Shown here one piece after another: positions 1 through 64,000 of a DNA stretch of 64,000 nucleotides. Under the pieces are notes generated by a model. The model worked only from the letters and a program-made list of their open reading frames with translations, made no database searches and had not been told where the DNA came from. How positions within the stretch are numbered: the first letter of the stretch is position 1; the number at the start of each line of letters is the position of its first letter. The stretch lies in the sequence record OQ722176.1. One strand, given 5' to 3'. The translations under genes were made by a program, and so were the position numbers.

Positions 1-2046
1 ACCAAATGATTGCTGATCGGCACTATATGTACCTGTGATCTCTTGAGCAGACCACGCTACGTTACCCGTTCCATTCACTGACTTGCCGGTTTTACCAACT
101 GTCAACGTACGAGCAGTTGTCCACTTAGCTGCTTGTGTTGCAGTAGTTGCAGTAGATGCGTTACCGCTCAGTGCACCAACGAATGTCGGAGCTGTGATGT
201 TTACAGTAGCAGTGATAGCAGAACTTGCAATTGTTAGCTTTCGGTTTGTGCCGAAAATTCCACCAACGCCAATAGCAACATCGCCTGCCGCGTATGCGTT
301 ATGCAAATATACCGACCCGCGATTACCGATTAGACCGTAGTAATCGACTTTAACGTTGTCAGTAGACGGTTCAGTATTACCCGCAGTACCCGCAATTGTC
401 AATGACGAACTCATTGTATCGCCGGTTTTCTGAACGTAACCGCCACCTGCTATAGGCGCGAAACGAGCATCAGATTCAGCTTCGGTGTAGTATCGACCAT
501 CGTGAGTGTGCGAATCGTTCCCTACTGTAGCAGTCAATGTAACATTTGAGCTACCATTGATAGACACAGAACCAGTCACATCACCTGAAAGTGTTAACGT
601 ACGAGCAGTTGTCCATGTATCAGCATTTGGGTGGTAGTTGTCTGCAAATACTCGTTGAGAGTCGTTGACATACATGTTACCAGCAGCGTACGTATGACCC
701 TGACCATTAACCCAGAATGAACGTCTTGTGTACACGTGACCACTCGTGTCTGTACCTTCAGATGAAACAACGTTAAATGAGTCGTTTGAATCATTCGCTG
801 ATAGAACTACAGTCAAGTGACCGTTAGTAGGCGCATATAAGTTCAGTGAGTTGTCACTACCCGGGATTAAAGCAGTACCTGGGTTTGCTTCTCGCGTAAT
901 CTTGCCACCAACATCGAAAATAAGATCGTTTGCACCGATTGTCAAGTTACCGGTCATTGTATCGCCAGTCGAGTTTACAAATCGACCATCGGCTTCTGAC
1001 TCAGTGTAGTATCGACCATCGTGAGTGTGAGAATCATCAGCAACTACAGTTGTCAATGTAACGTTTGAGCTACCATCAATTGATACTGAGCCACTAACAT
1101 CACCTGAAAGCGTTAACGTACGAGCAGTTGTCCATTTGTCTGCATTCGGGTGATAATCTGTATGATACATATACACCCAATCTTCCCACACGTCGCTATA
1201 CTGAGTACGCATAGCAATCGTACCGACGTTGCCAGTCAGACCGTATGGGTATGCAATTTGAGTAGTATTCTCAGTAGACCCGTATGTGAAGTTTTGAAGA
1301 TACCAATAACCAGTAAATCCAGATGGACGATTTGTACCTTGTGATAGCTTATAGTATGTACCGCCACGAACAAGAGTATCCCAATCTACCGTAGTATCCA
1401 CACCCGCTGTAGTCGCGCCAGTTGCTTTATATTCGGGATATGCTGCATTGATACCAACTTCTGCAAATGTAGTATGATTCGGTAGAACAGCATTAATCGT
1501 TACGTTTGATGTACCGTCGATTGATACTGAGCCAGTCACTTCGCCTGCTAATGTCAACGTACGAGCAGTTGTCCATTTGTCTGCATTCGGGTGATAGTTA
1601 TCTGCAAAGATTCTCTGAGTTGTGTTGACGTAACCAATGCCGTTAATCACGACGTTGTTATTAGAACGAGAACCGTACATAACGACATTTTCAGCACCAG
1701 ACTCACGACGAATGATCTGCCATTGATTCACATTGCCTTCGTAATGATAGCGAACACCGTGATTACCATTATCTTCAGTCAAGTACAAACTTGCGTCTGT
1801 GTTTGCAGTACTGCTTAAATGAAGTTGAGCAGTTGCTTTAGCAATGACAAGGTCGCCAGTCATTGTATCGCCACCAAGTTTAACAACAGGTACGGTTAAA
1901 TCAGTATGCGGGTCTGGCTTGTCATTTTCTGTATAGAGTTTATAGCCGTTGTAAAGAACCGTTTCCCCTTGCGGATCAAAACGTAAATTACCTCCGTGCC
2001 ATACTATGTTACCGCCAATCGCGGTTGTTGAACGTAATTCTGCCAT
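1..2046 (-). CDS. gp36: Long tail fibre distal-type subunit with gp36-like N-terminus; 3' end lies beyond the left window edge
   Basis: Manual translation from ATG 2046 (MAELRSTTAIGGNIVWHGGNLRFDPQGETVLYNGYKLYTENDKP) resembles the T4 gp36 N-terminus; frame appears open to position 1; repeated YHPNADKWTTARTLTLSGDV modules. Absent from the ORF track because no stop is in the window. Confidence 0.8.
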   Translation of the reverse strand, partial: MAELRSTTAIGGNIVWHGGNLRFDPQGETVLYNGYKLYTENDKPDPHTDLTVPVVKLGGDTMTGDLVIAKATAQLHLSSTANTDASLYLTEDNGNHGVRYHYEGNVNQWQIIRRESGAENVVMYGSRSNNNVVINGIGYVNTTQRIFADNYHPNADKWTTARTLTLAGEVTGSVSIDGTSNVTINAVLPNHTTFAEVGINAAYPEYKATGATTAGVDTTVDWDTLVRGGTYYKLSQGTNRPSGFTGYWYLQNFTYGSTENTTQIAYPYGLTGNVGTIAMRTQYSDVWEDWVYMYHTDYHPNADKWTTARTLTLSGDVSGSVSIDGSSNVTLTTVVADDSHTHDGRYYTESEADGRFVNSTGDTMTGNLTIGANDLIFDVGGKITREANPGTALIPGSDNSLNLYAPTNGHLTVVLSANDSNDSFNVVSSEGTDTSGHVYTRRSFWVNGQGHTYAAGNMYVNDSQRVFADNYHPNADTWTTARTLTLSGDVTGSVSINGSSNVTLTATVGNDSHTHDGRYYTEAESDARFAPIAGGGYVQKTGDTMSSSLTIAGTAGNTEPSTDNVKVDYYGLIGNRGSVYLHNAYAAGDVAIGVGGIFGTNRKLTIASSAITATVNITAPTFVGALSGNASTATTATQAAKWTTARTLTVGKTGKSVNGTGNVAWSAQEITGTYSADQQSFG
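95..1610 (-). repeat. Intragenic repeats of the tail fibre gene
   Basis: AACGTACGAGCAGTTGTCCA recurs at ~104, ~596, ~1115, ~1556; GTGTAGTATCGACCATCGTGAGTGTG at ~486 and ~1004. Confidence 0.85.
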
Positions 2047-2096
2047 TAGTTTCATTCCATTTATTGAAATATTTCATATGACAGTATTTATGATAC

Positions 2097-2120
2097 AAAA
2101 AAGGCGCCACATGGGCGCCT
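2097..2120 (-). terminator. Intrinsic terminator
   Basis: AGGCGCC/GGCGCCT hairpin followed by U tract on minus strand. Confidence 0.7.
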
Positions 2121-2136
2121 GAAGATAATCAAATGA

Positions 2137-2442
2137 TTAACTGAATATTTCAACAAGAAATGACAACCCACCCGTCTCTATAAGACGTTGAATCGCAACA
2201 TCATTGTTTTCAAAAGTATTTGCGTATAGCTCAATGAAACACGCTTCACCGATATGCGGCAACGCACCTTCATAATTCCCTATAGACGCTCGACCGTTTT
2301 CAACACGAATATAATGCCCGTCGATACCACCTTTATAGAACAGATAGCTATCTCTATTGTGCCGAGTCACTTCATCTAGCGTCCATTTATTGGTAGAACG
2401 TTCGGTAATTCGTATCCAGTCTTCAAATTCGTCGCGTGTCAT
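2137..2442 (-). CDS. Hypothetical protein (101 aa)
   Basis: ORF track; SD-like GGAGA upstream. Confidence 0.7.
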   Translation of the reverse strand: MTRDEFEDWIRITERSTNKWTLDEVTRHNRDSYLFYKGGIDGHYIRVENGRASIGNYEGALPHIGEACFIELYANTFENNDVAIQRLIETGGLSFLVEIFS

Positions 2443-2497
2443 AATATGTTCTCCATTAGATTTACAAGAAGTATATCAGACAGAGAACATATTGCAA

Positions 2498-3016
2498 CTA
2501 TTTTCTGCGATTTGCTTTATTAGCTTTTCGCTTCGCTCTTCGCAGTTCTTTTCGTTTTGCTATTTTATCAGCACGTCTCACCGCGTCATAATCCGCTGCA
2601 CAAGACGCTGCGAACGCATCAGGCTTGAATACGGGCTCTTGACCCACATATCCCAAGATAGTCCCTTTAGCTTCGTTATACGCAATGTGAGAACGATGTG
2701 ACGGGTCAGGGTTGATGTCAACGTGAACTTCAAACCCGCGAGGGCCACACATTGGTTTGACTCGTAATGCAGTCTCACCAGCTTTGTATACTTCATTCAT
2801 CAAACGACTTCGAATACCGTCTTTGCAAGACATATAAGCAGGTTCTGTTTCGATAGTTTTGAATACTTGAGCGCCTTTACTACCCTCAAGGTGAATGATG
2901 ATTACAGTAGCGTAACTGATCATATCACTCTTACGCTTGCTATCACACCCGACATAGATCGTACTATTCGGGTGACTGTTATTGATAGCTGTTTCTATTG
3001 CTTCCCAATCGAACAT
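2498..3016 (-). CDS. YkuK/DUF458-like RNase H-fold protein
   Basis: IYVGCDS...YATVIIIH...RLMNEV...EVHVDIN...KPDAFAASCAAD motifs; start moved to ATG 3016 after GAGGTG SD. Confidence 0.75.
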   Translation of the reverse strand: MFDWEAIETAINNSHPNSTIYVGCDSKRKSDMISYATVIIIHLEGSKGAQVFKTIETEPAYMSCKDGIRSRLMNEVYKAGETALRVKPMCGPRGFEVHVDINPDPSHRSHIAYNEAKGTILGYVGQEPVFKPDAFAASCAADYDAVRRADKIAKRKELRRAKRKANKANRRK

Positions 3017-3032
3017 TGTCACCTCTGCAAAC

Positions 3033-3058
3033 AAAAAGGGCAGCATAATTGCCGCCCT
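3033..3058 (-). terminator. Intrinsic terminator after the vWA gene
   Basis: AGGGCGGCA/TGCTGCCCT hairpin + TTTT. Confidence 0.65.
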
Positions 3059-3065
3059 CGCTTAT

Positions 3066-4502
3066 TTAAAAGCTGTAGCGATCAACGCATACAGTTTTCA
3101 GCATGATCTTGACCGGCTCAAGTTCACCACCCAACAATGAAGTCAAGATTGATGGACTACAACCTGAAACCAACGCTGTACCCGCTTCGCCTGACTTAAC
3201 AGGAACGTTACCGATACGACCACGAATGTTCCAGAACACTAGTTGAGGCATTTCATAGCCTGCACGTGCGTACATGCCTTTGATTGCTTCGAAATTAGTA
3301 ATTTCGCCGCGACCATACCAACCACCACCGCGATTTGCTTCGTCGAATTCCATGTCGCTCATGATAAGCAACTTAGTTGGCATTTCTTCTTGTGAAAGTT
3401 TTGCCTTCTTCGCACGTTCTAGTAGAACGCTGAAACACTTGGTGATGTTAGTGCTCATGTCTTCGCCAGAGCGATTCATGTTGTCAAGACGCTCTTTCAG
3501 TGAGCTACCGCGCAACTGGTGGAAGTGCGGATCACTTGAGAACGAAATGAACTGGTCTTTGAAGATGCCTTCGTTACGTTCAGCAACGTAGATGCCTAGA
3601 GACATTGCAACTTGCTTACAAGAAACGCTTGAACGATCAGTACCTGCGTTGATCGGCGTGCTCATAGAGCCAGACACGTCTACAACAGGGATGATGCGCT
3701 CATCAGAACCTTCCATGTAGTTCGGTAGAGCTTTCCATTGCTCATTCGCTACAGATGCGTTACCGTGACTAACGCTTTTAACAACATCGTATGGGAACAA
3801 TGCAGCAGCGTTGATCTTCGCTTCACCTTTTTGAAGTGATTCGATGTAGCTTGTGTAACGTGTCGAAGCGTTACGACCGAATGCTTGTTGATAACGAGCA
3901 GACGCTACAGAAGGCAACTTACCGAAGTCGATTGCATCCCATTCTTGAGCACACATCTTTTGTTCAACGGTGTCAGACAAAAGAGCAAGAATCTTACGCC
4001 ACTGCTTCGCAGTCACACCAAGAGACTTGATTGTGCGCTTGAACACATGACCGTTTTTGCTGTTTTCACGTGGGAACCACTTCGCAGCAAGACCGTTTTT
4101 GTCATTGACAATTGCGTTTGACCACATAGTGATCGCGTCTTTTTCAAGTTTAGTACCGAATGCAACAATCAAGTCATCGAAACGACCTAATTCTGGTACT
4201 TTTGACATTACAGCACGAGCAACGTCTGGCTGTTCATTACAAAGTTTAGCGAACAAAGTACGGAAAGTACCACGTTCACCCGCGCCACCGCGAACGTCAC
4301 GAGACCATAGCAAGATGCGAGTCGCTAGTTCTGGGTTTTCTGCAAACGCACGACCGAACAGAGTTTTAGACTGATCGTTGCCACGCATAGCAGCAATACC
4401 GAAGAACAAGTTTAGACACTCGTTACCTGAAGTGCTGTGAGTAAGTGCACCGTTTGCTGTACGTGAATCGTTTGATTGCATAGCGTTCATAAATGCTGAC
4501 AT
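3066..4502 (-). CDS. DUF2828-like helical + vWA protein (Ro60/TROVE-like architecture)
   Basis: RDVRGGAGER and AAKWFPRE motifs, C-terminal vWA with MIDAS DVSGSM...T...SDMEFD; start moved to ATG 4502 after GAGGA SD. Confidence 0.75.
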   Translation of the reverse strand: MSAFMNAMQSNDSRTANGALTHSTSGNECLNLFFGIAAMRGNDQSKTLFGRAFAENPELATRILLWSRDVRGGAGERGTFRTLFAKLCNEQPDVARAVMSKVPELGRFDDLIVAFGTKLEKDAITMWSNAIVNDKNGLAAKWFPRENSKNGHVFKRTIKSLGVTAKQWRKILALLSDTVEQKMCAQEWDAIDFGKLPSVASARYQQAFGRNASTRYTSYIESLQKGEAKINAAALFPYDVVKSVSHGNASVANEQWKALPNYMEGSDERIIPVVDVSGSMSTPINAGTDRSSVSCKQVAMSLGIYVAERNEGIFKDQFISFSSDPHFHQLRGSSLKERLDNMNRSGEDMSTNITKCFSVLLERAKKAKLSQEEMPTKLLIMSDMEFDEANRGGGWYGRGEITNFEAIKGMYARAGYEMPQLVFWNIRGRIGNVPVKSGEAGTALVSGCSPSILTSLLGGELEPVKIMLKTVCVDRYSF

Positions 4503-4538
4503 TGTTGATTTCCTCATATTAAATTGCTGTATAATGTC
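4498..4538 (-). promoter_or_regulatory. Leader hairpin with UACAGCAA motif, occluding SD/AUG of the vWA gene
   Basis: GACAUU-A-UACAGCAA-UUUAAUAUGAGGAAAUCAAC-AAUGUC; the 3' stem strand contains the AUG. Confidence 0.65.
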
Positions 4539-4552
4539 GTTTTGATGTGATG

Positions 4553-4590
4553 ATTATACACGGATTTTAACCCGTGTAAACACTTTTTTG
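4553..4590 (-). promoter_or_regulatory. T4-type early (sigma70) promoter
   Basis: A-tract, GTTTAC-17-TATAAT. Confidence 0.75.
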
Positions 4591-4593
4591 AAT

Positions 4594-4911
4594 TTATTTG
4601 TAATTGTGATGTCGAGTCAAGTTAGTACCATTCTCGTAAATCTCAACAAGTACGCTGCCGCCTGTTTCGTATGATGTCCGAAGTGAACGATAACCATGCT
4701 CTTCGAAGAATGAACGGATGATAGTCGCACCACGCTTGTCTTTGTCGGCTGCGTGAATCTTCACCTTGATCTTAATCGGAAAGTTAGATTCTGATTCGAC
4801 AGCGTGCATAAACTCTTTTTCACATTCTTTGGTGTAATGCTCGGATAGAGTACGTTTTAGTTCAGCTTCGCGCTCTTGAATTTGAACGCGCAATTCATTG
4901 TGGTTAATCAT
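4594..4911 (-). CDS. Hypothetical protein (105 aa)
   Basis: ORF track; overlaps next ORF by 4 nt. Confidence 0.7.
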   Translation of the reverse strand: MINHNELRVQIQEREAELKRTLSEHYTKECEKEFMHAVESESNFPIKIKVKIHAADKDKRGATIIRSFFEEHGYRSLRTSYETGGSVLVEIYENGTNLTRHHNYK

Positions 4912-5246
4912 GACTGAAACCCCGCTTTTGTGTTTTCTCGAATTGTGATTTTCACATACGAGTATGAGTAGTCGCGCATATCACGCGGATCGCCATTGTA
5001 ATGACCAAATTGCGAGTCGAAGTTATGAAACCCTTCTTTCTTCAGAACTTCGCGTATTAGAGTCATCATTTCATCACAGCATTCATTGCGTTGCAATTGA
5101 ACTTGAATGCTAATAGGGAAAGAAAATCCCTGAACGCCGCCAATTTTTCGTTCTATTGCTTTACGCAGTTCAACAACAAACATTTCTTCGCGAGTTGAAC
5201 GATTCTGTGCGACTTTACTAACTAATGTATCGTATAACTTGGTCAT
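4908..5246 (-). CDS. Hypothetical protein (112 aa)
   Basis: ORF track; coupled overlaps at both ends. Confidence 0.7.
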   Translation of the reverse strand: MTKLYDTLVSKVAQNRSTREEMFVVELRKAIERKIGGVQGFSFPISIQVQLQRNECCDEMMTLIREVLKKEGFHNFDSQFGHYNGDPRDMRDYSYSYVKITIRENTKAGFQS

Positions 5247-5611
5247 ACATAATCCTTAATCGAATTGTCAAAGTGGCGAATACATGAACTGTCAAGGCGC
5301 AAGCGACCATCACCATCATTATCAGGCAATGTATAGTTATCGTTAAACGGTTGACCGCATTCTTTCGCAATCTCGTATGCGTCTGCACGATTGAAATATT
5401 CACCGCAGTAGTTAATAAATCCCTGACCGCGATCACCTAGTTCATATCGGTGCTCAATAGTACCACCAAGTTCTTTGATGACCTTGAATACTGATTGCAT
5501 GTTACGACCGAAGTGACAGCTATCGGCAACAACGACTTCACGCACTTCTCCATTAGGTAGCGTTACGCGAATTGCATTTGCAGCAGAAGAGATCACATTT
5601 ACGTGCGACAT
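5243..5611 (-). CDS. Hypothetical phage protein (122 aa)
   Basis: ORF track; operon context. Confidence 0.7.
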   Translation of the reverse strand: MSHVNVISSAANAIRVTLPNGEVREVVVADSCHFGRNMQSVFKVIKELGGTIEHRYELGDRGQGFINYCGEYFNRADAYEIAKECGQPFNDNYTLPDNDGDGRLRLDSSCIRHFDNSIKDYV

Positions 5612-5961
5612 GTATCATACCTCATGAAAATCGAACCAACCTGCTTGTACTTCTGCGTTTGATTTAGCATCATACACATTTTAAATCGAGCAGATGGGTT
5701 GTTGGTGACTATAACAACAGTCTTAGGGAAATTGCTATGGTCGATTGCATGTGAGAGAATGTCATACCCCTCACGACCTACGACATCACCTAAGTCATTA
5801 TCCATGAATAGCGTAATGTCGGTTAAATTAGTGTGCTTGACGAATGTCATGCCTTCTTCAAATGTGCGCAACGTCATCTTTTCATCATCACGAACAGTTT
5901 CATTCGTGAAGTTGTTAATGTCGCGCTCATCATCAATCATAATGTACATAATAATTCTCAT
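5599..5961 (-). CDS. Stand-alone receiver-like protein, cyclic-phosphate-processing REC (cREC) type
   Basis: IDDER...MDNDLGD...GYD...TNNP pattern. Confidence 0.55.
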   Translation of the reverse strand: MRIIMYIMIDDERDINNFTNETVRDDEKMTLRTFEEGMTFVKHTNLTDITLFMDNDLGDVVGREGYDILSHAIDHSNFPKTVVIVTNNPSARFKMCMMLNQTQKYKQVGSIFMRYDTCRT

Positions 5962-6011
5962 TAGTTCGGACTGATAAATACAGAATACAGGATTATCAAG
6001 TGGAAGTCAAC

Positions 6012-6383
6012 ATGTTAGACGAAAAAATTATTTCTTTTGATGAATATCTAAATGAAGGGTGGTTTGAAAGGCAATGGGCGAGATATAAAGCAGGCGAAGA
6101 CACTCGCAGTATCAAGCGACTTGCTAAAATGCATACCAAGCTTCTGCACATTGAACAGAAAGCCAAGCAAAACAAGTACCGTTATGAAGTCGTGAGATAC
6201 AATTTCGAGCACATCAAAATGAATGTTCTCGACGCGAAACGCTTGATTCACAAGCTGCGTTATAAGAAAGGTATCAGCGAAGAGCTAGTTCAGGCAATGG
6301 ATAAACTAGATCTAGAGCTTGATAGACTCAACGACTTTGCCGTTGAAGGTCTGCATGATCTAATGATCAGACAGAAGTTATAA
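6012..6383 (+). CDS. Basic protein with capsid-targeting-like N-terminus (putative internal head protein)
   Basis: ISFDEYLNE then K/R-rich; ATAAATA late-promoter-like motif at ~5974; ATG 6012. Confidence 0.6.
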   Translation: MLDEKIISFDEYLNEGWFERQWARYKAGEDTRSIKRLAKMHTKLLHIEQKAKQNKYRYEVVRYNFEHIKMNVLDAKRLIHKLRYKKGISEELVQAMDKLDLELDRLNDFAVEGLHDLMIRQKL

Positions 6384-6386
6384 AAG

Positions 6387-6411
6387 AAAAGCCCCATTTA
6401 GGGGCTTTTTT
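6387..6411. terminator. Bidirectional intrinsic terminator
   Basis: AAAAGCCCC-ATTTA-GGGGCTTTTTT between convergent ORFs. Confidence 0.8.
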
Positions 6412-6412
6412 G

Positions 6413-6625
6413 TTAGTGTGAATGGCGTAACTTGTGTTCGATCATTCGATCTACAATCGTGGAGTACATAAGATGCTCTTTGTAATATTTCTCATCAACT
6501 CGGGTGCATTGAAATTGTCGAAAATCTTTGCGCAGACGTGCAATAAATTTATTAAGTGCTTTGCGTACTTTGCAAACTTCAGATAGTTCCATGCTTTTTA
6601 GTGTGGCTTCAGAAAGAATTTCCAT
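6413..6625 (-). CDS. Hypothetical protein (70 aa)
   Basis: ORF track; GAGGTG SD. Confidence 0.6.
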   Translation of the reverse strand: MEILSEATLKSMELSEVCKVRKALNKFIARLRKDFRQFQCTRVDEKYYKEHLMYSTIVDRMIEHKLRHSH

Positions 6626-6654
6626 GATTGTTCACCTCTTAGTTAATAGAATAC

Positions 6655-6699
6655 GGGAGACACGGGAATCGAACCCATTGCCTTGACCACATATCTCCC
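6655..6699 (-). ncRNA. tRNA minihelix-like element (acceptor stem + T arm only)
   Basis: GGGAGAU/GUCUCCC stem, 14-nt linker, AUGGG-UUCGAUU-CCCGU T arm. Confidence 0.5.
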
Positions 6700-6724
6700 A
6701 CCGAGAAGTTACGCCAATCTGAGG

Positions 6725-6952
6725 TTAGTGTGCTAGACTCATCAAACGGCGCATACGTTCGCGTTCTGTCAGTTCATCTAAATTTTCCGTCTTCACCTCT
6801 TTGATCTCTTCTTTCGGTTCTTCAACTGCTTCGTCTTTTTTACGAGCGTCGGGACCGATGTTTTTCCAAAGCGGACTATTGCGCCAGTTATCGTTAAAAC
6901 CGTTGCCTAGACCACGACCTTCGCGTGCGTGCGATTTACTGTGAATGCTCAT
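6725..6952 (-). CDS. Hypothetical protein (75 aa)
   Basis: ORF track; TAATG overlap with upstream ORF. Confidence 0.65.
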   Translation of the reverse strand: MSIHSKSHAREGRGLGNGFNDNWRNSPLWKNIGPDARKKDEAVEEPKEEIKEVKTENLDELTERERMRRLMSLAH

Positions 6953-7155
6953 TATTCGTTAGATTTCTTTGTTACTTGTCTTACTACACCAGCCGCTGCT
7001 ACAGCACCTGCAACTTTAGCGCCTGTCTTTGCTGCTTTACCAGCTTTCTTTGCCCCAGACTTTACACGGTCTTTAATGGAACGTTTTTTCTTCTTGTCTT
7101 CAGGACGAGATTCTTCTAATTCTGACATGAATTTGTCAAAGGTTTTATCACTCAT
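6952..7155 (-). CDS. Small Lys/Ala-rich basic protein, putative internal head protein
   Basis: KTFDKFMSELEE then KKKKR...KKAGKAAK; TAAATA core upstream (7186-7191). Confidence 0.6.
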   Translation of the reverse strand: MSDKTFDKFMSELEESRPEDKKKKRSIKDRVKSGAKKAGKAAKTGAKVAGAVAAAGVVRQVTKKSNE

Positions 7156-7188
7156 GACCTATCTCCAATTGTTTGAGTTCAACTGTAT

Positions 7189-7566
7189 TTAGAATAGCCT
7201 AGAGTAAGTTATTGCCAATCCGATTTCTTTATTGAATGCGCATTGTTCATTCCCGTATAGAACATCGTCTAAACTGAATCTCTTACGTCTACCACTCATG
7301 TTCATATAACGCCCTAGAGCGTCTTGTGAGACGAATTCAAGTCTTTCGCACATAGTATGCGGGTCATCAGTTTGAGAATGGTCTACGACGGTTCTGTAAA
7401 GAAATAGACCCCGTATGATGAATGCTGTCAGCTTATTGTTAATCTTGACGCTGTTATTGTTCAAATGCTCGTATTGGCTCATTTGAAAGAATATATCAGC
7501 ATCAGGCATTCTAGCTATACGTTTCATCTTATAAATTGAAACTCGTTTTGTATTACTAACCAACAT
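7189..7566 (-). CDS. Hypothetical protein (125 aa)
   Basis: ORF track; GGAGA SD. Confidence 0.65.
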   Translation of the reverse strand: MLVSNTKRVSIYKMKRIARMPDADIFFQMSQYEHLNNNSVKINNKLTAFIIRGLFLYRTVVDHSQTDDPHTMCERLEFVSQDALGRYMNMSGRRKRFSLDDVLYGNEQCAFNKEIGLAITYSRLF

Positions 7567-7618
7567 GTGTTCTCCCGTTGTTTATTCTCAGATTACACGA
7601 TTTGTTAAACGCCATAAA

Positions 7619-7643
7619 CAAAAAAACCTGCTCAAGGCAGGTT
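7619..7643 (-). terminator. Terminator at the 3' end of the tRNA/ncRNA cluster
   Basis: AACCTGC/GCAGGTT hairpin + T tract. Confidence 0.75.
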
Positions 7644-7659
7644 CTAATGTGCAATTAAC

Positions 7660-7907
7660 AGACATTCGAGAAGTGTTTTTTTCGTCTTTCCTCAAATCTC
7701 AATTGACTATCTCGATGTTTCTCACCGAGAAAATACTCATGATTCAGCATGAGACCTATTTCGTTTGACAGTACGAACACCGTCTTAATGGTCATTTCCT
7801 ACCACGAGAATGCGACAGGCTCACGTCATAACTGAGAAAGCAGCTAGTGCGCCTCATTACTATTAAAGTTTGCTTCTTTGATTAGTAATAGTTGCTGTAC
7901 AATGTCT
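7660..7907 (-). ncRNA. ~250-nt structured RNA, copy A (UACAGCAA family)
   Basis: Closed by AGACAUU/AAUGUCU; shares covarying hairpins and blocks with 10333-10544. Confidence 0.65.
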
Positions 7908-7918
7908 TATTGCGAATT

Positions 7919-8007
7919 TGGCGGAGATACTGGGAATCGAACCCAGAGAACGCTATTAACGTCCGACACCTTAGCAGGGTGCTGTCATACCTTTAGACCA
8001 TATCTCC
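7919..8007 (-). tRNA. trnS: tRNA-Ser(GCT)
   Basis: Cloverleaf, long variable arm, CCA. Confidence 0.9.
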
Positions 8008-8012
8008 AGTTA

Positions 8013-8189
8013 TTACTTACCGCGCTCTGCTTTGCTAATTTCAACAGCCGCGATTTGTGCGTTTGCTTCTTTCTCAGTATCATGTGTACCAAGTACACGA
8101 CCTTTAGATGAAAGAGCAACCCACTTGTCACCACGCTTCTCAACTTTCTCAGTCAAGTCGTGATATTCATCAAACGTTTTTAATTTCAT
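8013..8189 (-). CDS. 58-aa protein, putative internal head protein
   Basis: Manual translation MKLKTFDEYHDLTEKVEKRGDKWVALSSKGRVLGTHDTEKEANAQIAAVEISKAERGK; below ORF-track cutoff; TATAAATA upstream. Confidence 0.7.
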   Translation of the reverse strand: MKLKTFDEYHDLTEKVEKRGDKWVALSSKGRVLGTHDTEKEANAQIAAVEISKAERGK

Positions 8190-8214
8190 GTCTCATCCCT
8201 CAGTTAGTTTATAT

Positions 8215-8222
8215 TATTTATA
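8215..8222 (-). promoter_or_regulatory. T4-type late promoter
   Basis: TATAAATA. Confidence 0.7.
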
Positions 8223-8224
8223 AC

Positions 8225-8442
8225 TGAGCGACTTTTAATCGGTGGCATGCTGCTCTCATGCTCAGACACATATTTGCTCTTATTGCCAGCGTGTGCCACG
8301 CGCTTCGCAGATCCCATTTGATAATTTAACGACCCACGGGACTCTTAGCAGGTCTTACACATAGCCTTTCAGCTATATCTTCTTTTAAGACCATAGTGTC
8401 GTACGGTCTAATCACTCTCTTTCGATTCGCGTTGCTAAGTGA
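8225..8442 (-). ncRNA. Candidate structured RNA (element X)
   Basis: Non-coding, several hairpins (AGACCGUA/UAUGGUCU; AUAGC-UGAAAG-GCUAU). Confidence 0.35.
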
Positions 8443-8445
8443 ATT

Positions 8446-8522
8446 TGGTGCCCAACCCGAGATTCGAACTCGGATCATCTAGTGTTTGAAACTAGCGCCT
8501 CTGCCAATTGGACTAGTTGGGC
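8446..8522 (-). tRNA. trnL: tRNA-Leu(CAA), short variable arm
   Basis: Cloverleaf, 77 nt, CCA. Confidence 0.85.
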
Positions 8523-8528
8523 GAAATA

Positions 8529-8605
8529 TGGTACGCATGGGCGGATTCGAACCGCCATCCCTGAGAATTTAAACCTCATGCCTCTGCCTATTGGACCACA
8601 TGCGC
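8529..8605 (-). tRNA. trnL: tRNA-Leu(TAA), short variable arm
   Basis: Cloverleaf, 77 nt, CCA. Confidence 0.85.
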
Positions 8606-8609
8606 ATTA

Positions 8610-8805
8610 TTGTGTCGTTATGTCGATGTTGGCGACACTGCTAGGCTGCCGAGTTATCAACTCATTATACTAGCTACGGGCTTCTTACGCACTAATCACT
8701 ACTCGCAAGTAGCAACTTAAACATGCTCAGTTCCGAGCGATTAACCTCTTAGACCGTAGTCTTGAACCATAACCGACCCCTTTGCACATCCAACTTGTGC
8801 ATCGT
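8610..8805 (-). ncRNA. Candidate structured RNA (element Y)
   Basis: Non-coding, several hairpins, short blocks shared with element X. Confidence 0.3.
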
Positions 8806-8807
8806 CT

Positions 8808-9032
8808 TTAATACTGATCTTGCAAACCGCACTTAGTGCATGTTGCAGTAATTAATTCAAATCCGCTATTATCAGCAACCATTTCATGTTCACAATCAAG
8901 CTGCTTTCTCAATTCATGCAAGTGAGCTTTTTGCTCATGCAATTTCACAGAAGTTCTTCGAATGCTATCTTCAGTCAAGCGAATTGAAAATTTAACAGAT
9001 CTGTCTAAGTATTCTTTAACTTCTGGTTTCAT
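8808..9032 (-). CDS. Hypothetical protein with C-terminal CEH...CTKCG
   Basis: ORF track. Confidence 0.6.
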   Translation of the reverse strand: MKPEVKEYLDRSVKFSIRLTEDSIRRTSVKLHEQKAHLHELRKQLDCEHEMVADNSGFELITATCTKCGLQDQY

Positions 9033-9050
9033 GATATAGTTCTCAAAATT

Positions 9051-9124
9051 TGGAGCTCGAACAGGGAATCGAACCCTGACCTGCGGATTTGCAATCCGTC
9101 ATACTGCCATTATACGATTCGAGC
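9051..9124 (-). tRNA. trnC: tRNA-Cys(GCA)
   Basis: Cloverleaf, U73, CCA. Confidence 0.9.
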
Positions 9125-9227
9125 AAATTGTTAGTGCATTGCATGAGCTACTGGCGATCTTAATGGGTATTTCAAGCATTCAGAATTCCCATGCGCTACT
9201 ACAATGCTTTTTTCGCTAAATGCACTT

Positions 9228-9305
9228 TGGGGTGACAGACGGGGATCGAACCCGCATCTTCCGGAATCACAACCCGGAGGTATTTCCACTTCACCCACTG
9301 CCACA
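9228..9305 (-). tRNA. trnH: tRNA-His(GTG)
   Basis: Cloverleaf, C73, CCA; position -1 is U. Confidence 0.85.
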
Positions 9306-9383
9306 CCAAAGTACACTTTGGGACATATAACGTTTGTCAACCGGACTCATTTACGTGTGTCATTCGGTCGGAGCACTACTCCG

Positions 9384-9623
9384 TCATGCAGTTTTCTTTA
9401 AGTAGATACTATCAGGCGATAGTTCTCTTGTAAACATATTTTTGAAATAAATTTCGATGTCATCAGAAGTTGTTGAAGACTCAATTTCAAGAGCACGTTC
9501 TAAAATCTTACCGCGTTTGTAACCAGCCCGCCAACAATCAAACATAAGTCTGTCCATGCGTTTCAGTTTTTCAATTTGGTTTGGATTTACGTATTCGTGA
9601 GTTTCAAGTAATACAGGCGTCAT
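9384..9623 (-). CDS. Hypothetical protein (79 aa)
   Basis: ORF track. Confidence 0.6.
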   Translation of the reverse strand: MTPVLLETHEYVNPNQIEKLKRMDRLMFDCWRAGYKRGKILERALEIESSTTSDDIEIYFKNMFTRELSPDSIYLKKTA

Positions 9624-9645
9624 AATTTATTTCTCATCATAAGAA

Positions 9646-9719
9646 TGGTAGTCCCTAGTGGAATCGAGCCACTTCTTTCTCTGTGTAAAAGAGACGTACT
9701 GCCATTATACTAAGGGACC
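9646..9719 (-). tRNA. trnV: tRNA-Val(TAC)
   Basis: Cloverleaf, CCA. Confidence 0.85.
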
Positions 9720-9725
9720 AAAATT

Positions 9726-9799
9726 TGGAGCGGGTACACGGACTCGAACCGAGACGAACGACTTGGAAGGACGTCATGCTACCATTACATCATACCCGC
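9726..9799 (-). tRNA. trnG: tRNA-Gly(TCC)
   Basis: Cloverleaf, U73, CCA. Confidence 0.9.
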
Positions 9800-9803
9800 A
9801 TTG

Positions 9804-10010
9804 TCAATCTGAAGCGTCGAACAAATCACGTATTGCACGTAGATTCGTAAGCTCTACAGTAAGTGTTCTTATAAAGAACGGGTTGGTCTCTTTTGCGAGA
9901 CGATTTTCAACATCACGAATTTTGTCGCGAATGTTGCCCTTGCTTAGTGTAAAGTAGTCATGCTTCTTAACCTTTTTGAATGAATTTAAGCTTGTGTTTA
10001 AGCTTGCCAC
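9804..10010 (-). CDS. Hypothetical protein (68 aa), start uncertain
   Basis: ORF track, GTG start. Confidence 0.4.
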   Translation of the reverse strand: MASLNTSLNSFKKVKKHDYFTLSKGNIRDKIRDVENRLAKETNPFFIRTLTVELTNLRAIRDLFDASD

Positions 10011-10116
10011 GAGATTTATGTCTCTTACACAGTTTTGTACCGTGATAGCTATGATATTGATAAAAGCTAGTTAGCTTCTTATACAACGATTTCATGCATA
10101 CCCTCATGATTGAATT

Positions 10117-10192
10117 TGGTGGAGACACCGATACTCGAAATCGGATCTAATGGCTTATGAGACCATTGCTCTACCACTTGAGCTACATCTCC
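10117..10192 (-). tRNA. tRNA with CAT anticodon (Met or Ile2)
   Basis: Cloverleaf, CCA; identity not resolvable by eye. Confidence 0.85.
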
Positions 10193-10332
10193 ATATCTTG
10201 GTTTTGTATGTTTTACATGACGATAACCAGAAACGTGCATAATAATGCCACGTGATACATCCTATATCACGGCTAACTGAGTTAGCATATCGTGCCTTGC
10301 GGCTGTAGTGTCGTTTCCGACGAATTAAGTAC

Positions 10333-10544
10333 AGACAATACCGAAGTGTTTTTTCGTCTTTGACATGAATCGGAGTTGACTATCTTGTTATTCACAACAA
10401 GCAAATATCGTCTGTTTCAGCGACGCGCCTATCTGACTATTTCCAGGCAGAGAGAATCTTTCCTTTCAAGCTGCGCCGAAGCACTGCCCAGGTGAAGATC
10501 ATTACCTTTTTTAAGTAATTTTAATTTGTTGCTGTATATTGTCT
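10333..10544 (-). ncRNA. ~210-nt structured RNA, copy B (UACAGCAA family)
   Basis: Closed by AGACAAUA/UAUUGUCU; paralogue of 7660-7907. Confidence 0.65.
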
Positions 10545-10606
10545 CTCAAATCATGCTCGTGATATGCCGAAGCAAGTATCATTCGCCGCATGATAGAGCT
10601 TAAATT

Positions 10607-10682
10607 TGGCATCCCCAGAGGGATTCGAACCCACAACCCACGACTTAGAAGGTCGTTGCTCTTCCGATTGAGCTATGAGGAC
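10607..10682 (-). tRNA. trnR: tRNA-Arg(TCT)
   Basis: Cloverleaf, CCA. Confidence 0.9.
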
Positions 10683-10758
10683 GTTGAAAGAATTCGATCC
10701 ATGAGCTATTGCGTAGAAGATGGTAGTAAAGAGACTCTACACTCATGTGATCGAAATT

Positions 10759-10832
10759 TGGTGGACACGCAGGGAGTCGAACCCTATCTTCCTCATTGCA
10801 AGTGAGGCGCTTTCCCATTAAGCTAACGGCCC
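10759..10832 (-). tRNA. trnA: tRNA-Ala(TGC), distorted acceptor stem (possibly pseudo)
   Basis: G3:U70 kept; pairs 5-7 need a bulge. Confidence 0.7.
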
Positions 10833-10842
10833 ATAATTTATT

Positions 10843-11052
10843 TTACAACTGTGTGATTGAGATATGATCCCAGCCGTACAGACCTTCAAGTTCTTCAATC
10901 GGCTCACCAACAATGTCAGAAATATATTCAGCAACTTTTGCTTCAATTTCTTCATCAGATAGTTTTTCATCAACGGAAAAAGCATCTTCGTTATTGTTGC
11001 CACCGAAATAGCCACCAATGTCATATTCACACCATATTGAAATATAGTTCAT
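10843..11052 (-). CDS. Small acidic hypothetical protein (69 aa)
   Basis: Start moved to ATG 11052 to avoid overlap with tRNA-Thr. Confidence 0.6.
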   Translation of the reverse strand: MNYISIWCEYDIGGYFGGNNNEDAFSVDEKLSDEEIEAKVAEYISDIVGEPIEELEGLYGWDHISITQL

Positions 11053-11077
11053 GTTGTTCTCACAGTTGTTTAGAAAA

Positions 11078-11151
11078 TGGTGCCCCCACGAGGAGTCGAA
11101 CCCCGAATACATGATTACAAGTCAAGTGTTATACCATTTAACTATGGAGGC
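11078..11151 (-). tRNA. trnT: tRNA-Thr(TGT)
   Basis: Cloverleaf, CCA. Confidence 0.85.
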
Positions 11152-11157
11152 GATACT

Positions 11158-11270
11158 GAGTGTCGTTACTTGCGTCGTCCGGACTAGAGATACCAACTCT
11201 AAACGGGAGTCGAACCCGAAACATTTCTTTTCATAGAAGAATATTAGTAAATTGTTTGCTGAAAACACTC
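11158..11270 (-). ncRNA. Circularly permuted tRNA-like RNA with UUCAGCAA motif (Y-RNA-like)
   Basis: GAGUGU/ACACUC closing stem; motif; anticodon arm UUCUU-CUAUGAA-AAGAA; T arm CGGG-UUCGACU-CCCG; loop-closed UAGAG/CUCUA stem. Confidence 0.65.
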
Positions 11271-11279
11271 TTCGGTATT

Positions 11280-11353
11280 TGGCTGGGAAATAGAGATTCG
11301 AACTCTAACTGGCGGAGTCAAAATCCGCAGTGCTGCCATTACACCATATCCCA
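11280..11353 (-). tRNA. trnQ: tRNA-Gln(TTG)
   Basis: Cloverleaf, U1-A72, CCA. Confidence 0.9.
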
Positions 11354-11372
11354 ATTATTCTTAAATTATCTT

Positions 11373-11448
11373 TGGCGGAACCGACGGGTTTCGAACCCGC
11401 TACCTTCTCCGTGACAGGGAGACATGCAACCTTTTACACCTCGGCTCC
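11373..11448 (-). tRNA. trnD: tRNA-Asp(GTC)
   Basis: Cloverleaf, G73, CCA. Confidence 0.9.
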
Positions 11449-11517
11449 CCAAAGACAACTTAAATTAGTTGCTTTGTTTTTTCAAGTTCACACTTAACGG
11501 TAGTGACTCTCCGAATT

Positions 11518-11593
11518 TGGCGCTTCATGTTGGACTCGAACCAACGACTCTCTGATTAACAGTCAGACACTCTACCAACTGAGTTAATGAAGC
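11518..11593 (-). tRNA. trnN: tRNA-Asn(GTT)
   Basis: Cloverleaf, G73, CCA. Confidence 0.9.
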
Positions 11594-11594
11594 G

Positions 11595-11669
11595 TGGCGG
11601 GCGTGGAGAATTTCGAAATCTCGACTTGTCGGTTAACAGCCGACTACTCTGCCTCTGAGTTACACACCC
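11595..11669 (-). tRNA. trnN: tRNA-Asn(GTT), second copy
   Basis: Cloverleaf, G73, CCA. Confidence 0.85.
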
Positions 11670-11680
11670 TTGAATAAAAC

Positions 11681-11738
11681 AGTAATCCTTTTTGCTTTTT
11701 CCAAATAAAAGTTTTGTATTGTTTGCTGTAAGATTACT
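11681..11738 (-). ncRNA. Minimal 58-nt UACAGCAA-family RNA
   Basis: AGUAAUCU/GGAUUACU stem, UACAGCAA, CUUUU-AUUUGGA-AAAAG hairpin. Confidence 0.55.
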
Positions 11739-11743
11739 TAAAC

Positions 11744-11817
11744 TGGCAGGGGCATAGAGATTCGAACTCTAACGAACGGGTTTGGAATCCGTCATGCTGC
11801 CTTTACATCATGCCCCT
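11744..11817 (-). tRNA. trnW: tRNA-Trp(CCA)
   Basis: Cloverleaf, G73, CCA. Confidence 0.9.
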
Positions 11818-11864
11818 ATCGCGAATGAGGTGGCTTGAATCAGTGGTCATCCTCACGCTAAATT

Positions 11865-11938
11865 TGGTAGTCCCTAAGAGAATCGAACTCTTACCGTGCG
11901 ATTATCGGTCGCAAGCTCTACCGTTGAGCTAAGGGACT
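11865..11938 (-). tRNA. trnI: tRNA-Ile(GAT) with C33
   Basis: Cloverleaf; loop CC-GAU-AA. Confidence 0.8.
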
Positions 11939-12001
11939 AAAGTGTGCGCATTTCAGCGCACTGTTAATCGGTTAAGTGACTAAACTTCCCGGTTAACTAA
12001 T

Positions 12002-12100
12002 TGGCGGAAGACTAGGGATTCGAACCCTAACAAGCATTCCCATGCTCCGACGGTTTTCAAGACCGTTGCCGCTACCCCGAATCTTTCGGCTAAGCCTTCC
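12002..12100 (-). tRNA. trnS: tRNA-Ser(TGA), enlarged D loop
   Basis: 99 nt, long variable arm, G73, CCA. Confidence 0.85.
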
Positions 12101-12106
12101 ATTGTT

Positions 12107-12181
12107 TGGAAGCGAGTGCCAGAATTGAACTGACCTAAACTAGCTTATGAGACTAGTGAGTTCCCAGTACTCTTACTCGCA
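12107..12181 (-). tRNA. Atypical CAT-anticodon tRNA
   Basis: U1:U72 mismatch, U73, CCA. Confidence 0.7.
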
Positions 12182-12182
12182 A

Positions 12183-12368
12183 TTATTTCGTAAATTGAAT
12201 CAGACAAGAATCTGATTGATAGATGAAAGTCCCTTCTGCCTTTTCGTCAACCTTGACGATGCATCCGTTTGTATCTTTATCAGCACGAGTCGAAATATCC
12301 GTTACTGAAATGCCTGAACTACAAGCTGACAAACTTACTGCTAATACAAGTGCAAATAATGCTTTCAT
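12183..12368 (-). CDS. Small lipoprotein (61 aa)
   Basis: Signal peptide with LSAC lipobox. Confidence 0.7.
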   Translation of the reverse strand: MKALFALVLAVSLSACSSGISVTDISTRADKDTNGCIVKVDEKAEGTFIYQSDSCLIQFTK

Positions 12369-12482
12369 ATTACCTTCTCTTAAAAATTACAGCTTGCGTT
12401 CTTTGGTCTGTTTATCGCTGTCTGGGCTATACCCGCCGAGCGATCAATAGAGTAAGTTAAATTGCAGTATGCAAGCTAAAAT

Positions 12483-12568
12483 TGGTGGATCGCCTAGGAT
12501 TCGAACCTAGAATTCCCTCACGGGACACGGGGTTACAGCCCGCCGGCTTACCGTTAGCCTAACGATCC
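12483..12568 (-). tRNA. trnY: tRNA-Tyr(GTA)
   Basis: Cloverleaf, long variable arm, CCA. Confidence 0.9.
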
Positions 12569-12925
12569 AATATCTAGTATACCAGCGTGTGCTTCTTTGT
12601 GACAATTTGAACAAAGCATCACACACTTATTTAATTCATTCTGAGCGTTTTTAAAACTAGTCATACGACCTTTGTTTATCTCAAAGTCTTTTTGAGAAGG
12701 GTCTTTATGATGAAACTCCAAAGCTGATATGCATCTATTGTATCCACAAGACTGACATTCGCCGCCCATGTACTCAACACACTTGACTTTAAAAGCTTCT
12801 CTAGCCTCATATACCTTAGCGTTGCAGCAAGTTTTACAACTCCCTTCAATCCCGCTTTTAGTATCGCTTCTTTTGTAATACTCAGTCAATGGCTTCATTG
12901 ACTTGCAAGTAGAACATTCTTTCAT
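12554..12925 (-). CDS. HNH endonuclease (free-standing, possibly homing)
   Basis: CxxC...ALEFHH...ELNKCVMLCSNCHKEAH; stop codon inside tRNA-Tyr gene. Confidence 0.85.
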   Translation of the reverse strand: MKECSTCKSMKPLTEYYKRSDTKSGIEGSCKTCCNAKVYEAREAFKVKCVEYMGGECQSCGYNRCISALEFHHKDPSQKDFEINKGRMTSFKNAQNELNKCVMLCSNCHKEAHAGILDIGSLG

Positions 12926-12990
12926 AACGTATCCTTTATTATCAAGTGCTGTATCTCTACAGCGAAAGGTGCTACGCTATCAAGTTAAAT

Positions 12991-13064
12991 TGGTACTCTG
13001 TACGGGAGTCGAACCCGTCTCTTGTCATTGAAAGTGACATGACCTACCGATAGTCGAACAGAGC
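12991..13064 (-). tRNA. trnE: tRNA-Glu(TTC)
   Basis: Cloverleaf, CCA. Confidence 0.85.
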
Positions 13065-13127
13065 ATTAATTGTATATTGATTTGCAAGCTAATTAACTCG
13101 CAAAGCGATACACAATGTATCTAAATT

Positions 13128-13204
13128 TGGTACGCCGCCCTGGACTCGAACCAGACACCTGAGAGTTAAAAGCTCCCTGCTCTTCCATGATGAGCTACCG
13201 ACGC
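13128..13204 (-). tRNA. trnK: tRNA-Lys(TTT)
   Basis: Cloverleaf, CCA. Confidence 0.9.
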
Positions 13205-13215
13205 ATTATAAAATC

Positions 13216-13290
13216 TGGTGGGTCGCATGAGATTCGAACTCACACCGATCTGGTTAAAAGCCAGATGTACTACCGTTATACGAACGACCC
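13216..13290 (-). tRNA. trnK: tRNA-Lys(TTT), second copy
   Basis: Cloverleaf, CCA. Confidence 0.9.
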
Positions 13291-13296
13291 AGAATC

Positions 13297-13371
13297 TGGT
13301 GCACCCTCTCGGAATCGAACCGAGCACTGCGGGACTTCAATCCGCCGCTTTTCCTGATAAGCTAAGGGTGC
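13297..13371 (-). tRNA. trnF: tRNA-Phe(GAA)
   Basis: Cloverleaf, CCA. Confidence 0.85.
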
Positions 13372-13423
13372 AATGTGCGAAGATTTATGTTTTAAGTCAG
13401 CTATCGCATACAGACTACATGTT

Positions 13424-13500
13424 TGGTACGCATGAAGAGAGTCGAACTCTTAACTTCTGGCTTCTAAGACCAGTGCCTCTGCCAATTGGGCTACATGCGC
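13424..13500 (-). tRNA. trnL: tRNA-Leu(TAG), short variable arm
   Basis: Cloverleaf, 77 nt, CCA. Confidence 0.85.
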
Positions 13501-13532
13501 ATTATTCGTTTTGCGTTATTTCGTTCTTCTTC

Positions 13533-13654
13533 ATTGTACATGATGTTTTCATCGTTGTAAACATCTTTTTTGAAAAACTTTTCATTCAGTTTTGAATGTT
13601 AATTCGCTTTTCTTTATTGTACATGATGTTTTCATCGTTGTAAACATCTTTTTT
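13533..13654 (-). promoter_or_regulatory. Tandem identical 39-bp early promoters (13533-13571, 13616-13654)
   Basis: Each copy: A-tract, TTTACA-17-TACAAT. Confidence 0.8.
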
Positions 13655-13696
13655 AAATTATTTTGAAGAACTTAACGTTTTCATTTCTATGTGTTA

Positions 13697-13725
13697 ATCT
13701 TAACACTAGATCAAGACATCTTAAA
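13697..13725 (-). promoter_or_regulatory. Possible third early promoter
   Basis: A-tract, TTTAAG-17-TAAGAT. Confidence 0.45.
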
Positions 13726-13801
13726 CACTTTTTAGTGAAAAGTTTGCTAAATTCTATCGTCTCGACAGTACTTAGCAAGATACGGTCCTAAGCGTATCAA
13801 A

Positions 13802-13877
13802 TGGCACCCCGTGAGAGATTCGAACTCACAACCTTTGCCTTCGTAGGGCACTGCTCTTCCAATTGAGCTAACAGGGC
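13802..13877 (-). tRNA. trnR: tRNA-Arg(ACG)
   Basis: Cloverleaf, CCA. Confidence 0.9.
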
Positions 13878-13884
13878 ATTAAAT

Positions 13885-13958
13885 TGGTCGGATCGGAGAG
13901 ACTCGAACTCTCACCACATGCTCCCAAAGCACGCACGCTACCTTTACGCCACGATCCG
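13885..13958 (-). tRNA. trnP: tRNA-Pro(TGG)
   Basis: Cloverleaf, C1-G72, G37, CCA. Confidence 0.9.
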
Positions 13959-14044
13959 TTTGTTCTTTAACTTTGTTTATGATACTCTGCAATCAAAGTA
14001 CGATAAACAAAATTTTCAAATTATTTTCTTTTTCTTCAGATAAT

Positions 14045-14069
14045 AAAAAAAGGACGCTATTTGCGTCCT
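14045..14069 (-). terminator. Intrinsic terminator
   Basis: AGGACGC/GCGTCCT hairpin + T tract. Confidence 0.7.
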
Positions 14070-14340
14070 CAAGTATACTTCTATGTTATACTATCGGACT
14101 ACAAGAGGGAATCCCAGTTTTGTTTTGCACACGGATTCGCTAGATACACGAATTCTGAGCGCAGAAAATCGCTGCGTAATGTCTCAGATGAATGTGTAAT
14201 CGAATGTGTCATTGAATGCTCTCTTGCAAAAAATAAAAATTGTTTTTGTTTGTATAATAGTACTTATAACACCAATTTTGACGATTTGCGGTATTTTCGC
14301 AGAAAATTGAAAAAAATTTCAACTTTCTGCGATCTTTCTA

Positions 14341-14574
14341 TCAGCCTAGGTGTTTTCGCTTATTCATTTCAACTAGAATTTCATCGTTGTAATGCTTGTT
14401 AAGCTGTACAAACTTCTTGTGCTGATCTTCAGTCAACTCATTCGTGTCATTCAGATGCTTCAAGAAGCCAAGAGGTTTACGAAACGATTTGCGATATTCA
14501 TTAAGACGCTCGTCTGACAGACCGCGCAGTTGTTTCGGAGTAAGCAATGTTTTATTGATATTGAAATTACTCAT
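14341..14574 (-). CDS. Hypothetical protein (77 aa)
   Basis: ATG 14574 after GTGAGG SD. Confidence 0.65.
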   Translation of the reverse strand: MSNFNINKTLLTPKQLRGLSDERLNEYRKSFRKPLGFLKHLNDTNELTEDQHKKFVQLNKHYNDEILVEMNKRKHLG

Positions 14575-14599
14575 GTTGTACCTCACTATGTTTTGAAAA

Positions 14600-14715
14600 T
14601 GGCAGTCGGGGCTGGATTCGAACCAGCGACCACGTGCTTAACAGGCAATTGAAAGAGTGCTGGAGCGATACTTGACAGTATCATTCTTCGTGCTCTACCA
14701 CTGAGCTACCCGACT
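14600..14715 (-). ncRNA. tRNA-Asn-like RNA with ~40-nt insertion (UCCAGCAC motif)
   Basis: Intact acceptor (G73, CCA), D and T arms; inserted hairpin + motif before GC-CUGUUAA-GC loop. Confidence 0.75.
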
Positions 14716-14720
14716 GTAAA

Positions 14721-15245
14721 TTATTTAACTTTGAACTTCAAATTTCGCCATTCAAAGTTGCGTTTGTTCTTTTCTTTGTAGAACGTATCCCAATCAATTG
14801 AAATCGGACAAGTCTGACTACCCACACGAGCGATAAACACGTCGTGAGTGTTGCTGTATCGCTCTCTAAGCTCTTTTACGCGCTTATCGTAGTTAGCGAT
14901 ATAGTCTGAACAAGCTTTATTGTACGCTGCTTTAGAGAAGCGTTTAGAAGCTTGAAAGTCATACCCAAGATACGGACGAATTACTCGAACACGTTCAGTC
15001 GACCATCCCATGTTGAAACTGTTCTCAATCTCACCCATGATCTTACCCGTCTTTTTACAACGAGCTAGGATAACCCAACAACGCTCACGTCGAAAATCTT
15101 TGCGTGTGTACACGTTGACATACTTTTCAATATAGTCATTGTACTTGTTGTTGTATATCGAGCGAAGTCTCGAACGTTCTTCAGGTGACATTGCGGCACG
15201 CTCTTCTTTTGAGAACGCTTGAGCAAATTTCAACGGAACATTCAT
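14721..15245 (-). CDS. Hypothetical protein (174 aa)
   Basis: ORF track; 4-nt overlap with upstream ORF. Confidence 0.7.
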   Translation of the reverse strand: MNVPLKFAQAFSKEERAAMSPEERSRLRSIYNNKYNDYIEKYVNVYTRKDFRRERCWVILARCKKTGKIMGEIENSFNMGWSTERVRVIRPYLGYDFQASKRFSKAAYNKACSDYIANYDKRVKELRERYSNTHDVFIARVGSQTCPISIDWDTFYKEKNKRNFEWRNLKFKVK

Positions 15246-15451
15246 ATCATACCTCTCTTACGCTTCAACTGACTGCGTTCGATTTGACTGAACATTTGCC
15301 TATCACGCGATTTGCTTCTACGAGAATTACCCCATCGAAACCCAGCACAAACACCATGTTGACCTTGCTTCAGCTTTTTGGCAAGCCAATGCGGAATATC
15401 TTCACCTTTGCGCTGATAGCGTTTAGCAATATCAGTATACGTTTTACCCAT
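15242..15451 (-). CDS. Small basic hypothetical protein (69 aa)
   Basis: ORF track; GGAGA SD. Confidence 0.6.
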   Translation of the reverse strand: MGKTYTDIAKRYQRKGEDIPHWLAKKLKQGQHGVCAGFRWGNSRRSKSRDRQMFSQIERSQLKRKRGMI

Positions 15452-15466
15452 AATATTCTCCGTGGA

Positions 15467-15514
15467 CGGGTGGGAGAATCGAACTCCCTACTGGCGCAAC
15501 ACATCGTCAACCCG
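15467..15514 (-). ncRNA. Second tRNA minihelix-like element
   Basis: CGGGU/ACCCG stem + GGGAG-UUCGAUU-CUCCC T arm, no D or anticodon arm. Confidence 0.45.
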
Positions 15515-15704
15515 ATAAGAGTTTCGAAGTAAGAGCCTATCAGCATATCAAATTCATTGTCTTTATTTCAACACATGAGAGTTCGACCTCTCACATGTTT
15601 TTTCTCGACAAGTCCGAGTGATTCAGCACCGTCGTAGATAGCGAGTCTGCGACTATACTAATGTTCGGCATACACTGCACACAGAGCACCTAGCCCCGCC
15701 ATAA

Positions 15705-15944
15705 TTATTTGCCGTAATGAAGTTTAGCCCACGCTGTATGTTCAGCTTTGATTTCATCTTCAGTACGAGTATCAATGACATCTTCAAAAGTCTCGTTTTC
15801 AAAACGAACAGTGATGTTTTCAAAACCCTTACGAGAAGCGTATTTCAATGCTTCTTCGCGAGTATCACCGTAACCAAACTGTTCGATGATTTTACCAGAA
15901 CGGCTCTCAAAAGTAACAGTTGCTTTGATTTTAGTGTCAGTCAT
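15705..15944 (-). CDS. Hypothetical protein (79 aa)
   Basis: Start moved to MTDTK, downstream of the promoter. Confidence 0.6.
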   Translation of the reverse strand: MTDTKIKATVTFESRSGKIIEQFGYGDTREEALKYASRKGFENITVRFENETFEDVIDTRTEDEIKAEHTAWAKLHYGK

Positions 15945-15978
15945 AATGTTCTCTTCTATGTTTCGTTTCGATGTAAGT

Positions 15979-16007
15979 ATTATCGGCTTACACGAAAACA
16001 AAGTCAA
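15979..16007 (-). promoter_or_regulatory. Early promoter
   Basis: A-tract, TTGACT-17-GATAAT. Confidence 0.6.
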
Positions 16008-16029
16008 GAACTTTTTTCATTATTTTAAC

Positions 16030-16107
16030 TGGTGACCCGCGTGGGACTCGAACCCAACTATCTTTCGGTTATGAGCCGACTGCTTTTACCAGTTAAGCTA
16101 ACGGGCC
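16030..16107 (-). tRNA. tRNA with CAT anticodon (Met or Ile2)
   Basis: Cloverleaf, CCA. Confidence 0.85.
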
Positions 16108-16108
16108 A

Positions 16109-16477
16109 TTATCTCTCAAGAAATCGACCTACTTTGGCAGCAAAGATGTTTGCTTCTTCTGCTATAAGCGCAGATGTCTTCACTTGATGAAACATGTCTT
16201 GTTGGTGTAGAAAATCAAGTTTATCTGCACAGAGCAACAATTCTTTAATCGTCCGTCTAATCTCTAGGCAATCAAGCTGACTAGTGTCAGGGTGATAGTT
16301 GAGATTATCTAACACAGGCAGTACTTGTTGATAGCAACCCATGCCGATGAAGTTTATCATAAGTCGATACTGCATTTCAACAGCGAATGAGCAATATTTT
16401 CTAAGATTGCGCTTTACAATCTCACAACGATGCAAAATACAATCTAGCTCGTCGTTTATGTCATCAAACTTATTCAT
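16109..16477 (-). CDS. Hypothetical protein (122 aa)
   Basis: ORF track; GAGG SD. Confidence 0.65.
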   Translation of the reverse strand: MNKFDDINDELDCILHRCEIVKRNLRKYCSFAVEMQYRLMINFIGMGCYQQVLPVLDNLNYHPDTSQLDCLEIRRTIKELLLCADKLDFLHQQDMFHQVKTSALIAEEANIFAAKVGRFLER

Positions 16478-16490
16478 AAAACCTCGAAAG

Positions 16491-16611
16491 TGGTGGAGAG
16501 TGGTGGATTTGAACCACCGACAAAAAGATTTACCTAGTTAGGGTTTGCAGCATGAATGCTTATCAGAATTCTTTAACATTCTTTTGCTCTACCAGACTGA
16601 GCTAACTCTCC
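16491..16611 (-). ncRNA. tRNA-shaped RNA with ~45-nt insertion (UGCUGCAA motif)
   Basis: Acceptor+CCA, D and T arms intact; AAAAGA/UCUUUU stem encloses GAUA-loop hairpin + motif. Confidence 0.75.
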
Positions 16612-16625
16612 GTTGTAAAAACATA

Positions 16626-16751
16626 TTGATGCGGGTGCAGGATTCGAACCTGCGTCACGATCTTATGAATGATATGCGAATTGATTGCCGTACAGATTCT
16701 TATCAGAATCAGTTTTTTTGCTACGTGTGCTAACCACTACACCAACCCGCA
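16626..16751 (-). ncRNA. tRNA-shaped RNA with insertion (UACGGCAA motif), no encoded CCA
   Basis: D and T arms intact; acceptor helix extends to 19 bp. Confidence 0.7.
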
Positions 16752-17023
16752 TCAATATGTTTTCGAGTTCTTGCGCAGACCTAACGGTAATTCCCTACGC
16801 AAGAACCAGTAATCCTTGTTTTATATTGCCTTAGCTAATCACAACACAACCCAATATCGTGCGCTTTAATTACGGGATTAATGACCCGTTCGCATGTGAT
16901 TAGCGTAAAAGTATGATTACGCACCTTTTCTTCTTCAATGTCCAAGGCAAATAGAACTATGAATACTAGTGCGAGAAGATAGACAATCAAATTGCTCACC
17001 TCGCTTTGTTAGTGAGAGGACAT

Positions 17024-17146
17024 TGGTCGAGTGTAACAGAATCGAACTGTTCCCACGATCTCCCTATGATATGCGTAAATTGGTTGCTGAATATAATCAT
17101 GTCTGATTACAGTATGCTACGTGTGCTGCCACTACACCAACACTCG
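17024..17146 (-). ncRNA. tRNA-shaped RNA with insertion (UUCAGCAA motif)
   Basis: Paralogue of 16626-16751; A73-CCA; AUC-AUAGGGA-GAU anticodon-like loop. Confidence 0.75.
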
Positions 17147-17161
17147 ACCAATGTACTCTCG

Positions 17162-17312
17162 ATATTTTAAATGTGCGCTACTTGCACGCCGACTGAGCGA
17201 ATTTTAACTCAGCTAGTTTTTGTTCGTGAGTTAGTCCGCTAAGACTTCTCGCTGCTCAGCAGAACTTAACTGCCCCTATGTATTCATTGCGGCTAGCGCA
17301 CATTTAAAATAT
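17162..17312 (-). ncRNA. ~150-nt multibranch RNA closed by a perfect 19-bp helix
   Basis: ATATTTTAAATGTGCGCTA / TAGCGCACATTTAAAATAT plus internal stems. Confidence 0.55.
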
Positions 17313-17313
17313 T

Positions 17314-17422
17314 ACTCATCTTCAGCAAAGAGACAGAAACGATGAGTCTAGTCTGTTTAATCAAGTTGTTCATCTTCAATGAAGAGGCGAGAACGATGAA
17401 CTCTAGCTCGCTTAATCAACTG
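17314..17422 (-). repeat. Two ~54-nt units, each an H-type RNA pseudoknot
   Basis: Six compensatory base-pair changes between units. Confidence 0.75.
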
Positions 17423-17427
17423 TGTTA

Positions 17428-17455
17428 ATCTTATCAGCTTTTCAGCGAAAGTCAA
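17428..17455 (-). promoter_or_regulatory. Early promoter
   Basis: A-tract, TTGACT-16-TAAGAT. Confidence 0.6.
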
Positions 17456-17521
17456 CATCTTTTTTTCAAGTATTTCATCGAGTTAAGATTTTGTTTTCTG
17501 TCTCTCGACTCGATGAAATAC

Positions 17522-17549
17522 ATTCTACATCCTTTTCAGATGAAGTCAA
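17522..17549 (-). promoter_or_regulatory. Early promoter
   Basis: A-tract, TTGACT-16-(TG)TAGAAT. Confidence 0.6.
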
Positions 17550-17566
17550 CAACTTTTTTAAAGTTT

Positions 17567-17830
17567 TTAAGCGGAGATGATAATACCGCTTTCAGTCTCG
17601 CCTCGTTCAAGCGCAGCGTGCTTGATTTGAAGTTGCGAAACTGCTTGTTGAAGCTCAAGAATAGCTTTGTCGTAAAGTTTGTTGTTCTCTTTAAGCAAAG
17701 TAATCTGATCGGTCTGCAAACCAACTACGTACGTCAATAGAACGACGTTTTCATCGGAGTTCAGTGATTCAGGGTCTTCTTGATACTTTCGCAGTACTGC
17801 TTCAGTAGATAAGTCAGTCATTATTTTCAA
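17567..17830 (-). CDS. Hypothetical coiled-coil protein
   Basis: ORF track; heptad pattern. Confidence 0.65.
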   Translation of the reverse strand: MKIMTDLSTEAVLRKYQEDPESLNSDENVVLLTYVVGLQTDQITLLKENNKLYDKAILELQQAVSQLQIKHAALERGETESGIIISA

Positions 17831-18269
17831 CCCAATCTAGGTCTAGTGGTTCGAGATATTCATTAACAAGACGAACTTCAGTGTTAACGGACATCGGTGT
17901 GATAGCGTCGTCATACGATAACGTGACGTGCGGTTGATAGTCAGGGTAGTCGTGAGTACCACCGATAGAGATAAGGTCTTCGTGACGCGCTACAAGAGCA
18001 GGACATGACATCTTAGCAACGACAGCGTGCTTACCGTCTTGCGTTTTCCAACAGTCAATTTGTTCGACAGTGGCAACGAAAGTGGTATCTACTACAGGCA
18101 CATCAATTTGCTTACGACTATAAAGCACAGTCACGTGAAATTTATCTGGATCTAACGGATTTTTTAAACGAAGCGTTTGTTGCAATCGAACAAGCTCTTG
18201 CTTACTCGCTTCGTCTAATCTGATACCAACGTAAGTTCCCTGACTCTCAAGGAACTTAGATAGTTTCAT
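17814..18269 (-). CDS. 57B: gp57B / anti-CBASS Acb1-family 2H phosphoesterase
   Basis: Two HxT motifs (FHVTVLYS, PHVTLSY); T4 synteny 1-57A-57B-tRNAs. Confidence 0.85.
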   Translation of the reverse strand: MKLSKFLESQGTYVGIRLDEASKQELVRLQQTLRLKNPLDPDKFHVTVLYSRKQIDVPVVDTTFVATVEQIDCWKTQDGKHAVVAKMSCPALVARHEDLISIGGTHDYPDYQPHVTLSYDDAITPMSVNTEVRLVNEYLEPLDLDWVENND

Positions 18270-18532
18270 TATTCAGCTTCTTCTTCTACAGCTTCGACCT
18301 CAACAGGTCGTTCAGCTTTGCCAGTTAGGTAAGCGATTTCGTCAACGTAGTTCTGAAGAGAACTTGCTTTTTCTTGATCGAAATCTAGTAGTTGCGCTAG
18401 TACACCTACGAATTGACCGAATGAGTTACGTTCAGCTTGAAGAGCTTCTTGTAGGTCAAAGGTACGAACTTTAAGATCTTTGATTACTGCTTCTTTCTGC
18501 TCGATTACTTGTTCTGGAGTTTGTTGTGACAT
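18269..18532 (-). CDS. 57A: Tail fibre chaperone gp57A
   Basis: Acidic coiled coil, synteny. Confidence 0.7.
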   Translation of the reverse strand: MSQQTPEQVIEQKEAVIKDLKVRTFDLQEALQAERNSFGQFVGVLAQLLDFDQEKASSLQNYVDEIAYLTGKAERPVEVEAVEEEAE

Positions 18533-18541
18533 TTCTTCACC

Positions 18542-19180
18542 TTAAAATAAATTGTTGATTTTTTCATGCAGTTCTTCAAGAGAACCGTTATTGTCTATTT
18601 GAATTGCGTCGCTAATATGACCCAACTCAGTATCGCTAATGTGATTAGATGCAAGCGAACCGTTTCTGGTTACTTGAAGCATCGTGCCACCAAGCTCTTG
18701 TACTAAATGCAATTCGTTTTCAAAACGAACATCCGTTATTATAAACACCAATTCGGGATTGTTAAACACTAGCTCATTGTATTTATTGCGTGCATAATTG
18801 ATCCAGTGCTGATCATCAAGCGAACGAGCAACATCAGTGCCAGTCATTTGTAGTAAGTCACGGATGCTGAAAAGTGTCGTGTGAGGCAGCAGAGAGTAGT
18901 AGACATAATCATAATCAGCGTCTACGTTTGCATATTCACAGCAGGTTAATACAAGTTCTACAGCTTCATCGAAAGTGAATGTCGGGATTTCTCTATCAAA
19001 GTCATTCTGCCCGTCGATGTCTGCGTACTCATAGCCGTATTCTTTTAGTCCAATGTACAATCCCTCTTTAATCGGGTCTGCAAATTTGTAAACATAAGCA
19101 TTATCACTATGAGATTCTTTCAGGATGTCAGCGACTGTATCTTTGCCAGATCGCTTCTGCCCATTGATTCCTATTATCAT
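18542..19180 (-). CDS. 1: dNMP kinase gp1
   Basis: IGINGQKRSGKDT P-loop, FADPIK, ITDVRF. Confidence 0.9.
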   Translation of the reverse strand: MIIGINGQKRSGKDTVADILKESHSDNAYVYKFADPIKEGLYIGLKEYGYEYADIDGQNDFDREIPTFTFDEAVELVLTCCEYANVDADYDYVYYSLLPHTTLFSIRDLLQMTGTDVARSLDDQHWINYARNKYNELVFNNPELVFIITDVRFENELHLVQELGGTMLQVTRNGSLASNHISDTELGHISDAIQIDNNGSLEELHEKINNLF

Positions 19181-19277
19181 AATGAGTTACCAGTCAATAG
19201 TTGTTTCGTATCTCGATTATACGATGAAAATGGCGTATTCTAAACAAGTGGGGATTACACTAGTTTCTCTAATTTTT

Positions 19278-19365
19278 CTAATATCTCTAAGTTCACTAAA
19301 ACTACTAATACTACTAAGATGATGCGGAATTTTTCCGCCTCAGATCCAATCCTGCCGCTTCGCTC
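19278..19365. repeat. Intergenic ~88-bp element, copy 1
   Basis: Reverse complement of 45222-45307; 60/64 identity in core. Confidence 0.85.
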
Positions 19366-19378
19366 TAGATTCAGATAC

Positions 19379-19400
19379 AAAAAAAGCCCCGAAGGGGCTT
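19379..19400 (-). terminator. Terminator after gene 3
   Basis: AAGCCCC-TTCG-GGGCTTTTTTT. Confidence 0.85.
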
Positions 19401-19403
19401 AAT

Positions 19404-19934
19404 TTAGGTGATGGGTGTTATTGTTACTTCTTTACCATCTACTTTATGAACCATTTCAAAGTAAGCGTATTCGAACTCGACATCACATGTAACTGTTTCA
19501 ACGTCACCTGATTCTGTGTAGTTCCATTCGATTGCACTTAATGACTTTGGGAACGCATTGATAAAGCGATACGTAGCAACAGTCTTTTCTTTGTTATTGT
19601 CTAGAACATGTAGCAATAGAGTTACTGGAACTTTACCGTCACTGTTACTGGGACCAATAGGGTTATTCATGGTGATTAACCACTTGTATAACTCAGCGTA
19701 AGTCCTCATTTCTTCATCGACTAGAAACTGGATTGATAAGTCATCGTACGAAGTGCCTGAACCTGCTATGTTGTTGTTAGCTAGTTTGGCGTACTTTGAA
19801 CCACGACTTATACTTGCAATTTCCATATTAACACCCGGGATTGTGGCAGTTTGAATCTGCCACTGAAACGTGTCCGTTGCCCCGTTGTCTGGTATGTCGA
19901 TTCGGAAGTTATTCTTCATCGTCAAGTTTTTCAT
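19404..19934 (-). CDS. 3: Tail tube terminator gp3
   Basis: FLVDEEMRTY, FINAFP motifs; synteny. Confidence 0.85.
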   Translation of the reverse strand: MKNLTMKNNFRIDIPDNGATDTFQWQIQTATIPGVNMEIASISRGSKYAKLANNNIAGSGTSYDDLSIQFLVDEEMRTYAELYKWLITMNNPIGPSNSDGKVPVTLLLHVLDNNKEKTVATYRFINAFPKSLSAIEWNYTESGDVETVTCDVEFEYAYFEMVHKVDGKEVTITPIT

Positions 19935-21892
19935 TAGTTGAACGTACCTCTTGTAGTTGGCATCTTAGCTTCGCCACCTGTAGTTAATGGTCTGGTGAAG
20001 TTCGTTGTATTCTGAACTGTGCTTACAGCGTTGTTAACAAAGTTCGAACCGACTTCTTTCGATTGCTGTGCTGCTCTGAATGCTGCTTCACGCGCTGCGA
20101 CTGCTTCTAAGATTACTGAACGCTTGATCTCTTGGAATGGCTTGATAATCCCTTCGTCGATCATACGTTGTCTCTCAGCAGCAACAATGGCGTCCTCTTC
20201 CATTTGCTTTTTCTCAACTTCAGCAGCTAAGAATCTATCAAGTGTTTCGGCAGATGACGCAAGACGTTTAGCTGGATCTTTAACTGCATCCATCACACCC
20301 TTAGCCCCGTCTACAACGCTCTGTGCTGCGTTCTTAGCACCGTCTGCGATTGCATCCCCAGCTTTCCCTAAGTAGTTAGTTTGATAGCGTTCAGTCAGTC
20401 TAGCGTTAACTTCTGACTTGTCGGCATCTAGCTTACCTCGTTCAGCAGATAGCTTGTCTTTGCCTAGCATTTCTGGTCTGTCAACACCTGGGATCCAGTC
20501 GATAATGCTACCAGCCATTTCTTTGATGTTTAACATCAAGTTCTGAATTGATAACATAAGCAATCTGAACGAGTCAGGGATAGACAAGAAACTTGCAATC
20601 ACGCTGTTAATCGCGTTCACGTACATATTGAATGCTTTCTGAACAAACGAAGTTAGCTTCTGGAAGCCAGCAACTACGCCTTCGACTGCACCTTCAGGTA
20701 TTGCTTCTTCAATACTTTCACCGACACCGCCAAACCAGTTCGAAATGCTCTGAATTACGCCATTAAACCAATTCGAGACCATTGCAAACAATGCGGCTCG
20801 TTTTTCGGGGTCTGAGAATATGCTTTTCAGTGCTACGAAAATTCGGTCAATTTCTTCTTCGAATAGCTTGTAAATACCATAACCTGCAAGCATACCAATC
20901 AACGCAACTGGGTTTAGCATAATGCCAATCATTCGACCTAGACCTAAGAACAGTCTTTTCACGACGAACATCATCCAGCCTTTAACAGTACCTGACATGT
21001 CAGTTGCTAGAGATTGAATTATGTTACCCGTTCCTTTACCGAATTTACCAAATCCGAGCAAGATCGTTGACGCTATACGCCCTAATGCACCAAATTTTGA
21101 TGCTGCCATAGAAGCATTGGCTAACGAGGTTGATAGAAGTATTGCTTGTCCACCGAGAAACGTGACAAATGCACCAAACAGTTTGAATACTTTAGCAATC
21201 CAACCTAGTTTCTGACCGATTAGATGTGTGGCAATTCGCTTCAAGTCTTTTGCTTGGTTGCGCTGAACTTTCATGTTCTCTTTGTAACGATGAAGTTCAG
21301 TTTTACGATTTCGTGTTTCGGTTACAACTTGATACGCAAATATCTTCCTGTACAACGCGCTTATAAAGCCCACAGTAAGCGGCGAGTTGTTACCCGCACC
21401 GTTCGTCAAGAAACTATTCAAATCATCAGCAGCCGTCTTCTGAAGCCCTATGACGCGCTTCATGTCATTGACTCTGAAAATCAGACGTTCAAACCAACGA
21501 GTAAACCCCTCCTGCATACGTGCGAACTGCATTTTTGCAGTCAAGTGCATTTCTTGAATGCCACGGTTGATTCGATTCAGATGACCTTTAAAGTCTAACG
21601 TCGTTTTGATAACATCAGTAAGTGATATGATCGCAGCACGAACTTTATTAGATGTCTGATCAAAGTTTTCAATAACACGCTGAAACAGACCTTTTTGCTG
21701 TGCTACTGCTTTTTCATTTGTTTTAAACACCGACTGCATAGTTTCGAGCATCGACGTGGTTGTAATATCAATGTTACTGATATGACGAGCCACGCGCTGC
21801 ATCGTATAAACTTCAGGTCGGTCTTCTTGTTGAAGAATGATATGATCTAATCTTCCGATTATCTCATTCATCTTCTTGTCGTCAGCCGCCAT
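19934..21892 (-). CDS. 29: Baseplate hub / tape-measure protein, gp29-like
   Basis: 652 aa, helical with hydrophobic middle; among hub genes. Confidence 0.55.
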   Translation of the reverse strand: MAADDKKMNEIIGRLDHIILQQEDRPEVYTMQRVARHISNIDITTTSMLETMQSVFKTNEKAVAQQKGLFQRVIENFDQTSNKVRAAIISLTDVIKTTLDFKGHLNRINRGIQEMHLTAKMQFARMQEGFTRWFERLIFRVNDMKRVIGLQKTAADDLNSFLTNGAGNNSPLTVGFISALYRKIFAYQVVTETRNRKTELHRYKENMKVQRNQAKDLKRIATHLIGQKLGWIAKVFKLFGAFVTFLGGQAILLSTSLANASMAASKFGALGRIASTILLGFGKFGKGTGNIIQSLATDMSGTVKGWMMFVVKRLFLGLGRMIGIMLNPVALIGMLAGYGIYKLFEEEIDRIFVALKSIFSDPEKRAALFAMVSNWFNGVIQSISNWFGGVGESIEEAIPEGAVEGVVAGFQKLTSFVQKAFNMYVNAINSVIASFLSIPDSFRLLMLSIQNLMLNIKEMAGSIIDWIPGVDRPEMLGKDKLSAERGKLDADKSEVNARLTERYQTNYLGKAGDAIADGAKNAAQSVVDGAKGVMDAVKDPAKRLASSAETLDRFLAAEVEKKQMEEDAIVAAERQRMIDEGIIKPFQEIKRSVILEAVAAREAAFRAAQQSKEVGSNFVNNAVSTVQNTTNFTRPLTTGGEAKMPTTRGTFN

Positions 21893-22059
21893 TATTGTTG
21901 TTCCTTATTCTTTTCTTGGATGTAATGTATAAGCTGTGCGGCATAGATTTCACGCTCGAATAGAACCATTGTTTCTAAATCGTGAAGAGAGAAATTGCCA
22001 TGAGTGATCATGGCAAAATTTTCCTTGTAATACTCTTCAAGTGAGTATCTACCGAGCAT
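21892..22059 (-). CDS. 51: Baseplate hub assembly protein gp51
   Basis: SLEEYYKENFAM...FSLHDLETM...EREIY; ATG 22059 overlaps gp26 stop. Confidence 0.75.
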   Translation of the reverse strand: MLGRYSLEEYYKENFAMITHGNFSLHDLETMVLFEREIYAAQLIHYIQEKNKEQQ

Positions 22060-22907
22060 TATACGAAAAAATCTTCGATGCCTCGTAGCATTACTTTCTC
22101 GTGGTTGCCACACTTCGGACATTTAACGTCGATGTGTGATGTCACACGCGGTACAGAATCAACAAACGTTTGAACTTTCTTGAATGCTGCCGTGTCGAGT
22201 TCGCCCATGATGTTGACTAGTTGATTCTGAGCTTCCAATTCTTCTTTGGTGTACACAGTATCGCCAACATGAACTTCTTTAATCGCAGCAACTGCAATGT
22301 TGAACAACCCTTGTGGTGTATTTGGGTCGTTGTTCTCGTACACGCGAATAGTTGGGTGTTGCAACTTGATTACAACGCGAGGGTTGACCTTAACAAAGTC
22401 TTCGCCTTTATATTCTGGTACGAATGCAGATTTCAAGTCGATGTTTGTTGTAATGCGTTCACCACACAGATGTTTTTCTGGGGCAAACACAGATTCGATT
22501 GCTTCTTCGTCTGATTGATTCATGATCTCAGCGAATATGTCATCGGCAGATTTTTCAAGCTCTGCTTCTTCCTCTTGAGAAAGTTTCTGAAGCTCTTCTT
22601 CTGGCTTATCTGCACAGCAGTTGTATTCGGCTTGAATGCTAGTTACACCATTGCTGTTCATGTACATGTGCAAGAACAGATATTCAGCATCACCAACAGT
22701 CAGTTCGTCCATGTTGATGTCAGAAACAATACAGTTTTCAAGACATTGTTCGATTGCGTCTATCTTTTCATCGGATTCATTCGCGATTAGCAATGCTTTG
22801 TGCTCTTTTGCAAGCATTGCACGCAGTTTAATTTCTTCACCAGTTGATGGTAGTTTTACAGTATATTGTGGCGCAGCTAGTACGCTAATATCAAATGTTT
22901 TGGTCAT
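22059..22907 (-). CDS. 26: Baseplate hub subunit gp26
   Basis: LPSTGEEIKLR...KEHKALL; C-terminal CPKCG...GIEDFF. Confidence 0.8.
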   Translation of the reverse strand: MTKTFDISVLAAPQYTVKLPSTGEEIKLRAMLAKEHKALLIANESDEKIDAIEQCLENCIVSDINMDELTVGDAEYLFLHMYMNSNGVTSIQAEYNCCADKPEEELQKLSQEEEAELEKSADDIFAEIMNQSDEEAIESVFAPEKHLCGERITTNIDLKSAFVPEYKGEDFVKVNPRVVIKLQHPTIRVYENNDPNTPQGLFNIAVAAIKEVHVGDTVYTKEELEAQNQLVNIMGELDTAAFKKVQTFVDSVPRVTSHIDVKCPKCGNHEKVMLRGIEDFFV

Positions 22908-22917
22908 GATGTTTACC

Positions 22918-23664
22918 TTAGAATAGACCTGAAATCAATTCAGTGCCTGTATTGAAAAAGCTGTTATATGTTTTCTCGAAGTTCTGAGTAATACCCAACG
23001 CATCCGAGACTGTGCTTGATAAATCTTCAGTCATATATGATGCACTTTCATACACAAATTCAACTTCAAATTCAGCGACCGCGTTGTTGTTTTCGTAACC
23101 TAGTTGAACCCCACCAACACGAATCGGAAACGCATTTTTAAGACTGGTCATTGTTACCATGTCTGCATTTCGGTCGTACGTGTAGATCTCGATTGTACGA
23201 GCATAGTTAGCGAAGAATCCAACTTGTGCTGAATCATTCGCGTAGATTTGCTTAAACCAACCTAGCAGCATCTTACGCTCTGGGTGAGTTGGTGACAAAT
23301 ACAACGACATGGTGACCGTCTCATCGGTCTTTGCTTTGACTACGTGATGAGGTCTGCGACGTGTCTTATCAACGTCTGTTTCGTACGACGAACCCGGGAT
23401 GTTGACTGATTTAACCATCATCCCTATATTTCGTTCAAACTCAAACCCAGATCCGAATAGCGAAGCAGTTGAAGCAAGGGCATCTTGCACACCGACACCC
23501 TTAATGTCACTGAAATCGGCGTTCAAGAATGATTCGCCGGTATTCATGACTTGCTTTGCTGTATCTTGCAGCGATGCAAATCGCACCGCATACAAGTTTT
23601 GTCTTGCTAAGTCGTTCTTCGTGATGTGAGATAAGAACTTCTTAACATCTATTCCGATTGCCAT
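22918..23664 (-). CDS. 54: Baseplate tail tube initiator gp54
   Basis: DLARQNLY, NAFPIRVGGVQLGY tube-fold motifs. Confidence 0.7.
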   Translation of the reverse strand: MAIGIDVKKFLSHITKNDLARQNLYAVRFASLQDTAKQVMNTGESFLNADFSDIKGVGVQDALASTASLFGSGFEFERNIGMMVKSVNIPGSSYETDVDKTRRRPHHVVKAKTDETVTMSLYLSPTHPERKMLLGWFKQIYANDSAQVGFFANYARTIEIYTYDRNADMVTMTSLKNAFPIRVGGVQLGYENNNAVAEFEVEFVYESASYMTEDLSSTVSDALGITQNFEKTYNSFFNTGTELISGLF

Positions 23665-23667
23665 TCG

Positions 23668-24264
23668 TTATCTCCTTCTATAACGATCATCGTACGCACG
23701 AACAGCAGAAATGTTGCGACCATTTTTGGCAACGAATTGTTGCAATGGCATGTGAATAACGTTGTACCAGTCATGTGGTTTAACTTCTTCAAGCGAACCT
23801 TTGATACGCTTTAGAATGTACAATTTCACCATATGTTTACTGAATTTAATGTTTTTCACTCGACCCCAGTCAATCATAAGCTTCGTGGAGTTGCTAACTG
23901 TTTTCGTGTTTGCGAATCTTAGTAATGTAGTTAAAAATTTCTCGCGATCTTTGGGCGGGATGTAATGCAAGTTCAAACCAAGCATATATCCCTTTTGTTG
24001 CCCCAAGCATATGATACATGGGAACTTATCCCAATACGGTAATTGATGTTTGGTCTTTGCGTCGTACGCGAAAACATACATGTTGCCTTTGTGTGGAACT
24101 TGCACTTTTCGACTACGAATTGCGTCATGAACTCGCTTTTTAAACCACGCTAGTGATTTTCGCTGATTCTTTGCAATTGGAGTACGACCAAGCTCATGAG
24201 TTTGAGCTTGAAAGCTGGCAAGAAGACTCTCTTTTTTCTTCGGTGATCTATCTGTTCTAGCCAT
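23668..24264 (-). CDS. 2: DNA end protector gp2
   Basis: YDAKTK..LPYWDKFP...GLNLHYIPP. Confidence 0.9.
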   Translation of the reverse strand: MARTDRSPKKKESLLASFQAQTHELGRTPIAKNQRKSLAWFKKRVHDAIRSRKVQVPHKGNMYVFAYDAKTKHQLPYWDKFPCIICLGQQKGYMLGLNLHYIPPKDREKFLTTLLRFANTKTVSNSTKLMIDWGRVKNIKFSKHMVKLYILKRIKGSLEEVKPHDWYNVIHMPLQQFVAKNGRNISAVRAYDDRYRRR

Positions 24265-24719
24265 TACACTCTCAATCCTATTAGTTTTCTAAGTCCGACT
24301 TCAGTCAGAACTTTGAATTGCCACCCTTTTTGTTTAGCGAACTTAATCGCAGCAGCCCACTTATCTTGGTTAACTTGAAACGTATATATCTCTTTCAATA
24401 AACGCTTCTTTGACTTTTCAGTAAGTCTTTGTGGCTTCTCGGGTGGCATCGTTTCTTTGTTTGGTTTGATCTCGAATATGAATTCTCGACCGTCACTGAA
24501 CTTCACGTAAAAGTCCATGAAATATCTACGCTTTTTACCACCATCAGCCGAGCTAACGTATGGTATAACGATTTCTTCAGAATTCCAACGAACAACATGC
24601 GGGTTGTTGTCACACCAGCGCATGAAAGACAATTCCCATGAGCTTCGGTACTCGATCTTCTGATAATTGCCTTTGTATTTCGATTTGTTTGCTGGAACGT
24701 ATTTGCCAGAATATGCCAT
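24264..24719 (-). CDS. 4: Head completion nuclease gp4
   Basis: MAYSGKY.P.N..KY.G....YRSSWE; EIKP. Confidence 0.9.
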   Translation of the reverse strand: MAYSGKYVPANKSKYKGNYQKIEYRSSWELSFMRWCDNNPHVVRWNSEEIVIPYVSSADGGKKRRYFMDFYVKFSDGREFIFEIKPNKETMPPEKPQRLTEKSKKRLLKEIYTFQVNQDKWAAAIKFAKQKGWQFKVLTEVGLRKLIGLRV

Positions 24720-24784
24720 AAACGCCTCCTTTCTTATATTTAGTATCGCGTCTAAATACAGATATATTTTAAGGAGAAACTAAC

Positions 24785-25930
24785 ATGGGACTATTTGGTT
24801 ACATAGGTCTTAGCGGCAAACAGAGTGATACGCTTGACCGTGTGTTGGCTGTTACTGATAGTGGCGGCGTAGAAAGCAGCACATCAGAAATCACTCAGGA
24901 AACCGACCAAGGGCGAGTAAGCACGTCTAATATTGTGGCATTGACATACCCGCCAAATTTAGGCGCACGTTCTGGTCACTCGAACTTCTTCATATTTCGT
25001 GCATATGACTTAGCGAGTACAACTAAGCAACATTACACGGATATGCGACAGTCATTCACTGCTTCGTCGAAAGAATCAAAGCAAGCGGCTGAGATCCCGA
25101 GCGAGTTGATGGCAACTATGGCATTGTATGCTCCTAACCTAATTGAAGAAGTTTCACACGAATATGACAAAACACCAACGTCTGTTCTTAATGATTTCTT
25201 AGCGGCAGCAGCTACAGCGGCAGGTGCAGATACTGTATCTCAAGGGGTTGAGGCGGGTAAGAAAGCAGTTGCTACAGCAGCAGGTGCGACGTTAGCACAG
25301 ATTAAACGTTCGTTCATTCAATCGAATGCAGCCGGTCAGCTTGAGAAAAACAGCAGCGTCGTTACTGATAACGTTACTGTCACAGCGTACAAGGGTACCG
25401 CGCAACGTCAACAAACTTTGATGTATCAATTTCACCCAAAATCACTCGATGAGTTGAAGATTGTTGGTGAGATTATCAAGACGTTTTATCGCTTGTCTCT
25501 GCCAGTTAAAGGTCAGATTTCATCACAGCTATTAGATACTGGCACTGCAAATCTAGGCTCTGGCTTTGCAAATGGTTTTGCAAAATACGCAACGTTGTTG
25601 AAAACGCCACCTGTATGGATGATTGAAGAAGTGTCAGATGTTGACGCAGCAAGATACACGCCACGATTCGTTTTCGGTCCCGCGGGTATCACATCAGTTA
25701 AATTGAACAGAACACCAGATCAATACTGGAGAACTTTCAGAGGCACAGCAGGTGACCCGGCAGGCATCGAGCTTGAGATTACATTCAGCGAACTTATCCC
25801 TATGGATCGTGCAATGTACGAGCGAGATCAAGCAAGTAGCGTTCGTGGTTACGATAATGGTACGACTACTGCAAGCGGCAACAGCAATGATTCTGGTTCA
25901 TTCTTTGGTGATATTGGGAGCTTATTCTAA
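24785..25930 (+). CDS. 48: Baseplate tail tube cap gp48
   Basis: Synteny; ELEITFSEL motif. Confidence 0.7.
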   Translation: MGLFGYIGLSGKQSDTLDRVLAVTDSGGVESSTSEITQETDQGRVSTSNIVALTYPPNLGARSGHSNFFIFRAYDLASTTKQHYTDMRQSFTASSKESKQAAEIPSELMATMALYAPNLIEEVSHEYDKTPTSVLNDFLAAAATAAGADTVSQGVEAGKKAVATAAGATLAQIKRSFIQSNAAGQLEKNSSVVTDNVTVTAYKGTAQRQQTLMYQFHPKSLDELKIVGEIIKTFYRLSLPVKGQISSQLLDTGTANLGSGFANGFAKYATLLKTPPVWMIEEVSDVDAARYTPRFVFGPAGITSVKLNRTPDQYWRTFRGTAGDPAGIELEITFSELIPMDRAMYERDQASSVRGYDNGTTTASGNSNDSGSFFGDIGSLF

Positions 25931-26508
25931 TGATTTTCGCGATATTTGACAAGACTGAATATCAAGGTGTTGAGACGGCTAACATATTCAAAAATTTGAA
26001 TTACTATCACAAGCAGATCATCCCGTCTTACACGCTGATTCAGTATAAAATTAGGGGCGACTATCGCCCCGAACAGATTGCATATGAACTGTACGGTGAT
26101 ACGTCGCTGTACTGGATGATCATGCTTTTAAATCAAAGAGTTGACCCGTTTTATGATTGGGTTCAGCCCAACGAAACCGTTTCTGAGAACGCTATTTATC
26201 GTTATCAATATATCGGTGGCAATGAGCAAGTTCATCATCATGTAGATGAGCAAGGTCGTTGGTGGTTTGATATGGTCGAAGACCCAGAGAACCCACGAAA
26301 CTGGTACAACGAATTTGACTGGAACAATAACGCGCCTGAAGAAGGTCAAGAAGATTACCGAGAAATTCTTTACCATGGCGTAATGATTCCAGTTTCAGTT
26401 GATGAATATGAGTTCAACCGAAACGAAGAAAGTCGAGTGATTAATGTATTGTCTACCGATGATGTAAGTACATACATTAGTACATTTATGAAATTAGCAG
26501 GGGTATAA
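25930..26508 (+). CDS. 53: Baseplate wedge gp53
   Basis: YRPEQIAYELYG...YW..LLN...DPFYDW. Confidence 0.85.
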   Translation: MIFAIFDKTEYQGVETANIFKNLNYYHKQIIPSYTLIQYKIRGDYRPEQIAYELYGDTSLYWMIMLLNQRVDPFYDWVQPNETVSENAIYRYQYIGGNEQVHHHVDEQGRWWFDMVEDPENPRNWYNEFDWNNNAPEEGQEDYREILYHGVMIPVSVDEYEFNRNEESRVINVLSTDDVSTYISTFMKLAGV

Positions 26509-26509
26509 A

Positions 26510-27781
26510 ATGTTTGAAATGCGCTCCGCTAACCCAGTTGAGAACTTCGTGGTTAGCAAGATTCATATTCGTGGTCTAGATTTCTCCGCGACTGTGGAGA
26601 ATGAAATCACTCACATGGAAATTTATGAATCGCTGAATGGGTTGGTTTCTGGCATGTTCATGTTCAAAGATGCGATTGGTGTCGTTGACACGATTCGCAT
26701 GACTGGATTTGAAGCTATCGACGTTGAGTTTGCGTCGTATGTCGGGGAGCAAGCGAATCGAGTATACCAAAAATCGTTTCGTGCTACAGGCATATCAAGA
26801 ATGCCAGCTAGAACAGGTGGATTTGAATCTGTATTAGTACGTTTCACAAACAACTTGATTACGTTGAACGATTATGTTAAGCGCCCGTACGTGTTTAACA
26901 AAACTAGTATATCGAACATCATCAAGTCAATTCTTGATAATTTAGGCGATGAAGCTCCCGTGTACGACATCGAAACATCGTTGTATCAAAGAGATTTCGT
27001 CACAAAAATCGGCAAGCCTTATGACATCATTAAGAGCATTGTCGATCACGCAAGTACAGACGTGAACAATAGCTGTAAATTCTTGTTCTACGAAGACCGA
27101 GATTCAGTTAAGTTCGCGTCTCTTGGTACAATTCGTTCAAAAGAGTACGAATACATAATTCGCAAGGGTGCTGATACTGGTGATGGTAAATGGACATCAG
27201 GCAACACAAACACAATCACAGCATTGCGAGTTGTGGTGAAAGAACAATCTAACATGCATGAGATTTCTAGTGGATTATTTGGGTCTAGAACATATTCCCA
27301 TAGTTTAATTCGAAAGAAATTGACAACAAAAGACGTTCGTCGAAACGACTACATAGCTCAAGTTGGCATACTCAATGAACGTGCTCACATGTATACCGAT
27401 AATCTTGAATTTGCAAGTGAAGTACCTGAGACTGAACAGCCATTGAATAGCATTCAGTTATTACCAAACGATGGGTTTTACGAGCATGATAATAAACACC
27501 CGCTTGGGTCTATTCATGGCGTATCTCTAATGGAAGAGACTTATCTAAAAGCGAAGCAGATCATTGTCGAAATCCCGGGAAATACGAATATCACCGTGGG
27601 TGATGTAGTGTTCATGGACTATCATGCCGTAACGGGTGAGAATCATTCTAGTTTAGATGCGTCGGGTCGTTGGATTGTTCATGAGCTTAAACATCGTGTA
27701 GAGCCGAATGCATTCATAACGACTCTTGAGCTTTCGAGTGATTCATCGGTGAATATCGCAATTGCGGGGAGCAACAAATAA
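26510..27781 (+). CDS. 27: Baseplate hub gp27
   Basis: EIYESL, FLFYED, EIPGN..ITVG, GRWIV motifs. Confidence 0.75.
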   Translation: MFEMRSANPVENFVVSKIHIRGLDFSATVENEITHMEIYESLNGLVSGMFMFKDAIGVVDTIRMTGFEAIDVEFASYVGEQANRVYQKSFRATGISRMPARTGGFESVLVRFTNNLITLNDYVKRPYVFNKTSISNIIKSILDNLGDEAPVYDIETSLYQRDFVTKIGKPYDIIKSIVDHASTDVNNSCKFLFYEDRDSVKFASLGTIRSKEYEYIIRKGADTGDGKWTSGNTNTITALRVVVKEQSNMHEISSGLFGSRTYSHSLIRKKLTTKDVRRNDYIAQVGILNERAHMYTDNLEFASEVPETEQPLNSIQLLPNDGFYEHDNKHPLGSIHGVSLMEETYLKAKQIIVEIPGNTNITVGDVVFMDYHAVTGENHSSLDASGRWIVHELKHRVEPNAFITTLELSSDSSVNIAIAGSNK

Positions 27782-28998
27782 TGTTTATGGGATTAGATGG
27801 GTTTGAGTGGTGGACTGGCGTAGTTGAAGATCGAACTACTGACCCACTCAAATTAGGCAGAATTAAAGTTCGCATGATAGGTCTGCACCCTGATAAGAAA
27901 AGTTCAGATCAGGGTATTCGAACTGAAGAACTGCTTTGGGTTCATCCCATGCAGTCTCTTGATAATGCAGCAATGAATGGCATTGGCAACACGCCGATTG
28001 GTGTCGTTGAAGGCACATGGGTTTTTGGATTCTTTCGTGACAAATTGCGTCAAGATGCAGTTGCCATGGGAGTATTGCCTGGCATACCAGAAGAAGTAGC
28101 GAATGGTAGTATTGGGTTTAATGACCCGAATGAAAAATACCCGTTAGCTGATAAGCTCAATGAGCCAGATACAAACCGTCTAGCTCGTAATGACGTTGAC
28201 CCCGATGTATACGACGAATCACAGTCTCAGCAAGCTTTTGATAGTGGCGACTCGCCATACGTGTATCGACCTCACTCTATCATAGCTCTTAAACGAAATG
28301 CCGAAGAGAAGCAAATACCGCTTGCTGGGTATGATGCAGAGGGTGTGAAATACGATGAGAAGCCAACACCGTATGCTGCTCAATATCCATTCAATCACGT
28401 TCGTGAATCTGAATCGGGGCATGTGCATGAAATAGATGACACGGCAGGTGCTGAACGTCTTCACACGTATCACAGAACGGGTACATTTGAAGAGATTCAC
28501 CCCGACGGTAGTCGAGTTACGAAAATCGTTGGTGATGATTTTGAAATTGTTCAAATGAATCAGAACGTGTACATCAAAGGCAACTTGAATATTACAGTTG
28601 TTGGTGATGCTACGTTCTACTGTCAACAAAACGTAACTCAACAGATCGACGGCGACTTGAAGCAACATGTCAAGGGGAATGTAGATCAACACGTCGAAAT
28701 GAATGTAACTCAGACAGTCGATCAAGATGTCACGCAAACAGTGCATCAGAACGTCACACAGACGGTCGACGGTAATGTTCAACAAAGTGTGGGCGGAAAC
28801 GTTCAAAGCACTGTTACGGGCGATTACACGCAGCATATCAGCGGTAATTACACTCTTACAGTCGGTGGTTCAGTTTCTGAAAGCGTTAGCTCATCATATA
28901 CACGTTCAGCAGCTTCGATCAGTGATGATGGTGGCGGTGCAACGTTGAACTTAGCGGGCGCGGCTGCATTAGATGGCTCAACAGTAAGCCTAGGGTAA
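27781..28998 (+). CDS. 5: Baseplate central spike gp5, no lysozyme domain
   Basis: GVVEDR.DPLKLGR.KVR OB fold; EIDDTAGAERLH; VxGN-type beta-helix repeats. Confidence 0.9.
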   Translation: MFMGLDGFEWWTGVVEDRTTDPLKLGRIKVRMIGLHPDKKSSDQGIRTEELLWVHPMQSLDNAAMNGIGNTPIGVVEGTWVFGFFRDKLRQDAVAMGVLPGIPEEVANGSIGFNDPNEKYPLADKLNEPDTNRLARNDVDPDVYDESQSQQAFDSGDSPYVYRPHSIIALKRNAEEKQIPLAGYDAEGVKYDEKPTPYAAQYPFNHVRESESGHVHEIDDTAGAERLHTYHRTGTFEEIHPDGSRVTKIVGDDFEIVQMNQNVYIKGNLNITVVGDATFYCQQNVTQQIDGDLKQHVKGNVDQHVEMNVTQTVDQDVTQTVHQNVTQTVDGNVQQSVGGNVQSTVTGDYTQHISGNYTLTVGGSVSESVSSSYTRSAASISDDGGGATLNLAGAAALDGSTVSLG

Positions 28999-29002
28999 TT
29001 GA

Positions 29003-29485
29003 ATGGCTAGTATTCTACCAATTGAGTTAGAAGAGATAGCAGAAGGTGAGAACGTCGATGTGACGTTCTCTGCCGTTCTTGAACTCGGAGAAACTCTTGT
29101 TGACATCAACATAACAGATTATCGAGTTAATAACGGCATCACAGTTGTGGGTGCTCGTTATCACGGGCAGTATCAAGACTCGTTTGATTTGGGACCAAGT
29201 GGTTTAAAATATCGCGATACACGAGACAATAGTTATCATGAGGTGAGCAGGTTTGAAGACTTGCCTGCCAATCCGATTCACGGTCATGTGTATCGTTTCG
29301 AAGCGCCAAGCCCGTTGTCTACTGATTATTTCTACGAAGTTACTGTGAATTATCAGTATGAAGACCCGTTATTGCCAGGTGTGATTGAAGATCGGCAGCT
29401 TGTCGAGACGTTCACGCAGACAGTTAAAGGTAAGTGGGATACGTGGGCGCAGCAACTTAGAGATTACATAGCAGCAGGAGCATAA
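29003..29485 (+). CDS. 5.1: gp5.1-like protein
   Basis: LKYRD, C-terminal W..WAQQLRDY; synteny. Confidence 0.7.
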   Translation: MASILPIELEEIAEGENVDVTFSAVLELGETLVDINITDYRVNNGITVVGARYHGQYQDSFDLGPSGLKYRDTRDNSYHEVSRFEDLPANPIHGHVYRFEAPSPLSTDYFYEVTVNYQYEDPLLPGVIEDRQLVETFTQTVKGKWDTWAQQLRDYIAAGA

Positions 29486-29486
29486 T

Positions 29487-29783
29487 ATGCCAGCATTAGC
29501 AGGTGCAGATGAACCGACAACAGGTCATAGCACATATCCACCAACTATTGTGACAGGCGGTAGTGGGAAAGTATCAGTACAAGGGAAACCAGCGTTATCA
29601 GTAGCGAACTTAGTTCATGTGACGCACTGTAACACAGTAAAACCGTATGATTGCCACGCAGGTAGCGCAGCAACATACAGTCCGAAAGTGTTTATCGAGG
29701 GGAGTAATGCAATCCGTATCGGTGACACGCTAACATGTGGCGATACGGTTGCAGGTGGTGCAGGGAAGGTTGTTAGTTCGTAA
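29487..29783 (+). CDS. 5.4: PAAR spike tip gp5.4
   Basis: GH..YPP; KVFIEG..AIRIGD.LTCGD. Confidence 0.9.
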   Translation: MPALAGADEPTTGHSTYPPTIVTGGSGKVSVQGKPALSVANLVHVTHCNTVKPYDCHAGSAATYSPKVFIEGSNAIRIGDTLTCGDTVAGGAGKVVSS

Positions 29784-30141
29784 CTGAATTTTCAGCGTGT
29801 TCTTTGATTTTAGCTTCGCTTTTCAGAGTTGTTACGTCAACTTCTTCAGATTTGAATGAATTGTCGTTTGCTTTTGGCGCTTCGAGTTTAATCATCGGAT
29901 CGACTTCATATCGTGCAGTATCGTTCACAGCTTCGTTTACAGTCGGGCGTGTGATTGGCGAAGTGAAGACTTTGTAGCCACTTACAATCGTAGTCAGAAC
30001 TAGCGTAGCTAGAATGATTTTGCCGTATGGTAGTTTCACATCATATTTGAAGATCTTTGACATGATGAAAACAATTAGTAGAGCAAGTAATACAATAACG
30101 AAGATGCCTACTACAGGTGCGATAGCTAATAAAAATTCCAT
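29773..30141 (-). CDS. Membrane protein, hypothetical
   Basis: Two N-terminal hydrophobic segments. Confidence 0.7.
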   Translation of the reverse strand: MEFLLAIAPVVGIFVIVLLALLIVFIMSKIFKYDVKLPYGKIILATLVLTTIVSGYKVFTSPITRPTVNEAVNDTARYEVDPMIKLEAPKANDNSFKSEEVDVTTLKSEAKIKEHAENSVTN

Positions 30142-30155
30142 GTATTTTTCCTTTT

Positions 30156-30182
30156 AAAAAAAGGGCAGCACTATGCTGCCCT
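30156..30182 (-). terminator. Intrinsic terminator
   Basis: AGGGCAGCA/TGCTGCCCT + T tract. Confidence 0.75.
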
Positions 30183-30195
30183 AATGTTTGTTGTA

Positions 30196-31071
30196 TTACT
30201 TAATCGGAGTTTGTACTGCGATTTTGTCAAGCATTTCAGTTGGTACGAACACTTTGTTGTTTGATTTCGCAAGCTCACGTAGAGTTTTTTGCTCTTCAAG
30301 GAATCGTACGTTGTTGTTCATCAGCTTGTCAGCTACTAGCTTTTTAGTTTCAGCTTCGTAAAGCTCGATTTCACGCTCACGTTTTGAAACTTCTTCACGT
30401 GTTGAAATCTGTAGTAAGTCTAGCTTACGTTGTGCTTTAACAGTGTCTTCTTGTTGACGACGCTCTGCCGATGCTTCTTGTGCTTTAGTGATTGTTGGTG
30501 GGTACACAACATCAGTGATACCTACGACTTTAAGCACGAACGGTGTATCTGACAGTTCTTGGTTCAGGCGTTGCATTACGAACGTGTTCAGTTTTTCACG
30601 AGTCGATGCCACTTCTGAAATGCTGTATTCAGCAAGAATTGACGGGATGACTGTGTTTAACTTAGCACGTGCATATCGAGAGAACACGTCTTGTTGTGAA
30701 ATCACGCCTAGCTGATCAGTCTGCGATTTGAACGGAACTTTCGCAAACACGAAGTTGTATTTCTTCGGATCGACTGTCATCGTCATTTCGACGTTGTACT
30801 TCAGCATCAGTTCATCTTTTGGCATGAACGTGTCGAACTTCATTGTGTAGAAGCTGTCAGATACGTCAAGAAGTACTAGACGATCTGGGTAGCGCCATGC
30901 CCAATCAAGGCGGAACTTAGATGGTTGACGAGGTTCTTGTTTCAAGTCGAAACCGTCTTTCGTCTGAATCTTACCAACGAAGCCAGTCGGGATTTCAGCA
31001 GGAGTACCACAGCCAGTTAGTGCAAAGCCCAGTGCTGCTACTGAAAGAAGTTTAGCGATATTTTTAAACAT
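30196..31071 (-). CDS. SPFH/band-7-like lipoprotein
   Basis: LTGC lipobox; band-7-type beta region followed by AQEASAERRQ coiled coil. Confidence 0.7.
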   Translation of the reverse strand: MFKNIAKLLSVAALGFALTGCGTPAEIPTGFVGKIQTKDGFDLKQEPRQPSKFRLDWAWRYPDRLVLLDVSDSFYTMKFDTFMPKDELMLKYNVEMTMTVDPKKYNFVFAKVPFKSQTDQLGVISQQDVFSRYARAKLNTVIPSILAEYSISEVASTREKLNTFVMQRLNQELSDTPFVLKVVGITDVVYPPTITKAQEASAERRQQEDTVKAQRKLDLLQISTREEVSKREREIELYEAETKKLVADKLMNNNVRFLEEQKTLRELAKSNNKVFVPTEMLDKIAVQTPIK

Positions 31072-31103
31072 GTTTTGCTCTCTTAGTTAAGTTGACGAAG
31101 TAG

Positions 31104-31217
31104 ATGATACGTTATGTTCTTCAGTTTGTCAAGTTGTTTTTCACAAATTTCTCATTTTGTTTGTGCGCTTCGTTGCGCTGAGGAGTACATAATAGGCAAA
31201 ACGCACACCCCTGTCAA
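31104..31217 (-). promoter_or_regulatory. Two sigma70-type promoters for the SPFH island
   Basis: TTGACA-17-TATCAT (31104-31132) and TTGACA-17-TATTAT (31189-31217). Confidence 0.7.
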
Positions 31218-31225
31218 CACTTTTC

Positions 31226-31233
31226 TATAAATA
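31226..31233 (+). promoter_or_regulatory. Late promoter
   Basis: TATAAATA upstream of gene 25. Confidence 0.75.
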
Positions 31234-31255
31234 AATTTAAAATTCGGAGAAAACT

Positions 31256-31675
31256 ATGGCAATTGCAGAGTTGAACACTCTAAAGCCCGGGAGTTACTAC
31301 TACAGCGACATCCCAGCAAATTTCAGCAAGAGTGTTGTTAACAATGACTTGAGCGCATCATACGACTTAAAGGCAATACAAGAATCAATCATCGGGATTG
31401 TGAGCACAAAGAAAGGCGAAAGACCTTTCAACCCAGAGTTTGGGTGTGACATAAGCAATCAGTTGTTTGAGAATATTTCGCCTGCAAGTGCGTTTGCTAT
31501 CAAATACAGTATTGAGAACGCGATTTCAAAATGGGAGCCGCGTGTTGTGATTCAAAAGATTGAGGTCTTACCGCTCTATGACCGAAACACATATGAAATT
31601 GTGGTTCAGTATCATTTAAGAACGAACTTCGACCGATTGTTTGCATTAAAAACGAGTCTAGTGAATCGTTTATAA
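31256..31675 (+). CDS. 25: Baseplate wedge gp25
   Basis: GERPFNPEFGCD; WEPRV. Confidence 0.9.
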   Translation: MAIAELNTLKPGSYYYSDIPANFSKSVVNNDLSASYDLKAIQESIIGIVSTKKGERPFNPEFGCDISNQLFENISPASAFAIKYSIENAISKWEPRVVIQKIEVLPLYDRNTYEIVVQYHLRTNFDRLFALKTSLVNRL

Positions 31676-31758
31676 CATCAGCCCGCCATTGAGCGGGCTT
31701 TTTTGTGCATTAAATATAAGAAACGAAATTTACATAATTTTACCAACAGGGGAATAAC

Positions 31759-33717
31759 ATGGCAACTAACTCGAATTTACCTGTTAGTTCTGGCTCGTTT
31801 GAAACAATCAAACAAGACCTTATTCAGTATTTGAAAGGTCAAGACGAGTTCAAGGATTACGATTTCAAAGGAAGTCGTCTGAACGTACTAACAGATTTGC
31901 TTGCATACAATACAATGTATCTTCAGCACTACTCGAATGCAGCACTATTCGAGGGATTTATTCGCACTGCACAAAAACATAGCAGTGTGGTTCAGCACGC
32001 GCAAGATATGGGTTATGCACCAAGCTCTCTTTCAGCAGCAACGCACACAATCGGAATCAAAGCGTATCACGCTGAAAACCCAGTTGAGATTACTCTAGGT
32101 ACGGGTACTCGATTCAGTGCTGACGTTGACGGCGTTTATTACTACAGCTACATCGTGTGGGAACCTCACATCTTGATCGGTGCGAAGCAAGACCCACTAA
32201 ACCCAGCTAGTCCGCTTGTATATCAAGATCAGATTGACTTGGTTCAAGGCACTCTAGGTCGATACGAGACGCTTTTCAGCGAAACAGAAGCGATTACGAT
32301 TAAAGACCCAGATTTAGATCGCAACTACGTGCGTGTGTTCGTAGATAACGCAGAATGGACAAACTGGACAGACAAATCAATTGTAAACGTGACAGGTGGT
32401 TCGAATGTGTTCTACTTGCGCGAAACAGTAGACGGCTACACTGAAGTGTATTTCGGTGAAGGTGAATTGACTGACTTTACTGAAAACGCAGGTGCGTACA
32501 ACCCGGGTTATATCGGTGGTCTACGCCCAATCGAAGGTCAGCGTATTCGTGTTCAATACGTCAAGACATCGGGACCAGTAGCTAACGGCTCACAACGTTT
32601 CACATGGGCAGATGACATCCCTAACTTCCAGTTAGATGATAAGAACATCGACGACAACCCAAATGACGATGAAAACTTCGTTGGTTCAATCGGCGGCGGT
32701 TACGCTGAAGGTACTGAGCGTATTCGTGAACTAGCACCGATTTTCCGTGAATCGCAACGACGCTGTGTTACTAAGCTTGACTATGAAACTTTCGTTTCTC
32801 AGAAGTTCGGTAATATCGTGCAAGCAGTTCAGGCGTTCGGTAGTTCAGATAAACCCGGGTACGTGTTTATTTCAATCAAGCCGAAGCTAGGATTGACACT
32901 ACCGCAAGTCGCACGAAACGACATTGAAGAATATCTGAAAGAATTCAACATCGTTACGGTAACGCCTAAAGTAGTTGACCCAGAGTACTTGTACGTTAAG
33001 CACAATCTACGTGTCAACTACCGTACTGGTTCATTGGCAGAAGGTGCGGACTATCTGAAAGCTCAGATCATCAACGCGATTTCTGATTACTACTACAACG
33101 AAGTTGAAATTTTCAACGCATCGTTCCACGTTTCGAAGATGTTGAGCTACGTTGATGACGCGCACGCATCAATCCTAGGTTCACGCTGTGACATCAGCTT
33201 GATTCGTGAATTGACCAATTTTGCACAGACGCCGATGAGTGGTTACAGTTTCTTGAACCCGATTACACCAGCTTCGGTGAAATCAGAAGACATCACATTC
33301 ACACCGAAAGGTTATACGGTTCAGATTCGAACTACAGAAGCGCGTACTGCACCGACTCAAGAAGACATCGGTACTGTTCTTCTGGGTCCATTTGCGGCAG
33401 GTGATATTACAGCACCTATTGACCCTGAAACTGGTCTACCGACTGGTGCATATACTGCAAACGACTTTGATCGCGAGATCATCGGCAGCCGTAGTTTATA
33501 CTACCGTGTTGGTACAATCAACTATGCATCAGGCTTGATGGACTATGACTTCATCAACTTAGGCATCAACTCAGCCGATTGGGATGTCACTGGCAATTTG
33601 ATTCTTTCATCAACGCCAACACGTGCGAATATATACACAGACGACGGTAGCTTGATTGTATATGAGAACGAGCTACGTCCTCAATACACTGACATCGTTC
33701 TAGAGGGTATTTCTTAA
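31759..33717 (+). CDS. 6: Baseplate wedge gp6
   Basis: FETIKQDL..YLKGQ.EFKDYDF.GS.LNVL.DLLAYNT.Y. Confidence 0.95.
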   Translation: MATNSNLPVSSGSFETIKQDLIQYLKGQDEFKDYDFKGSRLNVLTDLLAYNTMYLQHYSNAALFEGFIRTAQKHSSVVQHAQDMGYAPSSLSAATHTIGIKAYHAENPVEITLGTGTRFSADVDGVYYYSYIVWEPHILIGAKQDPLNPASPLVYQDQIDLVQGTLGRYETLFSETEAITIKDPDLDRNYVRVFVDNAEWTNWTDKSIVNVTGGSNVFYLRETVDGYTEVYFGEGELTDFTENAGAYNPGYIGGLRPIEGQRIRVQYVKTSGPVANGSQRFTWADDIPNFQLDDKNIDDNPNDDENFVGSIGGGYAEGTERIRELAPIFRESQRRCVTKLDYETFVSQKFGNIVQAVQAFGSSDKPGYVFISIKPKLGLTLPQVARNDIEEYLKEFNIVTVTPKVVDPEYLYVKHNLRVNYRTGSLAEGADYLKAQIINAISDYYYNEVEIFNASFHVSKMLSYVDDAHASILGSRCDISLIRELTNFAQTPMSGYSFLNPITPASVKSEDITFTPKGYTVQIRTTEARTAPTQEDIGTVLLGPFAAGDITAPIDPETGLPTGAYTANDFDREIIGSRSLYYRVGTINYASGLMDYDFINLGINSADWDVTGNLILSSTPTRANIYTDDGSLIVYENELRPQYTDIVLEGIS

Positions 33718-36700
33718 TGGCAAATATTTTACAGGCACCTCCGATTATGGAGGTGTCAATCGACAAATTGACGCGAAACTATGCTGAACTTTCGTGGACG
33801 ACCGTGGGTGAAAACTTCCGCTACGAAATTCATGTTCGTTCAGCGGTCAATGTCTCGTTCTTGCCGTTTCAGTCATATCAACCGCTATACCCAAACCCGT
33901 TTACGGCTGAAACACGACTGTTCACTGGCATCAACGAATCTGTGCGTTACTATCAATGGCGCGTTCGTTCAGTATACAAAGGGTTTGAGCCAAGCGAATG
34001 GATTGAATCTGACGTTGGTTACACATCAGAAACGAATGATTACGATATAACCACTCAGTCTGAATTCACACCTGCGTCTTCATTCATAGAAGCGCGTTTG
34101 AATAATGACAACGACCAGTATCTTAACAGCCGTAACCAGCTTCAAGCAACCTTAGTACGACCAGGGTTTGAATTTGACCCTAACATGTTCAACGCAGATT
34201 CAGCCGCATATTGGTTTGTAACTAACCCAGGGTTCAGTGCGAACTACGGGAAAGTACCGTCTGTGTGTCAGAGCAACAGTCGTGTAATCCCAGCAGTTAT
34301 TGATGATGTGATTTATGCATTCGAGCGTTGGCAGGAAGTTTGTAAAGTATCGAATGACGGCGGTCAGACTTGGCAGACATACAGAGCAACAAACTCACGT
34401 CTTGGTAGCCCAGTGTATGATTGTATCTGTAAGCAGTCTAACACGTTCAGTTACTTGCTAGGGTATGATTACCTTATTCAAGGCGTTGCGTCTACTGACG
34501 TTGATTACTCGCACGATAACGGTACGGAATACAGTCATGCCTCGGTTGACTTGACGTTCGATAAGCTAGACTTCGATCTAGGCTTCGGATTTGACGTTGA
34601 GCGTTTCAAAGATCTTGCGATTCTACCACCTCAAGTACGTCATAAGGCAGATGCGTTTGGCGTTGATGACGTAATGACGGTTGTTACTCATGGCAACACA
34701 TACGTGTGGCACAATAACAGAATCCCGCGAATCTTCGATGAAGTTCTATCAGATCTTTATGGTGAGCGTATATTCGAAACGACGGGTATTGTAGACAACG
34801 AACCAGTGTATTTTGCTGAACCGATTGTATTGAACGATGTTAGTCGTCCTGCTTTTGATGAAAACACCGCTGACGTGTGTGTTAAGAAAATTCAGTACTT
34901 CGATGACCCAGAACAAGGCATCGAATATCAAGACGGTAACATGTATGCTTTAGTTATCGGTGAGTGGGAACACGACGGCAATGGCAAGCGAATCGGCACA
35001 TCAGATCCGAATGAAATTCGCGGTGTTTATCGTCTGAATCGTGTTCCGATTATGGACGGTGCGATTGTAATTGGGTATGAGAACTTAGAGTGGGAACGTG
35101 TATACGGAAACATTCCAGAAGAGCGCGAGCTATTGAATGAACGTTCAGTTATTTCTCGCGATAATACTCACCTAATCGTCGGTCATGACTTGACTAAAAA
35201 CTATGGCGAAGAAGGCAACCCTGCTTATGACAATCGTCAAGAGTCAAGCGGTGCACCGGGTAACTATCACTCACAGCCGGGTGATCGTTACGGTACAATC
35301 GACGACCCGTACTTAGTTGCAGACAACGACGAAGTTGACGAAGCGGTTCGCATGTTCACTAAGCCGTTCTTCACGACTTACGTTAAGCCAATGACTCAAA
35401 TCATTGCAACAAAAGACGGCGACACGTGGGATTATAAACCACAAGATTACTACGGTGCAGCGCATTTTAACTGGATGCAGCGTGCAGAAACACGCGACTG
35501 GAAATCGTGGGCAAACGAAATCATGTACTACAAGAAAGAGTCAATCTTCCGTCATGATTTTTCAGATCTTGAAGCAGTCCGTTGGAAAGAAACATTCAAC
35601 GAAGGCGAATACATGTTCGAAGCGCCAAATCTGACTATTTTCGGATTTAACGGCTATTCAGCAGGTGCGATTATTCACACCAAGAACGATAATAAAGTGG
35701 TTGGGTACTACAGATTCCCGTATCGCGTAGACATCACAGCGCCGATTCGTTGGTCGCCTGAACGTCGCGTAATCACGGCAAGTCTTTCTAACTATACGCC
35801 TGTTATCATTGAGCCGCCAGCAGAAGATCCAACGACTATGTTAGATCCAACGTTGACGCCATTGGTTTACAAAATGATGCCAGAAAACTACTTAGACGCA
35901 GACGGATTCTACAAGAGTTTCGCGAAGCACTACTTAGATTTCATCAGTAAAGGCGACGGCACAGCATACAACAATGTATACAACTTGCTAAACAGCAAAA
36001 ACCCGCTTGATGATCATTACACCGAGTATCTTCACAAGCTAGTATACGAGCGTAACCGAATTCTAGAACCTGAAAAACGTGATGCAGTTGTTAAGTTCTT
36101 CTTAGCAAGACGCGCAGACTTCTACAGCACGAAAGGTATTCTTGATTCGTACAAATTCTTGTTTAAGTTGCTGTACAATGAAAGTGTTGAGATTGAAATT
36201 GAATCTCTGAACACATTCGAATACGCGATTGTTGTAAACTCTAATGATGTGACAGATGATATTGTAGGTCGTCGTATATACTCAGAAACGGGTAACGCTG
36301 ACGTGACATACATCGACCGTTACTACATTGAGGGTAAGCGTTACTGGAAATTGACTCTGAACAACCTAATCGGTGAGCTTAATATCGGTGATGCATTGTC
36401 TATTGACGGCATTGAGTTTGCAGCTACTGCAATTACTCGCGTGCAAGGTGAGCGAATCGACTATGACTCAAATGAGTTCCTAGATCGAAGCAAAACTTAC
36501 TACGTTATGAAATTGCGTTCTGAATTGCAATTAAGCCAGTACAAAGACGACGTAATCCGTTTTGTACACCCAATCGGCTTCGGCTTCTTGGGAATCACGT
36601 TGCTGACAGTTCTAATCAATCACGGTATCTCTGTTTCGCACCATGAAACAATCGTGGATTCGTTCAGATTAGTTCGTTACGACAACGGCATTGGTTTGAA

Positions 36701-37214
36701 TTTCACTGAAGAAACATCATTGCTGAATTTCAGTGATGAGCGTGTGTATAACTCGTTCGGTGAGCTTCAATTGAAACCACACCCGTTAGCACTTGAAGAC
36801 CCGCTTGATCACGTGATTCACGACAGAATCAACAACACGCAAGGGGTTACAGTAACCGAATACAACGATTACTGGAGCAACGAGCGAGTGATTGCACTTG
36901 ATGAATCAGTTGTGATTGACGAACAACGATATATAGAGACAGACACGGGTGATATTAACGACATTTGGGGCGGGAAACAGCGCGTGCTTAACCCAGATTA
37001 CAACCCAACTGCGAAAGTTCAACCGGCAGATGCGAACGGCTCAATTCAATGGAGCATGACTCCATACGAACGTGCGCCAGCATTCATGTTTGACTGGTCA
37101 ACTGCCGCAATGAGTATTTCAGATATGTACGAAGATGTTGAGTACAGACTGAAAGACAATGTTGGTAACCCATATGACCCAGAAACGCCGACTCAAAAAC
37201 AAATAGGTGAATAA
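33717..37214 (+). CDS. 7: Baseplate wedge initiator gp7
   Basis: 1165 aa; FYSTKG...YKFLFKLLYNE; VHPIGF. Confidence 0.85.
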   Translation: MANILQAPPIMEVSIDKLTRNYAELSWTTVGENFRYEIHVRSAVNVSFLPFQSYQPLYPNPFTAETRLFTGINESVRYYQWRVRSVYKGFEPSEWIESDVGYTSETNDYDITTQSEFTPASSFIEARLNNDNDQYLNSRNQLQATLVRPGFEFDPNMFNADSAAYWFVTNPGFSANYGKVPSVCQSNSRVIPAVIDDVIYAFERWQEVCKVSNDGGQTWQTYRATNSRLGSPVYDCICKQSNTFSYLLGYDYLIQGVASTDVDYSHDNGTEYSHASVDLTFDKLDFDLGFGFDVERFKDLAILPPQVRHKADAFGVDDVMTVVTHGNTYVWHNNRIPRIFDEVLSDLYGERIFETTGIVDNEPVYFAEPIVLNDVSRPAFDENTADVCVKKIQYFDDPEQGIEYQDGNMYALVIGEWEHDGNGKRIGTSDPNEIRGVYRLNRVPIMDGAIVIGYENLEWERVYGNIPEERELLNERSVISRDNTHLIVGHDLTKNYGEEGNPAYDNRQESSGAPGNYHSQPGDRYGTIDDPYLVADNDEVDEAVRMFTKPFFTTYVKPMTQIIATKDGDTWDYKPQDYYGAAHFNWMQRAETRDWKSWANEIMYYKKESIFRHDFSDLEAVRWKETFNEGEYMFEAPNLTIFGFNGYSAGAIIHTKNDNKVVGYYRFPYRVDITAPIRWSPERRVITASLSNYTPVIIEPPAEDPTTMLDPTLTPLVYKMMPENYLDADGFYKSFAKHYLDFISKGDGTAYNNVYNLLNSKNPLDDHYTEYLHKLVYERNRILEPEKRDAVVKFFLARRADFYSTKGILDSYKFLFKLLYNESVEIEIESLNTFEYAIVVNSNDVTDDIVGRRIYSETGNADVTYIDRYYIEGKRYWKLTLNNLIGELNIGDALSIDGIEFAATAITRVQGERIDYDSNEFLDRSKTYYVMKLRSELQLSQYKDDVIRFVHPIGFGFLGITLLTVLINHGISVSHHETIVDSFRLVRYDNGIGLNFTEETSLLNFSDERVYNSFGELQLKPHPLALEDPLDHVIHDRINNTQGVTVTEYNDYWSNERVIALDESVVIDEQRYIETDTGDINDIWGGKQRVLNPDYNPTAKVQPADANGSIQWSMTPYERAPAFMFDWSTAAMSISDMYEDVEYRLKDNVGNPYDPETPTQKQIGE

Positions 37215-38238
37215 AGTGGCAAAAATTTACAGATCAACAATCACAACAGAATATCGAGTTAATAACTTGATGAACTTCTACGAAAACGTAGGTGATGAAG
37301 ACGACAAGAACACAATTTACCTTATGTTCGGTCGTAATGAACCATGGTCAGATCGCGAAGATGAAATAAACTTCGCGCCACCTTATCCTAACGATAGCCC
37401 AGACGGTAAAGCTGACGTTTGGGCTCGTGCGCTAGGTCTGATCAAGATTCCAAAAGCACAGCTTCGCCCTGTAATCCCTCGTAAGGATTGGGGCGACCCT
37501 GATTTGAATAACTCGCTTCGTTTTACGTTCGGTGACATCGTAACAGTTAACACAATGTCTGTCAACAGTCACCCAAGCGCGTTGAACGGTTACATGGTTT
37601 ATCGCTGCATTGACATCCCTGAAACTGACCCGAATAACACTAACATTCGCGGTACATGTTCGATTGCAACAGTGACAAACAAAGACGACTGTGTGGCGGT
37701 TGGCGGTGAATGGCTAGCGCCTTCATCGCCTGGCAACCAAGAGAACATCCCTCACGGTACAGGCAACGCGATTGAGACAGGTGATGGCTACATTTGGGAA
37801 TACTTGTACACGATTCCGCCGAACGAAGTTCTGACGAACGTAACGCAAGAATACATCGTATGTCCGTTCCCAGAAGACATCATTGAAAATCGCGTTGCGT
37901 GGGGTCTTGATCAGAACATCGTTTTCAACGAGAACTACGACGAGACGATTTTCAGTGTCGGTGCAGTTCAGCTTCGATTCAGAGCTAAACTAGCAGGTTC
38001 TGACTTCATTCACTTGTTCGGACCCGGGAATCAGGGCTATCGTCAAATTTCGATAGTTCAAAACCCGTTACTAGTTCGAGAAGAAGGTGCGACTGAAGAC
38101 ACAAAAGCGACTGAAACACGCTATGACCCATATCAGATTCAAGCCGGCACTGGTCAGGTAATCTATATGGAAAACCGACAGCCGATTCGTAAGACGCTCG
38201 ACCAAGTAGAAGAGTTCAACTTGATCTACAACTTCTAA
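37207..38238 (+). CDS. 8: Baseplate wedge gp8
   Basis: YLMFGRNEPW; GDGYIWEYLYTIP; IYMENR.PI. Confidence 0.9.
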   Translation: MNKVAKIYRSTITTEYRVNNLMNFYENVGDEDDKNTIYLMFGRNEPWSDREDEINFAPPYPNDSPDGKADVWARALGLIKIPKAQLRPVIPRKDWGDPDLNNSLRFTFGDIVTVNTMSVNSHPSALNGYMVYRCIDIPETDPNNTNIRGTCSIATVTNKDDCVAVGGEWLAPSSPGNQENIPHGTGNAIETGDGYIWEYLYTIPPNEVLTNVTQEYIVCPFPEDIIENRVAWGLDQNIVFNENYDETIFSVGAVQLRFRAKLAGSDFIHLFGPGNQGYRQISIVQNPLLVREEGATEDTKATETRYDPYQIQAGTGQVIYMENRQPIRKTLDQVEEFNLIYNF

Positions 38239-38294
38239 TAAATACAGTAAATAACTCATTAGGCGCGAAGATCGCGCCTTTCTTGGAGATTAAG

Positions 38295-39251
38295 ATGGGA
38301 CGACAAAGATTAGAAACTGGTACTGCGGGTTCGGTCGGTACTGGTGATACAATTCACAACGGTGGTAACAAGCTGCGTGATAACTCAGACGAGTTCTACC
38401 ACATCAATTCAGACTTTGAATTGACTGAAGCAGGTGAAAACTATATCCCTGCATACAACGACAACGCACCTCGACCACATGCAGGTGGGTACTGGAACAG
38501 AATTCCGCCAAGTTCAACTGCGGGTGGTTCTGGGGGACCGAACAACACAAACTTGCTTACTTCTATCGTGACGGGCGGGAAATACGACATTGACACATCA
38601 GCACTAGGTGGCGGTGCATCAATGACGCTGAACTTGCCTAAAATCGGAACGACTGCGGGTATGGCAAAACGCGGTGAGCGAATTGAATTTCAAAACACTA
38701 CTGCGACGCTAGACACAAACCCGATTGTAATTTCACCATCAGCAGGTGATGCTATCGTAGGTGCGTCTGAGCTAAACGGCACACAAATCGTTCGTACGAA
38801 TCGCTGTCATATTGTTTGTACAGTAATCGACGATGGTACAGGTCTAGCAGGGACGCCACAATGGGGTATCAAGATCAACCCACTAGTAGGTGACTTTGGC
38901 GCGCCGGTAAACGACACGATTTACTCAATCCCAGACACAGTAACAGTTACAATGCCGCTATTTGACGTACTATCATATGCAGCATGTAAATTGATGGTAT
39001 ATGCAGAGAACAGCGACCCACTACAAGGTGGTGCGGTTACTCGTCGTATGTCTTCGGAATTGTTGCTGCTAAATAATGTAACAGACGTTTATATTGATGA
39101 ATATTCAGTAATCAATACAGACAGAGATTTTGGTAACTTGATTCTGATTGAACCTAGAGTTGACAATGGTGTTATTGTACTGGACATCACTTCTAATGAT
39201 GACAACGTTTCAATTGCTATCAAATCTATCGAAACAATCAGACTATCGTAA
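38295..39251 (+). CDS. 9: Baseplate wedge tail fibre connector gp9
   Basis: GTGDTIHNGG.KL..N; ATG 38295 after GGAGA. Confidence 0.8.
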   Translation: MGRQRLETGTAGSVGTGDTIHNGGNKLRDNSDEFYHINSDFELTEAGENYIPAYNDNAPRPHAGGYWNRIPPSSTAGGSGGPNNTNLLTSIVTGGKYDIDTSALGGGASMTLNLPKIGTTAGMAKRGERIEFQNTTATLDTNPIVISPSAGDAIVGASELNGTQIVRTNRCHIVCTVIDDGTGLAGTPQWGIKINPLVGDFGAPVNDTIYSIPDTVTVTMPLFDVLSYAACKLMVYAENSDPLQGGAVTRRMSSELLLLNNVTDVYIDEYSVINTDRDFGNLILIEPRVDNGVIVLDITSNDDNVSIAIKSIETIRLS

Positions 39252-39260
39252 GGGACAATA

Positions 39261-41507
39261 ATGAAACAGACGATCAACGTCGGGCAAATTGTTGACGACG
39301 GTACTGGTGATTACCTACGACAAGGTGGCATCAAGACTCGTGACAATTTCGACGAAATATACAGTCATTTAGGCGACGGTAGCAGACTATATGCTGCCGG
39401 TGCTTGGCGCACTTGGAAATTTGCTTCTACATATCTGAACGGTGATTCATCGTACAACCCTGCTAACGCTGAACTGTATTTCGACGAGAACGGCGATGGT
39501 CAGGGCCCTGAGCTATATGCAAGCTTCGGTGAGTCATGGACGGTCGACACGTCTCTTGGTTCAGTGAACGTATATCTACCGGCAGGTGTAGAAGAAGCAG
39601 ACTACGGCAAAGCTATTCGAGTTCGTGACGTTAAAGGGACATGGGATAAACAGCTTGTAACAATCTACCCAGACCCTAAAGACTCGATTAAACGTGTAGC
39701 AGGCGCAGCACAAAACGAATTGGGTTCAGGTGCTGAATTCAGCAATGCATACCAAGACTTAGAACTAGTTTTCACGCCACCACGCCACTGGGAATACGTT
39801 GCTCAGAAATACGTAAACGGTTTGACATTTGGTGATGTTCCTAGTGTTTTGCGTCGTGCATTGATTTCACGTCAAGATCAGCGTGACTTTAACATGTCAC
39901 TTGAGCTAAACGGTGGTATATACAACCAAGCAGCGGTTGAAGTTTATCGTCGTGGTAACTTGCTGTACTTCGGTACAGATTTAAACGACTTCAGCGACTA
40001 CGGTTCAGTTCCGTTGCATACAGTTGATGCATGGGTTGCTAATAACCCTGAAACGTACTATGTCGGTGATTTAGTTCGAGGTGATGCAGTTACAGGTCGC
40101 GACGACCGCGTGTGGCAATGTATCGTCGAGCACAACAGCATCGGTACATGGCAAGAGAATAACTGGGCTGAATTTGCAGATTTCCCAGATTACGTAGATC
40201 ACACTGGCTCAACCGCATATTCAGTCGGTGATATTGTAACTCAAGATCATGGCGGGTTCTCTCAAACGTTTGAATGTTTGATTTCCCATACTTCAGCAGC
40301 GGGCTATACAGACCTGACAGCCGATAGTCGTTGGAAACAATTGACAAACGATGATTTGGCACCGTTAGACGGCAGAACTATTCGCTTGCGCCTACCAGCC
40401 AACGAAAACGACCCGATTGCAATGGTTACTTACTTGAGTGACGTATCGAGTTTCCGTAGCAGCTATGTTTTGAAGTCGATTAGACTAATTGATGAAAACA
40501 ACTATGGTGTCGAAGAGTCACCGGGTGCTATTGTCAAGAAAGAATTTGTTCCTGATATGACAGTTGAGCTAGTAGACTTCGGTTTCCCAGAGTATACACA
40601 ATTCAACACAGAAACGCTAGAAGTTCTTGTGAACGGTACTCAGTTGACACGTGCTAACACAGCCGGTAACGGTGATAGTCAAAGTGGCGGCGATTACGAT
40701 TTCGACTACATTCAAGATGCTCAAGGTCGCTGGAATACGCTAGTTTTTGCTGAAGCACTAAGCGATAGCGACATCGTGACAGTTCGTTGGTACGATAACG
40801 TAATCGGTACGCTTCTTTCATGGGATGAAGGCGACGATAACCTGCAAGAAAGAACTCGTGAGATCTTTGTATCTCGTGACGACTGGGCAGACGTTCGACG
40901 CTTCAACAAAATTCTGTACACTGACCCACTAAACCCGAGTGCGGCAGTTACTGAAGTACTACCAGACCCAGAAACATTCGCACCTGGCGGTACGTTGATT
41001 TCATTGTTTGAAAGTATCTTCCCGATTGGTTCAGTTTACACGAATGCAAACAACCCGAATAACCCAGCCGATTACATGGGATTTGGTACTTGGGTTCGTT
41101 ACGGTCCCGGTCGTACAATCGTTGGCTGGAACCCGAATGATGACGGCAAATTCCATCGAAACAATAACAACGAAAACATTGTTCAAGCGGGTGGTACTGG
41201 TGGTTCAATTGGTGTTACGCTGACTAAAGCTAACATCCCAGAACTGATAAGTACTACAAACCCTAACTACAACAATGAAGCAGAGCGCGACATCGGTAAC
41301 ACGACTGAGCAATATAGCTTAGTTGCGCGTTCAGCAACAGCGGGTGGTGATATTAACTTGAATGGCTGTCTAGGTGACCCAGAGAACACCGTTCCTCTAG
41401 CTTACTACAAAGAAGAGCCAATCAAAGTCAACCACGGTCAGGTAGCACAAGCAGTTGACGTAACACAACCGTACATCACTGCATACACTTGGTTAAGGAC
41501 TGCATAA
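39261..41507 (+). CDS. 10: Baseplate wedge gp10
   Basis: MKQ.INVGQIVDDGTGDYLRQGGIK; C-terminal QPYIT.YTW.R. Confidence 0.9.
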   Translation: MKQTINVGQIVDDGTGDYLRQGGIKTRDNFDEIYSHLGDGSRLYAAGAWRTWKFASTYLNGDSSYNPANAELYFDENGDGQGPELYASFGESWTVDTSLGSVNVYLPAGVEEADYGKAIRVRDVKGTWDKQLVTIYPDPKDSIKRVAGAAQNELGSGAEFSNAYQDLELVFTPPRHWEYVAQKYVNGLTFGDVPSVLRRALISRQDQRDFNMSLELNGGIYNQAAVEVYRRGNLLYFGTDLNDFSDYGSVPLHTVDAWVANNPETYYVGDLVRGDAVTGRDDRVWQCIVEHNSIGTWQENNWAEFADFPDYVDHTGSTAYSVGDIVTQDHGGFSQTFECLISHTSAAGYTDLTADSRWKQLTNDDLAPLDGRTIRLRLPANENDPIAMVTYLSDVSSFRSSYVLKSIRLIDENNYGVEESPGAIVKKEFVPDMTVELVDFGFPEYTQFNTETLEVLVNGTQLTRANTAGNGDSQSGGDYDFDYIQDAQGRWNTLVFAEALSDSDIVTVRWYDNVIGTLLSWDEGDDNLQERTREIFVSRDDWADVRRFNKILYTDPLNPSAAVTEVLPDPETFAPGGTLISLFESIFPIGSVYTNANNPNNPADYMGFGTWVRYGPGRTIVGWNPNDDGKFHRNNNNENIVQAGGTGGSIGVTLTKANIPELISTTNPNYNNEAERDIGNTTEQYSLVARSATAGGDINLNGCLGDPENTVPLAYYKEEPIKVNHGQVAQAVDVTQPYITAYTWLRTA

Positions 41508-42193
41508 TGACAACTAAAGCAAGACATGCGTCACGAGTGTGGAGCAATGATTCTCGCATGAAAATCTTCGATCAAACATCAATTGATGACTCGGGCTTGT
41601 TCCCGGGTGATCGCTTCAACTTCCGCGGTGCGGTGTTGGGCGACTCGACAATTGATGAGATTCAAGAGGGTGCGTGGGATCCAAACGTTCAAGCTGCTAT
41701 CATGCAGCTTGCAATGGCAGCAATCATGCCAGTCGGTACGATTATCGCTTCATCAGACGCAACGAACCCGTTCAACACGAACCAGTTCAATGAAACAATC
41801 ACGTATAGCGGAACATCAGGCGTAGATAACATCAGCTTGTATGGTGTATCAGTTCAACTTAACGTCGGTGATTCAGACAACGACATTGCAGAAAAAGTCT
41901 TCACGGCTCTTCACGCATCGGCATTGTTTGATACTGTACCAACAGACCACGTTGCACCGTCGAACACGTTTCTTTTGAAACACCGTAGTTCAAGACCGCA
42001 TAATACAGCGTACACATCGACGCTCACAGACATTTTAGACCCTGAGGGTAGTCCAACAGGGATTCAAGCTCAGAGCGTCGTGACGGGTACATCAGACGGT
42101 CAGAAGAGCTTAGGTTACGGTGAGTGGGAACTGTATTACACAGACACACTAACATTCCCAGATACAGTTTATTACTATAGAAGGATTGCATAA
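41507..42193 (+). CDS. 11: Baseplate wedge gp11
   Basis: Synteny; MPVGTII; GYGEW. Confidence 0.75.
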   Translation: MTTKARHASRVWSNDSRMKIFDQTSIDDSGLFPGDRFNFRGAVLGDSTIDEIQEGAWDPNVQAAIMQLAMAAIMPVGTIIASSDATNPFNTNQFNETITYSGTSGVDNISLYGVSVQLNVGDSDNDIAEKVFTALHASALFDTVPTDHVAPSNTFLLKHRSSRPHNTAYTSTLTDILDPEGSPTGIQAQSVVTGTSDGQKSLGYGEWELYYTDTLTFPDTVYYYRRIA

Positions 42194-43731
42194 TGTCAGG
42201 AACAAACATATTCACGCACGTTAGTGACGAGGCACAATATGTTTACCTGCAACCGTTCGTATCGCCTGGCGCAGCTTTTGAGTCAGGCGGTGACGTACAG
42301 AGTATCTTAGAGCAAATCGACCCAAGTGCGTTAGCTGAATTGCCACCACTCCCTTATGCGACTTCAACTGAGCTAGGGGCGGTTGAATATTCAACTCAAG
42401 CCGAGGCAAATGCACTAGACGATCTGCTAACTGTGCTTACACCTGAGACTCTTGACGGGGTTGATCAGTTTGTATCGCCAGCAACGGATACTCAGTTAGG
42501 TAACTTACAAGAACTACGCACAATTGATTTGACTCGAACTTATGCATCATCAGACGCAAGTCGATTGCTATCATATCGTCGATTAGAAGAAATGATGACA
42601 GTCAGAAACGCACTTGACGATGACACAACTGATCAGTCTCGTGGGTTTTCGCAATTTGCAACGCTTGCTGAATCACTGTCATACGCACCAAACCGATTCA
42701 TTTCACCGATGAGAACGTGGAACTTAATCAAGACTGAGATTCCGAACCCATGGTCTCAAGCAACTGAATCATTGAAGGGTGTTCTAAGAACAGTTGGTCC
42801 CGGTGATTCTAACAAATCAGATGCATCAATCGCAATCAGCGTGAAAGGCTTGAATTATGTCTCGGCAGCTAAAGCAAAGCGAGGCGCGTTTAAGCTAACT
42901 CAAAACAACTATGATAGAAACGCAAGTGATGCAAATGAATACGCAATCACCCCAAACACGATAGACAATTTATTAGGTACGGCTGACAAGCACGGATTCT
43001 TTCAATTACCTGCTACGTATGTGAATGATAGCACGCAAGTAACAAGCGCAGCACTAGGGTATGATCTAGCAGACAAATTGGGACCTACTGGTGGTACGAT
43101 TACAGGAACACTTCAGTGTGACAATATCATCAGTAAACTAGTTACTAGACAAAAACAAACGAACTATAACGGTACGTATTATGTCAATGTAACTGAGAAC
43201 AGAGAAATGTTCCCGAATGACCAGTTAGATGGAAAAATTGGTCTAGCAGGTCGCCCAATTGGTAGCATTTTCCATTGTACTGCAAACGTCGATCCGAATA
43301 CGATTTTCGGCGGGATATGGTATCGAATCACTGGCGGTCAAACGATGATGGGTGAAGGGACAGGGAATGATGGTTTCCGTAAGCGTTATTTCTCAGCCGG
43401 TTCTACTCGAAATGATAGCAGAGTAAAACTAACAGAATCGCAATTGCCAAAACACAGTCATGCTAGTTGGGGTGAAGCATACACAGGGTCTAAATCACAG
43501 TGTATCAAATACGACGAGATTCGTAACCCATACGGTGTAACTTACAAATGTACTCAATATAGCTATGTTGACTACTGGCCATTCGGCTATACAGGTTCAA
43601 GAAATAATGTGGGCATGGGTGCTACTGACCATGATAACTACATGTACTACACATCACCAGTCGGTGGGAATCAGGCTCATGAAAATATGATGCCATTCTA
43701 CGCCGTTTATATTTGGAGACGAGTTAAATGA
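42193..43731 (+). CDS. 12: Short tail fibre gp12, paralogue A
   Basis: THVSDEAQYV N-terminus, AT-repeat shaft, collar, HSH motif. Confidence 0.8.
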   Translation: MSGTNIFTHVSDEAQYVYLQPFVSPGAAFESGGDVQSILEQIDPSALAELPPLPYATSTELGAVEYSTQAEANALDDLLTVLTPETLDGVDQFVSPATDTQLGNLQELRTIDLTRTYASSDASRLLSYRRLEEMMTVRNALDDDTTDQSRGFSQFATLAESLSYAPNRFISPMRTWNLIKTEIPNPWSQATESLKGVLRTVGPGDSNKSDASIAISVKGLNYVSAAKAKRGAFKLTQNNYDRNASDANEYAITPNTIDNLLGTADKHGFFQLPATYVNDSTQVTSAALGYDLADKLGPTGGTITGTLQCDNIISKLVTRQKQTNYNGTYYVNVTENREMFPNDQLDGKIGLAGRPIGSIFHCTANVDPNTIFGGIWYRITGGQTMMGEGTGNDGFRKRYFSAGSTRNDSRVKLTESQLPKHSHASWGEAYTGSKSQCIKYDEIRNPYGVTYKCTQYSYVDYWPFGYTGSRNNVGMGATDHDNYMYYTSPVGGNQAHENMMPFYAVYIWRRVK

Positions 43732-45149
43732 GTAAAGGAACTCAAATTTTCAACCACGTGATTGATGATGCGGGTACGGTTACAGTCGAAGTTGCTGGTA
43801 CTGCCTTTGAAGGGCAGACTGGCGGCAATGATGATCTTCAGACATGTCTTGAATTGATTCAAGAACATGCGCTGTCACCAATCCCAGATTATCCAGTCGC
43901 ATCGACGACAGTCGCAGGTATTACATTACTAAGCGACGAAACGGCAGTTTCAAACCCAGCGAATGACACGAGCGCGGTCACACCGTATGCACTTAATTAC
44001 TGGATGGAAAATCACGCAACTGCAACTGAAGTTCAGTTTGGTTTCGTTAAATTGATCACTGAAACTACGATTGATACAGTTTCACCGTCTGCGCCAGTTG
44101 AAGCAGCACAGAGTCACGCATTCACGTTGAAGACGTTGAACTATGCGTTGAACAACCGCTTCTATGCGACTGAATCTGCACCGGGTGCTGTGCGTCTAGC
44201 GACATCAGCACAAGCTACTACGACGGGCTCATTATCGTCAACTGTAGCAATGACTCCTCAGCGAGTCAAGCAAATGCTTGATGTATGGGCTAACACTACA
44301 GCATCAGACGCTTCGGAATCTACGAAAGGTTTGATTCGTTTAGCAAACGGAACAGAAGTTAACAGTACTTCAGTGAGTGAAGACAATCTTGCAATTTCGC
44401 CGTATCGTTTTAACTTCAGAACAGCAACAACAACTCGAAAAGCTGGTTTTTATCTTCCAGACGCAACAGTTGCGAATGCTCGTTCATCAAACGATCACGC
44501 GGTGACAGTTGGCACGTTGAGTTTATTCAGCGCGAATAGTTCTCGCGTAGGCGTTGCAAAGATTGCAAACAACTTAACAACCAATGACCCATTACAAGCA
44601 CTTAGTGCAGCTATGGGATACAAGCTGAATAATGAAAAGATTGGTGCACCTGGCGGTACAATAAATGGAACGCTGAAAGTAAATAACATTCAGTCAGTTT
44701 CTGGAACTCAATTAATGCAGAATGGTTTGATTGCATCTAGAGCTATGCTGAACATGTATCCAGTCGGTGCAGTTTACATGTCTCTTGTGTCAACATCACC
44801 TGCAACATTATTTGGCGGAACATGGACTCGTTTAGCGCAAGGTAGAGTTCTTGTTTCAGAAGGGTCATATGGCGGCAGAACATTCAATATTCGTCAAACT
44901 GGCGGTGAGTATGAAGTTACTCTAACTGAAGCAACAATCCCGTCTCACAAACACGCGGGTTGGGGTGAACATCACGACGGCAACGGTGTGGGATTCGGTG
45001 TAGCTTATCAGTACGGGCGTAATAACCCGGGTTCTCGTAAGACTGACCGAGATAACTACTTGTATTACACGTCACCAGTTGGTGGTAACCAAGCGCACAA
45101 CAACATTCAGCCGTACTACACTGTTTACATGTGGGAAAGAACTGCATAA
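43728..45149 (+). CDS. 12: Short tail fibre gp12-like, paralogue B
   Basis: NHVIDDAGTV N-terminus, ATE..G repeats, collar YPVGAVY, HKH motif. Confidence 0.75.
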   Translation: MSKGTQIFNHVIDDAGTVTVEVAGTAFEGQTGGNDDLQTCLELIQEHALSPIPDYPVASTTVAGITLLSDETAVSNPANDTSAVTPYALNYWMENHATATEVQFGFVKLITETTIDTVSPSAPVEAAQSHAFTLKTLNYALNNRFYATESAPGAVRLATSAQATTTGSLSSTVAMTPQRVKQMLDVWANTTASDASESTKGLIRLANGTEVNSTSVSEDNLAISPYRFNFRTATTTRKAGFYLPDATVANARSSNDHAVTVGTLSLFSANSSRVGVAKIANNLTTNDPLQALSAAMGYKLNNEKIGAPGGTINGTLKVNNIQSVSGTQLMQNGLIASRAMLNMYPVGAVYMSLVSTSPATLFGGTWTRLAQGRVLVSEGSYGGRTFNIRQTGGEYEVTLTEATIPSHKHAGWGEHHDGNGVGFGVAYQYGRNNPGSRKTDRDNYLYYTSPVGGNQAHNNIQPYYTVYMWERTA

Positions 45150-45189
45150 AGACAAGCATAGTATAGCTTGAAAGTCAATATGAATAAAC

Positions 45190-45217
45190 GGGTGAGATTT
45201 ATTTCTCACCCTTTTTT
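45190..45217 (+). terminator. Intrinsic terminator
   Basis: GGGTGAGA/TCTCACCC + T tract. Confidence 0.8.
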
Positions 45218-45221
45218 GTAT

Positions 45222-45307
45222 GAGCGAAGCGGCAGAATGGAAAGAGGCGGAAAAATTCCGTCTCATCTTAGTAGTATTAGGGGTTTTAGTGAACTTAGAG
45301 ATATTAG
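45222..45307. repeat. Intergenic ~88-bp element, copy 2 (inverted)
   Basis: Reverse complement of 19278-19365. Confidence 0.85.
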
Positions 45308-45398
45308 TATTATTAGTATTAAATACTTGTTTAAACCCGTGAATGTAACTGCTATTATTAACGCATAAAGACAATCCCTCCTTGATCCTTTGTATTGC

Positions 45399-45406
45399 TA
45401 TAAATA
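45399..45406 (+). promoter_or_regulatory. Late promoter
   Basis: TATAAATA upstream of wac. Confidence 0.75.
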
Positions 45407-45445
45407 GTAGTAAGCTATGTTCATTTACAATACAAGGGAACAAAA

Positions 45446-47128
45446 ATGACAATTCAAAAGCCTATCATAGCAGAGCTTAGATATGTAAATGGTCAACCAG
45501 ATCCTTCTCAACGTCCCGATCAAACTCGAATTAACTGGGCTAAGAATGGCGAAAGCATCAACGGTGCTTCTGGTGACACTGTTTCTGACGGTGTGTTAAA
45601 CCGCGCAGGAGTACAGATTCAAGAAAACGTTCTAAACTCTCACAACAACACAAAATCACAACAAGCAGCTATTGAAGAATTAGTTGATACTGTTAACGAA
45701 TTAACGGGTGGCGGTGACGCTAACCTTGGTGCTCGTGTAACTCAAAATGAGTTCGATATTGACGTTCTTGAGAATCAGTTTGCCGATCTTCAAACAAACG
45801 TTGGTGTTGCTAGTACAGTTGATGTTATCGCTACTGGTCTACATCGTACAGTAGAAGACATCGAAGCTGATATTGGCACTCGAAATGTCAACGACATTCC
45901 TAACGACGTTGAGAACAACGATACAATTCGAAAAGATTTGTATTTCATCAAACGTCGCATTGGTAATGACCGTAACTATGACGTGAACGGTAACTTGTCG
46001 CCAAGTACAAACCCGACTGGTATGAAATATCAAATCGAAGATCTGTACAACAAAACTGCGACTATCAATGCCGAAATTGGTGAGAACGCGATCCCATTGA
46101 CTATTAACGGTCGCTTGTATGATCTTGAGCAGAATTCACAAGTCGGTGCGATTTCAGATATTCGTGATGAAATTGGTGATGCAGTTGACGCAGACCCAGG
46201 CCGTTCGATTTACTTGCGTCTTGACGACGCTGAAAGCGCAGTTAGCGATAATACTTCAGACATTGCATTGCTGCAACAAGAAGTTGAAGCACCTACAACT
46301 GGTCTGATCGACCGTGTCACTGCGAATGAGCAATCAATTTCAGATACAAACACTCAAGTTGGTATTAACGTACAAGCAACGACTGATATTTCAGCCGATA
46401 TTGGCTCTTACTCAGTGGGTGATGTATACGCAGGTACAGTGAAAGCTCGTCTATCGACGTTTAACACCGATATTTCGAACTTATGGAGTCGTCTTGGGGC
46501 TACTGACGCAGAGACCGGCACAATCTCATACAGAGTCACTTCGCTCGAAGCGAGTCTGGGTGATCGTGATAGTCCGGTTGAATTCACAGCATGGTACAGC
46601 ATTCAAGAAAACCGCGGGCTGATCGATTCTGCTCAATCGGATGTTGACGGTCTATTGACTGTAGTTGGTCAATCAGATGATGAGGTTGGTACTTTGCGTG
46701 CTCGTGTTCTTGAGCTAGAAGCTCGTGCAGACTACGCACTGATCACATCAGATACGCCAGCAACAGTTGTTATGCCGACTACGCCTACTGACGTGTTCAG
46801 CTTGTTCAACTCAGTTTCTGACACAACTGGTTTCACATTTACTGGTGGGGTTATTACTCGCGAAGGTCTTGACTTCAAGAAGCCTCTTGTAATCAACTGG
46901 ATTATGGTTTCACCTACTGCGACGACTGTGACTATTCGTATTGATATTCTTCACGATGACATGAGCAACGAATCGTTTGAATCAACACGTACACTACGTG
47001 CGGGCGTTGTTACACCAGTTACAATCCCAGCGATTGCAGATCTTCACGACCTGTCAGAGATTCGTATCTACGCTCATACAGATGATGCGGTAACAATTGA
47101 ACACGAATCATTTGTTATGAAACTTTAA
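45446..47128 (+). CDS. wac: Fibritin (whisker)
   Basis: YVNGQP...RINW.KNGE...GA N-terminus; long coiled coil; no C-terminal foldon recognisable. Confidence 0.85.
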   Translation: MTIQKPIIAELRYVNGQPDPSQRPDQTRINWAKNGESINGASGDTVSDGVLNRAGVQIQENVLNSHNNTKSQQAAIEELVDTVNELTGGGDANLGARVTQNEFDIDVLENQFADLQTNVGVASTVDVIATGLHRTVEDIEADIGTRNVNDIPNDVENNDTIRKDLYFIKRRIGNDRNYDVNGNLSPSTNPTGMKYQIEDLYNKTATINAEIGENAIPLTINGRLYDLEQNSQVGAISDIRDEIGDAVDADPGRSIYLRLDDAESAVSDNTSDIALLQQEVEAPTTGLIDRVTANEQSISDTNTQVGINVQATTDISADIGSYSVGDVYAGTVKARLSTFNTDISNLWSRLGATDAETGTISYRVTSLEASLGDRDSPVEFTAWYSIQENRGLIDSAQSDVDGLLTVVGQSDDEVGTLRARVLELEARADYALITSDTPATVVMPTTPTDVFSLFNSVSDTTGFTFTGGVITREGLDFKKPLVINWIMVSPTATTVTIRIDILHDDMSNESFESTRTLRAGVVTPVTIPAIADLHDLSEIRIYAHTDDAVTIEHESFVMKL

Positions 47129-47140
47129 TAGGGGGCAACT

Positions 47141-48064
47141 ATGCAAGCGTATAACGCTACATCGCCTCGTGAAATGAAAGACTTGATTTTAAGGCGCCTT
47201 GGTGCGCCTATTGTCAACGTTGAAGTATCTGAAGATCAGGTATACGACTGTATTTCACGTGCGCTAGAACTTTACATTGAATATCATCCAGACGGCGTGA
47301 ATAAGACATATTCTATCATTTCGCTGACTGAAGAGCAAGCACAGACTGGTATCATCAATTTAGATATTCCAGCAACTGCAATTACTAAAATCTTGCGTGC
47401 TGAAAGTACGTTCTTCACTCTAGATGGTAACGCGACATACTCTTGGTTTAGTGACTTCTTGCAGGGGCTTGCAGGCGGTCCCGGTGCTGGTTCGTGTAAC
47501 TCATATCATCAAGGTATGCTAGGTCAGGGTAGTCTTAGCGATTATTGGAACTTGATGTCATACAAGAACATGTTGAGCGATTTACTTTCGCCTGAATATG
47601 ACTATTGGTACAATGGCGTCAATAAACAATTGCGCGTGAACGCAAACTTGAAAGTTGGTGATTTGATCGTAGTTGAAGCATTTGTTCCTAGCGCATTGCT
47701 AGTATCTGAATCAGCAACTGGTATCATTGGTAACAAAGCAGCGACAATCGGTTCGTATGAAGATACGACTGCTCAAGAACGTTGGGATGACCCGTATAGC
47801 ATATTGCGCCAGAACAACACAATCGGTAACCCTAATCAGTTTGCCGAGCAGAATGCATATTCTGTGCGTTGGGTTAAAGACATGGCAACTGCTATGACTA
47901 AACAAATGAACGGCGTGATCTTGAAGAAACACCAAGGTCTACAATTGCCAGGTGGTATCACAGTTGACGGTAAAGAGATCTACGACGAAGCTACTCAAGA
48001 AATGGAGAGGCTACGCGAAGAGCTAATGTCATTGACTGTTCCGCTTGGTGTATTCATGGGGTGA
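47141..48064 (+). CDS. 13: Neck protein gp13
   Basis: ILRRLGAPIVNVEV...Q; LPGGITVDG. Confidence 0.9.
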   Translation: MQAYNATSPREMKDLILRRLGAPIVNVEVSEDQVYDCISRALELYIEYHPDGVNKTYSIISLTEEQAQTGIINLDIPATAITKILRAESTFFTLDGNATYSWFSDFLQGLAGGPGAGSCNSYHQGMLGQGSLSDYWNLMSYKNMLSDLLSPEYDYWYNGVNKQLRVNANLKVGDLIVVEAFVPSALLVSESATGIIGNKAATIGSYEDTTAQERWDDPYSILRQNNTIGNPNQFAEQNAYSVRWVKDMATAMTKQMNGVILKKHQGLQLPGGITVDGKEIYDEATQEMERLREELMSLTVPLGVFMG

Positions 48065-48067
48065 TTT

Positions 48068-48904
48068 ATGAGCGCATACGACACTAACTCAGGTGGTATG
48101 TTCGCTAAATTGGAAAGTCAAAAGGGGTTTGACAAGATCTATGATGAGCATCTTGTCAACCCGTACTTCAATTGGGTGAAACATACAAATGAGCAGAATC
48201 TAACTGACATGCTTGTTGCAGAGGCAATCATCAACCGTGGTGTTGAGTGTGTGTATCTGCGTAGAGAAATGGAAAAGGTCGATCTTGTATTCGGCGAAGA
48301 TCCTTTGAGTAAATTTACTCAAAACTTCAGAATGGCTCTTTACGTTGAGTCGTTTGAGGGTTGGGATGGCGATGGAGATTGGTACAGCAAATTTGGGTTT
48401 CAAGTTAACGATGAAATGAATGTTTGTATCAACCCGAAATTATTCGCGCAACAAGGTGACGGGAAACAGCCGTTAATGGGCGATTTGATTTACTTCCCTC
48501 TTGCTAATTCTCTATTTGAGATTAGTTGGATTGAGAGAGAAGATCCGTGGTATATGAATGGCGTCTTGCCAATGCGCAAGATGAAAATGACTAAATTCGT
48601 GTACTCTGGTGAAGAAATCAATCTTGAGAAGCCAGACGCGGTTATTGATTCAATCGACGACTTATTAAACTTTGGATCAGACACTGACGAAATGATTGAT
48701 ATTGACAGAATCAATGCACTTGACGGTCGATGGGATATTGGCATCGAGCAAGGCGAGGAAATCACTCAAATCGAAGATGAAGTTGATAAATTCTACGAAG
48801 GTGAGCAAGTTGTTCCTCACGGTAGTGATATTCAACCGACTGACCCACGTCAAGCGACGATTGGCTTTAATGTAAATAACAGTAATCCATTCGACAGTTT
48901 TTAA
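48068..48904 (+). CDS. 14: Neck protein gp14
   Basis: VNPYFNW; LVAEAI..RG; GDLIYFP..NSLFEI. Confidence 0.9.
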   Translation: MSAYDTNSGGMFAKLESQKGFDKIYDEHLVNPYFNWVKHTNEQNLTDMLVAEAIINRGVECVYLRREMEKVDLVFGEDPLSKFTQNFRMALYVESFEGWDGDGDWYSKFGFQVNDEMNVCINPKLFAQQGDGKQPLMGDLIYFPLANSLFEISWIEREDPWYMNGVLPMRKMKMTKFVYSGEEINLEKPDAVIDSIDDLLNFGSDTDEMIDIDRINALDGRWDIGIEQGEEITQIEDEVDKFYEGEQVVPHGSDIQPTDPRQATIGFNVNNSNPFDSF

Positions 48905-48913
48905 GGGGGCATC

Positions 48914-50224
48914 GTGAAAGGGTATTTCTATCACAGATCGATACGAAAATACGTTCTCTTGATGGGAAACTTGTTCTCTAACATATACGTGTCTCGCGGA
49001 GACGGGTATAGAAAGGTGCCAATAACAGTTTCATCAAAGGAGCACTTTGTTGCTTCTTTGAATAGTCAAGAGCTTAACGGCGACGGCAGTGTGGCTAATG
49101 TAGCTACAATGCTACCAAGAATTGGCTTGGACATGGTCTCGTGTACGTATGACGCCACGAGAAAAACTAACATTGCAAATCGTAAGCTGACGCGAGACTA
49201 CACGGGAGACCGACCAAAGTCGAACAAGTTATTCAACCCTGTCCCTTACGACTTCGAATTTGAAGTGAGCGTGTATACGCGACATCAAGACGATGCATTT
49301 CAGATTATAGAACAGATACTGCCATACTTTCAACCTCAATTCAACACAATGATCAAAGAACTTGATGAGAATGAGGTTGTAGTAGATCAGCGTGACATTC
49401 CGATTATCTTAGAATCAGCAACACCCGAGACTACGTTCGAAGGCGCTGCGGGTGATATGAGACACATCGAATGGACGCTGAACTTGCGCATGAAAGGTTG
49501 GTTATACCCGCCTACAAATGCTCAATTTGGCGAAATTAGAACAATTTACTTGAATTTCAATGATGAAGAGCAAGTTATCATTCATGCAGAGCGTGAGCCG
49601 GTTACAAGTACGCACGATATTCTTTGGAATGTTCGTTCAGAAGTTGAATCGCTTACTACGTTCGGATGGCGATACAGCGTTGATAGTCTATACGGTATCA
49701 CTTGGAATACTCGTGAGATCATCACAGATGAGCTTGATATTAATTGGAATCGTCGATTCAGCATTACAGATACATTAATGATCGATTGGGCAACCCGTTC
49801 ATTGATTGATTCTGATTTGTCAATTGATTGGTCAGTTCGTGATTTTGCTGCGAATGAAAATGCACTAGCATGGGATATTCGTAGTGATATTGATGCGACG
49901 TATGTAGCCGATTGGGGCACTACGCCAATTGCATCGAATGAACTTGACATCGACTGGTTAGTTCGTAGTTCAGTTGAGACAATCAACGACATTGACTGGG
50001 GTTCTGGAATATATGTTGAAAGCGTAAATTCAATTGATTGGTCAGTTCGTGCAGAAACATCAGATACGCTTGATGTAGATTGGTCAGTTCGTTCAGATCT
50101 ATCAGCAACGACTGATATTAACTACAACATGTCTTCAGAAGTGACAAGTACTTACGAGATCTACTACGCTCCAGGTGCAATAGCATGGAACTTCAACGAC
50201 ATATCGTACAACATTGAAAACTAA
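48914..50224 (+). CDS. 15: Tail terminator gp15 with ~200-aa repetitive C-terminal extension
   Basis: YFYHRSIRKY...GNLF; QIIEQILPYFQP; then IDWSVRS-type repeats. Confidence 0.85.
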   Translation: MKGYFYHRSIRKYVLLMGNLFSNIYVSRGDGYRKVPITVSSKEHFVASLNSQELNGDGSVANVATMLPRIGLDMVSCTYDATRKTNIANRKLTRDYTGDRPKSNKLFNPVPYDFEFEVSVYTRHQDDAFQIIEQILPYFQPQFNTMIKELDENEVVVDQRDIPIILESATPETTFEGAAGDMRHIEWTLNLRMKGWLYPPTNAQFGEIRTIYLNFNDEEQVIIHAEREPVTSTHDILWNVRSEVESLTTFGWRYSVDSLYGITWNTREIITDELDINWNRRFSITDTLMIDWATRSLIDSDLSIDWSVRDFAANENALAWDIRSDIDATYVADWGTTPIASNELDIDWLVRSSVETINDIDWGSGIYVESVNSIDWSVRAETSDTLDVDWSVRSDLSATTDINYNMSSEVTSTYEIYYAPGAIAWNFNDISYNIEN

Positions 50225-50278
50225 TATGAATGGTCTTCTAAATATGAAGACCATCCTTATCTTTTTGGAGAGATAACA

Positions 50279-50827
50279 ATGCCTATCGTAACAGGTGATT
50301 TAAAATTTAACAAAAGTCTGCACGTCGTTGCAGCGGGACCGGGTAATGGCAACACGCACGATCTTGAAATTGATTCACTAGGTGGCGGCATTAGCTCTAC
50401 CGAGTTGGTTTCAGGTGCATTACACGATCTTTTTGACGCGGTACCATCAGCGGAAGCGGCTTCTGGTCGTGTTGAGTATCGTTTGATTTACGTACAAAAC
50501 ACTCACGCGACGTTGACATTATATGACGCGAAGATCTTCATGTTCTCGAATACGGCATCGCCAGATTCGTTGATTGAAATCGGTCTAGATCCAGTAGCTG
50601 GAAACGGCGATGATTCATTGATTCTACTTGATGATGAAGTCGATTCTGGTGGTGATCTAGCAGCGGTTGTATTCGGTGCGCATTCTGACTTTGCAAATGG
50701 TCTTGACATCGGCAACTTAGCAGCCGGTGAACAGCGTGCAGTTTGGATTCGTCGTACAATCGAAGCAGGTGCAGCGGCAGCAAATGAGACAGCATCAATC
50801 TCATTGCGCGGTGACACTGACGCTTAA
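50279..50827 (+). CDS. Hypothetical, probably virion-associated
   Basis: DLFDAV...EA.SG.VEYR.IYV.N motif; located in late operon. Confidence 0.7.
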   Translation: MPIVTGDLKFNKSLHVVAAGPGNGNTHDLEIDSLGGGISSTELVSGALHDLFDAVPSAEAASGRVEYRLIYVQNTHATLTLYDAKIFMFSNTASPDSLIEIGLDPVAGNGDDSLILLDDEVDSGGDLAAVVFGAHSDFANGLDIGNLAAGEQRAVWIRRTIEAGAAAANETASISLRGDTDA

Positions 50828-50937
50828 TCGCTTATTGAACGCTGTGTGCAGCTCGTACGCAGCGTTTGTCTATTGTATTGAGTGTTTGTACTCATATTAT
50901 TGTAAAGACGCTTACAGAGCGTTTTAGAGAGGAACGT

Positions 50938-53242
<2,305 letters not shown>

Positions 53243-53243
53243 T

Positions 53244-53251
53244 TATAAATA
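53244..53251 (+). promoter_or_regulatory. Late promoter
   Basis: TATAAATA upstream of gene 18. Confidence 0.75.
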
Positions 53252-53288
53252 TTGAATGAACAAACAACTTAATGGTAAGGAAAAATAA

Positions 53289-55304
53289 ATGACTCTTTTA
53301 TCTCCGGGCATCGAAAATAAAGAGATTAACCTTGCAAGTGCTATTGGTCGTGCGGCAACGGGTCGTGCAGCAATGGTGGGGAAATTTGAGTGGGGTCCAG
53401 CTTACAGCATCACTCAGGTAACTTCAGAGTCTGACTTGGTTACTATTTTCGGTCGTCCAAACGACTATACCGCAGCTTCATTCATGACTGCAAACAACTT
53501 CTTGAAGTACGGTAACGACCTGCGTTTGGTTCGTATCTGTGATGAATCTTCTGCACAGAACGCGACACCGCTTTACAACGCAGTAGAATACACGATTGGT
53601 GCTTCAAACGGTTGTGTTGTTGGTGATGAAATCACTATCACTTACTCAGGCGTGGGTTCACTTACTGAGAAAGGCGTGGTTCTTGAAGTTGACGCAGGAA
53701 ACAACAACGCTGCATCGAAGATTTTCTTGCCATCGGCTGAGATCGTTGCTGCTGCAAAAGCTGACGGTAACTACCCAGGTGTAGGTACAGTGACGCTTCA
53801 ACCAACACAAGGTGACATTGCTCTAACGAACATTGAAATCATCGACAAGGGTTCAGTTTACTTCCCTAATATCGAGCTTGCTTTTGATGCGCTAACAGCA
53901 ATCGAAACTGAAGGCGGCGACTTGAAATATGCTGATCTTATCGAGAAGCAAGCTTTCCCTCGTCTGTCTGCTCGTTACGTAGGTGACTTCGGTGATGCAA
54001 TCTCAGTAGAGATCATCAACTACGCTGACTACCAAACTGCATTCGCGTTTGCAGCGGGTCATACACTAGGCGACGTTGAACTGCCAATCTACCCAGATGG
54101 GGGCACACGTTCAATCAACCTGAATAGTTACTTCACATTCGGTCCAGCAAACAGCAATCAATACGCTGTAGTTGTTCGCGTATCGGGTGAAGTTGAAGAA
54201 GCGTTCATCGTTTCAACTAGCGCAGGTGACAAAGACGTTAACGGTCAATCTATCTTCATCGACGAGTTCTTTGAAAATAGCGGTTCTGCTTACATCACTG
54301 CTATCGCAGAGGGTTGGAAAGCTGAATCAGGTGCATACAACTTCGGTGGTGGTTACGACGCTAACGCAGGTGCTGACGACTGGCTATTTGGTCTAGACAT
54401 GCTATCTGACCCAGAAGTTCTTTACGCGAACTTGATCATTGCGGGTAACGCTGCGGCTGAAGAAGTTTCAATTGCTTCAACTGTTCAGAAATACGCAATC
54501 GACTCAGTTGGTAACGTTCGTCAAGACTGTGTGGTATTCGTATCTCCGCCTCAATCAATGATCGTTAACAAGCAAGCACACGTTGCAGTTGCTAACATTC
54601 AGGGATGGCGTACAGGTATTGACCCAACTAACGGTCAGCCAGTCGTAGACAACTTGAACGTAAGCACAACTTATGCGGTAATCGACGGCAACTATAAGTA
54701 TCAGTACGACAAGTACAACGACCGCAATCGCTGGGTACCACTAGCGGGTGATATTGCTGGTCTATGTGCGTACACCGACCAAGTATCTCAACCTTGGATG
54801 TCGCCTGCGGGCTTCAACCGTGGTCAGATCAAGGGTGTGAATCGTCTTGCAGTTGACCTACGTCGTGCTCATCGTGACGCGCTATACCAAATCGGTATTA
54901 ACCCAGTAGTGGGCTTTGCAGGACAAGGCTTCGTACTGTACGGTGATAAGACTGCTACACAACAAGCAAGTGCATTTGACCGCATTAACGTGCGTCGTCT
55001 GTTTAACTTGCTGAAGAAAGCGATCTCTGATTCTGCTAAGTACCGTCTATTTGAATTGAACGATGAGTTCACACGCTCAAGCTTCAAATCAGAAATCGAC
55101 GCATACTTGACTAACATTCAAGATCTAGGCGGCGTGTACGACTTCCGCGTTGTGTGTGATGAGACTAACAACCCAGGTTCTGTCATCGACAGAAACGAGT
55201 TTGTAGCAAGTATCTACGTGAAACCTGCTAAGTCAATCAACTTCATTACGCTGAACTTCGTAGCAACGTCAACTGACGCTGACTTCGCAGAAATCATCGG
55301 CTAA
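53289..55304 (+). CDS. 18: Tail sheath gp18
   Basis: MTLLSPGIE; GKFEWGP; PWMSPAGFNRG; INVRRLF. Confidence 0.95.
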   Translation: MTLLSPGIENKEINLASAIGRAATGRAAMVGKFEWGPAYSITQVTSESDLVTIFGRPNDYTAASFMTANNFLKYGNDLRLVRICDESSAQNATPLYNAVEYTIGASNGCVVGDEITITYSGVGSLTEKGVVLEVDAGNNNAASKIFLPSAEIVAAAKADGNYPGVGTVTLQPTQGDIALTNIEIIDKGSVYFPNIELAFDALTAIETEGGDLKYADLIEKQAFPRLSARYVGDFGDAISVEIINYADYQTAFAFAAGHTLGDVELPIYPDGGTRSINLNSYFTFGPANSNQYAVVVRVSGEVEEAFIVSTSAGDKDVNGQSIFIDEFFENSGSAYITAIAEGWKAESGAYNFGGGYDANAGADDWLFGLDMLSDPEVLYANLIIAGNAAAEEVSIASTVQKYAIDSVGNVRQDCVVFVSPPQSMIVNKQAHVAVANIQGWRTGIDPTNGQPVVDNLNVSTTYAVIDGNYKYQYDKYNDRNRWVPLAGDIAGLCAYTDQVSQPWMSPAGFNRGQIKGVNRLAVDLRRAHRDALYQIGINPVVGFAGQGFVLYGDKTATQQASAFDRINVRRLFNLLKKAISDSAKYRLFELNDEFTRSSFKSEIDAYLTNIQDLGGVYDFRVVCDETNNPGSVIDRNEFVASIYVKPAKSINFITLNFVATSTDADFAEIIG

Positions 55305-55333
55305 GAGCAATCACAAAGGGGCAGAAATGCCCC

Positions 55334-55341
55334 TATAAATA
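55334..55341 (+). promoter_or_regulatory. Late promoter
   Basis: TATAAATA upstream of gene 19. Confidence 0.75.
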
Positions 55342-55356
55342 AAAGGTAAGAAGAAA

Positions 55357-55857
55357 ATGGCACTTAATGTAGACAACATTAAAAGAGCTTTCAGTAACGG
55401 TGATTTCGCTCGTCCGAACTTGTTCGAAGTTGAGATTCCGTATCTGGGACAGAACTTTAAGTTTCAATGTCGCGCCTCTTCAATGCCACCGGGCAGTGTT
55501 GAGAAGCTAGAAGTTTCATACCAAAACCGTAAGTACAACATTGCGGGCGACCGTACGTTCGACGATTGGAACGTGACTGTGTACAACGATGAAACTCATG
55601 ACATTCGTAAAGCAATTATGGCATGGCAAGCTCGTGCTGTAGGCTTAGGCAAAGACATTTCTGGTGAGACGCCAGATCAGTACAAACGTACTGGTACAAT
55701 CACTCAGTTAGACCGTAACGGCGATCCGACGACTACGGCGACTGTTTACGGGATTTTCCCGACTGTGGTAGGCGAAATTGCGCTTGACTGGGACTCAAAC
55801 AACGAAATCGAAACGTTTGAAGTTACATTCAGCCTAGACTACTTCACATTAGATTAA
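55357..55857 (+). CDS. 19: Tail tube gp19
   Basis: GDFARPNLFEVEI; AGDRTFDDW.VTVYND. Confidence 0.95.
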   Translation: MALNVDNIKRAFSNGDFARPNLFEVEIPYLGQNFKFQCRASSMPPGSVEKLEVSYQNRKYNIAGDRTFDDWNVTVYNDETHDIRKAIMAWQARAVGLGKDISGETPDQYKRTGTITQLDRNGDPTTTATVYGIFPTVVGEIALDWDSNNEIETFEVTFSLDYFTLD

Positions 55858-55895
55858 GAACTTTAGGGGCGCAAGCCCCTTTATTGAGGTAAAAT

Positions 55896-57443
55896 ATGTT
55901 AGAATTTATGAAGTTCTGGACAAAAGAAGAAGAGCAGGACATCCAACAGATTGAGAAAAATCCAGTTCGTTCGTTCTCTGCGCCAGATAACGTAGATGGT
56001 GCTAAAGAGATTCATACTAACTTATTAGCACCTCAACTTGGTCATGCTGCGATTCCCTCCGACATTCAAGGTGAAGGTACTGTTTCAGTTAAAGAACTGA
56101 TCAAGGGATACCGCGCACTAGCAGAATATCACGAAGTCGATGATGCTATTCAAGAAATCGTCGATGAAGCAATCGTTTATGAAAACGATAAAGAAGTTGT
56201 ATGGCTTAACTTAGATAATACAGACTTCTCAGAAAATATCAAGACAAAGATCAATGAAGAATTCGACCGAGTTGTCGGCTTGCTTCAAATGCGTAAGCAT
56301 GGTTACAAGTGGTTCAGAAAGTGGTATGTTGACTCACGAATCTATTTCCACAAGATCTTAGATAAAGATAACAACATTATTGAATTGCGCCCACTCAACC
56401 CGATGAAAATGGAGTTGGTTCGCGAGATTCAGAAAGAAACAATTGAAGGCGTAGAAGTTGTAAAAGGCACGCTTGAATACTACGTGTATAAGCAGTCTGA
56501 TTACAAAATGCCGTCATGGATGAGCGCAACAAACCGTGCTCAAACATCATTCAGAATTCCTAAAGATGCAATCGTATTTGCTCACAGTGGGCTAATGCGT
56601 GGTTGTGCAGACGATCCGTATATTATCGGCTATCTTGATCGTGCGATCAAGCCTGCAAACCAGTTGAAGATGCTAGAAGATGCGTTGGTAATCTATCGTC
56701 TAGCTCGTGCGCCAGAACGTCGTGTATTCTATGTTGACGTTGGTAACTTACCTACTCAAAAAGCGCAGCAATACGTAAATGGCATCATGCAAAACGTTAA
56801 AAACCGTGTAGTTTACGATACAACTACTGGTCAAGTTAAGAACACGACTAACGCAATGTCGATGCTTGAAGACTACTACCTACCGCGTCGTGAAGGCTCG
56901 AAAGGTACTGAAGTAAGCACGCTGCCAGGCGGTCAATCGCTAGGCGATATTGAAGACGTTCTGTACTTCAACCGTAAGCTGTATAAAGCAATGCGTATTC
57001 CAACCTCGCGTGCGGCGTCTGAAGATCAGACGGGTGGTATTAACTTTGGTCAAGGCGCTGAAATTACTCGTGATGAATTGAAGTTTACTAAATTCGTAAA
57101 ACGTTTGCAAACTAAATTTGAAACTGTAATTACTGACCCTCTTAAACATCAGTTGATTGTCAATAACATCATTACTGAGGAAGAGTGGGATGCTAACTAC
57201 GAAAAAATCTATGTAGTATTCAACCAAGATTCGTATTTCGAAGAATCGAAAGAATTAGAGATACTAAATAGTCGTATGAATGCAATGCGAGACCTGCAAG
57301 AATATGCCGGTAAATATTACAGTCATAAATACATTCAGAAGAACATTTTACGTTTGTCTGACGATCAAATCACTGCAATGCAGAATGAAATTGATGAAGA
57401 AGAGACAAACCCACGATTCCAACCAGACGATCACGGATTTTAA
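55896..57443 (+). CDS. 20: Portal protein gp20
   Basis: DALVIYRLARAPERRVFYVDVGNLP; ITRDELKF. Confidence 0.95.
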   Translation: MLEFMKFWTKEEEQDIQQIEKNPVRSFSAPDNVDGAKEIHTNLLAPQLGHAAIPSDIQGEGTVSVKELIKGYRALAEYHEVDDAIQEIVDEAIVYENDKEVVWLNLDNTDFSENIKTKINEEFDRVVGLLQMRKHGYKWFRKWYVDSRIYFHKILDKDNNIIELRPLNPMKMELVREIQKETIEGVEVVKGTLEYYVYKQSDYKMPSWMSATNRAQTSFRIPKDAIVFAHSGLMRGCADDPYIIGYLDRAIKPANQLKMLEDALVIYRLARAPERRVFYVDVGNLPTQKAQQYVNGIMQNVKNRVVYDTTTGQVKNTTNAMSMLEDYYLPRREGSKGTEVSTLPGGQSLGDIEDVLYFNRKLYKAMRIPTSRAASEDQTGGINFGQGAEITRDELKFTKFVKRLQTKFETVITDPLKHQLIVNNIITEEEWDANYEKIYVVFNQDSYFEESKELEILNSRMNAMRDLQEYAGKYYSHKYIQKNILRLSDDQITAMQNEIDEEETNPRFQPDDHGF

Positions 57444-57456
57444 GAGGTAGCACATT

Positions 57457-57624
57457 ATGGGCTTAGAAACAATGGTAGCAGCGGCACGCGACGGTAAACT
57501 AGCAGATTTTGAAGCGCAATTCCGCCAAGAAATCGGGCAACGTGTAGCGGCTCGCATTGACGACATGAAGCAAGAACTTGGTCGTTCAATCAAAGTAGAC
57601 GGTGAAATCAATCAGGAGGACTAA
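57457..57624 (+). CDS. 67: Prohead core protein gp67 (55 aa)
   Basis: Manual translation MGLETMVAAARDGKLADFEAQF...; synteny; below ORF-track cutoff. Confidence 0.75.
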   Translation: MGLETMVAAARDGKLADFEAQFRQEIGQRVAARIDDMKQELGRSIKVDGEINQED

Positions 57625-58109
57625 TGAAGTTCATTTCCGAAGCCGTTCAAGATAAGATGGTAGAAGACTTGGTTGAAGCAGTACTTGACGGTCACTTAGA
57701 TCGTCAAGATATTAGCGACACGATCAAGGCATTTGCCGAAGCTGAAGACATTGGGGTTCATAGCAACGCTGAGATTACAAACTCGGTGAATGTTGTGCTT
57801 GATGCGATTAGTTCTCTTGAAGACGGATTATCATTTGAAGAAGTTTGCGAAAAGTTCAATCTGAACGAACGCATGGTTAAAAGCGTATCTGTAGGTCGTC
57901 AAAAATTGGGCGGGCCACTGATTAAACGTCAAAAAGACCGTGAGACGCGCAAACGAAAAGCAACACAAACAACGGGTCTAAGTAAGTCGAAGCGTGTTAA
58001 AACTGCTCGTAAAGCAGCTAGAACGCGCAAGCGCGACGTTTCAGGTAAACGCATTGCGAATAAGAAGCGTAAAAAATCGCTTAAAAAACGCAAACAACTA
58101 GGACTTTAA
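57624..58109 (+). CDS. 68: Prohead core protein gp68
   Basis: Acidic N-terminus, LNE, K/R-rich C-terminus; synteny. Confidence 0.8.
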   Translation: MKFISEAVQDKMVEDLVEAVLDGHLDRQDISDTIKAFAEAEDIGVHSNAEITNSVNVVLDAISSLEDGLSFEEVCEKFNLNERMVKSVSVGRQKLGGPLIKRQKDRETRKRKATQTTGLSKSKRVKTARKAARTRKRDVSGKRIANKKRKKSLKKRKQLGL

Positions 58110-58111
58110 TT

Positions 58112-58753
58112 ATGGAATTACAACTATTAATTGAAGACTGGGGCGTATCGAGTTTTGCTACTTCCGAAACGGGCGAAAAACCTCTTGTTGAAGCTAAAAT
58201 GCCTGCCGAAAAAGGCGGCGACTTGTATATTGAAGGGATTTTCATGCAATCGAATGTCGTGAACCGTAATGGTCGCAGATATCCGAAAAAAGTCATGGAA
58301 AATGCCGTATCTAAATACATTCAAGAGCAAGTCAAGACGAATCAAGCGTTAGGCGAGCTTAATCACCCTAGCCGTTCAAACGTCGATCCTGCTGAAGCTG
58401 CAATTCGAATTACTGAGTTGTGGTGGGATGGCGATAACGTAATGGGTAAAGCAATCGTACTAAATACTCCGAAGGGACAAATCGTTCGCGGTCTAATCGA
58501 AGGCGGTTGGGTACCGGGTGTGAGTTCACGAGGTCTTGGTTCAGTTAAACAAGTTGACGGAATCAACGAAGTACAAGACTTTCGTCTTACAGTTGGTGTA
58601 GATGTAGTTTGGGGTCCAAGTGCGCCTGCTGCATACGTTAAACCAGTAACTGAGTCAAATGAAGCTGCTAAACCAGTAAAAACAGAAGAAATTACCGAAA
58701 GTAATGACGCTGAGTTTGCGAAACTAGCGGAAACGTTAAAAACTCTCTTATAA
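58112..58753 (+). CDS. 21: Prohead protease gp21
   Basis: IEGIFMQ...NRNGR.YP; GELNHP; GVSSRGLGS. Confidence 0.95.
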   Translation: MELQLLIEDWGVSSFATSETGEKPLVEAKMPAEKGGDLYIEGIFMQSNVVNRNGRRYPKKVMENAVSKYIQEQVKTNQALGELNHPSRSNVDPAEAAIRITELWWDGDNVMGKAIVLNTPKGQIVRGLIEGGWVPGVSSRGLGSVKQVDGINEVQDFRLTVGVDVVWGPSAPAAYVKPVTESNEAAKPVKTEEITESNDAEFAKLAETLKTLL

Positions 58754-58756
58754 ATA
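58749..58756 (+). promoter_or_regulatory. Late promoter
   Basis: TATAAATA upstream of gene 22. Confidence 0.7.
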
Positions 58757-58785
58757 TATAAAACATATTTAAGGAATTGAAGAAG

Positions 58786-59628
58786 ATGCAAATCAAAGAG
58801 CAACTACTTGAAGCGGTATCGCAAGACGATACTAAAATCACTACTGCTTTGGATGGCATTTTTGAATCGGTTGAACTTTCCGAAGATGTTCGTAATAAGT
58901 TCAGCACTGTTTTCGAAAGTGTAATTAAAACTAAAGCCGTTGAGCTTGCGGAAGCACACATCGCTGAAGCTGCTGAAAAGGCTGAAGCAGTAATCAACGA
59001 ACACAAAGAAGAGCTAAATGAAGCTGCTGAAAAATACGGCGAACATCTAGCAGAACAAATGGCGAACAAACTTGATTCGTATCTTGACCACGTTGTTGAA
59101 GCTTGGATGGCTGAAAACAAACTAGCGGTTGAAAACGGTCTTAAAGTTTCTATGTTCGACGGCTTGATGGAAGGCATGAAAAATGTATTCATCGAGAACA
59201 ACGTTCACTGCCCAGACGAAAAGATCGACATGATCGAAGCTCTTGAAGAAAACATTCAAGATCTTGAAAGTCGTCTAGACGCAGTTGTTGTCGAAAACCG
59301 CCAACACAAAGAATACGCTAACTACGTAGAAAAAAATATCATCATCGAACGTGTAACTGCGGGCATGGCTGAATCTCAAAAAGAGAAAGTTTCAGACCTA
59401 GCAGAATCAATTCGATTCGATGAGCACTTTGAAGACAATCTAAATAGTGTTATCAAGTTCGCTGCTGGTATCAAACTTGCTGAAAAAGAAGATATGCCAG
59501 ACGACAAGAAGCCGGCTGATAAAAAAGACGGTGAAGAAGACGCTGAGAAGAAAGACGACAAAGAAATGAAAGAATCCGCAGTACCTTCAATGGCTGCATA
59601 TCTAAACGCTGCTCGTTCTACTCGATAA
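58786..59628 (+). CDS. 22: Prohead scaffold gp22
   Basis: Acidic coiled coil, FESV, W..ENKLAV; synteny. Confidence 0.9.
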   Translation: MQIKEQLLEAVSQDDTKITTALDGIFESVELSEDVRNKFSTVFESVIKTKAVELAEAHIAEAAEKAEAVINEHKEELNEAAEKYGEHLAEQMANKLDSYLDHVVEAWMAENKLAVENGLKVSMFDGLMEGMKNVFIENNVHCPDEKIDMIEALEENIQDLESRLDAVVVENRQHKEYANYVEKNIIIERVTAGMAESQKEKVSDLAESIRFDEHFEDNLNSVIKFAAGIKLAEKEDMPDDKKPADKKDGEEDAEKKDDKEMKESAVPSMAAYLNAARSTR

Positions 59629-59652
59629 GCAATAAAACGCAATTTCGCGTTA

Positions 59653-59660
59653 TATAAATA
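59653..59660 (+). promoter_or_regulatory. Late promoter
   Basis: TATAAATA upstream of gene 23. Confidence 0.75.
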
Positions 59661-59698
59661 CTTTTGTAAATTTTAGAATTAATTAAGGAATCATTCAA

Positions 59699-61246
59699 AT
59701 GAACCTAACTGAAAAATGGAAAGACTTGCTTGAAGCAGAAGGCGCAGACATGCCAGAGATTGCAACTGCAACTAAGCAAAAAATCATGTCGAAAATCTTT
59801 GAAAACCAAGATCGCGACATCAACAACGATCCAATGTATCGTGACCCACAGCTAGTTGAAGCATTCAACTCTGGTCTTAACGAAGCTGTAGTTAACGGTG
59901 ACCACGGTTACGATCCTGCGAATATCGCTCAAGGCGTTACTTCTGGTGCAGTAACTAACATCGGTCCTACCGTAATGGGTATGGTTCGTCGTGCTATTCC
60001 ACAGCTTATCGCATTCGATATTGCTGGTGTTCAGCCAATGACTGGCCCTACTAGCCAAGTGTTTACACTTCGCTCAATCTACGGTAAAGATCCGCTAACT
60101 GGCGTTGAAGCATTCCACCCAACTCGTCAAGCTGACACTTCATTCTCTGGTCAAGCTGCTGCAAGCACTATCGCAGACCTACCAGACACTGGCGCAGCAA
60201 CTGACGGTACTCCATACAAAGCTGTAGTAGCTTCTGTAGGTGGCGACGCTGACACTGTACGTTACTTCCTAGCACTTGGTGCTGTGACTGTAGCTGTAGC
60301 GGGTGCAATGACAGTTGATGAATACACTACTCTAGTGTCTGGCGGTCTGATTGTTGAAATCGACGCAGGTATGGCAACTTCACAAGCTGAACTACAAGAA
60401 TCATTCAATGGTTCAAGTAACAACGAGTGGAACGAAATGTCATTCCGCATCGACAAACAGGTTGTTGAAGCGAAATCTCGTCAATTGAAAGCTCAATACT
60501 CAATCGAGCTTGCACAAGACCTACGTGCTGTACACGGTCTAGACGCTGACGCTGAACTGAGCGGCATTCTTGCTAACGAAGTTATGGTTGAGCTTAACCG
60601 CGAAATCGTTAACCTAGTTAACTCTCAAGCTCAAATCGGTAAGTCTGGTTGGACTAAAGGCGCTGGTGCTGCTGGTGTGTTTGACTTCTCAGACGCAGTA
60701 GACGTGAAAGGTGCTCGTTGGGCGGGTGAAGCTTACAAAGCTCTATTGATCCAAATCGAAAAAGAAGCGAACGAAATCGGTCGTCAAACTGGTCGTGGTA
60801 ACGGTAACTTCATCATTGCATCACGCAACGTAGTTTCTGCTCTATCAATGACTGATACTCTTGTTGGCCCTGCTGCACAAGGTATGCAAAACGGCTCAAT
60901 GAACACTGACACAAATCAAACTGTGTTCGCGGGTGTTCTAGGTGGTCGCTTCAAAGTGTACATCGACCAATACGCAGTGAACGATTACTTCACAGTTGGT
61001 TTCAAAGGTAGCACTGAAATGGACGCAGGTGTGTTCTACTCACCATACGTACCGCTGACTCCACTACGTGGTTCAGACAGCCGCAACTTCCAACCAGTAA
61101 TCGGGTTCAAGACTCGTTACGGTGTGCAAGTTAACCCATTCGCAGATCCGAACGCAACTCACGCTAAAGTGGGTAACGGCGCTCCAGTTGCTGCTTCAAT
61201 GGGCAAAAACGCTTACTTCCGTCGCGTATTCGTTAAAGGTCTATAA
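59699..61246 (+). CDS. 23: Major capsid protein gp23
   Basis: MVRRAIPQLIAFDIAGVQPMTGPT; AKSRQLKAQYSIELAQDL. Confidence 0.97.
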   Translation: MNLTEKWKDLLEAEGADMPEIATATKQKIMSKIFENQDRDINNDPMYRDPQLVEAFNSGLNEAVVNGDHGYDPANIAQGVTSGAVTNIGPTVMGMVRRAIPQLIAFDIAGVQPMTGPTSQVFTLRSIYGKDPLTGVEAFHPTRQADTSFSGQAAASTIADLPDTGAATDGTPYKAVVASVGGDADTVRYFLALGAVTVAVAGAMTVDEYTTLVSGGLIVEIDAGMATSQAELQESFNGSSNNEWNEMSFRIDKQVVEAKSRQLKAQYSIELAQDLRAVHGLDADAELSGILANEVMVELNREIVNLVNSQAQIGKSGWTKGAGAAGVFDFSDAVDVKGARWAGEAYKALLIQIEKEANEIGRQTGRGNGNFIIASRNVVSALSMTDTLVGPAAQGMQNGSMNTDTNQTVFAGVLGGRFKVYIDQYAVNDYFTVGFKGSTEMDAGVFYSPYVPLTPLRGSDSRNFQPVIGFKTRYGVQVNPFADPNATHAKVGNGAPVAASMGKNAYFRRVFVKGL

Positions 61247-61265
61247 GACTAGCGAAACAGACAAC

Positions 61266-61292
61266 AAAAGGGACTCTTCGGAGTCCCTTTTT
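61266..61292. terminator. Bidirectional terminator after gene 23
   Basis: AAAAGGGACTC-TTCG-GAGTCCCTTTTT. Confidence 0.85.
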
Positions 61293-61296
61293 GCGT

Positions 61297-62385
61297 TTAT
61301 AGACTGTGCAAATAATCGTATGCGATAGCCACTCGCGCATCATGTAACGCAGCACCATATGCAGGTCCCGGTTCAACATCGACCTTAATATTTCGTGTCA
61401 GTAAGATCAGTTCTGTCATTACTTTACGCGATAACTCATCACTAACTTGTGTCAGTGCGACTCTGAACGGTAAACCTTGCTTATATGCACCTAGATACTC
61501 AAGCGTTGCAATGATTGATTCATCTAGAGCGTGTGATGTATTGAGAGATAGCAAAATCTCAGACGTTTTATCAAACTGCTTAGTCGCACCGAATTTGGCA
61601 GTGTAGCGATTACGATGATCAAACGCTGCCCATTTAGCCATTAACAGCACGTCTTTATCAACTTCAAACGGCAATGTTTTGAAGTGTTTCAAGCTCATCA
61701 ATTCACGAATACTAGGTACAGAACAGAATCCCACGCGACCTAAGAATGCAAAATACATGTAGGCGTCTTTTTCTGTCAGTGCTTTTTGAGTCTCTAACCA
61801 AACACGTTCTTTCGGTAGATTATCAAGCATACCATCAGCTACCATTTTCTTACAAAGCTCGAAAGTTTCTTCAGCGACTTTGAATCCCATACTGTAGTAA
61901 CGAGCAAAGAAACGTGCAACTCGTAGAACACGTAATGGGTCTTCAGCAAATGCTTCAGTCGTGTGTCGAATAATCTTGTTTCTCAAATCGTCTAGACCGC
62001 CGTACGGGTCGATGACATCTTCAGTCGAACCCCACATAAACAAGCTGTTTGGCGTCATGTCTGGGATTGCCATTGAGTTGATAGTCAGATCTCGACGAGA
62101 TAAATCATCTTCTAAAGTCACACCATCGGTTGTGAACGTAAAGTCAGTTGTTTTGCCGCCAGTACTTCTCTCAACACGTGCAAGTGCAACTTCATTGCCT
62201 TGTTTGTCTAACCACACGGGAAAATCTGCCCCGATGGGTTCACCGTACATCATTTTCATTTGTTCATGCGTGCAATTTGTCACGACGTAATCAATGTCGT
62301 TCGGGAACTGAGCCCATCCATCAACATGTTTCAGAATTGAGTCGCGAACTGCACCGCCAACGATATATTTCTTCATTTCGAACAT
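61297..62385 (-). CDS. cca: tRNA nucleotidyltransferase (CCA-adding enzyme)
   Basis: YIVGGAVRD, DIDYVV, DLSRRDLTINSMA, EDPLRVLRVARF; start moved to ATG 62385 after GGAGA. Confidence 0.9.
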   Translation of the reverse strand: MFEMKKYIVGGAVRDSILKHVDGWAQFPNDIDYVVTNCTHEQMKMMYGEPIGADFPVWLDKQGNEVALARVERSTGGKTTDFTFTTDGVTLEDDLSRRDLTINSMAIPDMTPNSLFMWGSTEDVIDPYGGLDDLRNKIIRHTTEAFAEDPLRVLRVARFFARYYSMGFKVAEETFELCKKMVADGMLDNLPKERVWLETQKALTEKDAYMYFAFLGRVGFCSVPSIRELMSLKHFKTLPFEVDKDVLLMAKWAAFDHRNRYTAKFGATKQFDKTSEILLSLNTSHALDESIIATLEYLGAYKQGLPFRVALTQVSDELSRKVMTELILLTRNIKVDVEPGPAYGAALHDARVAIAYDYLHSL

Positions 62386-62457
62386 TTTAAATCTCCTTTG
62401 TAGACCTACACAATACAAGACTAAATAATATAAGTCAACCAGATATATGGGAAGATT

Positions 62458-62799
62458 ATGGAATATACGAAATACGAAATAGAAAAGTATCGAAGTCGCC
62501 GTAGTCATGGTATCAATCTACCTGATTACAAAGGGGCGATTTACATCGACTTGCAAAGCAGCCCATGTGGTTCAGACAGCAATTATTTCGCTGTTCTTAA
62601 TAGCGAAGAGCAAGTTGCAGTCGAGATAGCTTTCGGAGGGTATTATAACGAATCTGAGCCAGACCGTGACCCGATACCAGAAGATACAGATTTTCATTTG
62701 ATTGGCTCTCAAGGACATTACGAAGTTCAAGGGAGAATGTTTAACAGCAACATGCGAGTTTGGCTGCGTGGTGTAGGTAGAATAACAGTAATTTACTAA
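62458..62799 (+). CDS. Hypothetical protein (113 aa)
   Basis: ORF track. Confidence 0.65.
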   Translation: MEYTKYEIEKYRSRRSHGINLPDYKGAIYIDLQSSPCGSDSNYFAVLNSEEQVAVEIAFGGYYNESEPDRDPIPEDTDFHLIGSQGHYEVQGRMFNSNMRVWLRGVGRITVIY

Positions 62800-62808
62800 G
62801 GAAATACT

Positions 62809-64000
62809 ATGTCAAGTATTAATATACCGGGCTTCGGGTTTACTGCTATCCCTGAAGCACCAAACGACGGTCAGCTTTACGCTCGTCGTGATGCTACATG
62901 GGAGCTTGTAGCTCTATCAGATGGGGTATTAGAAGCACCAGCCGATGGTACTGAGTACGTAAGAAAAGATTTACAATGGGTGCATCCAACATACCCGATG
63001 TATTCAGCCGTTGAGATTTCATTTACGGCAACAAACTCAAATATTCAGGCAACGGACGTTGCTGGCGCGATTGAGGAGCTTTATGAAAAATACCCTCAAA
63101 ATATGGTCTTCGTTCGAAGTTCTGCTGACTTGCCAACGCCGCAATTACTAAACGGTGTTCTGACTCACAAACTTGAGCCGTATGAATATGTGATTGACGG
63201 TGATGTTTCAATCACCGCAGCAATCGGATTCCCAGGTCCCGGTCAGAGTGCTACGATTCGTGCTGTGAATCGCTCGTTGTTGATATACACCGGAACAGCG
63301 GCAATGTTTCATGACTTGAGCGCACAGGGTTCAATCGAAATTGGTGGTCAAACTGAGTTTCAAGCACCTAATGGAGATATGTTCAATCTACTATCAGGCG
63401 CAGGCGGATTCTCGTTTCAGTCGTCTAAAGCTGACCGTTTTACAAACTGTGATAGACTAGGTGAAGTGTATTGTAATGGTCTATCTACGTTTGTATTGAA
63501 CAATGGTACATTTAGAAACTTCAATCAGGGACTGATTGTTCATGACCCAGGTTTCTTTGAAATCAACACGTTCTTTGCATTCGGTAACAACCAAGTCGGG
63601 TGTACATATTTCACAGTTGAGGGAACATCATCGTCTGGCTCAGTGAACATGGATACATTGACTGTTTCAGTCGGATCAAACGAAACAGTATTCAACTTCA
63701 ACCCGAATATTCAGAACACAATTGATACGATTAATGTCAGAGATTGTACACTGAGGGGTCCACTTAACGGTCAGATATTTGCACCGGGAAGTCTTACACC
63801 GAGAGACCGTAAATTCGAAGCAACTGGTAACACGCTTATCGGAAACACTGTTCATGGTGGCTTGATTTATCTAAGCGGTAACACGACACAAACACCAGTT
63901 GCGGCAATCAATACGCCGACTAAGGCACTTGGCACGTGGACAACTGCTGATATATCTCACTTCAATCACACAGTAAACGGTGCATTACAATCGGAAGTAA
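62809..64000 (+). CDS. Putative virion fibre/decoration protein with two N-terminal foldon-like motifs; runs off right edge
   Basis: Manual translation MSSINIPGFGFTAIPEAPNDGQLYARRDATW...LEAPADGTEYVRKDLQW; no stop seen in window. Confidence 0.7.
   Translation, partial: MSSINIPGFGFTAIPEAPNDGQLYARRDATWELVALSDGVLEAPADGTEYVRKDLQWVHPTYPMYSAVEISFTATNSNIQATDVAGAIEELYEKYPQNMVFVRSSADLPTPQLLNGVLTHKLEPYEYVIDGDVSITAAIGFPGPGQSATIRAVNRSLLIYTGTAAMFHDLSAQGSIEIGGQTEFQAPNGDMFNLLSGAGGFSFQSSKADRFTNCDRLGEVYCNGLSTFVLNNGTFRNFNQGLIVHDPGFFEINTFFAFGNNQVGCTYFTVEGTSSSGSVNMDTLTVSVGSNETVFNFNPNIQNTIDTINVRDCTLRGPLNGQIFAPGSLTPRDRKFEATGNTLIGNTVHGGLIYLSGNTTQTPVAAINTPTKALGTWTTADISHFNHTVNGALQSEV

What the first reader, a model, noticed from the sequence alone, without database searches (positions are those of the whole stretch)
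11158..11270. Circularly permuted tRNA-like RNA with an A34 (AUG) anticodon arm
Order on the minus strand: closing stem, UUCAGCAA, a perfect 5-bp anticodon arm with loop CU-AUG-AA, short variable region, T arm (UUCGACU), a loop-closed UAGAG/CUCUA 'acceptor' helix, a short GUCCGGAC segment, closing stem. The termini sit where the D arm would be and there is no CCA end. YrlA RNAs are likewise permuted tRNA mimics with a loop-closed acceptor stem (established). The closed loop UUGGUAU can also pair with the upstream AUACCGA (7 bp, possible pseudoknot).
Basis: partly seen in the sequence, partly recalled or inferred. Interest (0 to 1): 0.75.

Follow-up and report, generated by a model that had tools for sequence, protein, structure and literature searches.

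The report
Phage Y-RNA-like permuted tRNA mimic
A conserved ~125-base RNA between two tRNA genes of a KVP40-like Vibrio phage folds like a rearranged tRNA, belongs to a widespread and so far unannotated phage RNA family, and is probably the partner of a Ro60-like protein encoded 6.6 kb away.

Summary
The window is Vibrio phage vB_VspM_VS2, a KVP40-like T4-type phage. The element fills the spacer between tRNA-Gln and tRNA-Thr inside an array of 27+ tRNA genes.

It is conserved in 49 Vibrio phage records and has relatives in Aeromonas, FelixO1-like, myco- and uncultured phages. Covariation supports all five helices (24 of 25 pairs change on both sides) and the loop-leader pseudoknot (0 of 5000 shuffles reach the observed score).

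The order is stem, UUCAGCAAAC, hairpin, T arm, loop-closed acceptor-like hairpin, mini D arm, stem. This is the YrlA (bacterial Y RNA) layout.

The AUG "anticodon" is not conserved: that loop varies in sequence and in length (6-8 nt).

The family's genes lie next to, often within 30-210 nt of, genes for a DUF2828/DUF7788 protein. The window's copy of that protein (3066-4517, same strand) is predicted to have the Ro60 fold.

It fails Rfam's YrlA threshold and carries CAGCAA where YrlA has the CGAA Ro-binding motif. I class it as a new variant of a known kind: a phage Y-RNA-like tRNA mimic. Function is inferred, not shown.

The parts
11152..11279 (-). Whole element: the complete spacer between tRNA-Gln (ends with CCA at 11280) and tRNA-Thr (starts at 11151)
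   Evidence: conserved at 72-100% identity in 49 Vibrio phage records; best model hit in the window is 11150-11282, 132.9 bits
11272..11278 (-). 5' leader strand of the pseudoknot (AUACCGA), which pairs with the AS loop
   Evidence: permutation test (summed score 48 against 28.0 +/- 3.4; 0 of 5000 shuffles reach it)
11264..11270 (-). P1 5' strand (GAGUGUU)
   Evidence: 7 bp with 11158-11164; all 7 pairs change on both sides across lineages; 45 distinct P1 sequences among 66 members
11254..11263 (-). Family signature motif UUCAGCAAAC (core CAGCAA over 90% conserved); presumed protein-binding site
11225..11241 (-). Hairpin A (UUCUU-CUAUGAA-AAGAA): anticodon-arm position, the 'V' stem-loop in YrlA nomenclature; loop not conserved
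   Evidence: 5 of 5 pairs covary across the family
11203..11219 (-). T arm (stem CGGG/CCCG plus a U-U; loop UUCGACU)
   Evidence: compensatory changes within the Vibrio phages and across the family; GGUUCGAnUCC is conserved
11185..11201 (-). AS hairpin (UAGAG-UUGGUAU-CUCUA): loop-closed, acceptor-like; the loop at 11190-11196 forms the pseudoknot
11174..11184 (-). Reduced D arm (GUC-CGGAC-GAC) with GG conserved
   Evidence: helix 6, 100% paired; 3 of 3 pairs covary; canonical D arms at this position in fuller members
11165..11173 (-). A-rich 3' linker (GCAAGUAAC)
   Evidence: an A-rich linker is conserved across the family
11158..11164 (-). P1 3' strand (GACACUC)
11155..11157 (-). Conserved 3' flank AGU (family consensus n-G-U-u)
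11674..11746 (-). Second, short module of the same family between tRNA-Trp and tRNA-Asn: P1 GUAAUCU/GGAUUAC (11682-11737), UACAGCAAAC, flank UGUUUU, no T arm; YrlB-like
   Evidence: R1 hit at 24.1 bits, E = 0.013; KVP40 has the compensatory GCAAUCU/GGAUUGC
3066..4517 (-). Gene for a 483-aa DUF2828 + DUF7788 protein predicted to have the Ro60 fold (helical-repeat region plus vWA domain with a DVSGSMS MIDAS motif); presumed protein partner
   Evidence: Pfam; PHROG 850 'RNA-binding protein'; AF2 model; Foldseek top four hits are all Ro60 chains; linkage to the RNA family
11280..11353 (-). tRNA-Gln(UUG); its 3' maturation would create the element's 5' end
11078..11151 (-). tRNA-Thr(UGU); RNase P cleavage at its 5' end would create the element's 3' end

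Best explanation
The element is a non-coding, Y-RNA-like (YrlA-type) circularly permuted tRNA mimic.

Shown: it folds into a 7-bp terminal stem (P1) that encloses a conserved single-stranded UUCAGCAAAC, a hairpin at the anticodon-arm position, a genuine T arm, a loop-closed acceptor-like hairpin and a reduced D arm. The loop of the acceptor-like hairpin also pairs with the 5' leader to form a pseudoknot.

Inferred: it is co-transcribed with the tRNA array. It is released by the enzymes that mature its neighbours, namely RNase P at the 5' end of tRNA-Thr and 3' processing of tRNA-Gln.

Inferred from gene linkage and from analogy with Ro60-Y RNA complexes: P1, the CAGCAA motif and the A-rich internal loop are bound by the phage's Ro60-fold protein (window 3066-4517). 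The tRNA-like body stabilises the RNA, tethers the complex to another factor, or both.

Speculative: the complex acts on structured RNAs, possibly tRNAs, during infection. One route would be recruitment of a host 3'-5' exoribonuclease such as PNPase, as reported for the Thermus phage phiLo Ro60-Yrl complex.
For: Structure: covariation within the Vibrio phages and across 66 members (all five helices). The pseudoknot partner sequences differ and still pair in seven lineages: AUACC/GGUAU, UUUGUC/GACAAA, GUGCUA/UAGCAC, UUUACC/GGUAAA, AUCCCA/UGGGAU, UGACCG/UGGUCA and UUACCA/UGGUAA. Zero of 5000 shuffles reach the observed score.

Architecture: the order is the one Chen et al. 2014 give for YrlA, stem-motif-V-T-AS-D-stem. 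Fuller relatives have a 7-8 bp AS followed by UA and a GCUC...GAGC D arm. Rfam's YrlA model hits them at 37-43 bits, E = 1e-4 to 3e-6.

Protein: window ORF 3066-4517 is DUF2828 + DUF7788. Its AF2 model (pLDDT 73.6) has only four PDB matches at E <= 1e-3, and all four are full-length Ro60 chains (9KOP, 9L5Y chains A and B, 1YVR; TM about 0.55). Mycobacteriophage homologues are annotated 'Ro-like RNA binding protein'.

Linkage: 21 of 37 pattern-selected IMG/VR loci hold this gene. Among the 24 loci that hold the gene, the nearest same-strand strict module is 27-210 nt away in 17. Only 3 of 116 chance loci have the gene, and all three carry modules next to it. In mycobacteriophage Clautastrophe, three tandem modules directly follow the gene, with no tRNA array there. 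FelixO1 has the gene and, about 1 kb downstream, a long module. The gene lies 6-10 kb downstream on the same strand in VS2, KVP40, phiAS5 and Ah1.

Transcription: there are no promoter-like or terminator-like sites between the element and its flanking tRNAs.
Against: There is no expression, end-mapping or binding data. The window copy scores nothing with Rfam's YrlA model, and relatives stay below the gathering score. The Ro-binding motif GNCGAAN0-1G is absent. The protein is not a Pfam TROVE member, and a sequence profile does not reach Ro60. The Ro60 link rests on a medium-confidence model. In the window the gene is 6.6 kb away, has its own promoter-like site, and is separated from the array by terminator-like hairpins. 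The association could also be confounded, because both the RNA and the gene tend to sit at tRNA arrays. The alignment used was fitted to the model.
Confidence: 0.6

Rival explanations
1. It is a cis-acting processing or punctuation element of the tRNA-array precursor. In this reading the tRNA-like fold, with its pseudoknot right behind the CCA of tRNA-Gln, guides or blocks RNase P, RNase E or exonucleases so that the neighbouring tRNAs mature correctly, and no protein partner of its own is involved.
For: It sits exactly between two tRNAs. The pseudoknot strand starts 2 nt after the CCA of tRNA-Gln, and the 3' flank n-G-U-u is conserved. All T4-type copies lie inside arrays. M. smegmatis YrlA is an RNase P substrate.
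Against: In many phages the modules lie next to the Ro-like gene rather than between tRNAs, and in Clautastrophe there is no array at that site. Short modules lack any tRNA-like part. The conserved single-stranded CAGCAA has no obvious role in RNase P or RNase E recognition. This rival is not exclusive of the main explanation.
Confidence: 0.15
2. It is a decoy or sponge for a tRNA-recognising factor, such as a host anticodon nuclease or other tRNA-targeting defence, a tRNA modification enzyme, or an exonuclease, and acts independently of the Ro-like protein.
For: It keeps a genuine T arm and elbow elements but has no acceptor end and no conserved anticodon. From established knowledge, phage tRNA arrays are implicated in countering tRNA-targeting defences; a search result on SegB and Septu in T-even phages points the same way.
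Against: There is no evidence for any specific target. The hairpin-A loop is variable, which argues against mimicry of one particular anticodon loop. This reading does not explain the conserved P1 + CAGCAA module, the short modules, or the linkage to the Ro-like gene.
Confidence: 0.1
3. It is a cis-regulatory binding site through which the Ro-like protein controls its own or neighbouring transcripts, rather than a stable trans-acting RNA.
For: In many uncultured phages the modules lie 27-210 nt upstream of the gene on the same strand, which looks like a 5' leader.
Against: In other loci the modules lie downstream of the gene (L139, L145, L146, L148, L152). In the window and in the Aeromonas phages the RNA is 6-10 kb away, and in the window terminator-like hairpins intervene. 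A tRNA-like body is not needed for a simple operator.
Confidence: 0.08
4. It is a decaying tRNA pseudogene or a functional permuted tRNA gene that decodes with an AUG (A34) anticodon.
For: It has a tRNA-like T arm and an anticodon-arm-like hairpin followed by a variable loop of about 5 nt. The Thr-like loop CU-UGU-AA occurs in some distant members.
Against: Compensatory changes keep all helices intact, so it is not neutral decay. The 'anticodon' loop varies in sequence and in length from 6 to 8 nt among close relatives. The acceptor-like helix is only 5 bp and its loop is locked in a pseudoknot. There is no CCA end. ARAGORN and the Rfam tRNA model do not call it.
Confidence: 0.02

Closest known systems
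YrlA (bacterial Y RNA-like RNA; Rfam RF02553; Chen et al. 2014, PMC4201824)
   Same: Terminal stem formed by the two ends. A short conserved motif just inside the 5' strand. The order V, T, AS (loop-closed acceptor-like), D. An A-rich 3' linker. A tRNA-type T loop. Gene linkage on the same strand to a Ro60-type protein. Often a second, smaller partner RNA (like YrlB).
   Different: The motif is (U/A)CAGCAA, not GNCGAAN0-1G. Scores are below Rfam's gathering score, and the window copy scores nothing. The linked protein belongs to DUF2828/DUF7788 rather than Pfam TROVE. Many copies are embedded in phage tRNA arrays. One subtype, including this copy, has a shortened AS whose loop forms a pseudoknot with the 5' leader, plus a 3-bp D arm.
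Thermus phage phiLo Ro60 with Yrl1/Yrl2 (PMC12135203; PDB 9KOP, 9L5Y)
   Same: A phage-encoded Ro60-fold protein, which is the best structural match to the window protein. Two Y-like RNAs are encoded in the same genome. A complex with host PNPase has been proposed.
   Different: phiLo Ro60 is a recognised TROVE protein and its Yrl RNAs were found through a CGAA motif directly upstream of the gene. Sequence identity to the window protein is only 16-18% in the structural alignment.
T4 stable RNAs rnaC and rnaD (species 1 and 2)
   Same: Small non-tRNA RNAs encoded inside the tRNA cluster of a T4-type phage, with unknown function. rnaC has a T arm.
   Different: They have no P1 + CAGCAA module and give no hit with the family model R1 at E <= 0.05. 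In rnaC the T arm joins the 3' terminal strand directly, as in a normal tRNA.
Circularly permuted tRNA genes of Cyanidioschyzon merolae (recalled from the literature, not tested here)
   Same: The 3' half of the tRNA is encoded before the 5' half, with the acceptor strands joined by a short loop.
   Different: Those genes are processed into normal, aminoacylated tRNAs. Here the acceptor-like helix is 5 bp, loop-closed and in a pseudoknot, and the anticodon-position loop is not conserved.
Tymovirus tRNA-like structure (Rfam RF00233)
   Same: An anticodon-like arm, a T arm and a pseudoknotted acceptor-like region. It was the only Rfam family with any score on the element.
   Different: The score is 11.9 bits against a gathering score of 40, with E = 3.2, so it is a chance-level match. 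It is a 3'-terminal element of plant RNA viruses.

Membership tests
YrlA / Y RNA-like (RF02553) | The 5' and 3' ends pair to form a terminal stem | tested here: met
   P1 is 7 bp. All 7 pairs change on both sides across lineages, and there are 45 distinct P1 sequences.
YrlA / Y RNA-like (RF02553) | Stem-loops in the order V - T - AS (loop-closed acceptor-like) - D | tested here: met
   compared with the description and the Rfam consensus. In the window copy the D arm is reduced to 3 bp with the GG kept.
YrlA / Y RNA-like (RF02553) | tRNA-type T arm (GUUCGAAUC-like loop) | tested here: met
   The loop is UUCGACU. GGUUCGAnUCC is conserved in the family, and the stem covaries.
YrlA / Y RNA-like (RF02553) | GNCGAAN0-1G motif near the 5' end (presumed Ro60 site) | tested here: not met
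   The corresponding position holds U(U/A)CAGCAAac, with the CAGCAA core over 90% conserved. No GNCGAA is present there.
YrlA / Y RNA-like (RF02553) | Score at or above Rfam's gathering threshold (69 bits) | tested here: not met
   The window copy gives no YrlA hit at E <= 10. Fuller relatives score 37-43 bits, with E = 1e-4 to 3e-6.
YrlA / Y RNA-like (RF02553) | Encoded within about 4 kb of a TROVE-domain Ro60 ortholog on the same strand | tested here: inconclusive
   In the window a Ro60-fold protein gene lies on the same strand but 6.6 kb away, and it is not a Pfam TROVE member. At family level the DUF2828 gene lies 27-210 nt from a module in most loci that hold it.
YrlA / Y RNA-like (RF02553) | Bound by Ro60/Rsr; carries tRNA modifications (pseudouridine 55, dihydrouridine) | not testable with these tools
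   This needs co-immunoprecipitation or EMSA and modification mapping.
Ro60 (for the linked protein, window 3066-4517) | Helical-repeat ring followed by a vWA domain with a MIDAS motif | tested here: met
   The AF2 model has helices at residues 33-263 and an alpha/beta domain at 275-476. The only Foldseek hits at E <= 1e-3 are Ro60 chains: 9KOP, 9L5Y and 1YVR. The DVSGSMS motif is visible in the alignment.
Ro60 (for the linked protein, window 3066-4517) | Sequence membership in Pfam TROVE / vWA_Ro60 | tested here: not met
   There is no TROVE hit. vWA_Ro60 scores E = 0.18, 12.2 bits, below the cut-off. A profile search against PDB chains does not reach Ro60.
Functional (permuted) tRNA gene | Conserved 7-nt anticodon loop and a 7-bp acceptor stem that matures to a CCA end | tested here: not met
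   The loop varies from 6 to 8 nt and in sequence. The AS is 5 bp and loop-closed, and there is no CCA. ARAGORN and the Rfam tRNA model give no call.
T4 rnaC / rnaD | Detectable homology to the T4 stable RNAs | tested here: not met
   There is no R1 hit in the T4 tRNA region at E <= 0.05 and no module by pattern.
Tymovirus-type tRNA-like structure (RF00233) | Score at or above the gathering threshold (40 bits) | tested here: not met
   11.9 bits, E = 3.2.

The most novel reading that the evidence does not exclude
A large, so far unannotated class of phage ribonucleoproteins exists. In it, Ro60-fold proteins of the DUF2828/DUF7788 family (711 phage records, and thousands of metagenomic proteins) pair with CAGCAA-type Y-like RNAs. 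Many of these RNAs are permuted tRNA mimics hidden inside phage tRNA arrays. The complex would survey, repair or degrade tRNAs and other structured RNAs during infection, for example by capturing host PNPase or by countering tRNA-targeting host defences.
Probability: 0.25. Interest if true: 0.8.

Novelty: new variant of a known kind. Interest (0 to 1): 0.62.

Why it matters
In the papers read here, Y RNAs and Ro60 in bacteria and phages rest on a few studied systems and on TROVE-annotated genomes. If this reading is right, the Ro60/Y-RNA partnership extends to common laboratory phages, including KVP40-like, Aeromonas T4-like, FelixO1-like and L-cluster mycobacteriophages, through a protein family still filed as a domain of unknown function.

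It would also show that the RNA partner uses a different recognition motif and that part of the "spacer" DNA in phage tRNA arrays encodes structured RNAs. That gives a concrete, genetically tractable system for asking what Ro60-Y RNA complexes do, and why they mimic tRNA. It would also correct annotations: several records place hypothetical-protein CDSs over this RNA.

Tried and rejected
- Single-sequence folding is not significant (z = +0.74).
- Rfam found nothing above threshold on the window element.
- A first IMG/VR scan with the 15-mer GAGTGTTTNCAGCAA returned mostly chance hits. I later used those loci as a negative control.
- T4 rnaC and rnaD as homologues: rejected.
- A tmRNA-like reading (GCA AAC resembles the start of a tag): rejected, because the frame stays open for 48 codons with no early stop and ARAGORN calls no tmRNA.
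- An HDV-like or other self-cleaving ribozyme topology: considered, because P1 encloses a single strand plus a hairpin. No P2 partner for the CAGCAAAC strand is present downstream, and Rfam gives no ribozyme hit on the element.
- An integron attC site, a MITE or a DNA-level inverted repeat: rejected, because P1 differs between copies within one genome while staying complementary.
- Tandem tRNAs mimicking the T...D order, the caveat raised by Chen et al.: rejected, because no acceptor or D arm precedes the T arm and the two acceptor strands pair with each other.
- A protein-coding reading of the spacer: only short ORFs that overlap the neighbouring tRNAs are present.
- Sequence-only links from the protein to Ro60 failed. 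Only the fold comparison worked.
- The genome-contig scan gave 22 hits with poor P1 and no linked gene, about what I estimate by chance from pattern specificity and collection size.
- The supplementary tables of Chen et al. are not held, so I could not check which 22 phages they listed.
- Literature searches for 'permuted tRNA' with phage, and for DUF2828, found no description of this RNA.

Full report
**Source and setting.** The window is identical to Vibrio phage vB_VspM_VS2 (OQ722176), a KVP40-like member of the Straboviridae, which are T4-type phages. ARAGORN and Rfam find 27-29 tRNA genes on the minus strand between about 7.9 and 16.6 kb. The finding fills the 128-nt spacer between tRNA-Gln (11280-11353, ending in an encoded CCA) and tRNA-Thr (11078-11151).

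**The observation.**
- a closing stem GAGUGUU/GACACUC, which is 7 bp;
- UUCAGCAAAC;
- a 5-bp hairpin with loop CUAUGAA;
- a short spacer;
- a T arm with loop UUCGACU;
- the hairpin UAGAG-UUGGUAU-CUCUA;
- GUC-CGGAC-GAC;
- and the return strand of the closing stem.

There is no CCA. The upstream AUACCGA is complementary to the loop UUGGUAU. Single-sequence folding is no better than shuffled sequence (z = +0.74), so whether this is more than chance had to be settled by comparison with relatives.

**Conservation and covariation in close relatives.** The spacer is conserved at 72-100% identity in 49 Vibrio phage records, always at the same place. No record annotates it as an RNA, and a few place hypothetical CDSs over it. 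In a 12-phage alignment:
- The T stem changes compensatorily: CGGG/CCCG, AGGG/CCCU, GAGG/CCUC, GUGAG/CUCAC.
- The second hairpin does too: UAGAG/CUCUA, CAGUG/CACUG, CUGAG/CUCAG.
- P1 and the first hairpin's stem are invariant.
- The first hairpin's loop varies in both sequence and length, from 6 to 8 nt.

The formal count gives 95.6% paired cells and six pairs with changes on both sides. The covariation score is 0.186, against 0.074 +/- 0.011 in shuffles (0/500) and 0.015-0.068 when partners are slid.

**More distant relatives.** Aeromonas T4-type phages (phiAS5, Ah1, PX29, avDM12, phiWae14) carry the same element after tRNA-Asn. In them P1 is completely different yet complementary: GGAACAU/GUGUUCC, GGAAGAU/GUCUUCC, GGAUCAU/GUGAUCC. 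The loop of the second hairpin and the upstream leader have changed together: UUUGUC/GACAAA, GUGCUA/UAGCAC, UUUACC/GGUAAA.

A two-block pattern (UUCAGCAAAC ... GGUUCGAnUCC) found 37 IMG/VR loci, many on contigs of 100-400 kb. Nearly all have a 6-7 bp P1 of unrelated sequence and a recurring 3' flank [A/U]GU.

A rule-based parse shows two long subtypes.
- In subtype (a), the T arm is followed by a 7-8 bp loop-closed helix, then UA, then a textbook D arm (GCUC-AGUCGGUA-GAGC). This is a complete tRNA body with its 3' half encoded before its 5' half.
- In subtype (b), to which the window copy belongs, the helix is 5-6 bp with a 6-9 nt loop that pairs with the 5' leader, and the D arm can be reduced.

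For the pseudoknot, 8 of 10 independent lineages show at least 5 bp of complementarity. The summed score is 48, against 28.0 +/- 3.4 for shuffled leaders, and 0 of 5000 shuffles reach it.

A covariance model built from the Vibrio and Aeromonas sequences (R1) found 74 matches in the loci held. On the resulting alignment of 66 distinct sequences:
- 92.9% of cells pair, against 59.9% in shuffles;
- 24 of 25 pairs change on both sides;
- the covariation score is 0.489, against 0.131 in shuffles and 0.04-0.11 when partners are slid;
- all five helices are supported.

The caveat is that this alignment was fitted to the model. The family consensus is P1, U(U/A)CAGCAAac, hairpin, GGUUCGAnUCC, an A-rich linker, P1, n-G-U-u, with 45 distinct P1 sequences among the 66 members.

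**The outer module is the constant part.** A scan for P1 plus U(U/A)CAGCA alone shows that phage tRNA-array loci often hold several modules. Short ones are 49-66 nt and have no T arm. Long ones are 95-146 nt. The window has a second, short module at 11682-11737 with P1 GUAAUCU/GGAUUAC, UACAGCAAAC and flank UGUUUU. KVP40 has the compensatory GCAAUCU/GGAUUGC. P1 differs between copies within one contig, which argues for an RNA structure and against a DNA repeat.

**Comparison with YrlA.** Chen et al. 2014 define YrlA by four features: a terminal stem; a GNCGAAN0-1G motif near the 5' end, the presumed Ro60 site; stem-loops V, T, AS and D in that order; and a location within 4 kb of a TROVE-domain Ro60 gene on the same strand.

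The Rfam YrlA consensus shows the same body as this family: a T arm abutting AS, then UA, a D arm, an A-rich linker and an outer stem. The YrlA model hits subtype (a) members exactly at my module coordinates, at 37-43 bits and E = 1e-4 to 3e-6, below its gathering score of 69. It gives nothing on the window copy, even at E <= 10. The family motif is CAGCAA, not CGAA.

**The linked protein.** The 483-aa ORF at 3066-4517, on the same strand, matches Pfam DUF2828 + DUF7788 and PHROG 850, 'RNA-binding protein'. It has helical repeats followed by a vWA-type DVSGSMS motif. Its match to vWA_Ro60 is sub-threshold (E = 0.18).

An AlphaFold2 model built from 23 homologues (pLDDT 73.6, pTM 0.69) has only four PDB matches at E <= 1e-3. 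All four are full-length Ro60 chains: Thermus phage phiLo Ro60 (9KOP, and both chains of 9L5Y) and Xenopus Ro (1YVR), with TM about 0.55. Sequence profiles do not reach Ro60.

The family occurs in 711 phage records, including FelixO1-like, Listeria A511-like, Campylobacter and jumbo phages. It also occurs in mycobacteriophages, where annotators call it 'Ro-like RNA binding protein'. That mycobacteriophage protein is also DUF2828 + DUF7788, with no TROVE hit.

**Linkage between the RNA and the protein gene.** Twenty-one of the 37 pattern-selected loci hold the gene. Among all 24 held loci with the gene, the nearest same-strand strict module is 27-210 nt away in 17, either upstream or downstream. 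Of 116 loci fetched by a pattern that mostly hit by chance, only three hold the gene, and each of those has modules 75-347 nt from it.

- In mycobacteriophage Clautastrophe, three tandem modules (motif ACAGCAA) directly follow the gene, and the middle one has the full T/AS/D body. No tRNA array is present at that site.
- FelixO1 has the gene at the head of its tRNA array, and a long module about 1 kb downstream.
- In VS2, KVP40, phiAS5 and Ah1, the gene lies 6-10 kb downstream of the RNA on the same strand.
- The T4 tRNA region has no module and no model hit, so rnaC and rnaD are unrelated.
- In 596 Gb of bacterial genomes the pattern gives 22 hits. These have poor P1, no conserved flank and no linked gene, about what I estimate by chance from pattern specificity and collection size. 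As far as this pattern can tell, the family is a phage family.

**How it most likely works.**
- Shown: the fold, consisting of five helices plus a pseudoknot; the conserved single-stranded CAGCAA at the base of P1, opposite an A-rich strand; and the gene linkage to a protein predicted to have the Ro60 fold.
- Inferred: co-transcription with the array, because no promoter-like or terminator-like signal separates the element from its neighbours. Release by RNase P at tRNA-Thr and by 3' maturation of tRNA-Gln is also inferred, from established tRNA processing.
- Inferred by analogy with Ro60-Y RNA complexes: the protein binds P1 and CAGCAA, and the tRNA-like body stabilises the RNA or tethers a partner.
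- Speculative: the complex acts on structured RNAs or tRNAs during infection, perhaps through host PNPase, as reported for phage phiLo.

In the window the protein gene has its own strong promoter-like site (4580-4553) and a terminator (3059-3036). Terminator-like hairpins lie between the array and the gene. Here, therefore, the RNA would act in trans.

**Verdict.** It is wrong on two: the A34/AUG anticodon, and the placement of the termini. The element fails strict YrlA membership on three counts: the motif, the Rfam threshold, and a TROVE gene within 4 kb. It nevertheless has the same architecture and the same kind of protein linkage. I class it as a new variant of a known kind. I found no description of this RNA family, or of its link to DUF2828 proteins, in the literature I could search.

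Noticed in passing
window 11674-11746 (-): A second, short module of the same family lies between tRNA-Trp and tRNA-Asn. It has P1 GUAAUCU/GGAUUAC, UACAGCAAAC and the flank UGUUUU, but no T arm. KVP40 has a compensatory P1 (GCAAUCU/GGAUUGC). It may be a YrlB-like second partner RNA.
   Followed up: partly
window 16494-16611 (-) and 14603-14715 (-): Two tRNA-like genes have intact acceptor, D and T arms and an encoded CCA, but carry 46- and 54-nt inserts in place of a normal anticodon arm (Rfam tRNA 55.8 and 48.4 bits). ARAGORN does not call them. They could be intron-bearing tRNAs or further tRNA mimics. One insert contains GCUGCAAAC.
   Followed up: partly
window 10762-10832 (-): The Rfam tRNA model hits here (46.3 bits) but ARAGORN makes no call. 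The corresponding KVP40 feature is annotated tRNA-Pseudo-1.
   Followed up: no
window 61297-62508 (-): A 403-aa ORF has a PolyA_pol head domain and an RNA-binding domain, which suggests a CCA-adding enzyme or poly(A) polymerase-type nucleotidyltransferase. This may be relevant to tRNA and tRNA-mimic ends.
   Followed up: no
L172:4500-4760 (Mycobacterium phage Clautastrophe): Three tandem P1 + ACAGCAA modules directly follow the annotated 'Ro-like RNA binding protein' gene. The middle one is a full permuted tRNA body and the only part Rfam's YrlA model detects (39.3 bits, below threshold). None is annotated.
   Followed up: partly
L149:7158-7351: A permuted (two-piece) tmRNA gene (Rfam tmRNA_permuted, 96 bits) lies in an uncultured phage contig a few kb from its Ro-like gene and three Y-like modules.
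   Followed up: no
L137:4214-4281 and L145:3622-3809: Both hits are below threshold and lie inside phage tRNA arrays. One is to an HDV-like ribozyme model (38.4 bits, gathering 44). The other is to the group I intron model (44.7 bits, gathering 50).
   Followed up: no
L003 (QD01), L010 (D484), L011 (D482) at the element's position: Public records place 'hypothetical protein' CDSs over this RNA, and in QD01 over the neighbouring tRNAs as well. These are probably annotation artefacts.
   Followed up: no

What the first reader, a model, noticed from the sequence alone, without database searches (positions are those of the whole stretch)
14600..17146. Four tRNA-shaped RNAs (116-126 nt) with a conserved insertion module between the D arm and an anticodon-like loop
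14600-14715, 16491-16611, 16626-16751 and 17024-17146 keep the acceptor stem, D arm and T arm, but carry [hairpin]-[CAGCAA-like motif]-[linker, CAAUU-containing in three of four]-[small hairpin]. The residual loops read CU-GUU-AA (Asn, matching G73), CU-AAC-UA, AUUCAUAA (8 nt) and AU-AGG-GA. tRNA finders would call these pseudo-tRNAs or intron-containing, but the insertion is conserved with compensatory changes, which argues for function. Established: T4's tRNA cluster encodes two stable non-tRNA RNAs (RNA C and D) of unknown function, which may be analogues. Inference: tRNA mimics or decoys for anticodon nucleases or uncharged-tRNA sensors, carried by the vWA protein.
Basis: partly seen in the sequence, partly recalled or inferred. 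Interest (0 to 1): 0.82.

Follow-up and report, generated by a model that had tools for sequence, protein, structure and literature searches.

The report
tRNA-shaped partner RNAs for phage Ro60
Four long "pseudo-tRNAs" in this Vibrio phage are conserved tRNA-shaped RNAs whose anticodon arm carries a small module, and that module's signature sequence also sits next to the gene for a Ro60-like RNA-binding protein in many unrelated phages, so they are most likely that protein's partner RNAs.

Summary
The window is Vibrio phage VS1/VS2, a relative of KVP40. The four minus-strand elements keep the acceptor, D and T arms. Each carries a 41-51 nt module in the anticodon arm: an A-rich linker, a 7-bp covarying hairpin with a GNRA-like loop, an invariant U-N-C-N-G-C-A(A) motif, and a small hairpin.

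KVP40 annotates two of them as tRNA pseudogenes. The same architecture occurs in Aeromonas, cyanobacterial and 350-kb enterobacterial phages and in about 50 viral metagenome contigs.

The module's motif is strongly and strand-specifically enriched just downstream of this gene family: 123 hits in the first 500 nt across 80 loci, against about 10 background. It also marks free-standing stem-plus-motif RNAs in this window's tRNA cluster and the gene's own leader.

Best reading (confidence 0.6): these are Y-RNA-like ligands of the phage Ro60 paralogue, built on an unpermuted tRNA scaffold. Binding itself is inferred, not shown.

- T4 rnaC and rnaD are not homologues.
- Splicing into working tRNAs is unlikely as a general explanation.
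- The nuclease-decoy idea was not tested.

I rate this a new variant of a known kind.

The parts
14600..14715 (-). E1: tRNA-Asn-like RNA, 112-nt body plus G73 and an encoded CCA, with a module in the anticodon stem
   Evidence: Rfam tRNA 48.4 bits. R1 96 bits. Anticodon loop CUGUUAA. Annotated tRNA-Pseudo-3 in KVP40.
14648..14688 (-). E1 module (41 nt): hairpin 14667-14682 with GUCA loop; motif UCCAGCAC at 14657-14664
   Evidence: alignment A3
16491..16611 (-). E2: tRNA-like RNA whose 5-bp anticodon stem is capped by the module; CCA encoded
   Evidence: Rfam tRNA 55.8 bits. R1 93 bits. Annotated tRNA-Pseudo-4 in KVP40.
16529..16579 (-). E2 module (51 nt): hairpin 16554-16571 with GAUA loop; motif UGCUGCAA at 16545-16552; small hairpin 16532-16544
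16626..16751 (-). E3: tRNA-like RNA with a module between stem positions 28 and 29 and an 8-nt loop AUUCAUAA
   Evidence: R1 116.5 bits
16674..16723 (-). E3 module (50 nt): hairpin 16695-16710 with GAUA loop; motif UACGGCAA at 16685-16692
17024..17146 (-). E4: tRNA-like RNA with a module between positions 28 and 29, loop AUAGGGA, CCA encoded
   Evidence: R1 92 bits
17071..17119 (-). E4 module (49 nt): hairpin 17092-17111 with GACA loop; motif UUCAGCAA at 17084-17091
3066..4517 (-). Ro60-like protein gene (DUF2828 + DUF7788/vWA). The likely true start is the ATG at 4502, which follows a GAGGAAA Shine-Dalgarno sequence.
   Evidence: Pfam. AF2 model with pLDDT 77. Foldseek hits Ro60 9l5y at E 4e-8 and 1yvr at E 3e-6. 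Invariant D280-x-S282-x-S284. tblastn reaches mycobacteriophage 'Ro-like RNA binding protein'.
4524..4531 (-). The same motif (UACAGCAA) in the leader of the Ro60-like gene, about 8 nt before the Shine-Dalgarno sequence and downstream of a TTTACA-16-TATAAT promoter-like site (about 4553-4580)
   Evidence: Sequence read directly. Also present in VH7D (L015).
11680..11737 (-). Free-standing stem + UUACAGCAA small RNA unit just after tRNA-Trp
   Evidence: Fold. Rfam Dicty_Class_I_RNA 31.8 bits, below its gathering score of 41.5. Compensatory U-A to C-G change against KVP40.
12380..12478 (-). Free-standing unit after tRNA-Tyr: an 8-bp stem, with UACUGCAA directly after its 5' strand and an A-rich run before its 3' strand
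   Evidence: conserved in KVP40
10440..10550 (-). Free-standing unit: stem GAGAGA/UCUCUC enclosing UACAGCAA
17522..17549 (-). Promoter-like site (TTGACT-16-TAGAAT) upstream of E4
   Evidence: Consensus scan only
14050..14070 (-). Terminator-like hairpin with a T run, downstream of E1
   Evidence: Consensus scan only

Best explanation
The four RNAs are tRNA-derived noncoding RNAs that act as RNA partners (Y-RNA-like cofactors) of the phage's Ro60-like DUF2828/vWA protein.

Shown here:
- Each RNA keeps a tRNA body. In three of the four the CCA end is encoded.
- Each presents a conserved module from the anticodon stem. The module is a helix end with an A-rich strand running into its 5' side and the single-stranded motif U-N-C-N-G-C-A-A leaving its 3' side.
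- That same helix-plus-motif arrangement marks the small RNAs encoded directly beside DUF2828 genes in many phage lineages.

Inferred:
- The RNAs are transcribed with the tRNA region and trimmed by host RNase P and 3' processing enzymes like tRNAs. This would make them stable.
- The Ro60-like protein binds the module, as Ro60 binds the motif-bearing stem of Y RNAs.
- The tRNA-shaped domain then tethers the protein to tRNA-handling or RNA-degrading enzymes (PNPase in the known Ro60 systems), or gates its RNA-binding cavity.
- The complex would serve RNA surveillance, processing or repair during infection.
- The motif in the protein's own mRNA leader suggests autoregulation.
For: (1) These are real, selected RNAs. 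They are 97-100% identical across the genus against about 85% for the region. The hairpin covaries and C, G, C, A are invariant.

(2) The family spans distant phages:
- KVP40-like Vibrio phages.
- Aeromonas phages Aeh1 and AsFcp_2.
- Synechococcus phage BUCT-ZZ01.
- Serratia phage BF and Yersinia phage fHe-Yen9-04.
- About 50 IMG/VR contigs.

(3) The ORF at 3066-4517 is Ro60-like.
- Foldseek matches Ro60 structures 9l5y and 1yvr with probability 1.0.
- It has a MIDAS-type DxSxS.
- It is a full-length homologue of the mycobacteriophage 'Ro-like RNA binding protein'. In phage JoeDirt that gene is followed by a YrlA-like RNA (39.8 bits).

(4) Every lineage with module RNAs that I checked encodes the protein, including Serratia phage BF (E 1e-149).

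(5) The motif is tied to the gene family.
- U-N-C-N-G-C-A-A occurs 123 times in the first 500 nt downstream of DUF2828 genes on the gene strand in 80 loci.
- Other 500-nt bins hold mostly about 5-15 (3-23) and the opposite strand holds 21.
- 70 of 80 loci have it within 700 nt, usually at +20 to +40.
- The 179 other permutations of the same letters give a mean of 6.9 and a maximum of 31.

(6) The local architecture matches. In those loci a covarying 6-7 bp stem is followed directly by the motif. Flank preferences that were not used for selection agree between the two sets: U at -4 in about 90% of both, and a G-poor 3' flank.

(7) In five contigs a divergent DUF2828/DUF7788 gene lies less than 500 nt upstream, on the same strand, of arrays of module units. 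Some of these have permuted tRNA-like cores. One hits Rfam YrlA at 46.4 bits.

(8) Within the window:
- The motif occurs 13 times against 2.0 expected on the transcribed strand of the tRNA region, and twice on the other strand.
- It marks free-standing stem-plus-motif units.
- It occurs in the Ro60-like gene's leader.

(9) Established background:
- Bacterial Y RNAs (YrlA) combine a tRNA-like domain with a Ro60-binding stem that carries a short conserved motif, GNCGAAN0-1G (PMC4201824).
- A phage Ro60 binds phage-encoded Y-like RNAs and host PNPase (PMC12135203).
Against: - No binding, expression or processing data exist. The protein-RNA link is entirely comparative.
- In this window the gene lies 10-13 kb from the RNAs, and in Serratia phage BF about 190 kb away.
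- DUF2828 genes often sit beside tRNA clusters in general, so part of the co-occurrence could reflect shared residence in tRNA regions.
- Most DUF2828 loci have the motif in small non-tRNA RNAs, not in tRNA-shaped ones. Only 2 of 79 non-Vibrio loci have module tRNAs within 6 kb.
- The motif differs from the canonical Ro60 motif, and the protein is a paralogue, not a Pfam TROVE hit.
- Many modules leave an intact, tRNA-like anticodon loop. The E1 type keeps Asn GUU and mostly G73 across Vibrio, Aeromonas and cyanophage lineages. A pure protein-tether model does not need this.
- The 80 loci are phylogenetically related: 14 protein clusters at 70% identity, of which 9 have the motif.
Confidence: 0.6

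Rival explanations
1. These are intron-containing tRNA genes. The module is an intervening sequence removed by an unknown endonuclease and a phage RNA ligase (or by self-cleavage) to give working tRNAs such as tRNA-Asn(GUU).
For: - Removing the insert always restores a 5-bp anticodon stem, with compensatory changes in the inner pairs: AUC/GAU, UGC/GCA, AGC/GCU, ACA/UGU and ACU/AGU.
- Many loops are 7 nt with U33 and a purine at position 37. They read as Asn, Lys, Ile, Tyr, Glu or Leu anticodons.
- The E1 type keeps GUU and mostly G73 in three phage families.
- These phages carry RNA ligase and end-healing genes. Serratia phage BF has Rnl1, Pnkp and a further RNA ligase.
Against: - E2 and the KVP40 Pseudo-5 type have no anticodon loop to restore.
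- E3-type loops are 8-9 nt in several phages, and their 'anticodon' changes between close relatives.
- The insertion point varies: 28/29, 29/30 and 31/32.
- The window already has two ordinary tRNA-Asn(GUU) genes.
- No ribozyme or intron family matches the region, even at E up to 10.
- By eye I found no conserved bulge-helix-bulge motif.
- The same motif occurs in RNAs that are not tRNA-shaped, next to DUF2828 genes.
Confidence: 0.12
2. These are decoys or sponges for host tRNA-targeting defences (anticodon nucleases and similar). The exposed anticodon hairpin attracts the nuclease, and the module blocks or traps it.
For: - Anticodon-like loops resembling Asn, Lys, Tyr and Glu are retained on a stable tRNA body. 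From my own knowledge, untested here, these are the classes attacked by known anticodon nucleases.
- The window carries other counter-defence genes, for example Acb1 at 17814-18269.
Against: - There is no specific evidence for this idea.
- Loops of orthologous elements differ between close relatives, and some members have none.
- It does not explain the invariant U-N-C-N-G-C-A-A motif or its linkage to DUF2828 genes.
Confidence: 0.1
3. The module is a DNA-level mobile or gene-converting insert that targets tRNA genes, and the hosts are decaying pseudogenes.
For: - In BUCT-ZZ01 two different tRNA bodies carry an identical module.
- The insertion point varies.
- KVP40 annotates the elements as pseudogenes.
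Against: - The tRNA bodies stay fully base-paired: acceptor, D and T stems are 100% paired, with many compensatory changes.
- Identity within the genus exceeds that of the flanking DNA.
- The motif is strand-specific with respect to transcription.
- The hairpin covaries as RNA.
Confidence: 0.05

Closest known systems
YrlA-type bacterial Y RNAs (Rfam RF02553), partners of Ro60/Rsr
   Same: - A tRNA-like domain with T arm, D arm and acceptor helix.
- A protein-binding element at the place of the anticodon arm.
- A short conserved single-stranded motif next to a helix.
- Encoded by genomes that carry a Ro60-family protein. Several paralogous RNAs per genome.
- In related contigs the module flanks permuted tRNA-like cores, and one scores 46.4 bits on the YrlA model.
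   Different: - The window's RNAs are not permuted. Their ends lie in the acceptor stem, CCA is encoded in three of the four, and most keep an anticodon-like hairpin.
- The motif is U-N-C-N-G-C-A-A, not GNCGAAN0-1G.
- The protein is the DUF2828 paralogue, not a Pfam TROVE protein.
- The gene is 10-13 kb away rather than within 2 kb.
- The only YrlA hit in the window (30 bits) is the known tandem-tRNA artefact (PMC4201824).
Class I RNAs of dictyostelid amoebae (Rfam RF01414)
   Same: - A short covarying stem joining the two ends.
- An unstructured conserved motif, CCUUACAGCAA, directly after the 5' strand (PMC7919456). This is the same core and placement as in the phage stem-plus-motif RNAs.
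- Two phage units hit this model full-length but below its threshold: 31.8 bits in the window and 33.9 bits in L115.
   Different: - They are eukaryotic and were reported as absent outside Dictyostelia.
- The known direct binder is an RRM protein (Rnp1A/CIBP).
- They are not embedded in tRNA.
- Both hits are below the gathering score of 41.5, so the resemblance may be chance or convergence.
T4 stable RNAs rnaC and rnaD (species 1 and 2)
   Same: They are non-tRNA stable RNAs encoded in the tRNA cluster of a T4-type phage. rnaC ends in a T-arm-like hairpin and an acceptor-like stem.
   Different: They have no module and no U-N-C-N-G-C-A-A motif. On R1, rnaC scores 12.8 bits through its T arm only, and rnaD does not match.
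Intron-containing tRNA genes (bacterial and phage group I introns; archaeal protein-spliced introns)
   Same: An intervening segment in the anticodon arm whose removal restores a canonical stem.
   Different: - The insert is only 38-51 nt and matches no group I or other ribozyme model.
- It sits in the 5' strand of the stem at varying positions.
- Some members have no anticodon loop.
Engineered 'tRNA scaffold' RNAs (my own knowledge; not tested here)
   Same: A foreign RNA module replaces or extends the anticodon arm, so the chimera is processed and stabilised like a tRNA.
   Different: Those are laboratory constructs. The RNAs here would be a natural counterpart.

Membership tests
Canonical decoding tRNA | Acceptor, D and T arms with conserved loop nucleotides | tested here: met
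   All three stems are 100% paired across 41 distinct sequences. The T loop reads GUUCRANUC.
Canonical decoding tRNA | Uninterrupted 5-bp anticodon stem with a 7-nt loop (U33, purine 37) | tested here: not met
   The 5' strand is interrupted by 41-50 nt in E1, E3 and E4. E3 has an 8-nt loop. E2 has no anticodon loop. ARAGORN rejects all four.
YrlA / Y RNA | tRNA-like domain with T and D arms | tested here: met
YrlA / Y RNA | A Ro60-family protein encoded in the same genome, usually nearby | tested here: met
   A Ro60-like ORF lies at 3066-4517, 10-13 kb away. In other lineages the distance is 0.2-2.5 kb: BUCT-ZZ01, Aeh1, L069, L106, L116, L146 and L150. In Serratia phage BF it is about 190 kb.
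YrlA / Y RNA | Permuted topology: the 5' and 3' ends form the protein-binding stem and the acceptor helix is closed by a loop | tested here: not met
   The ends lie in the acceptor stem. Permuted relatives do exist in L105, L106, L115 and L122.
YrlA / Y RNA | GNCGAAN0-1G motif; score at or above the Rfam gathering threshold (69 bits) | tested here: not met
   The motif is U-N-C-N-G-C-A-A. The only hit, at 30 bits, spans two adjacent elements.
YrlA / Y RNA | Physical binding to the Ro60 protein | not testable with these tools
   Needs immunoprecipitation or gel-shift experiments.
Ro60 / TROVE-vWA proteins (for ORF 3066-4517) | Helical-repeat ring followed by a vWA domain with a MIDAS DxSxS motif | tested here: met
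   The AF2 model has helices 33-262 followed by an alpha/beta domain. Foldseek top hits are Ro60 9l5y and 1yvr, TM 0.5-0.56. D280, S282 and S284 are invariant.
Ro60 / TROVE-vWA proteins (for ORF 3066-4517) | Sequence match to Pfam TROVE or to solved Ro60 chains | tested here: not met
   Pfam gives DUF2828 + DUF7788 only. phmmer against PDB sequences finds no Ro60. Homology to the phage 'Ro-like RNA binding protein' is clear: 33% identity over the full length.
Self-splicing or self-cleaving RNA in a tRNA gene | Match to a group I intron or small ribozyme model | tested here: not met
   No such Rfam hit at E up to 10 in 14300-17500.
Dictyostelid Class I RNA (for the free-standing unit 11680-11737) | Terminal 6-bp stem plus the 11-nt motif; Rfam gathering score 41.5 | tested here: inconclusive
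   Full-length alignment at 31.8 bits, E 0.004 in a 5.2-kb search. The stem is supported by one compensatory change.

The most novel reading that the evidence does not exclude
The helix-plus-U-N-C-N-G-C-A-A element would define a large, unrecognised class of partner RNAs for the DUF2828 branch of the Ro60 family. It would occur across many phage lineages in three forms: free-standing small RNAs, permuted YrlA-like RNAs and intact tRNA scaffolds. The same protein-RNA recognition code would be shared with the Class I RNAs of dictyostelid amoebae, whose origin and protein partners are largely unknown.
Probability: 0.3. Interest if true: 0.9.

Novelty: new variant of a known kind. Interest (0 to 1): 0.8.

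Why it matters
- Ro60 and Y RNAs are a conserved but poorly understood RNA-surveillance system. Partner RNAs are known for only a few bacteria and phages.
- This result would give the abundant phage DUF2828 branch a predicted RNA ligand. That branch occurs in 711 phage records here, including FelixO1-like, T4-like, Listeria, Staphylococcus and Campylobacter phages.
- It supplies a simple, testable recognition motif.
- It explains 'tRNA pseudogenes' that have sat unexplained in KVP40-type genomes since those genomes were annotated.
- It shows that a natural intact tRNA can serve as a scaffold for a protein-binding module.
- It links the Ro60-like protein to phage tRNA clusters, which suggests a role in tRNA transcript processing, quality control or repair during infection.
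- The motif shared with dictyostelid Class I RNAs, if not coincidental, would open a question about those RNAs as well.

Tried and rejected
- **T4 rnaC/rnaD homology.** Rejected.
- **Known ribozyme, riboswitch or intron families in the region.** None found at E up to 10. No Rfam family at gathering threshold covers the DUF2828-adjacent RNAs in 11 loci.
- **YrlA hit at 16557-16675 (30 bits).** It spans the T arm of E3 and the D arm of E2. This is the tandem-tRNA artefact that the YrlA authors warned about.
- **Pairing of the CNGCA motif with the 5' linker** (for example GUAGC with GCAAC). It is not consistent across types, so I treat the motif as single-stranded (by eye).
- **Bulge-helix-bulge splice motif.** None is conserved (by eye).
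- **The motif as the reverse complement of a T4 MotA-box-like promoter element (TTGCTG...).** Considered and rejected.
  - It lies inside tRNA-like genes.
  - It is strand-locked to the RNA and to an adjacent covarying stem.
  - KVP40-type phages are reported to lack MotA (PMC1524935).
- **Sequence search of the protein against PDB chains.** It gave only spurious repeat-protein hits. The structural search was needed.
- **Papers and supplements not held.** The KVP40 genome paper, the Avesson 2011 Class I RNA paper and the jumbo-phage supplement were unavailable. I therefore could not check what was originally said about the KVP40 pseudo-tRNAs or which proteins co-purify with Class I RNA.
- **First structure job.** I reran it without them.
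- **Literature searches.** They found no prior description of the module or of a DUF2828-associated RNA.


Full report
**What the window is.** The 3-kb stretch around the finding is 100% identical to Vibrio phage VS1 and vB_VspM_VS2. It is 83-95% identical to KVP40, nt-1, phi-pp2 and other T4-type vibriophages. All genes in this region run on the minus strand. ARAGORN finds 27 ordinary tRNAs between 7919 and 16107.

**The observation.**
- Detection. The four elements are real and at the stated coordinates. Rfam's tRNA model accepts E1 and E2 only by skipping 54 and 46 nt in the anticodon arm. ARAGORN rejects all four. A simple scan for T arm, 7-bp acceptor stem and D stem recovers all four at 112-122 nt.
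- Insertion point. In E1, E3 and E4 the insert splits the 5' strand of the anticodon stem after two base pairs. The remaining three pairs, the loop and the whole 3' strand are contiguous. In E2 a full 5-bp stem is capped by the module.
- Loops.
- Annotation. KVP40 annotates the counterparts of E1 and E2 as tRNA-Pseudo-3 and -4, and a fifth paralogue absent from this window as Pseudo-5. phi-pp2 annotates five long tRNAs at the corresponding positions.

**Conservation and structure.**
- E1 and E4 are 97-100% identical across the genus, while the region as a whole is about 85% identical.
- An alignment of 42 distinct members (A3) shows the module plan: an A-rich linker, a 7-8 bp hairpin with a mostly GNRA-type loop, then U-N-C-N-G-C-A(A). 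C, G, C and A are invariant.
- On the model-based alignment of 54 members the acceptor, D and T stems are 100% paired. Seven hairpin pairs covary extensively. The whole structure is 90% paired against 62% in column shuffles (0 of 500 reach it) and 34-44% when partners are slid.
- The composite 5-bp anticodon stem can be restored in 37 of the 40 distinct members (4 of 5 pairs in the other three), with compensatory changes in the inner pairs. The insertion point varies: 28/29, 29/30, 31/32, or the whole loop.

**Distribution.**
- A distant blastn search and follow-up found the same architecture in several lineages:
  - Aeromonas phages AsFcp_2 and Aeh1.
  - Synechococcus phage BUCT-ZZ01.
  - The 350-kb Eneladusvirus phages Serratia BF and Yersinia fHe-Yen9-04.
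  - An IMG/VR contig.
- The covariance model R1 separates the family (71-117 bits) from ordinary tRNAs (below 47 bits).
- A sequence pattern taken from the module, plus the T loop, pulled 55 stretches from IMG/VR. About 50 of them R1 confirms. One contig has five in tandem.
- T4 rnaC and rnaD do not belong to the family.

**The 'vWA protein'.**
- ORF 3066-4517 has Pfam DUF2828 and DUF7788 domains.
- Its AlphaFold model (pLDDT 77, pTM 0.76) has as top structural matches Ro60 from Thermus phage phiLo (E 4e-8) and Xenopus Ro60 (E 3e-6). Isolated vWA domains follow.
- D280, S282 and S284 are invariant, as in a MIDAS site.
- tblastn finds the family in 711 phage records. These include mycobacteriophage proteins annotated 'Ro-like RNA binding protein' at 33% identity over the full length.
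- In mycobacteriophage JoeDirt the gene is followed by a permuted tRNA-like RNA that scores 39.8 bits on YrlA.
- Published work establishes two relevant points.
  - Bacterial Y RNAs of the YrlA type combine a tRNA-like domain with a Ro60-binding stem carrying GNCGAAN0-1G (PMC4201824).
  - A phage Ro60 binds phage-encoded Y-like RNAs and host PNPase (PMC12135203).

**Linking RNA and protein.**
- Co-occurrence. Every lineage with module RNAs that I checked has the protein.
  - It is in the window itself.
  - In AsFcp_2, Aeh1 and BUCT-ZZ01 it lies 0.2-2.6 kb upstream.
  - In L069 it is also nearby.
  - Serratia phage BF has it too. I had to fetch most of that genome to find BF_0180, beside an RNA ligase gene (E 1e-149).
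- Divergent genes next to module arrays. Among the 55 pattern hits, 9 stretches contain a DUF2828-family ORF. In five of these a divergent 530-580 aa DUF2828/DUF7788 gene lies less than 500 nt upstream of arrays of module units on the same strand. Some arrays have permuted tRNA-like cores. One scores 46.4 bits on YrlA.
- Motif enrichment, which I regard as the decisive result. The 8-mer U-N-C-N-G-C-A-A is concentrated immediately downstream of DUF2828 genes on the gene strand.
  - There are 123 hits in the first 500 nt of 80 IMG/VR loci. Other bins hold mostly about 5-15 (3-23), and the opposite strand holds 21.
  - 70 of 80 loci have it within 700 nt, typically 20-40 nt after the stop codon and again about 60 nt later.
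  - The 179 other permutations of the same letters average 6.9 hits, with a maximum of 31.
  - 9 of 14 protein clusters at 70% identity show it.
- Local architecture. In these loci the motif directly follows the 5' strand of a covarying 6-7 bp stem, and an A-rich run precedes the 3' strand. This is the same helix-end geometry as in the module.
- Independent flanks. Positions that were not used for selection agree between the two sets: U at -4 in about 90% of both, and a G-poor 3' flank.

**Inside the window.**
- The motif occurs 13 times against 2.0 expected on the transcribed strand of the tRNA region, and twice on the other strand. KVP40 gives 9 against 2.0.
- Besides E2-E4 (E1's copy ends in C, so the strict 8-mer count omits it), it marks free-standing stem-plus-motif units after tRNA-Trp, tRNA-Tyr and elsewhere.
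- The unit at 11680-11737 aligns full-length to Rfam's Dictyostelium Class I RNA model at 31.8 bits, below the threshold of 41.5. It shows a compensatory U-A to C-G change against KVP40.
- The motif also sits in the leader of the Ro60-like gene, about 8 nt before the Shine-Dalgarno sequence and downstream of a good promoter-like site.
- A FelixO1-like phage has four such units among the tRNAs that follow its DUF2828 gene.
- Consensus scans place a promoter-like site upstream of E4 and a terminator-like site after E1. This is weak evidence.

**Interpretation.**
- Shown: a widespread, selected family of tRNA-shaped RNAs carrying a defined module; a Ro60-like protein in the same genomes; and a strong, strand-specific association of the module's motif with that gene family.
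- Inferred: the protein binds the helix-plus-motif element. The tRNA body provides processing, stability and a handle for tRNA-binding or RNA-degrading enzymes, as Y RNAs do for Ro60. The leader motif mediates autoregulation.
- Unexplained: the tether model does not explain why many members keep a proper anticodon loop. The E1 type is Asn-like, mostly with G73, in three phage families. A role for synthetase or modification-enzyme recognition, or for splicing in a subset, stays open.

**Rivals.**
- Splicing into functional tRNAs is weakened in four ways.
  - Some members have no anticodon loop.
  - Loop lengths and insertion points vary.
  - The window already has two normal tRNA-Asn genes, so E1 would be redundant.
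  - No ribozyme or intron model matches the region.
- The decoy idea has no specific support and does not explain the motif.
- Decay or a DNA-level insert is contradicted by perfect stem maintenance and by conservation above that of the flanks.

**Novelty.**
- The RNAs themselves have long been annotated as pseudo-tRNAs.
- I found no description of the module, of its motif, or of any RNA partner for DUF2828 proteins, in Rfam release 15 or in the searchable literature.
- I file this as a new variant of the Y-RNA/tRNA-mimic kind: unpermuted, with a new motif, and with a paralogous Ro60.
- The resemblance to dictyostelid Class I RNAs covers the same core motif, the same placement next to a short terminal stem, and two sub-threshold full-length model hits. 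It is recorded as a lead, not a finding.

Noticed in passing
window 15462-15712 (-): A roughly 250-nt RNA-like element. It is closed by an acceptor-like stem and a good T arm (GGGAG UUCGAUU CUCCC) and encloses about 190 nt of predicted structure (z -2.9). It matches no Rfam family and ARAGORN makes no call. It could be a tRNA-like RNA with a large insert or a tmRNA-like RNA.
   Followed up: partly
window 17160-17312 (-): About 120 nt enclosed by a 12-bp long-range stem (AAAUGUGCGCUA...UAGCGCACAUUU). It lies between the promoter-like site and E4 and may be another structured RNA.
   Followed up: no
window 17310-17420: Two tandem copies, each about 50 nt, of a hairpin plus a downstream segment. 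The compensatory differences (ACAGA/UCUGU against GCGAG/CUCGC) suggest a pseudoknot. Read on the plus strand, the first copy contains UUCAGCAA right after its 5' stem strand.
   Followed up: no
window 11680-11737, ~12380-12478, ~10440-10550, ~7800-7900, ~11170-11270 (-): Free-standing stem + U-N-C-N-G-C-A-A units scattered between tRNA genes. They are conserved in KVP40. One gives a sub-threshold hit to Rfam's Dictyostelium Class I RNA model.
   Followed up: partly
window 4524-4531 (-) and ~4553-4580 (-): The Ro60-like gene's leader carries the same motif just before the ribosome-binding site, behind a TTTACA-16-TATAAT promoter-like site. This suggests autoregulation. The annotated ATG at 4517 is probably not the true start; the ATG at 4502 fits the family's N-terminus and has a Shine-Dalgarno sequence.
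   Followed up: partly
loci L016-L094 (IMG/VR), first 100 nt after the DUF2828 stop codon: A conserved small RNA with two U-A-C-A-G-C-A-A motifs and a covarying 6-7 bp stem. It is often preceded by a TATAAAGA-like late-promoter-like sequence. Rfam has no family for it.
   Followed up: partly
L009 3876-3993 (AsFcp_2), L065 9939-10055 (Aeh1), L005 ~3950-4060 (XZ1): A different odd tRNA-like RNA of about 117 nt, with a second T-arm-like hairpin in the variable-arm position. It sits next to the module RNAs.
   Followed up: no
many DUF2828 loci (e.g. L040, L047-L052, L056, L057, L096): The Ro60-like gene commonly sits at the head of a co-oriented tRNA cluster. All tRNA hits in those loci are on the gene's strand. 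L049 and L122 also carry a phage tmRNA.
   Followed up: partly
L102 1-3003 and L100-L101 (Serratia phage BF): BF's Ro60-like gene (BF_0180) follows an RNA ligase gene. The genome also encodes Rnl1, Pnkp, CCA-adding and cyclic-phosphodiesterase enzymes, TyrRS and a tRNA-His guanylyltransferase.
   Followed up: no
window 17814-18269 (-) and 2498-3046 (-): An Acb1 anti-CBASS phosphodiesterase homologue (E 4e-46). An RNase H-like (PF04308) gene lies immediately downstream of the Ro60-like gene.
   Followed up: no
window 10762-10832 (-): A tRNA that Rfam calls (46.3 bits) but ARAGORN does not. From its place in the gene order it probably corresponds to KVP40 tRNA-Pseudo-1, though I did not align the two.
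   Followed up: no
L105 2047-2112 (-): A near-threshold type-P1 twister ribozyme hit (59.5 bits, gathering score 67.2) a few kb from a divergent DUF2828 gene.
   Followed up: no

Follow-up and report, generated by a model that had tools for sequence, protein, structure and literature searches.

Does the minus strand of Vibrio phage vB_VspM_VS2 carry a mimic of the bacterial type III antitoxins? The question is raised by a short tandem array in the first 64 kb of this KVP40-like relative of T4, the whole stretch of DNA that was analysed and is referred to below as the window. Its place on the minus strand is flanked by the T4-type genes 3, 1, 57A and 57B (57B at 17814-18269, minus strand; an 87-aa ORF comes next) on one side and, on the other, by a large tRNA cluster extending from 16107 down to 10117. 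The initial annotation described it as two covarying RNA pseudoknots at the start of an early transcript, possibly imitating a type III antitoxin.

The sequence and coordinates of both units agreed with that drawing (Table 1). Within each unit, a 5-bp stem 1 opens the fold and is followed by L1 of 4-5 nt, the 7-nt 5' strand of stem 2, a GUU junction, the 3' strand of stem 1, a loop of 11-12 nt and the 3' strand of stem 2. Each unit makes a module of ~43 nt with the potential to form an H-type pseudoknot. Tandem Repeats Finder reported the array at 17316-17432 with a period of 54, 2.1 copies and 78% matches, and the inter-unit linkers of 11-12 nt are conserved. The long loop is pyrimidine-rich, with the consensus CUCUU-N(2-4)-(U/G)GAA. 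The near-invariant loop and flank positions are the AA before stem 1, the C opening L1, AUC-GUU, CUCUU...GAAGAU, and the A after stem 2. The UU of the GUU junction could also pair with the AA of GAAGAU, giving a 9-bp stem 2 with a bulged G and no junction; these bases are invariant throughout. Two other pairings were rejected: the one between both TTGATTAA linkers, present in one MFE structure, is not conserved in F86 or KVP40, and a stem 2 lengthened into column 34, as RNAalifold suggested, is broken in D479, with a competing stem 1 pair that covaries.

Table 1. Predicted features of the pseudoknot locus of vB_VspM_VS2, in minus-strand order (window coordinates).
Feature	Position	Strand	Description and basis
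Promoter P1 (upstream, predicted)	17549-17522	-	TTGACT-16-TAGAAT; consensus scan; conserved in relatives
Hairpin 1	17521-17471	-	14-bp stem directly after P1; -22.9 kcal/mol, z = -5.8
Promoter P2 (predicted)	17455-17428	-	TTGACT, 16-nt spacer with TG extension, TAAGAT; sigma-70-type; consensus scan
Unit B	17419-17368	-	5' flank TTGATTAA 17419-17412; sequence and covariation
Unit B stem 1	17411-17407 with 17391-17387	-	GCGAG/CUCGC
Unit B L1	17406-17402	-	
Unit B stem 2	17401-17395 with 17374-17368	-	
Unit B GTT junction	17394-17392	-	
Unit B long loop	17386-17375	-	
Unit A	17364-17314	-	5' flank TTGATTAA 17364-17357; sequence and covariation
Unit A stem 1	17356-17352 with 17337-17333	-	ACAGA/UCUGU
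Unit A L1	17351-17348	-	
Unit A stem 2	17347-17341 with 17320-17314	-	ACUCAUC/GAUGAGU
Unit A GTT junction	17340-17338	-	
Unit A long loop	17332-17321	-	
Element C	17310-17165	-	~146 nt; ~20-bp closing stem directly after unit A, three inner hairpins
Element D	17160-17016	-	tRNA-like; D-arm-like and T-arm-like hairpins; 21-bp closing stem; covariation

The region was found in at least 50 records of KVP40-like phages, 15 of which were taken for comparison, and it was kept in every KVP40-like Vibrio phage examined, with a copy number of 1-2. Already within VS2, both bases differ between units A and B in four pairs of stem 1 and two of stem 2, the same count as first reported. For the wider comparison, 19 distinct units drawn from 10 phages were aligned, with a separate covariation run without D479. 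All 225 of the 225 pseudoknot pair cells were standard in the 19-unit alignment, with the caveat that unit A of F86, K566 and D482 has a long loop shorter by 1 nt and was given a gap by the aligner at the outermost pair of stem 1; on inspection by eye, this pair is A-U in K566 and A.C in F86 and D482. Eight of the 12 pairs changed on both sides. The covariation score was 0.60, compared to 0.24 in shuffles, none of which (0/500) equalled it, and when the partners were slid by 1-3 columns only 26-58% of the cells paired. Stem 1 of unit B, for example, reads GCGAA/UUCGC in nt-1, F86, K566 and D482. Stem 1 of unit A reads GCAGA/UCUGC in the ValKK3 group, and stem 2 of unit A reads UCUUAUC/GAUAAGA in F86, K566 and D482; four more stem versions came from the divergent phage D479. 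Both helices are proven by compensatory change, although covariation is silent on whether they form simultaneously.

The array was 87-96% identical among relatives, versus 59-92% for the flanking coding and promoter-spacer segments, and the loops, as the alignment indicates, are under strong purifying selection. A reading in which there is no RNA element at all, but a DNA-level repeat of protein binding sites, a small ORF or a chance pattern, is hardly credible. In its favour, folds of this general shape often arise by chance: matches to a loosely specified 5+7 bp pseudoknot numbered ~100 per window in shuffled sequence, and a tandem descriptor gave three chance tandem pairs, in coding DNA. 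Because such generic descriptors are too permissive, architecture alone is no proof. The nested folding energy of the units was no better than that of shuffles (z ~ -0.3), which we gave no weight either way, since a poor nested score is expected for pseudoknots. ORFs have also been annotated over the array; hypothetical proteins span the promoter and the pseudoknots in KVP40 (KVP40.0320, L001:4331-4555), VH1_2019, F86, K566, D482 and QD01, mostly on the opposite strand, as in KVP40.0320. These calls are probably artefacts, because the frames are not conserved between relatives: no conserved ORF covers the array on either strand, no frame is open in all of the phages compared, and three single-base indels between close relatives break every frame. 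A 26-codon ORF beginning in stem 2 of unit B was likewise rejected as not conserved among relatives. The preservation of pairs by compensatory change already contradicts the absence of an RNA element, and the G.U pairs fit an RNA made from the minus strand.

The order of features on the minus strand is P1, the 14-bp hairpin 1, P2, AGUUGAUUAA, unit B, AAC-UUGAUUAA, unit A, element C and element D. The promoter at 17428-17455 given in the initial annotation was recovered by the consensus scan, and its position places the predicted +1 near 17421. Its hexamers are kept among relatives and its spacer is variable, and D479 has an equivalent promoter at the same distance ahead of AGTTGATTAA and a unit. 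The spacing from the predicted start to the first unit (AGUUGAUUAA, then stem 1) is fixed in KVP40-like phages and D479. With the 19-unit covariation and the predicted promoter, the structural side of the initial proposal, an early transcript that opens with a tandem array of covarying pseudoknots, is fully supported, and more strongly than the sequence alone could have shown. The units would head a strong non-coding early transcript that runs on into tRNA-like RNAs.

Hairpin 1 forms the 5' boundary of this pseudoknot transcription unit. It is an RNA structure, because G.U pairs extend its stem in F86 and 1.081.O (a by-eye reading), and it is possibly a processing site. We also observed that it begins right at the -10 element of P1 and that its arms hold UUCAUCG and CGAUGAA, which resemble the stem 2 region of the pseudoknot units. 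On the other side of the array, element C matches no Rfam family. RNAalifold indicated compensatory changes in its closing stem and inner hairpins, and 41 of the 109 predicted pairs of elements C and D together carry such changes. An internal segment of ~70 nt of element C is missing in VH7D and R10Z. Cleavage at its closing stem, a possible site of processing, would release the pseudoknot RNA.

Element D opens a series of several tRNA-like RNAs that are transcribed the same way as the array, and its equivalent is annotated as tRNA-OTHER in phi-Grn1 and 1.081.O. It has a large insertion at the expected position of the anticodon arm and was missed by ARAGORN and Rfam; a 34-aa ORF at 16996-17100, which looks spurious, overlaps its 3' part. 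Further along, a tRNA at 16494-16675 (minus strand; Rfam, 55.8 bits) contains a 46-nt insertion in the anticodon loop and overlaps a weak match to the Y-RNA-like YrlA family (30 bits versus a threshold of 69). The record of TCU-VP03-AIR1 shows a homing endonuclease gene that starts ~460 nt past the matched region (L009:1480-1619), which marks the stretch beyond element D as variable and prone to insertions. One ~120-nt tRNA-like RNA of D479 showed ~72-74% identity in blastn to tRNA-like genes of similar size in jumbo phages of Erwinia, Pectobacterium, Yersinia and Cronobacter. In phage CBB, the homologous tRNA-like genes leave no room for an upstream unit.

Copy number varies among related phages, as the initial annotation had asked to be checked: 1.081.O has a single unit, D479 has two that are split, and most phages have two behind one promoter. 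The order in D479 is promoter, small hairpin, unit 1, second promoter, AGUUGAUUAA, unit 2, 20 nt and three tRNA-like RNAs. This locus (L265:1057-1680) contains a duplicated cassette of promoter and pseudoknot, ~110 nt long, near a major head protein gene, a setting unlike that of KVP40. In all three layouts that were read through (KVP40-like, 1.081.O and D479), the units stand ahead of tRNA-like RNAs and are co-oriented with them. Loop sequences do not differ among phages whose hosts are V. parahaemolyticus, V. alginolyticus, V. natriegens, V. harveyi, V. splendidus and V. crassostreae.

No further unit was present elsewhere in the 64-kb window or in the first 100 kb of KVP40. Searches of GenBank phages, IMG/VR and JGI metagenomes with exact patterns and blastn gave no units outside KVP40-like Vibrio phages; the tighter patterns returned only KVP40 and VH7D from IMG/VR and no genuine match from the JGI metagenomes. 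The loose pattern ATCGTT..TCTT..TGAAGAT gave chance matches among those listed in the viral scan, and in bacterial genomes the matches listed were due to chance and none came from Vibrio. Rfam had no match to the units at E up to 10, 72,556 PLSDB plasmids had none beyond three chance ones at E ≥ 1, and 5,426 E. coli genomes had none. The literature search retrieved no mention of the motif and nothing on non-coding RNAs or transcriptomes of KVP40. The motif is real, lineage-wide and, by the literature searched and Rfam, previously undescribed.

The neighbouring genes were considered as a possible guide to function. The product of the 57B gene ('57B / RNA ligase') clearly belongs to the anti-CBASS nuclease family Acb1 (Pfam E = 4e-46); its homologues occur in 1,511 phage records, mostly annotated as RNA ligase or hypothetical protein. 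An argument for an 'anti-defence island' built on this neighbour is weakened by the 57A-57B-tRNA synteny, which is general in the T4-like phages examined, three of them without tandem pseudoknots at that place, and by D479, where none of the three ORFs upstream of the units gave an Acb1-family match. Since the layouts vary and D479 lacks that match, the conserved neighbourhood consists of the early promoter, the pseudoknot and the tRNA-like RNAs, and not of the anti-CBASS gene. Elsewhere in KVP40, at 70.6-75.0 kb (L258:20639-25005), there are folE, a second GTP cyclohydrolase-like gene, and QueC-like and amidotransferase-like genes, which suggest a 7-deazaguanine pathway; no link between these genes and the pseudoknots was found.

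Type III antitoxin repeats measure ~31-62 nt, occur in 1.9-5.6 copies and lie directly downstream of a promoter; those of tenpI measure 39-57 nt in 1.9-3.0 copies (PMC3401426). The tenpI arrays often have two non-identical pseudoknot repeats with covarying stems and toxin-binding single-stranded tails (PMC12283969, PMC13682666). The phage units resemble them in being promoter-proximal, in their number of about two and length of ~50 nt, often non-identical, and in having one H-type pseudoknot per repeat with covarying stems and single-stranded tails. At 54-55 nt in ~2 copies they fall within the tenpI range, with the exceptions of 1.081.O (one unit) and D479 (units split by a promoter). Type III systems also occur in Gammaproteobacteria including Vibrio: tenpIN is present in Vibrio cholerae (PMC3401426) and a ToxN homologue in V. 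kanaloae (PMC10853763). Phages are known to counter such systems, T-even phages with a dedicated anti-ToxN factor, TifA, and another phage by amplification of a toxI-like RNA locus that lets it escape toxIN (PMC10853763).

Several features set the phage units apart. The hallmarks of tenpI and cptI are a conserved A-stretch in the long loop, which makes A-minor contacts with stem 1, and a 1-nt L1 (PMC12283969, PMC13682666), whereas the long loop of the phage units is CUCUU...GAA and their L1 has 4-5 nt. The phage units also have a 3-nt inter-stem junction, are non-contiguous in D479 and are a core, strictly conserved feature of a phage lineage. What lies downstream of them is structured RNAs, without a terminator or toxin gene: no terminator-like site was found on the minus strand between 17314 and 14070, and Pfam and PADLOC scans of nine ORFs at 14.3-18.5 kb gave no toxin family. 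No similarity to a described antitoxin RNA was detected in Rfam, PLSDB plasmids or E. coli genomes. Mutations in antitoxins often abolish toxin binding and neutralisation, whereas the loops of the phage units stay identical across hosts. Such invariance, in phages of at least six Vibrio species, is explained more simply by a conserved partner than by a patchy defence toxin with its specific antitoxin.

A parallel may also be drawn with the phage-borne toxI-like RNA, reportedly the pseudo-ToxI of Pectobacterium phage phiTE. Both are tandem RNA repeats carried by a phage without a toxin gene and able, in principle, to neutralise a type III toxin of the host. The toxI-like RNA resembles the toxI of its host, and no bacterial counterpart of the units described here was found in an incomplete search of bacterial genomes. 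The proposal of a type III antitoxin mimic is only partly supported. Its size, copy number, non-identical pseudoknot repeats and the presence of type III systems in Vibrio agree with it; a toxin gene, a terminator, the A-rich loop, the 1-nt L1 and a sequence match in the bacterial data searched are missing. The nearest known RNAs in form are the tenpI-type antitoxins, though several of their defining features fail.

As the likeliest of the readings, though at well below even confidence, we tentatively propose that the pseudoknot RNA is a trans-acting decoy that ties up an RNA-binding protein. The fixed single-stranded nucleotides, displayed on a covarying scaffold, would form the recognition surface for the protein partner, and the distinct stem sequences of both units would keep neighbouring copies from mispairing. 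The pseudoknot RNA would be cut from its precursor at the long flanking stems, accumulate early in infection and act in trans. That the target is specifically a type III toxin, which would otherwise be unleashed upon host transcription shut-off by a T4-like phage, seems unlikely. Slightly less likely still is the fullest version of the idea, in which the twin pseudoknots are an orphan, phage-borne, antitoxin-like RNA that serves the KVP40 lineage as a core decoy against RNA-binding abortive-infection toxins of Vibrio (type III or an undescribed family), and is co-made with tRNA-like decoys from one early non-coding 'anti-defence' transcript.

We count in favour of a decoy that both stems are supported by covariation, that the array is more conserved than its flanks and has no conserved ORF, that two conserved sigma-70-type promoters precede it, and that long covarying stems flank it (14 bp in hairpin 1, ~20 bp in element C). 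The tenpI-like size and copy number, the Vibrio type III systems, the phage anti-ToxN precedents and the copy number of 1-2 are counted on the same side, and the arrangement in D479, with one promoter per unit, fits selection for dosage. Counted against it are the absence of a terminator after the units, of the tenpI/cptI A-rich loop and 1-nt L1, and of relatives outside KVP40-like phages in Rfam, plasmids, E. coli genomes, IMG/VR and JGI metagenomes. The identity of the loops over six Vibrio host species points to a universally conserved partner. Moreover, the units lie upstream of co-oriented tRNA-like RNAs, a position that a role in cis explains equally well.

Such a role, in which the nascent pseudoknot acts as a leader on the machinery that makes or matures the downstream RNA, comes second, a little less likely than the decoy. 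The polymerase might be made termination-resistant over a long untranslated cluster, as by the put RNA of HK022, or the tRNA-like precursor might be stabilised or its processing guided. The HK022 put RNAs, which consist of two stem-loops, mediate processive antitermination. Like the phage units, they are short, structured, promoter-proximal and head early transcription units, one per promoter as in D479; unlike the units, they are not pseudoknots, and with no sequence or family relation only the position fits. The fixed distance of the first unit from the predicted start, the single unit per promoter in D479 and the uninterrupted path from the units to the downstream RNAs are consistent with a leader. 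So is the order, since the units precede tRNA-like RNAs in all three layouts read through, even in D479 without the Acb1 match, and the loop invariance over many hosts fits a core partner in the host. On the other hand, no unit occurs elsewhere in the window despite the tRNA cluster and other promoter-like sites, and CBB has its homologous tRNA-like genes without one, which we count for the decoy and against a general need for a leader. Two units per promoter, as in most phages, would be redundant, and the long flanking stems probably sever the units from the transcribing polymerase. With ~10 nucleotides left unpaired ahead of the fold, the 5' end would be poorly protected, and no cis-regulatory family in Rfam is similar.

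Small pseudoknot aptamers typically show covarying stems with invariant loop nucleotides, in tandem. The array shares these traits, and nucleotide-related genes occur in the phage family (the Acb1-family neighbour, and folE and the QueC-like gene in KVP40), yet an aptamer, whether it worked as a riboswitch or soaked up a metabolite or signalling nucleotide in the manner of an RNA sponge, is improbable. No Rfam riboswitch matched at E up to 10, and an expression platform is missing: there is no terminator, no ribosome-binding site or ORF lies under the 3' strand, and the downstream products are non-coding RNAs. It is more improbable still that the units mimic the acceptor/T-arm minihelix of tRNA, binding tRNA-handling enzymes or tRNA-targeting nucleases. 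Stacking of the 5- and 7-bp stems would give 12 bp followed directly 3' of stem 2 by the invariant A, and the association with tRNA-like RNAs is constant. However, CCA is absent after this A, the 3-nt GUU junction may block coaxial stacking, and models of tRNAs and tRNA-like RNAs gave no match to the units; the argument is purely geometric. Another candidate that we discarded is a translational operator of gene 32. The operator in the gene 32 mRNA of T-even phages is an H-type pseudoknot at the 5' end of the transcript, near a single-stranded sequence containing UUAA (PMC3014915). The VS2 array is similar in its fold, its place at a T4-type transcript 5' end and the nearby UUAA-containing single strand; it differs in being tandem, in having no translation start after it and in its location, between 57B and the tRNA cluster and not at gene 32. 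The gene 32 leader of KVP40 (56 nt, L257:2204-2259) has no related fold.

The twin pseudoknots are a short RNA motif with unusually clean covariation support and no Rfam family, fixed throughout a lineage of large marine Vibrio phages. Whether it works in trans or in cis, ~1 kb of structured RNAs lies beneath spurious ORFs in the genome records of the KVP40-like family. Should the RNA be a decoy, RNA-based counter-defence would have a second, independent example besides the phage toxI-like RNA, one that is evolutionarily stable, and the RNA would point to a target in Vibrio. Should it be a cis-acting leader instead, it would represent a new kind of promoter-proximal element controlling the non-coding RNA clusters of phages.
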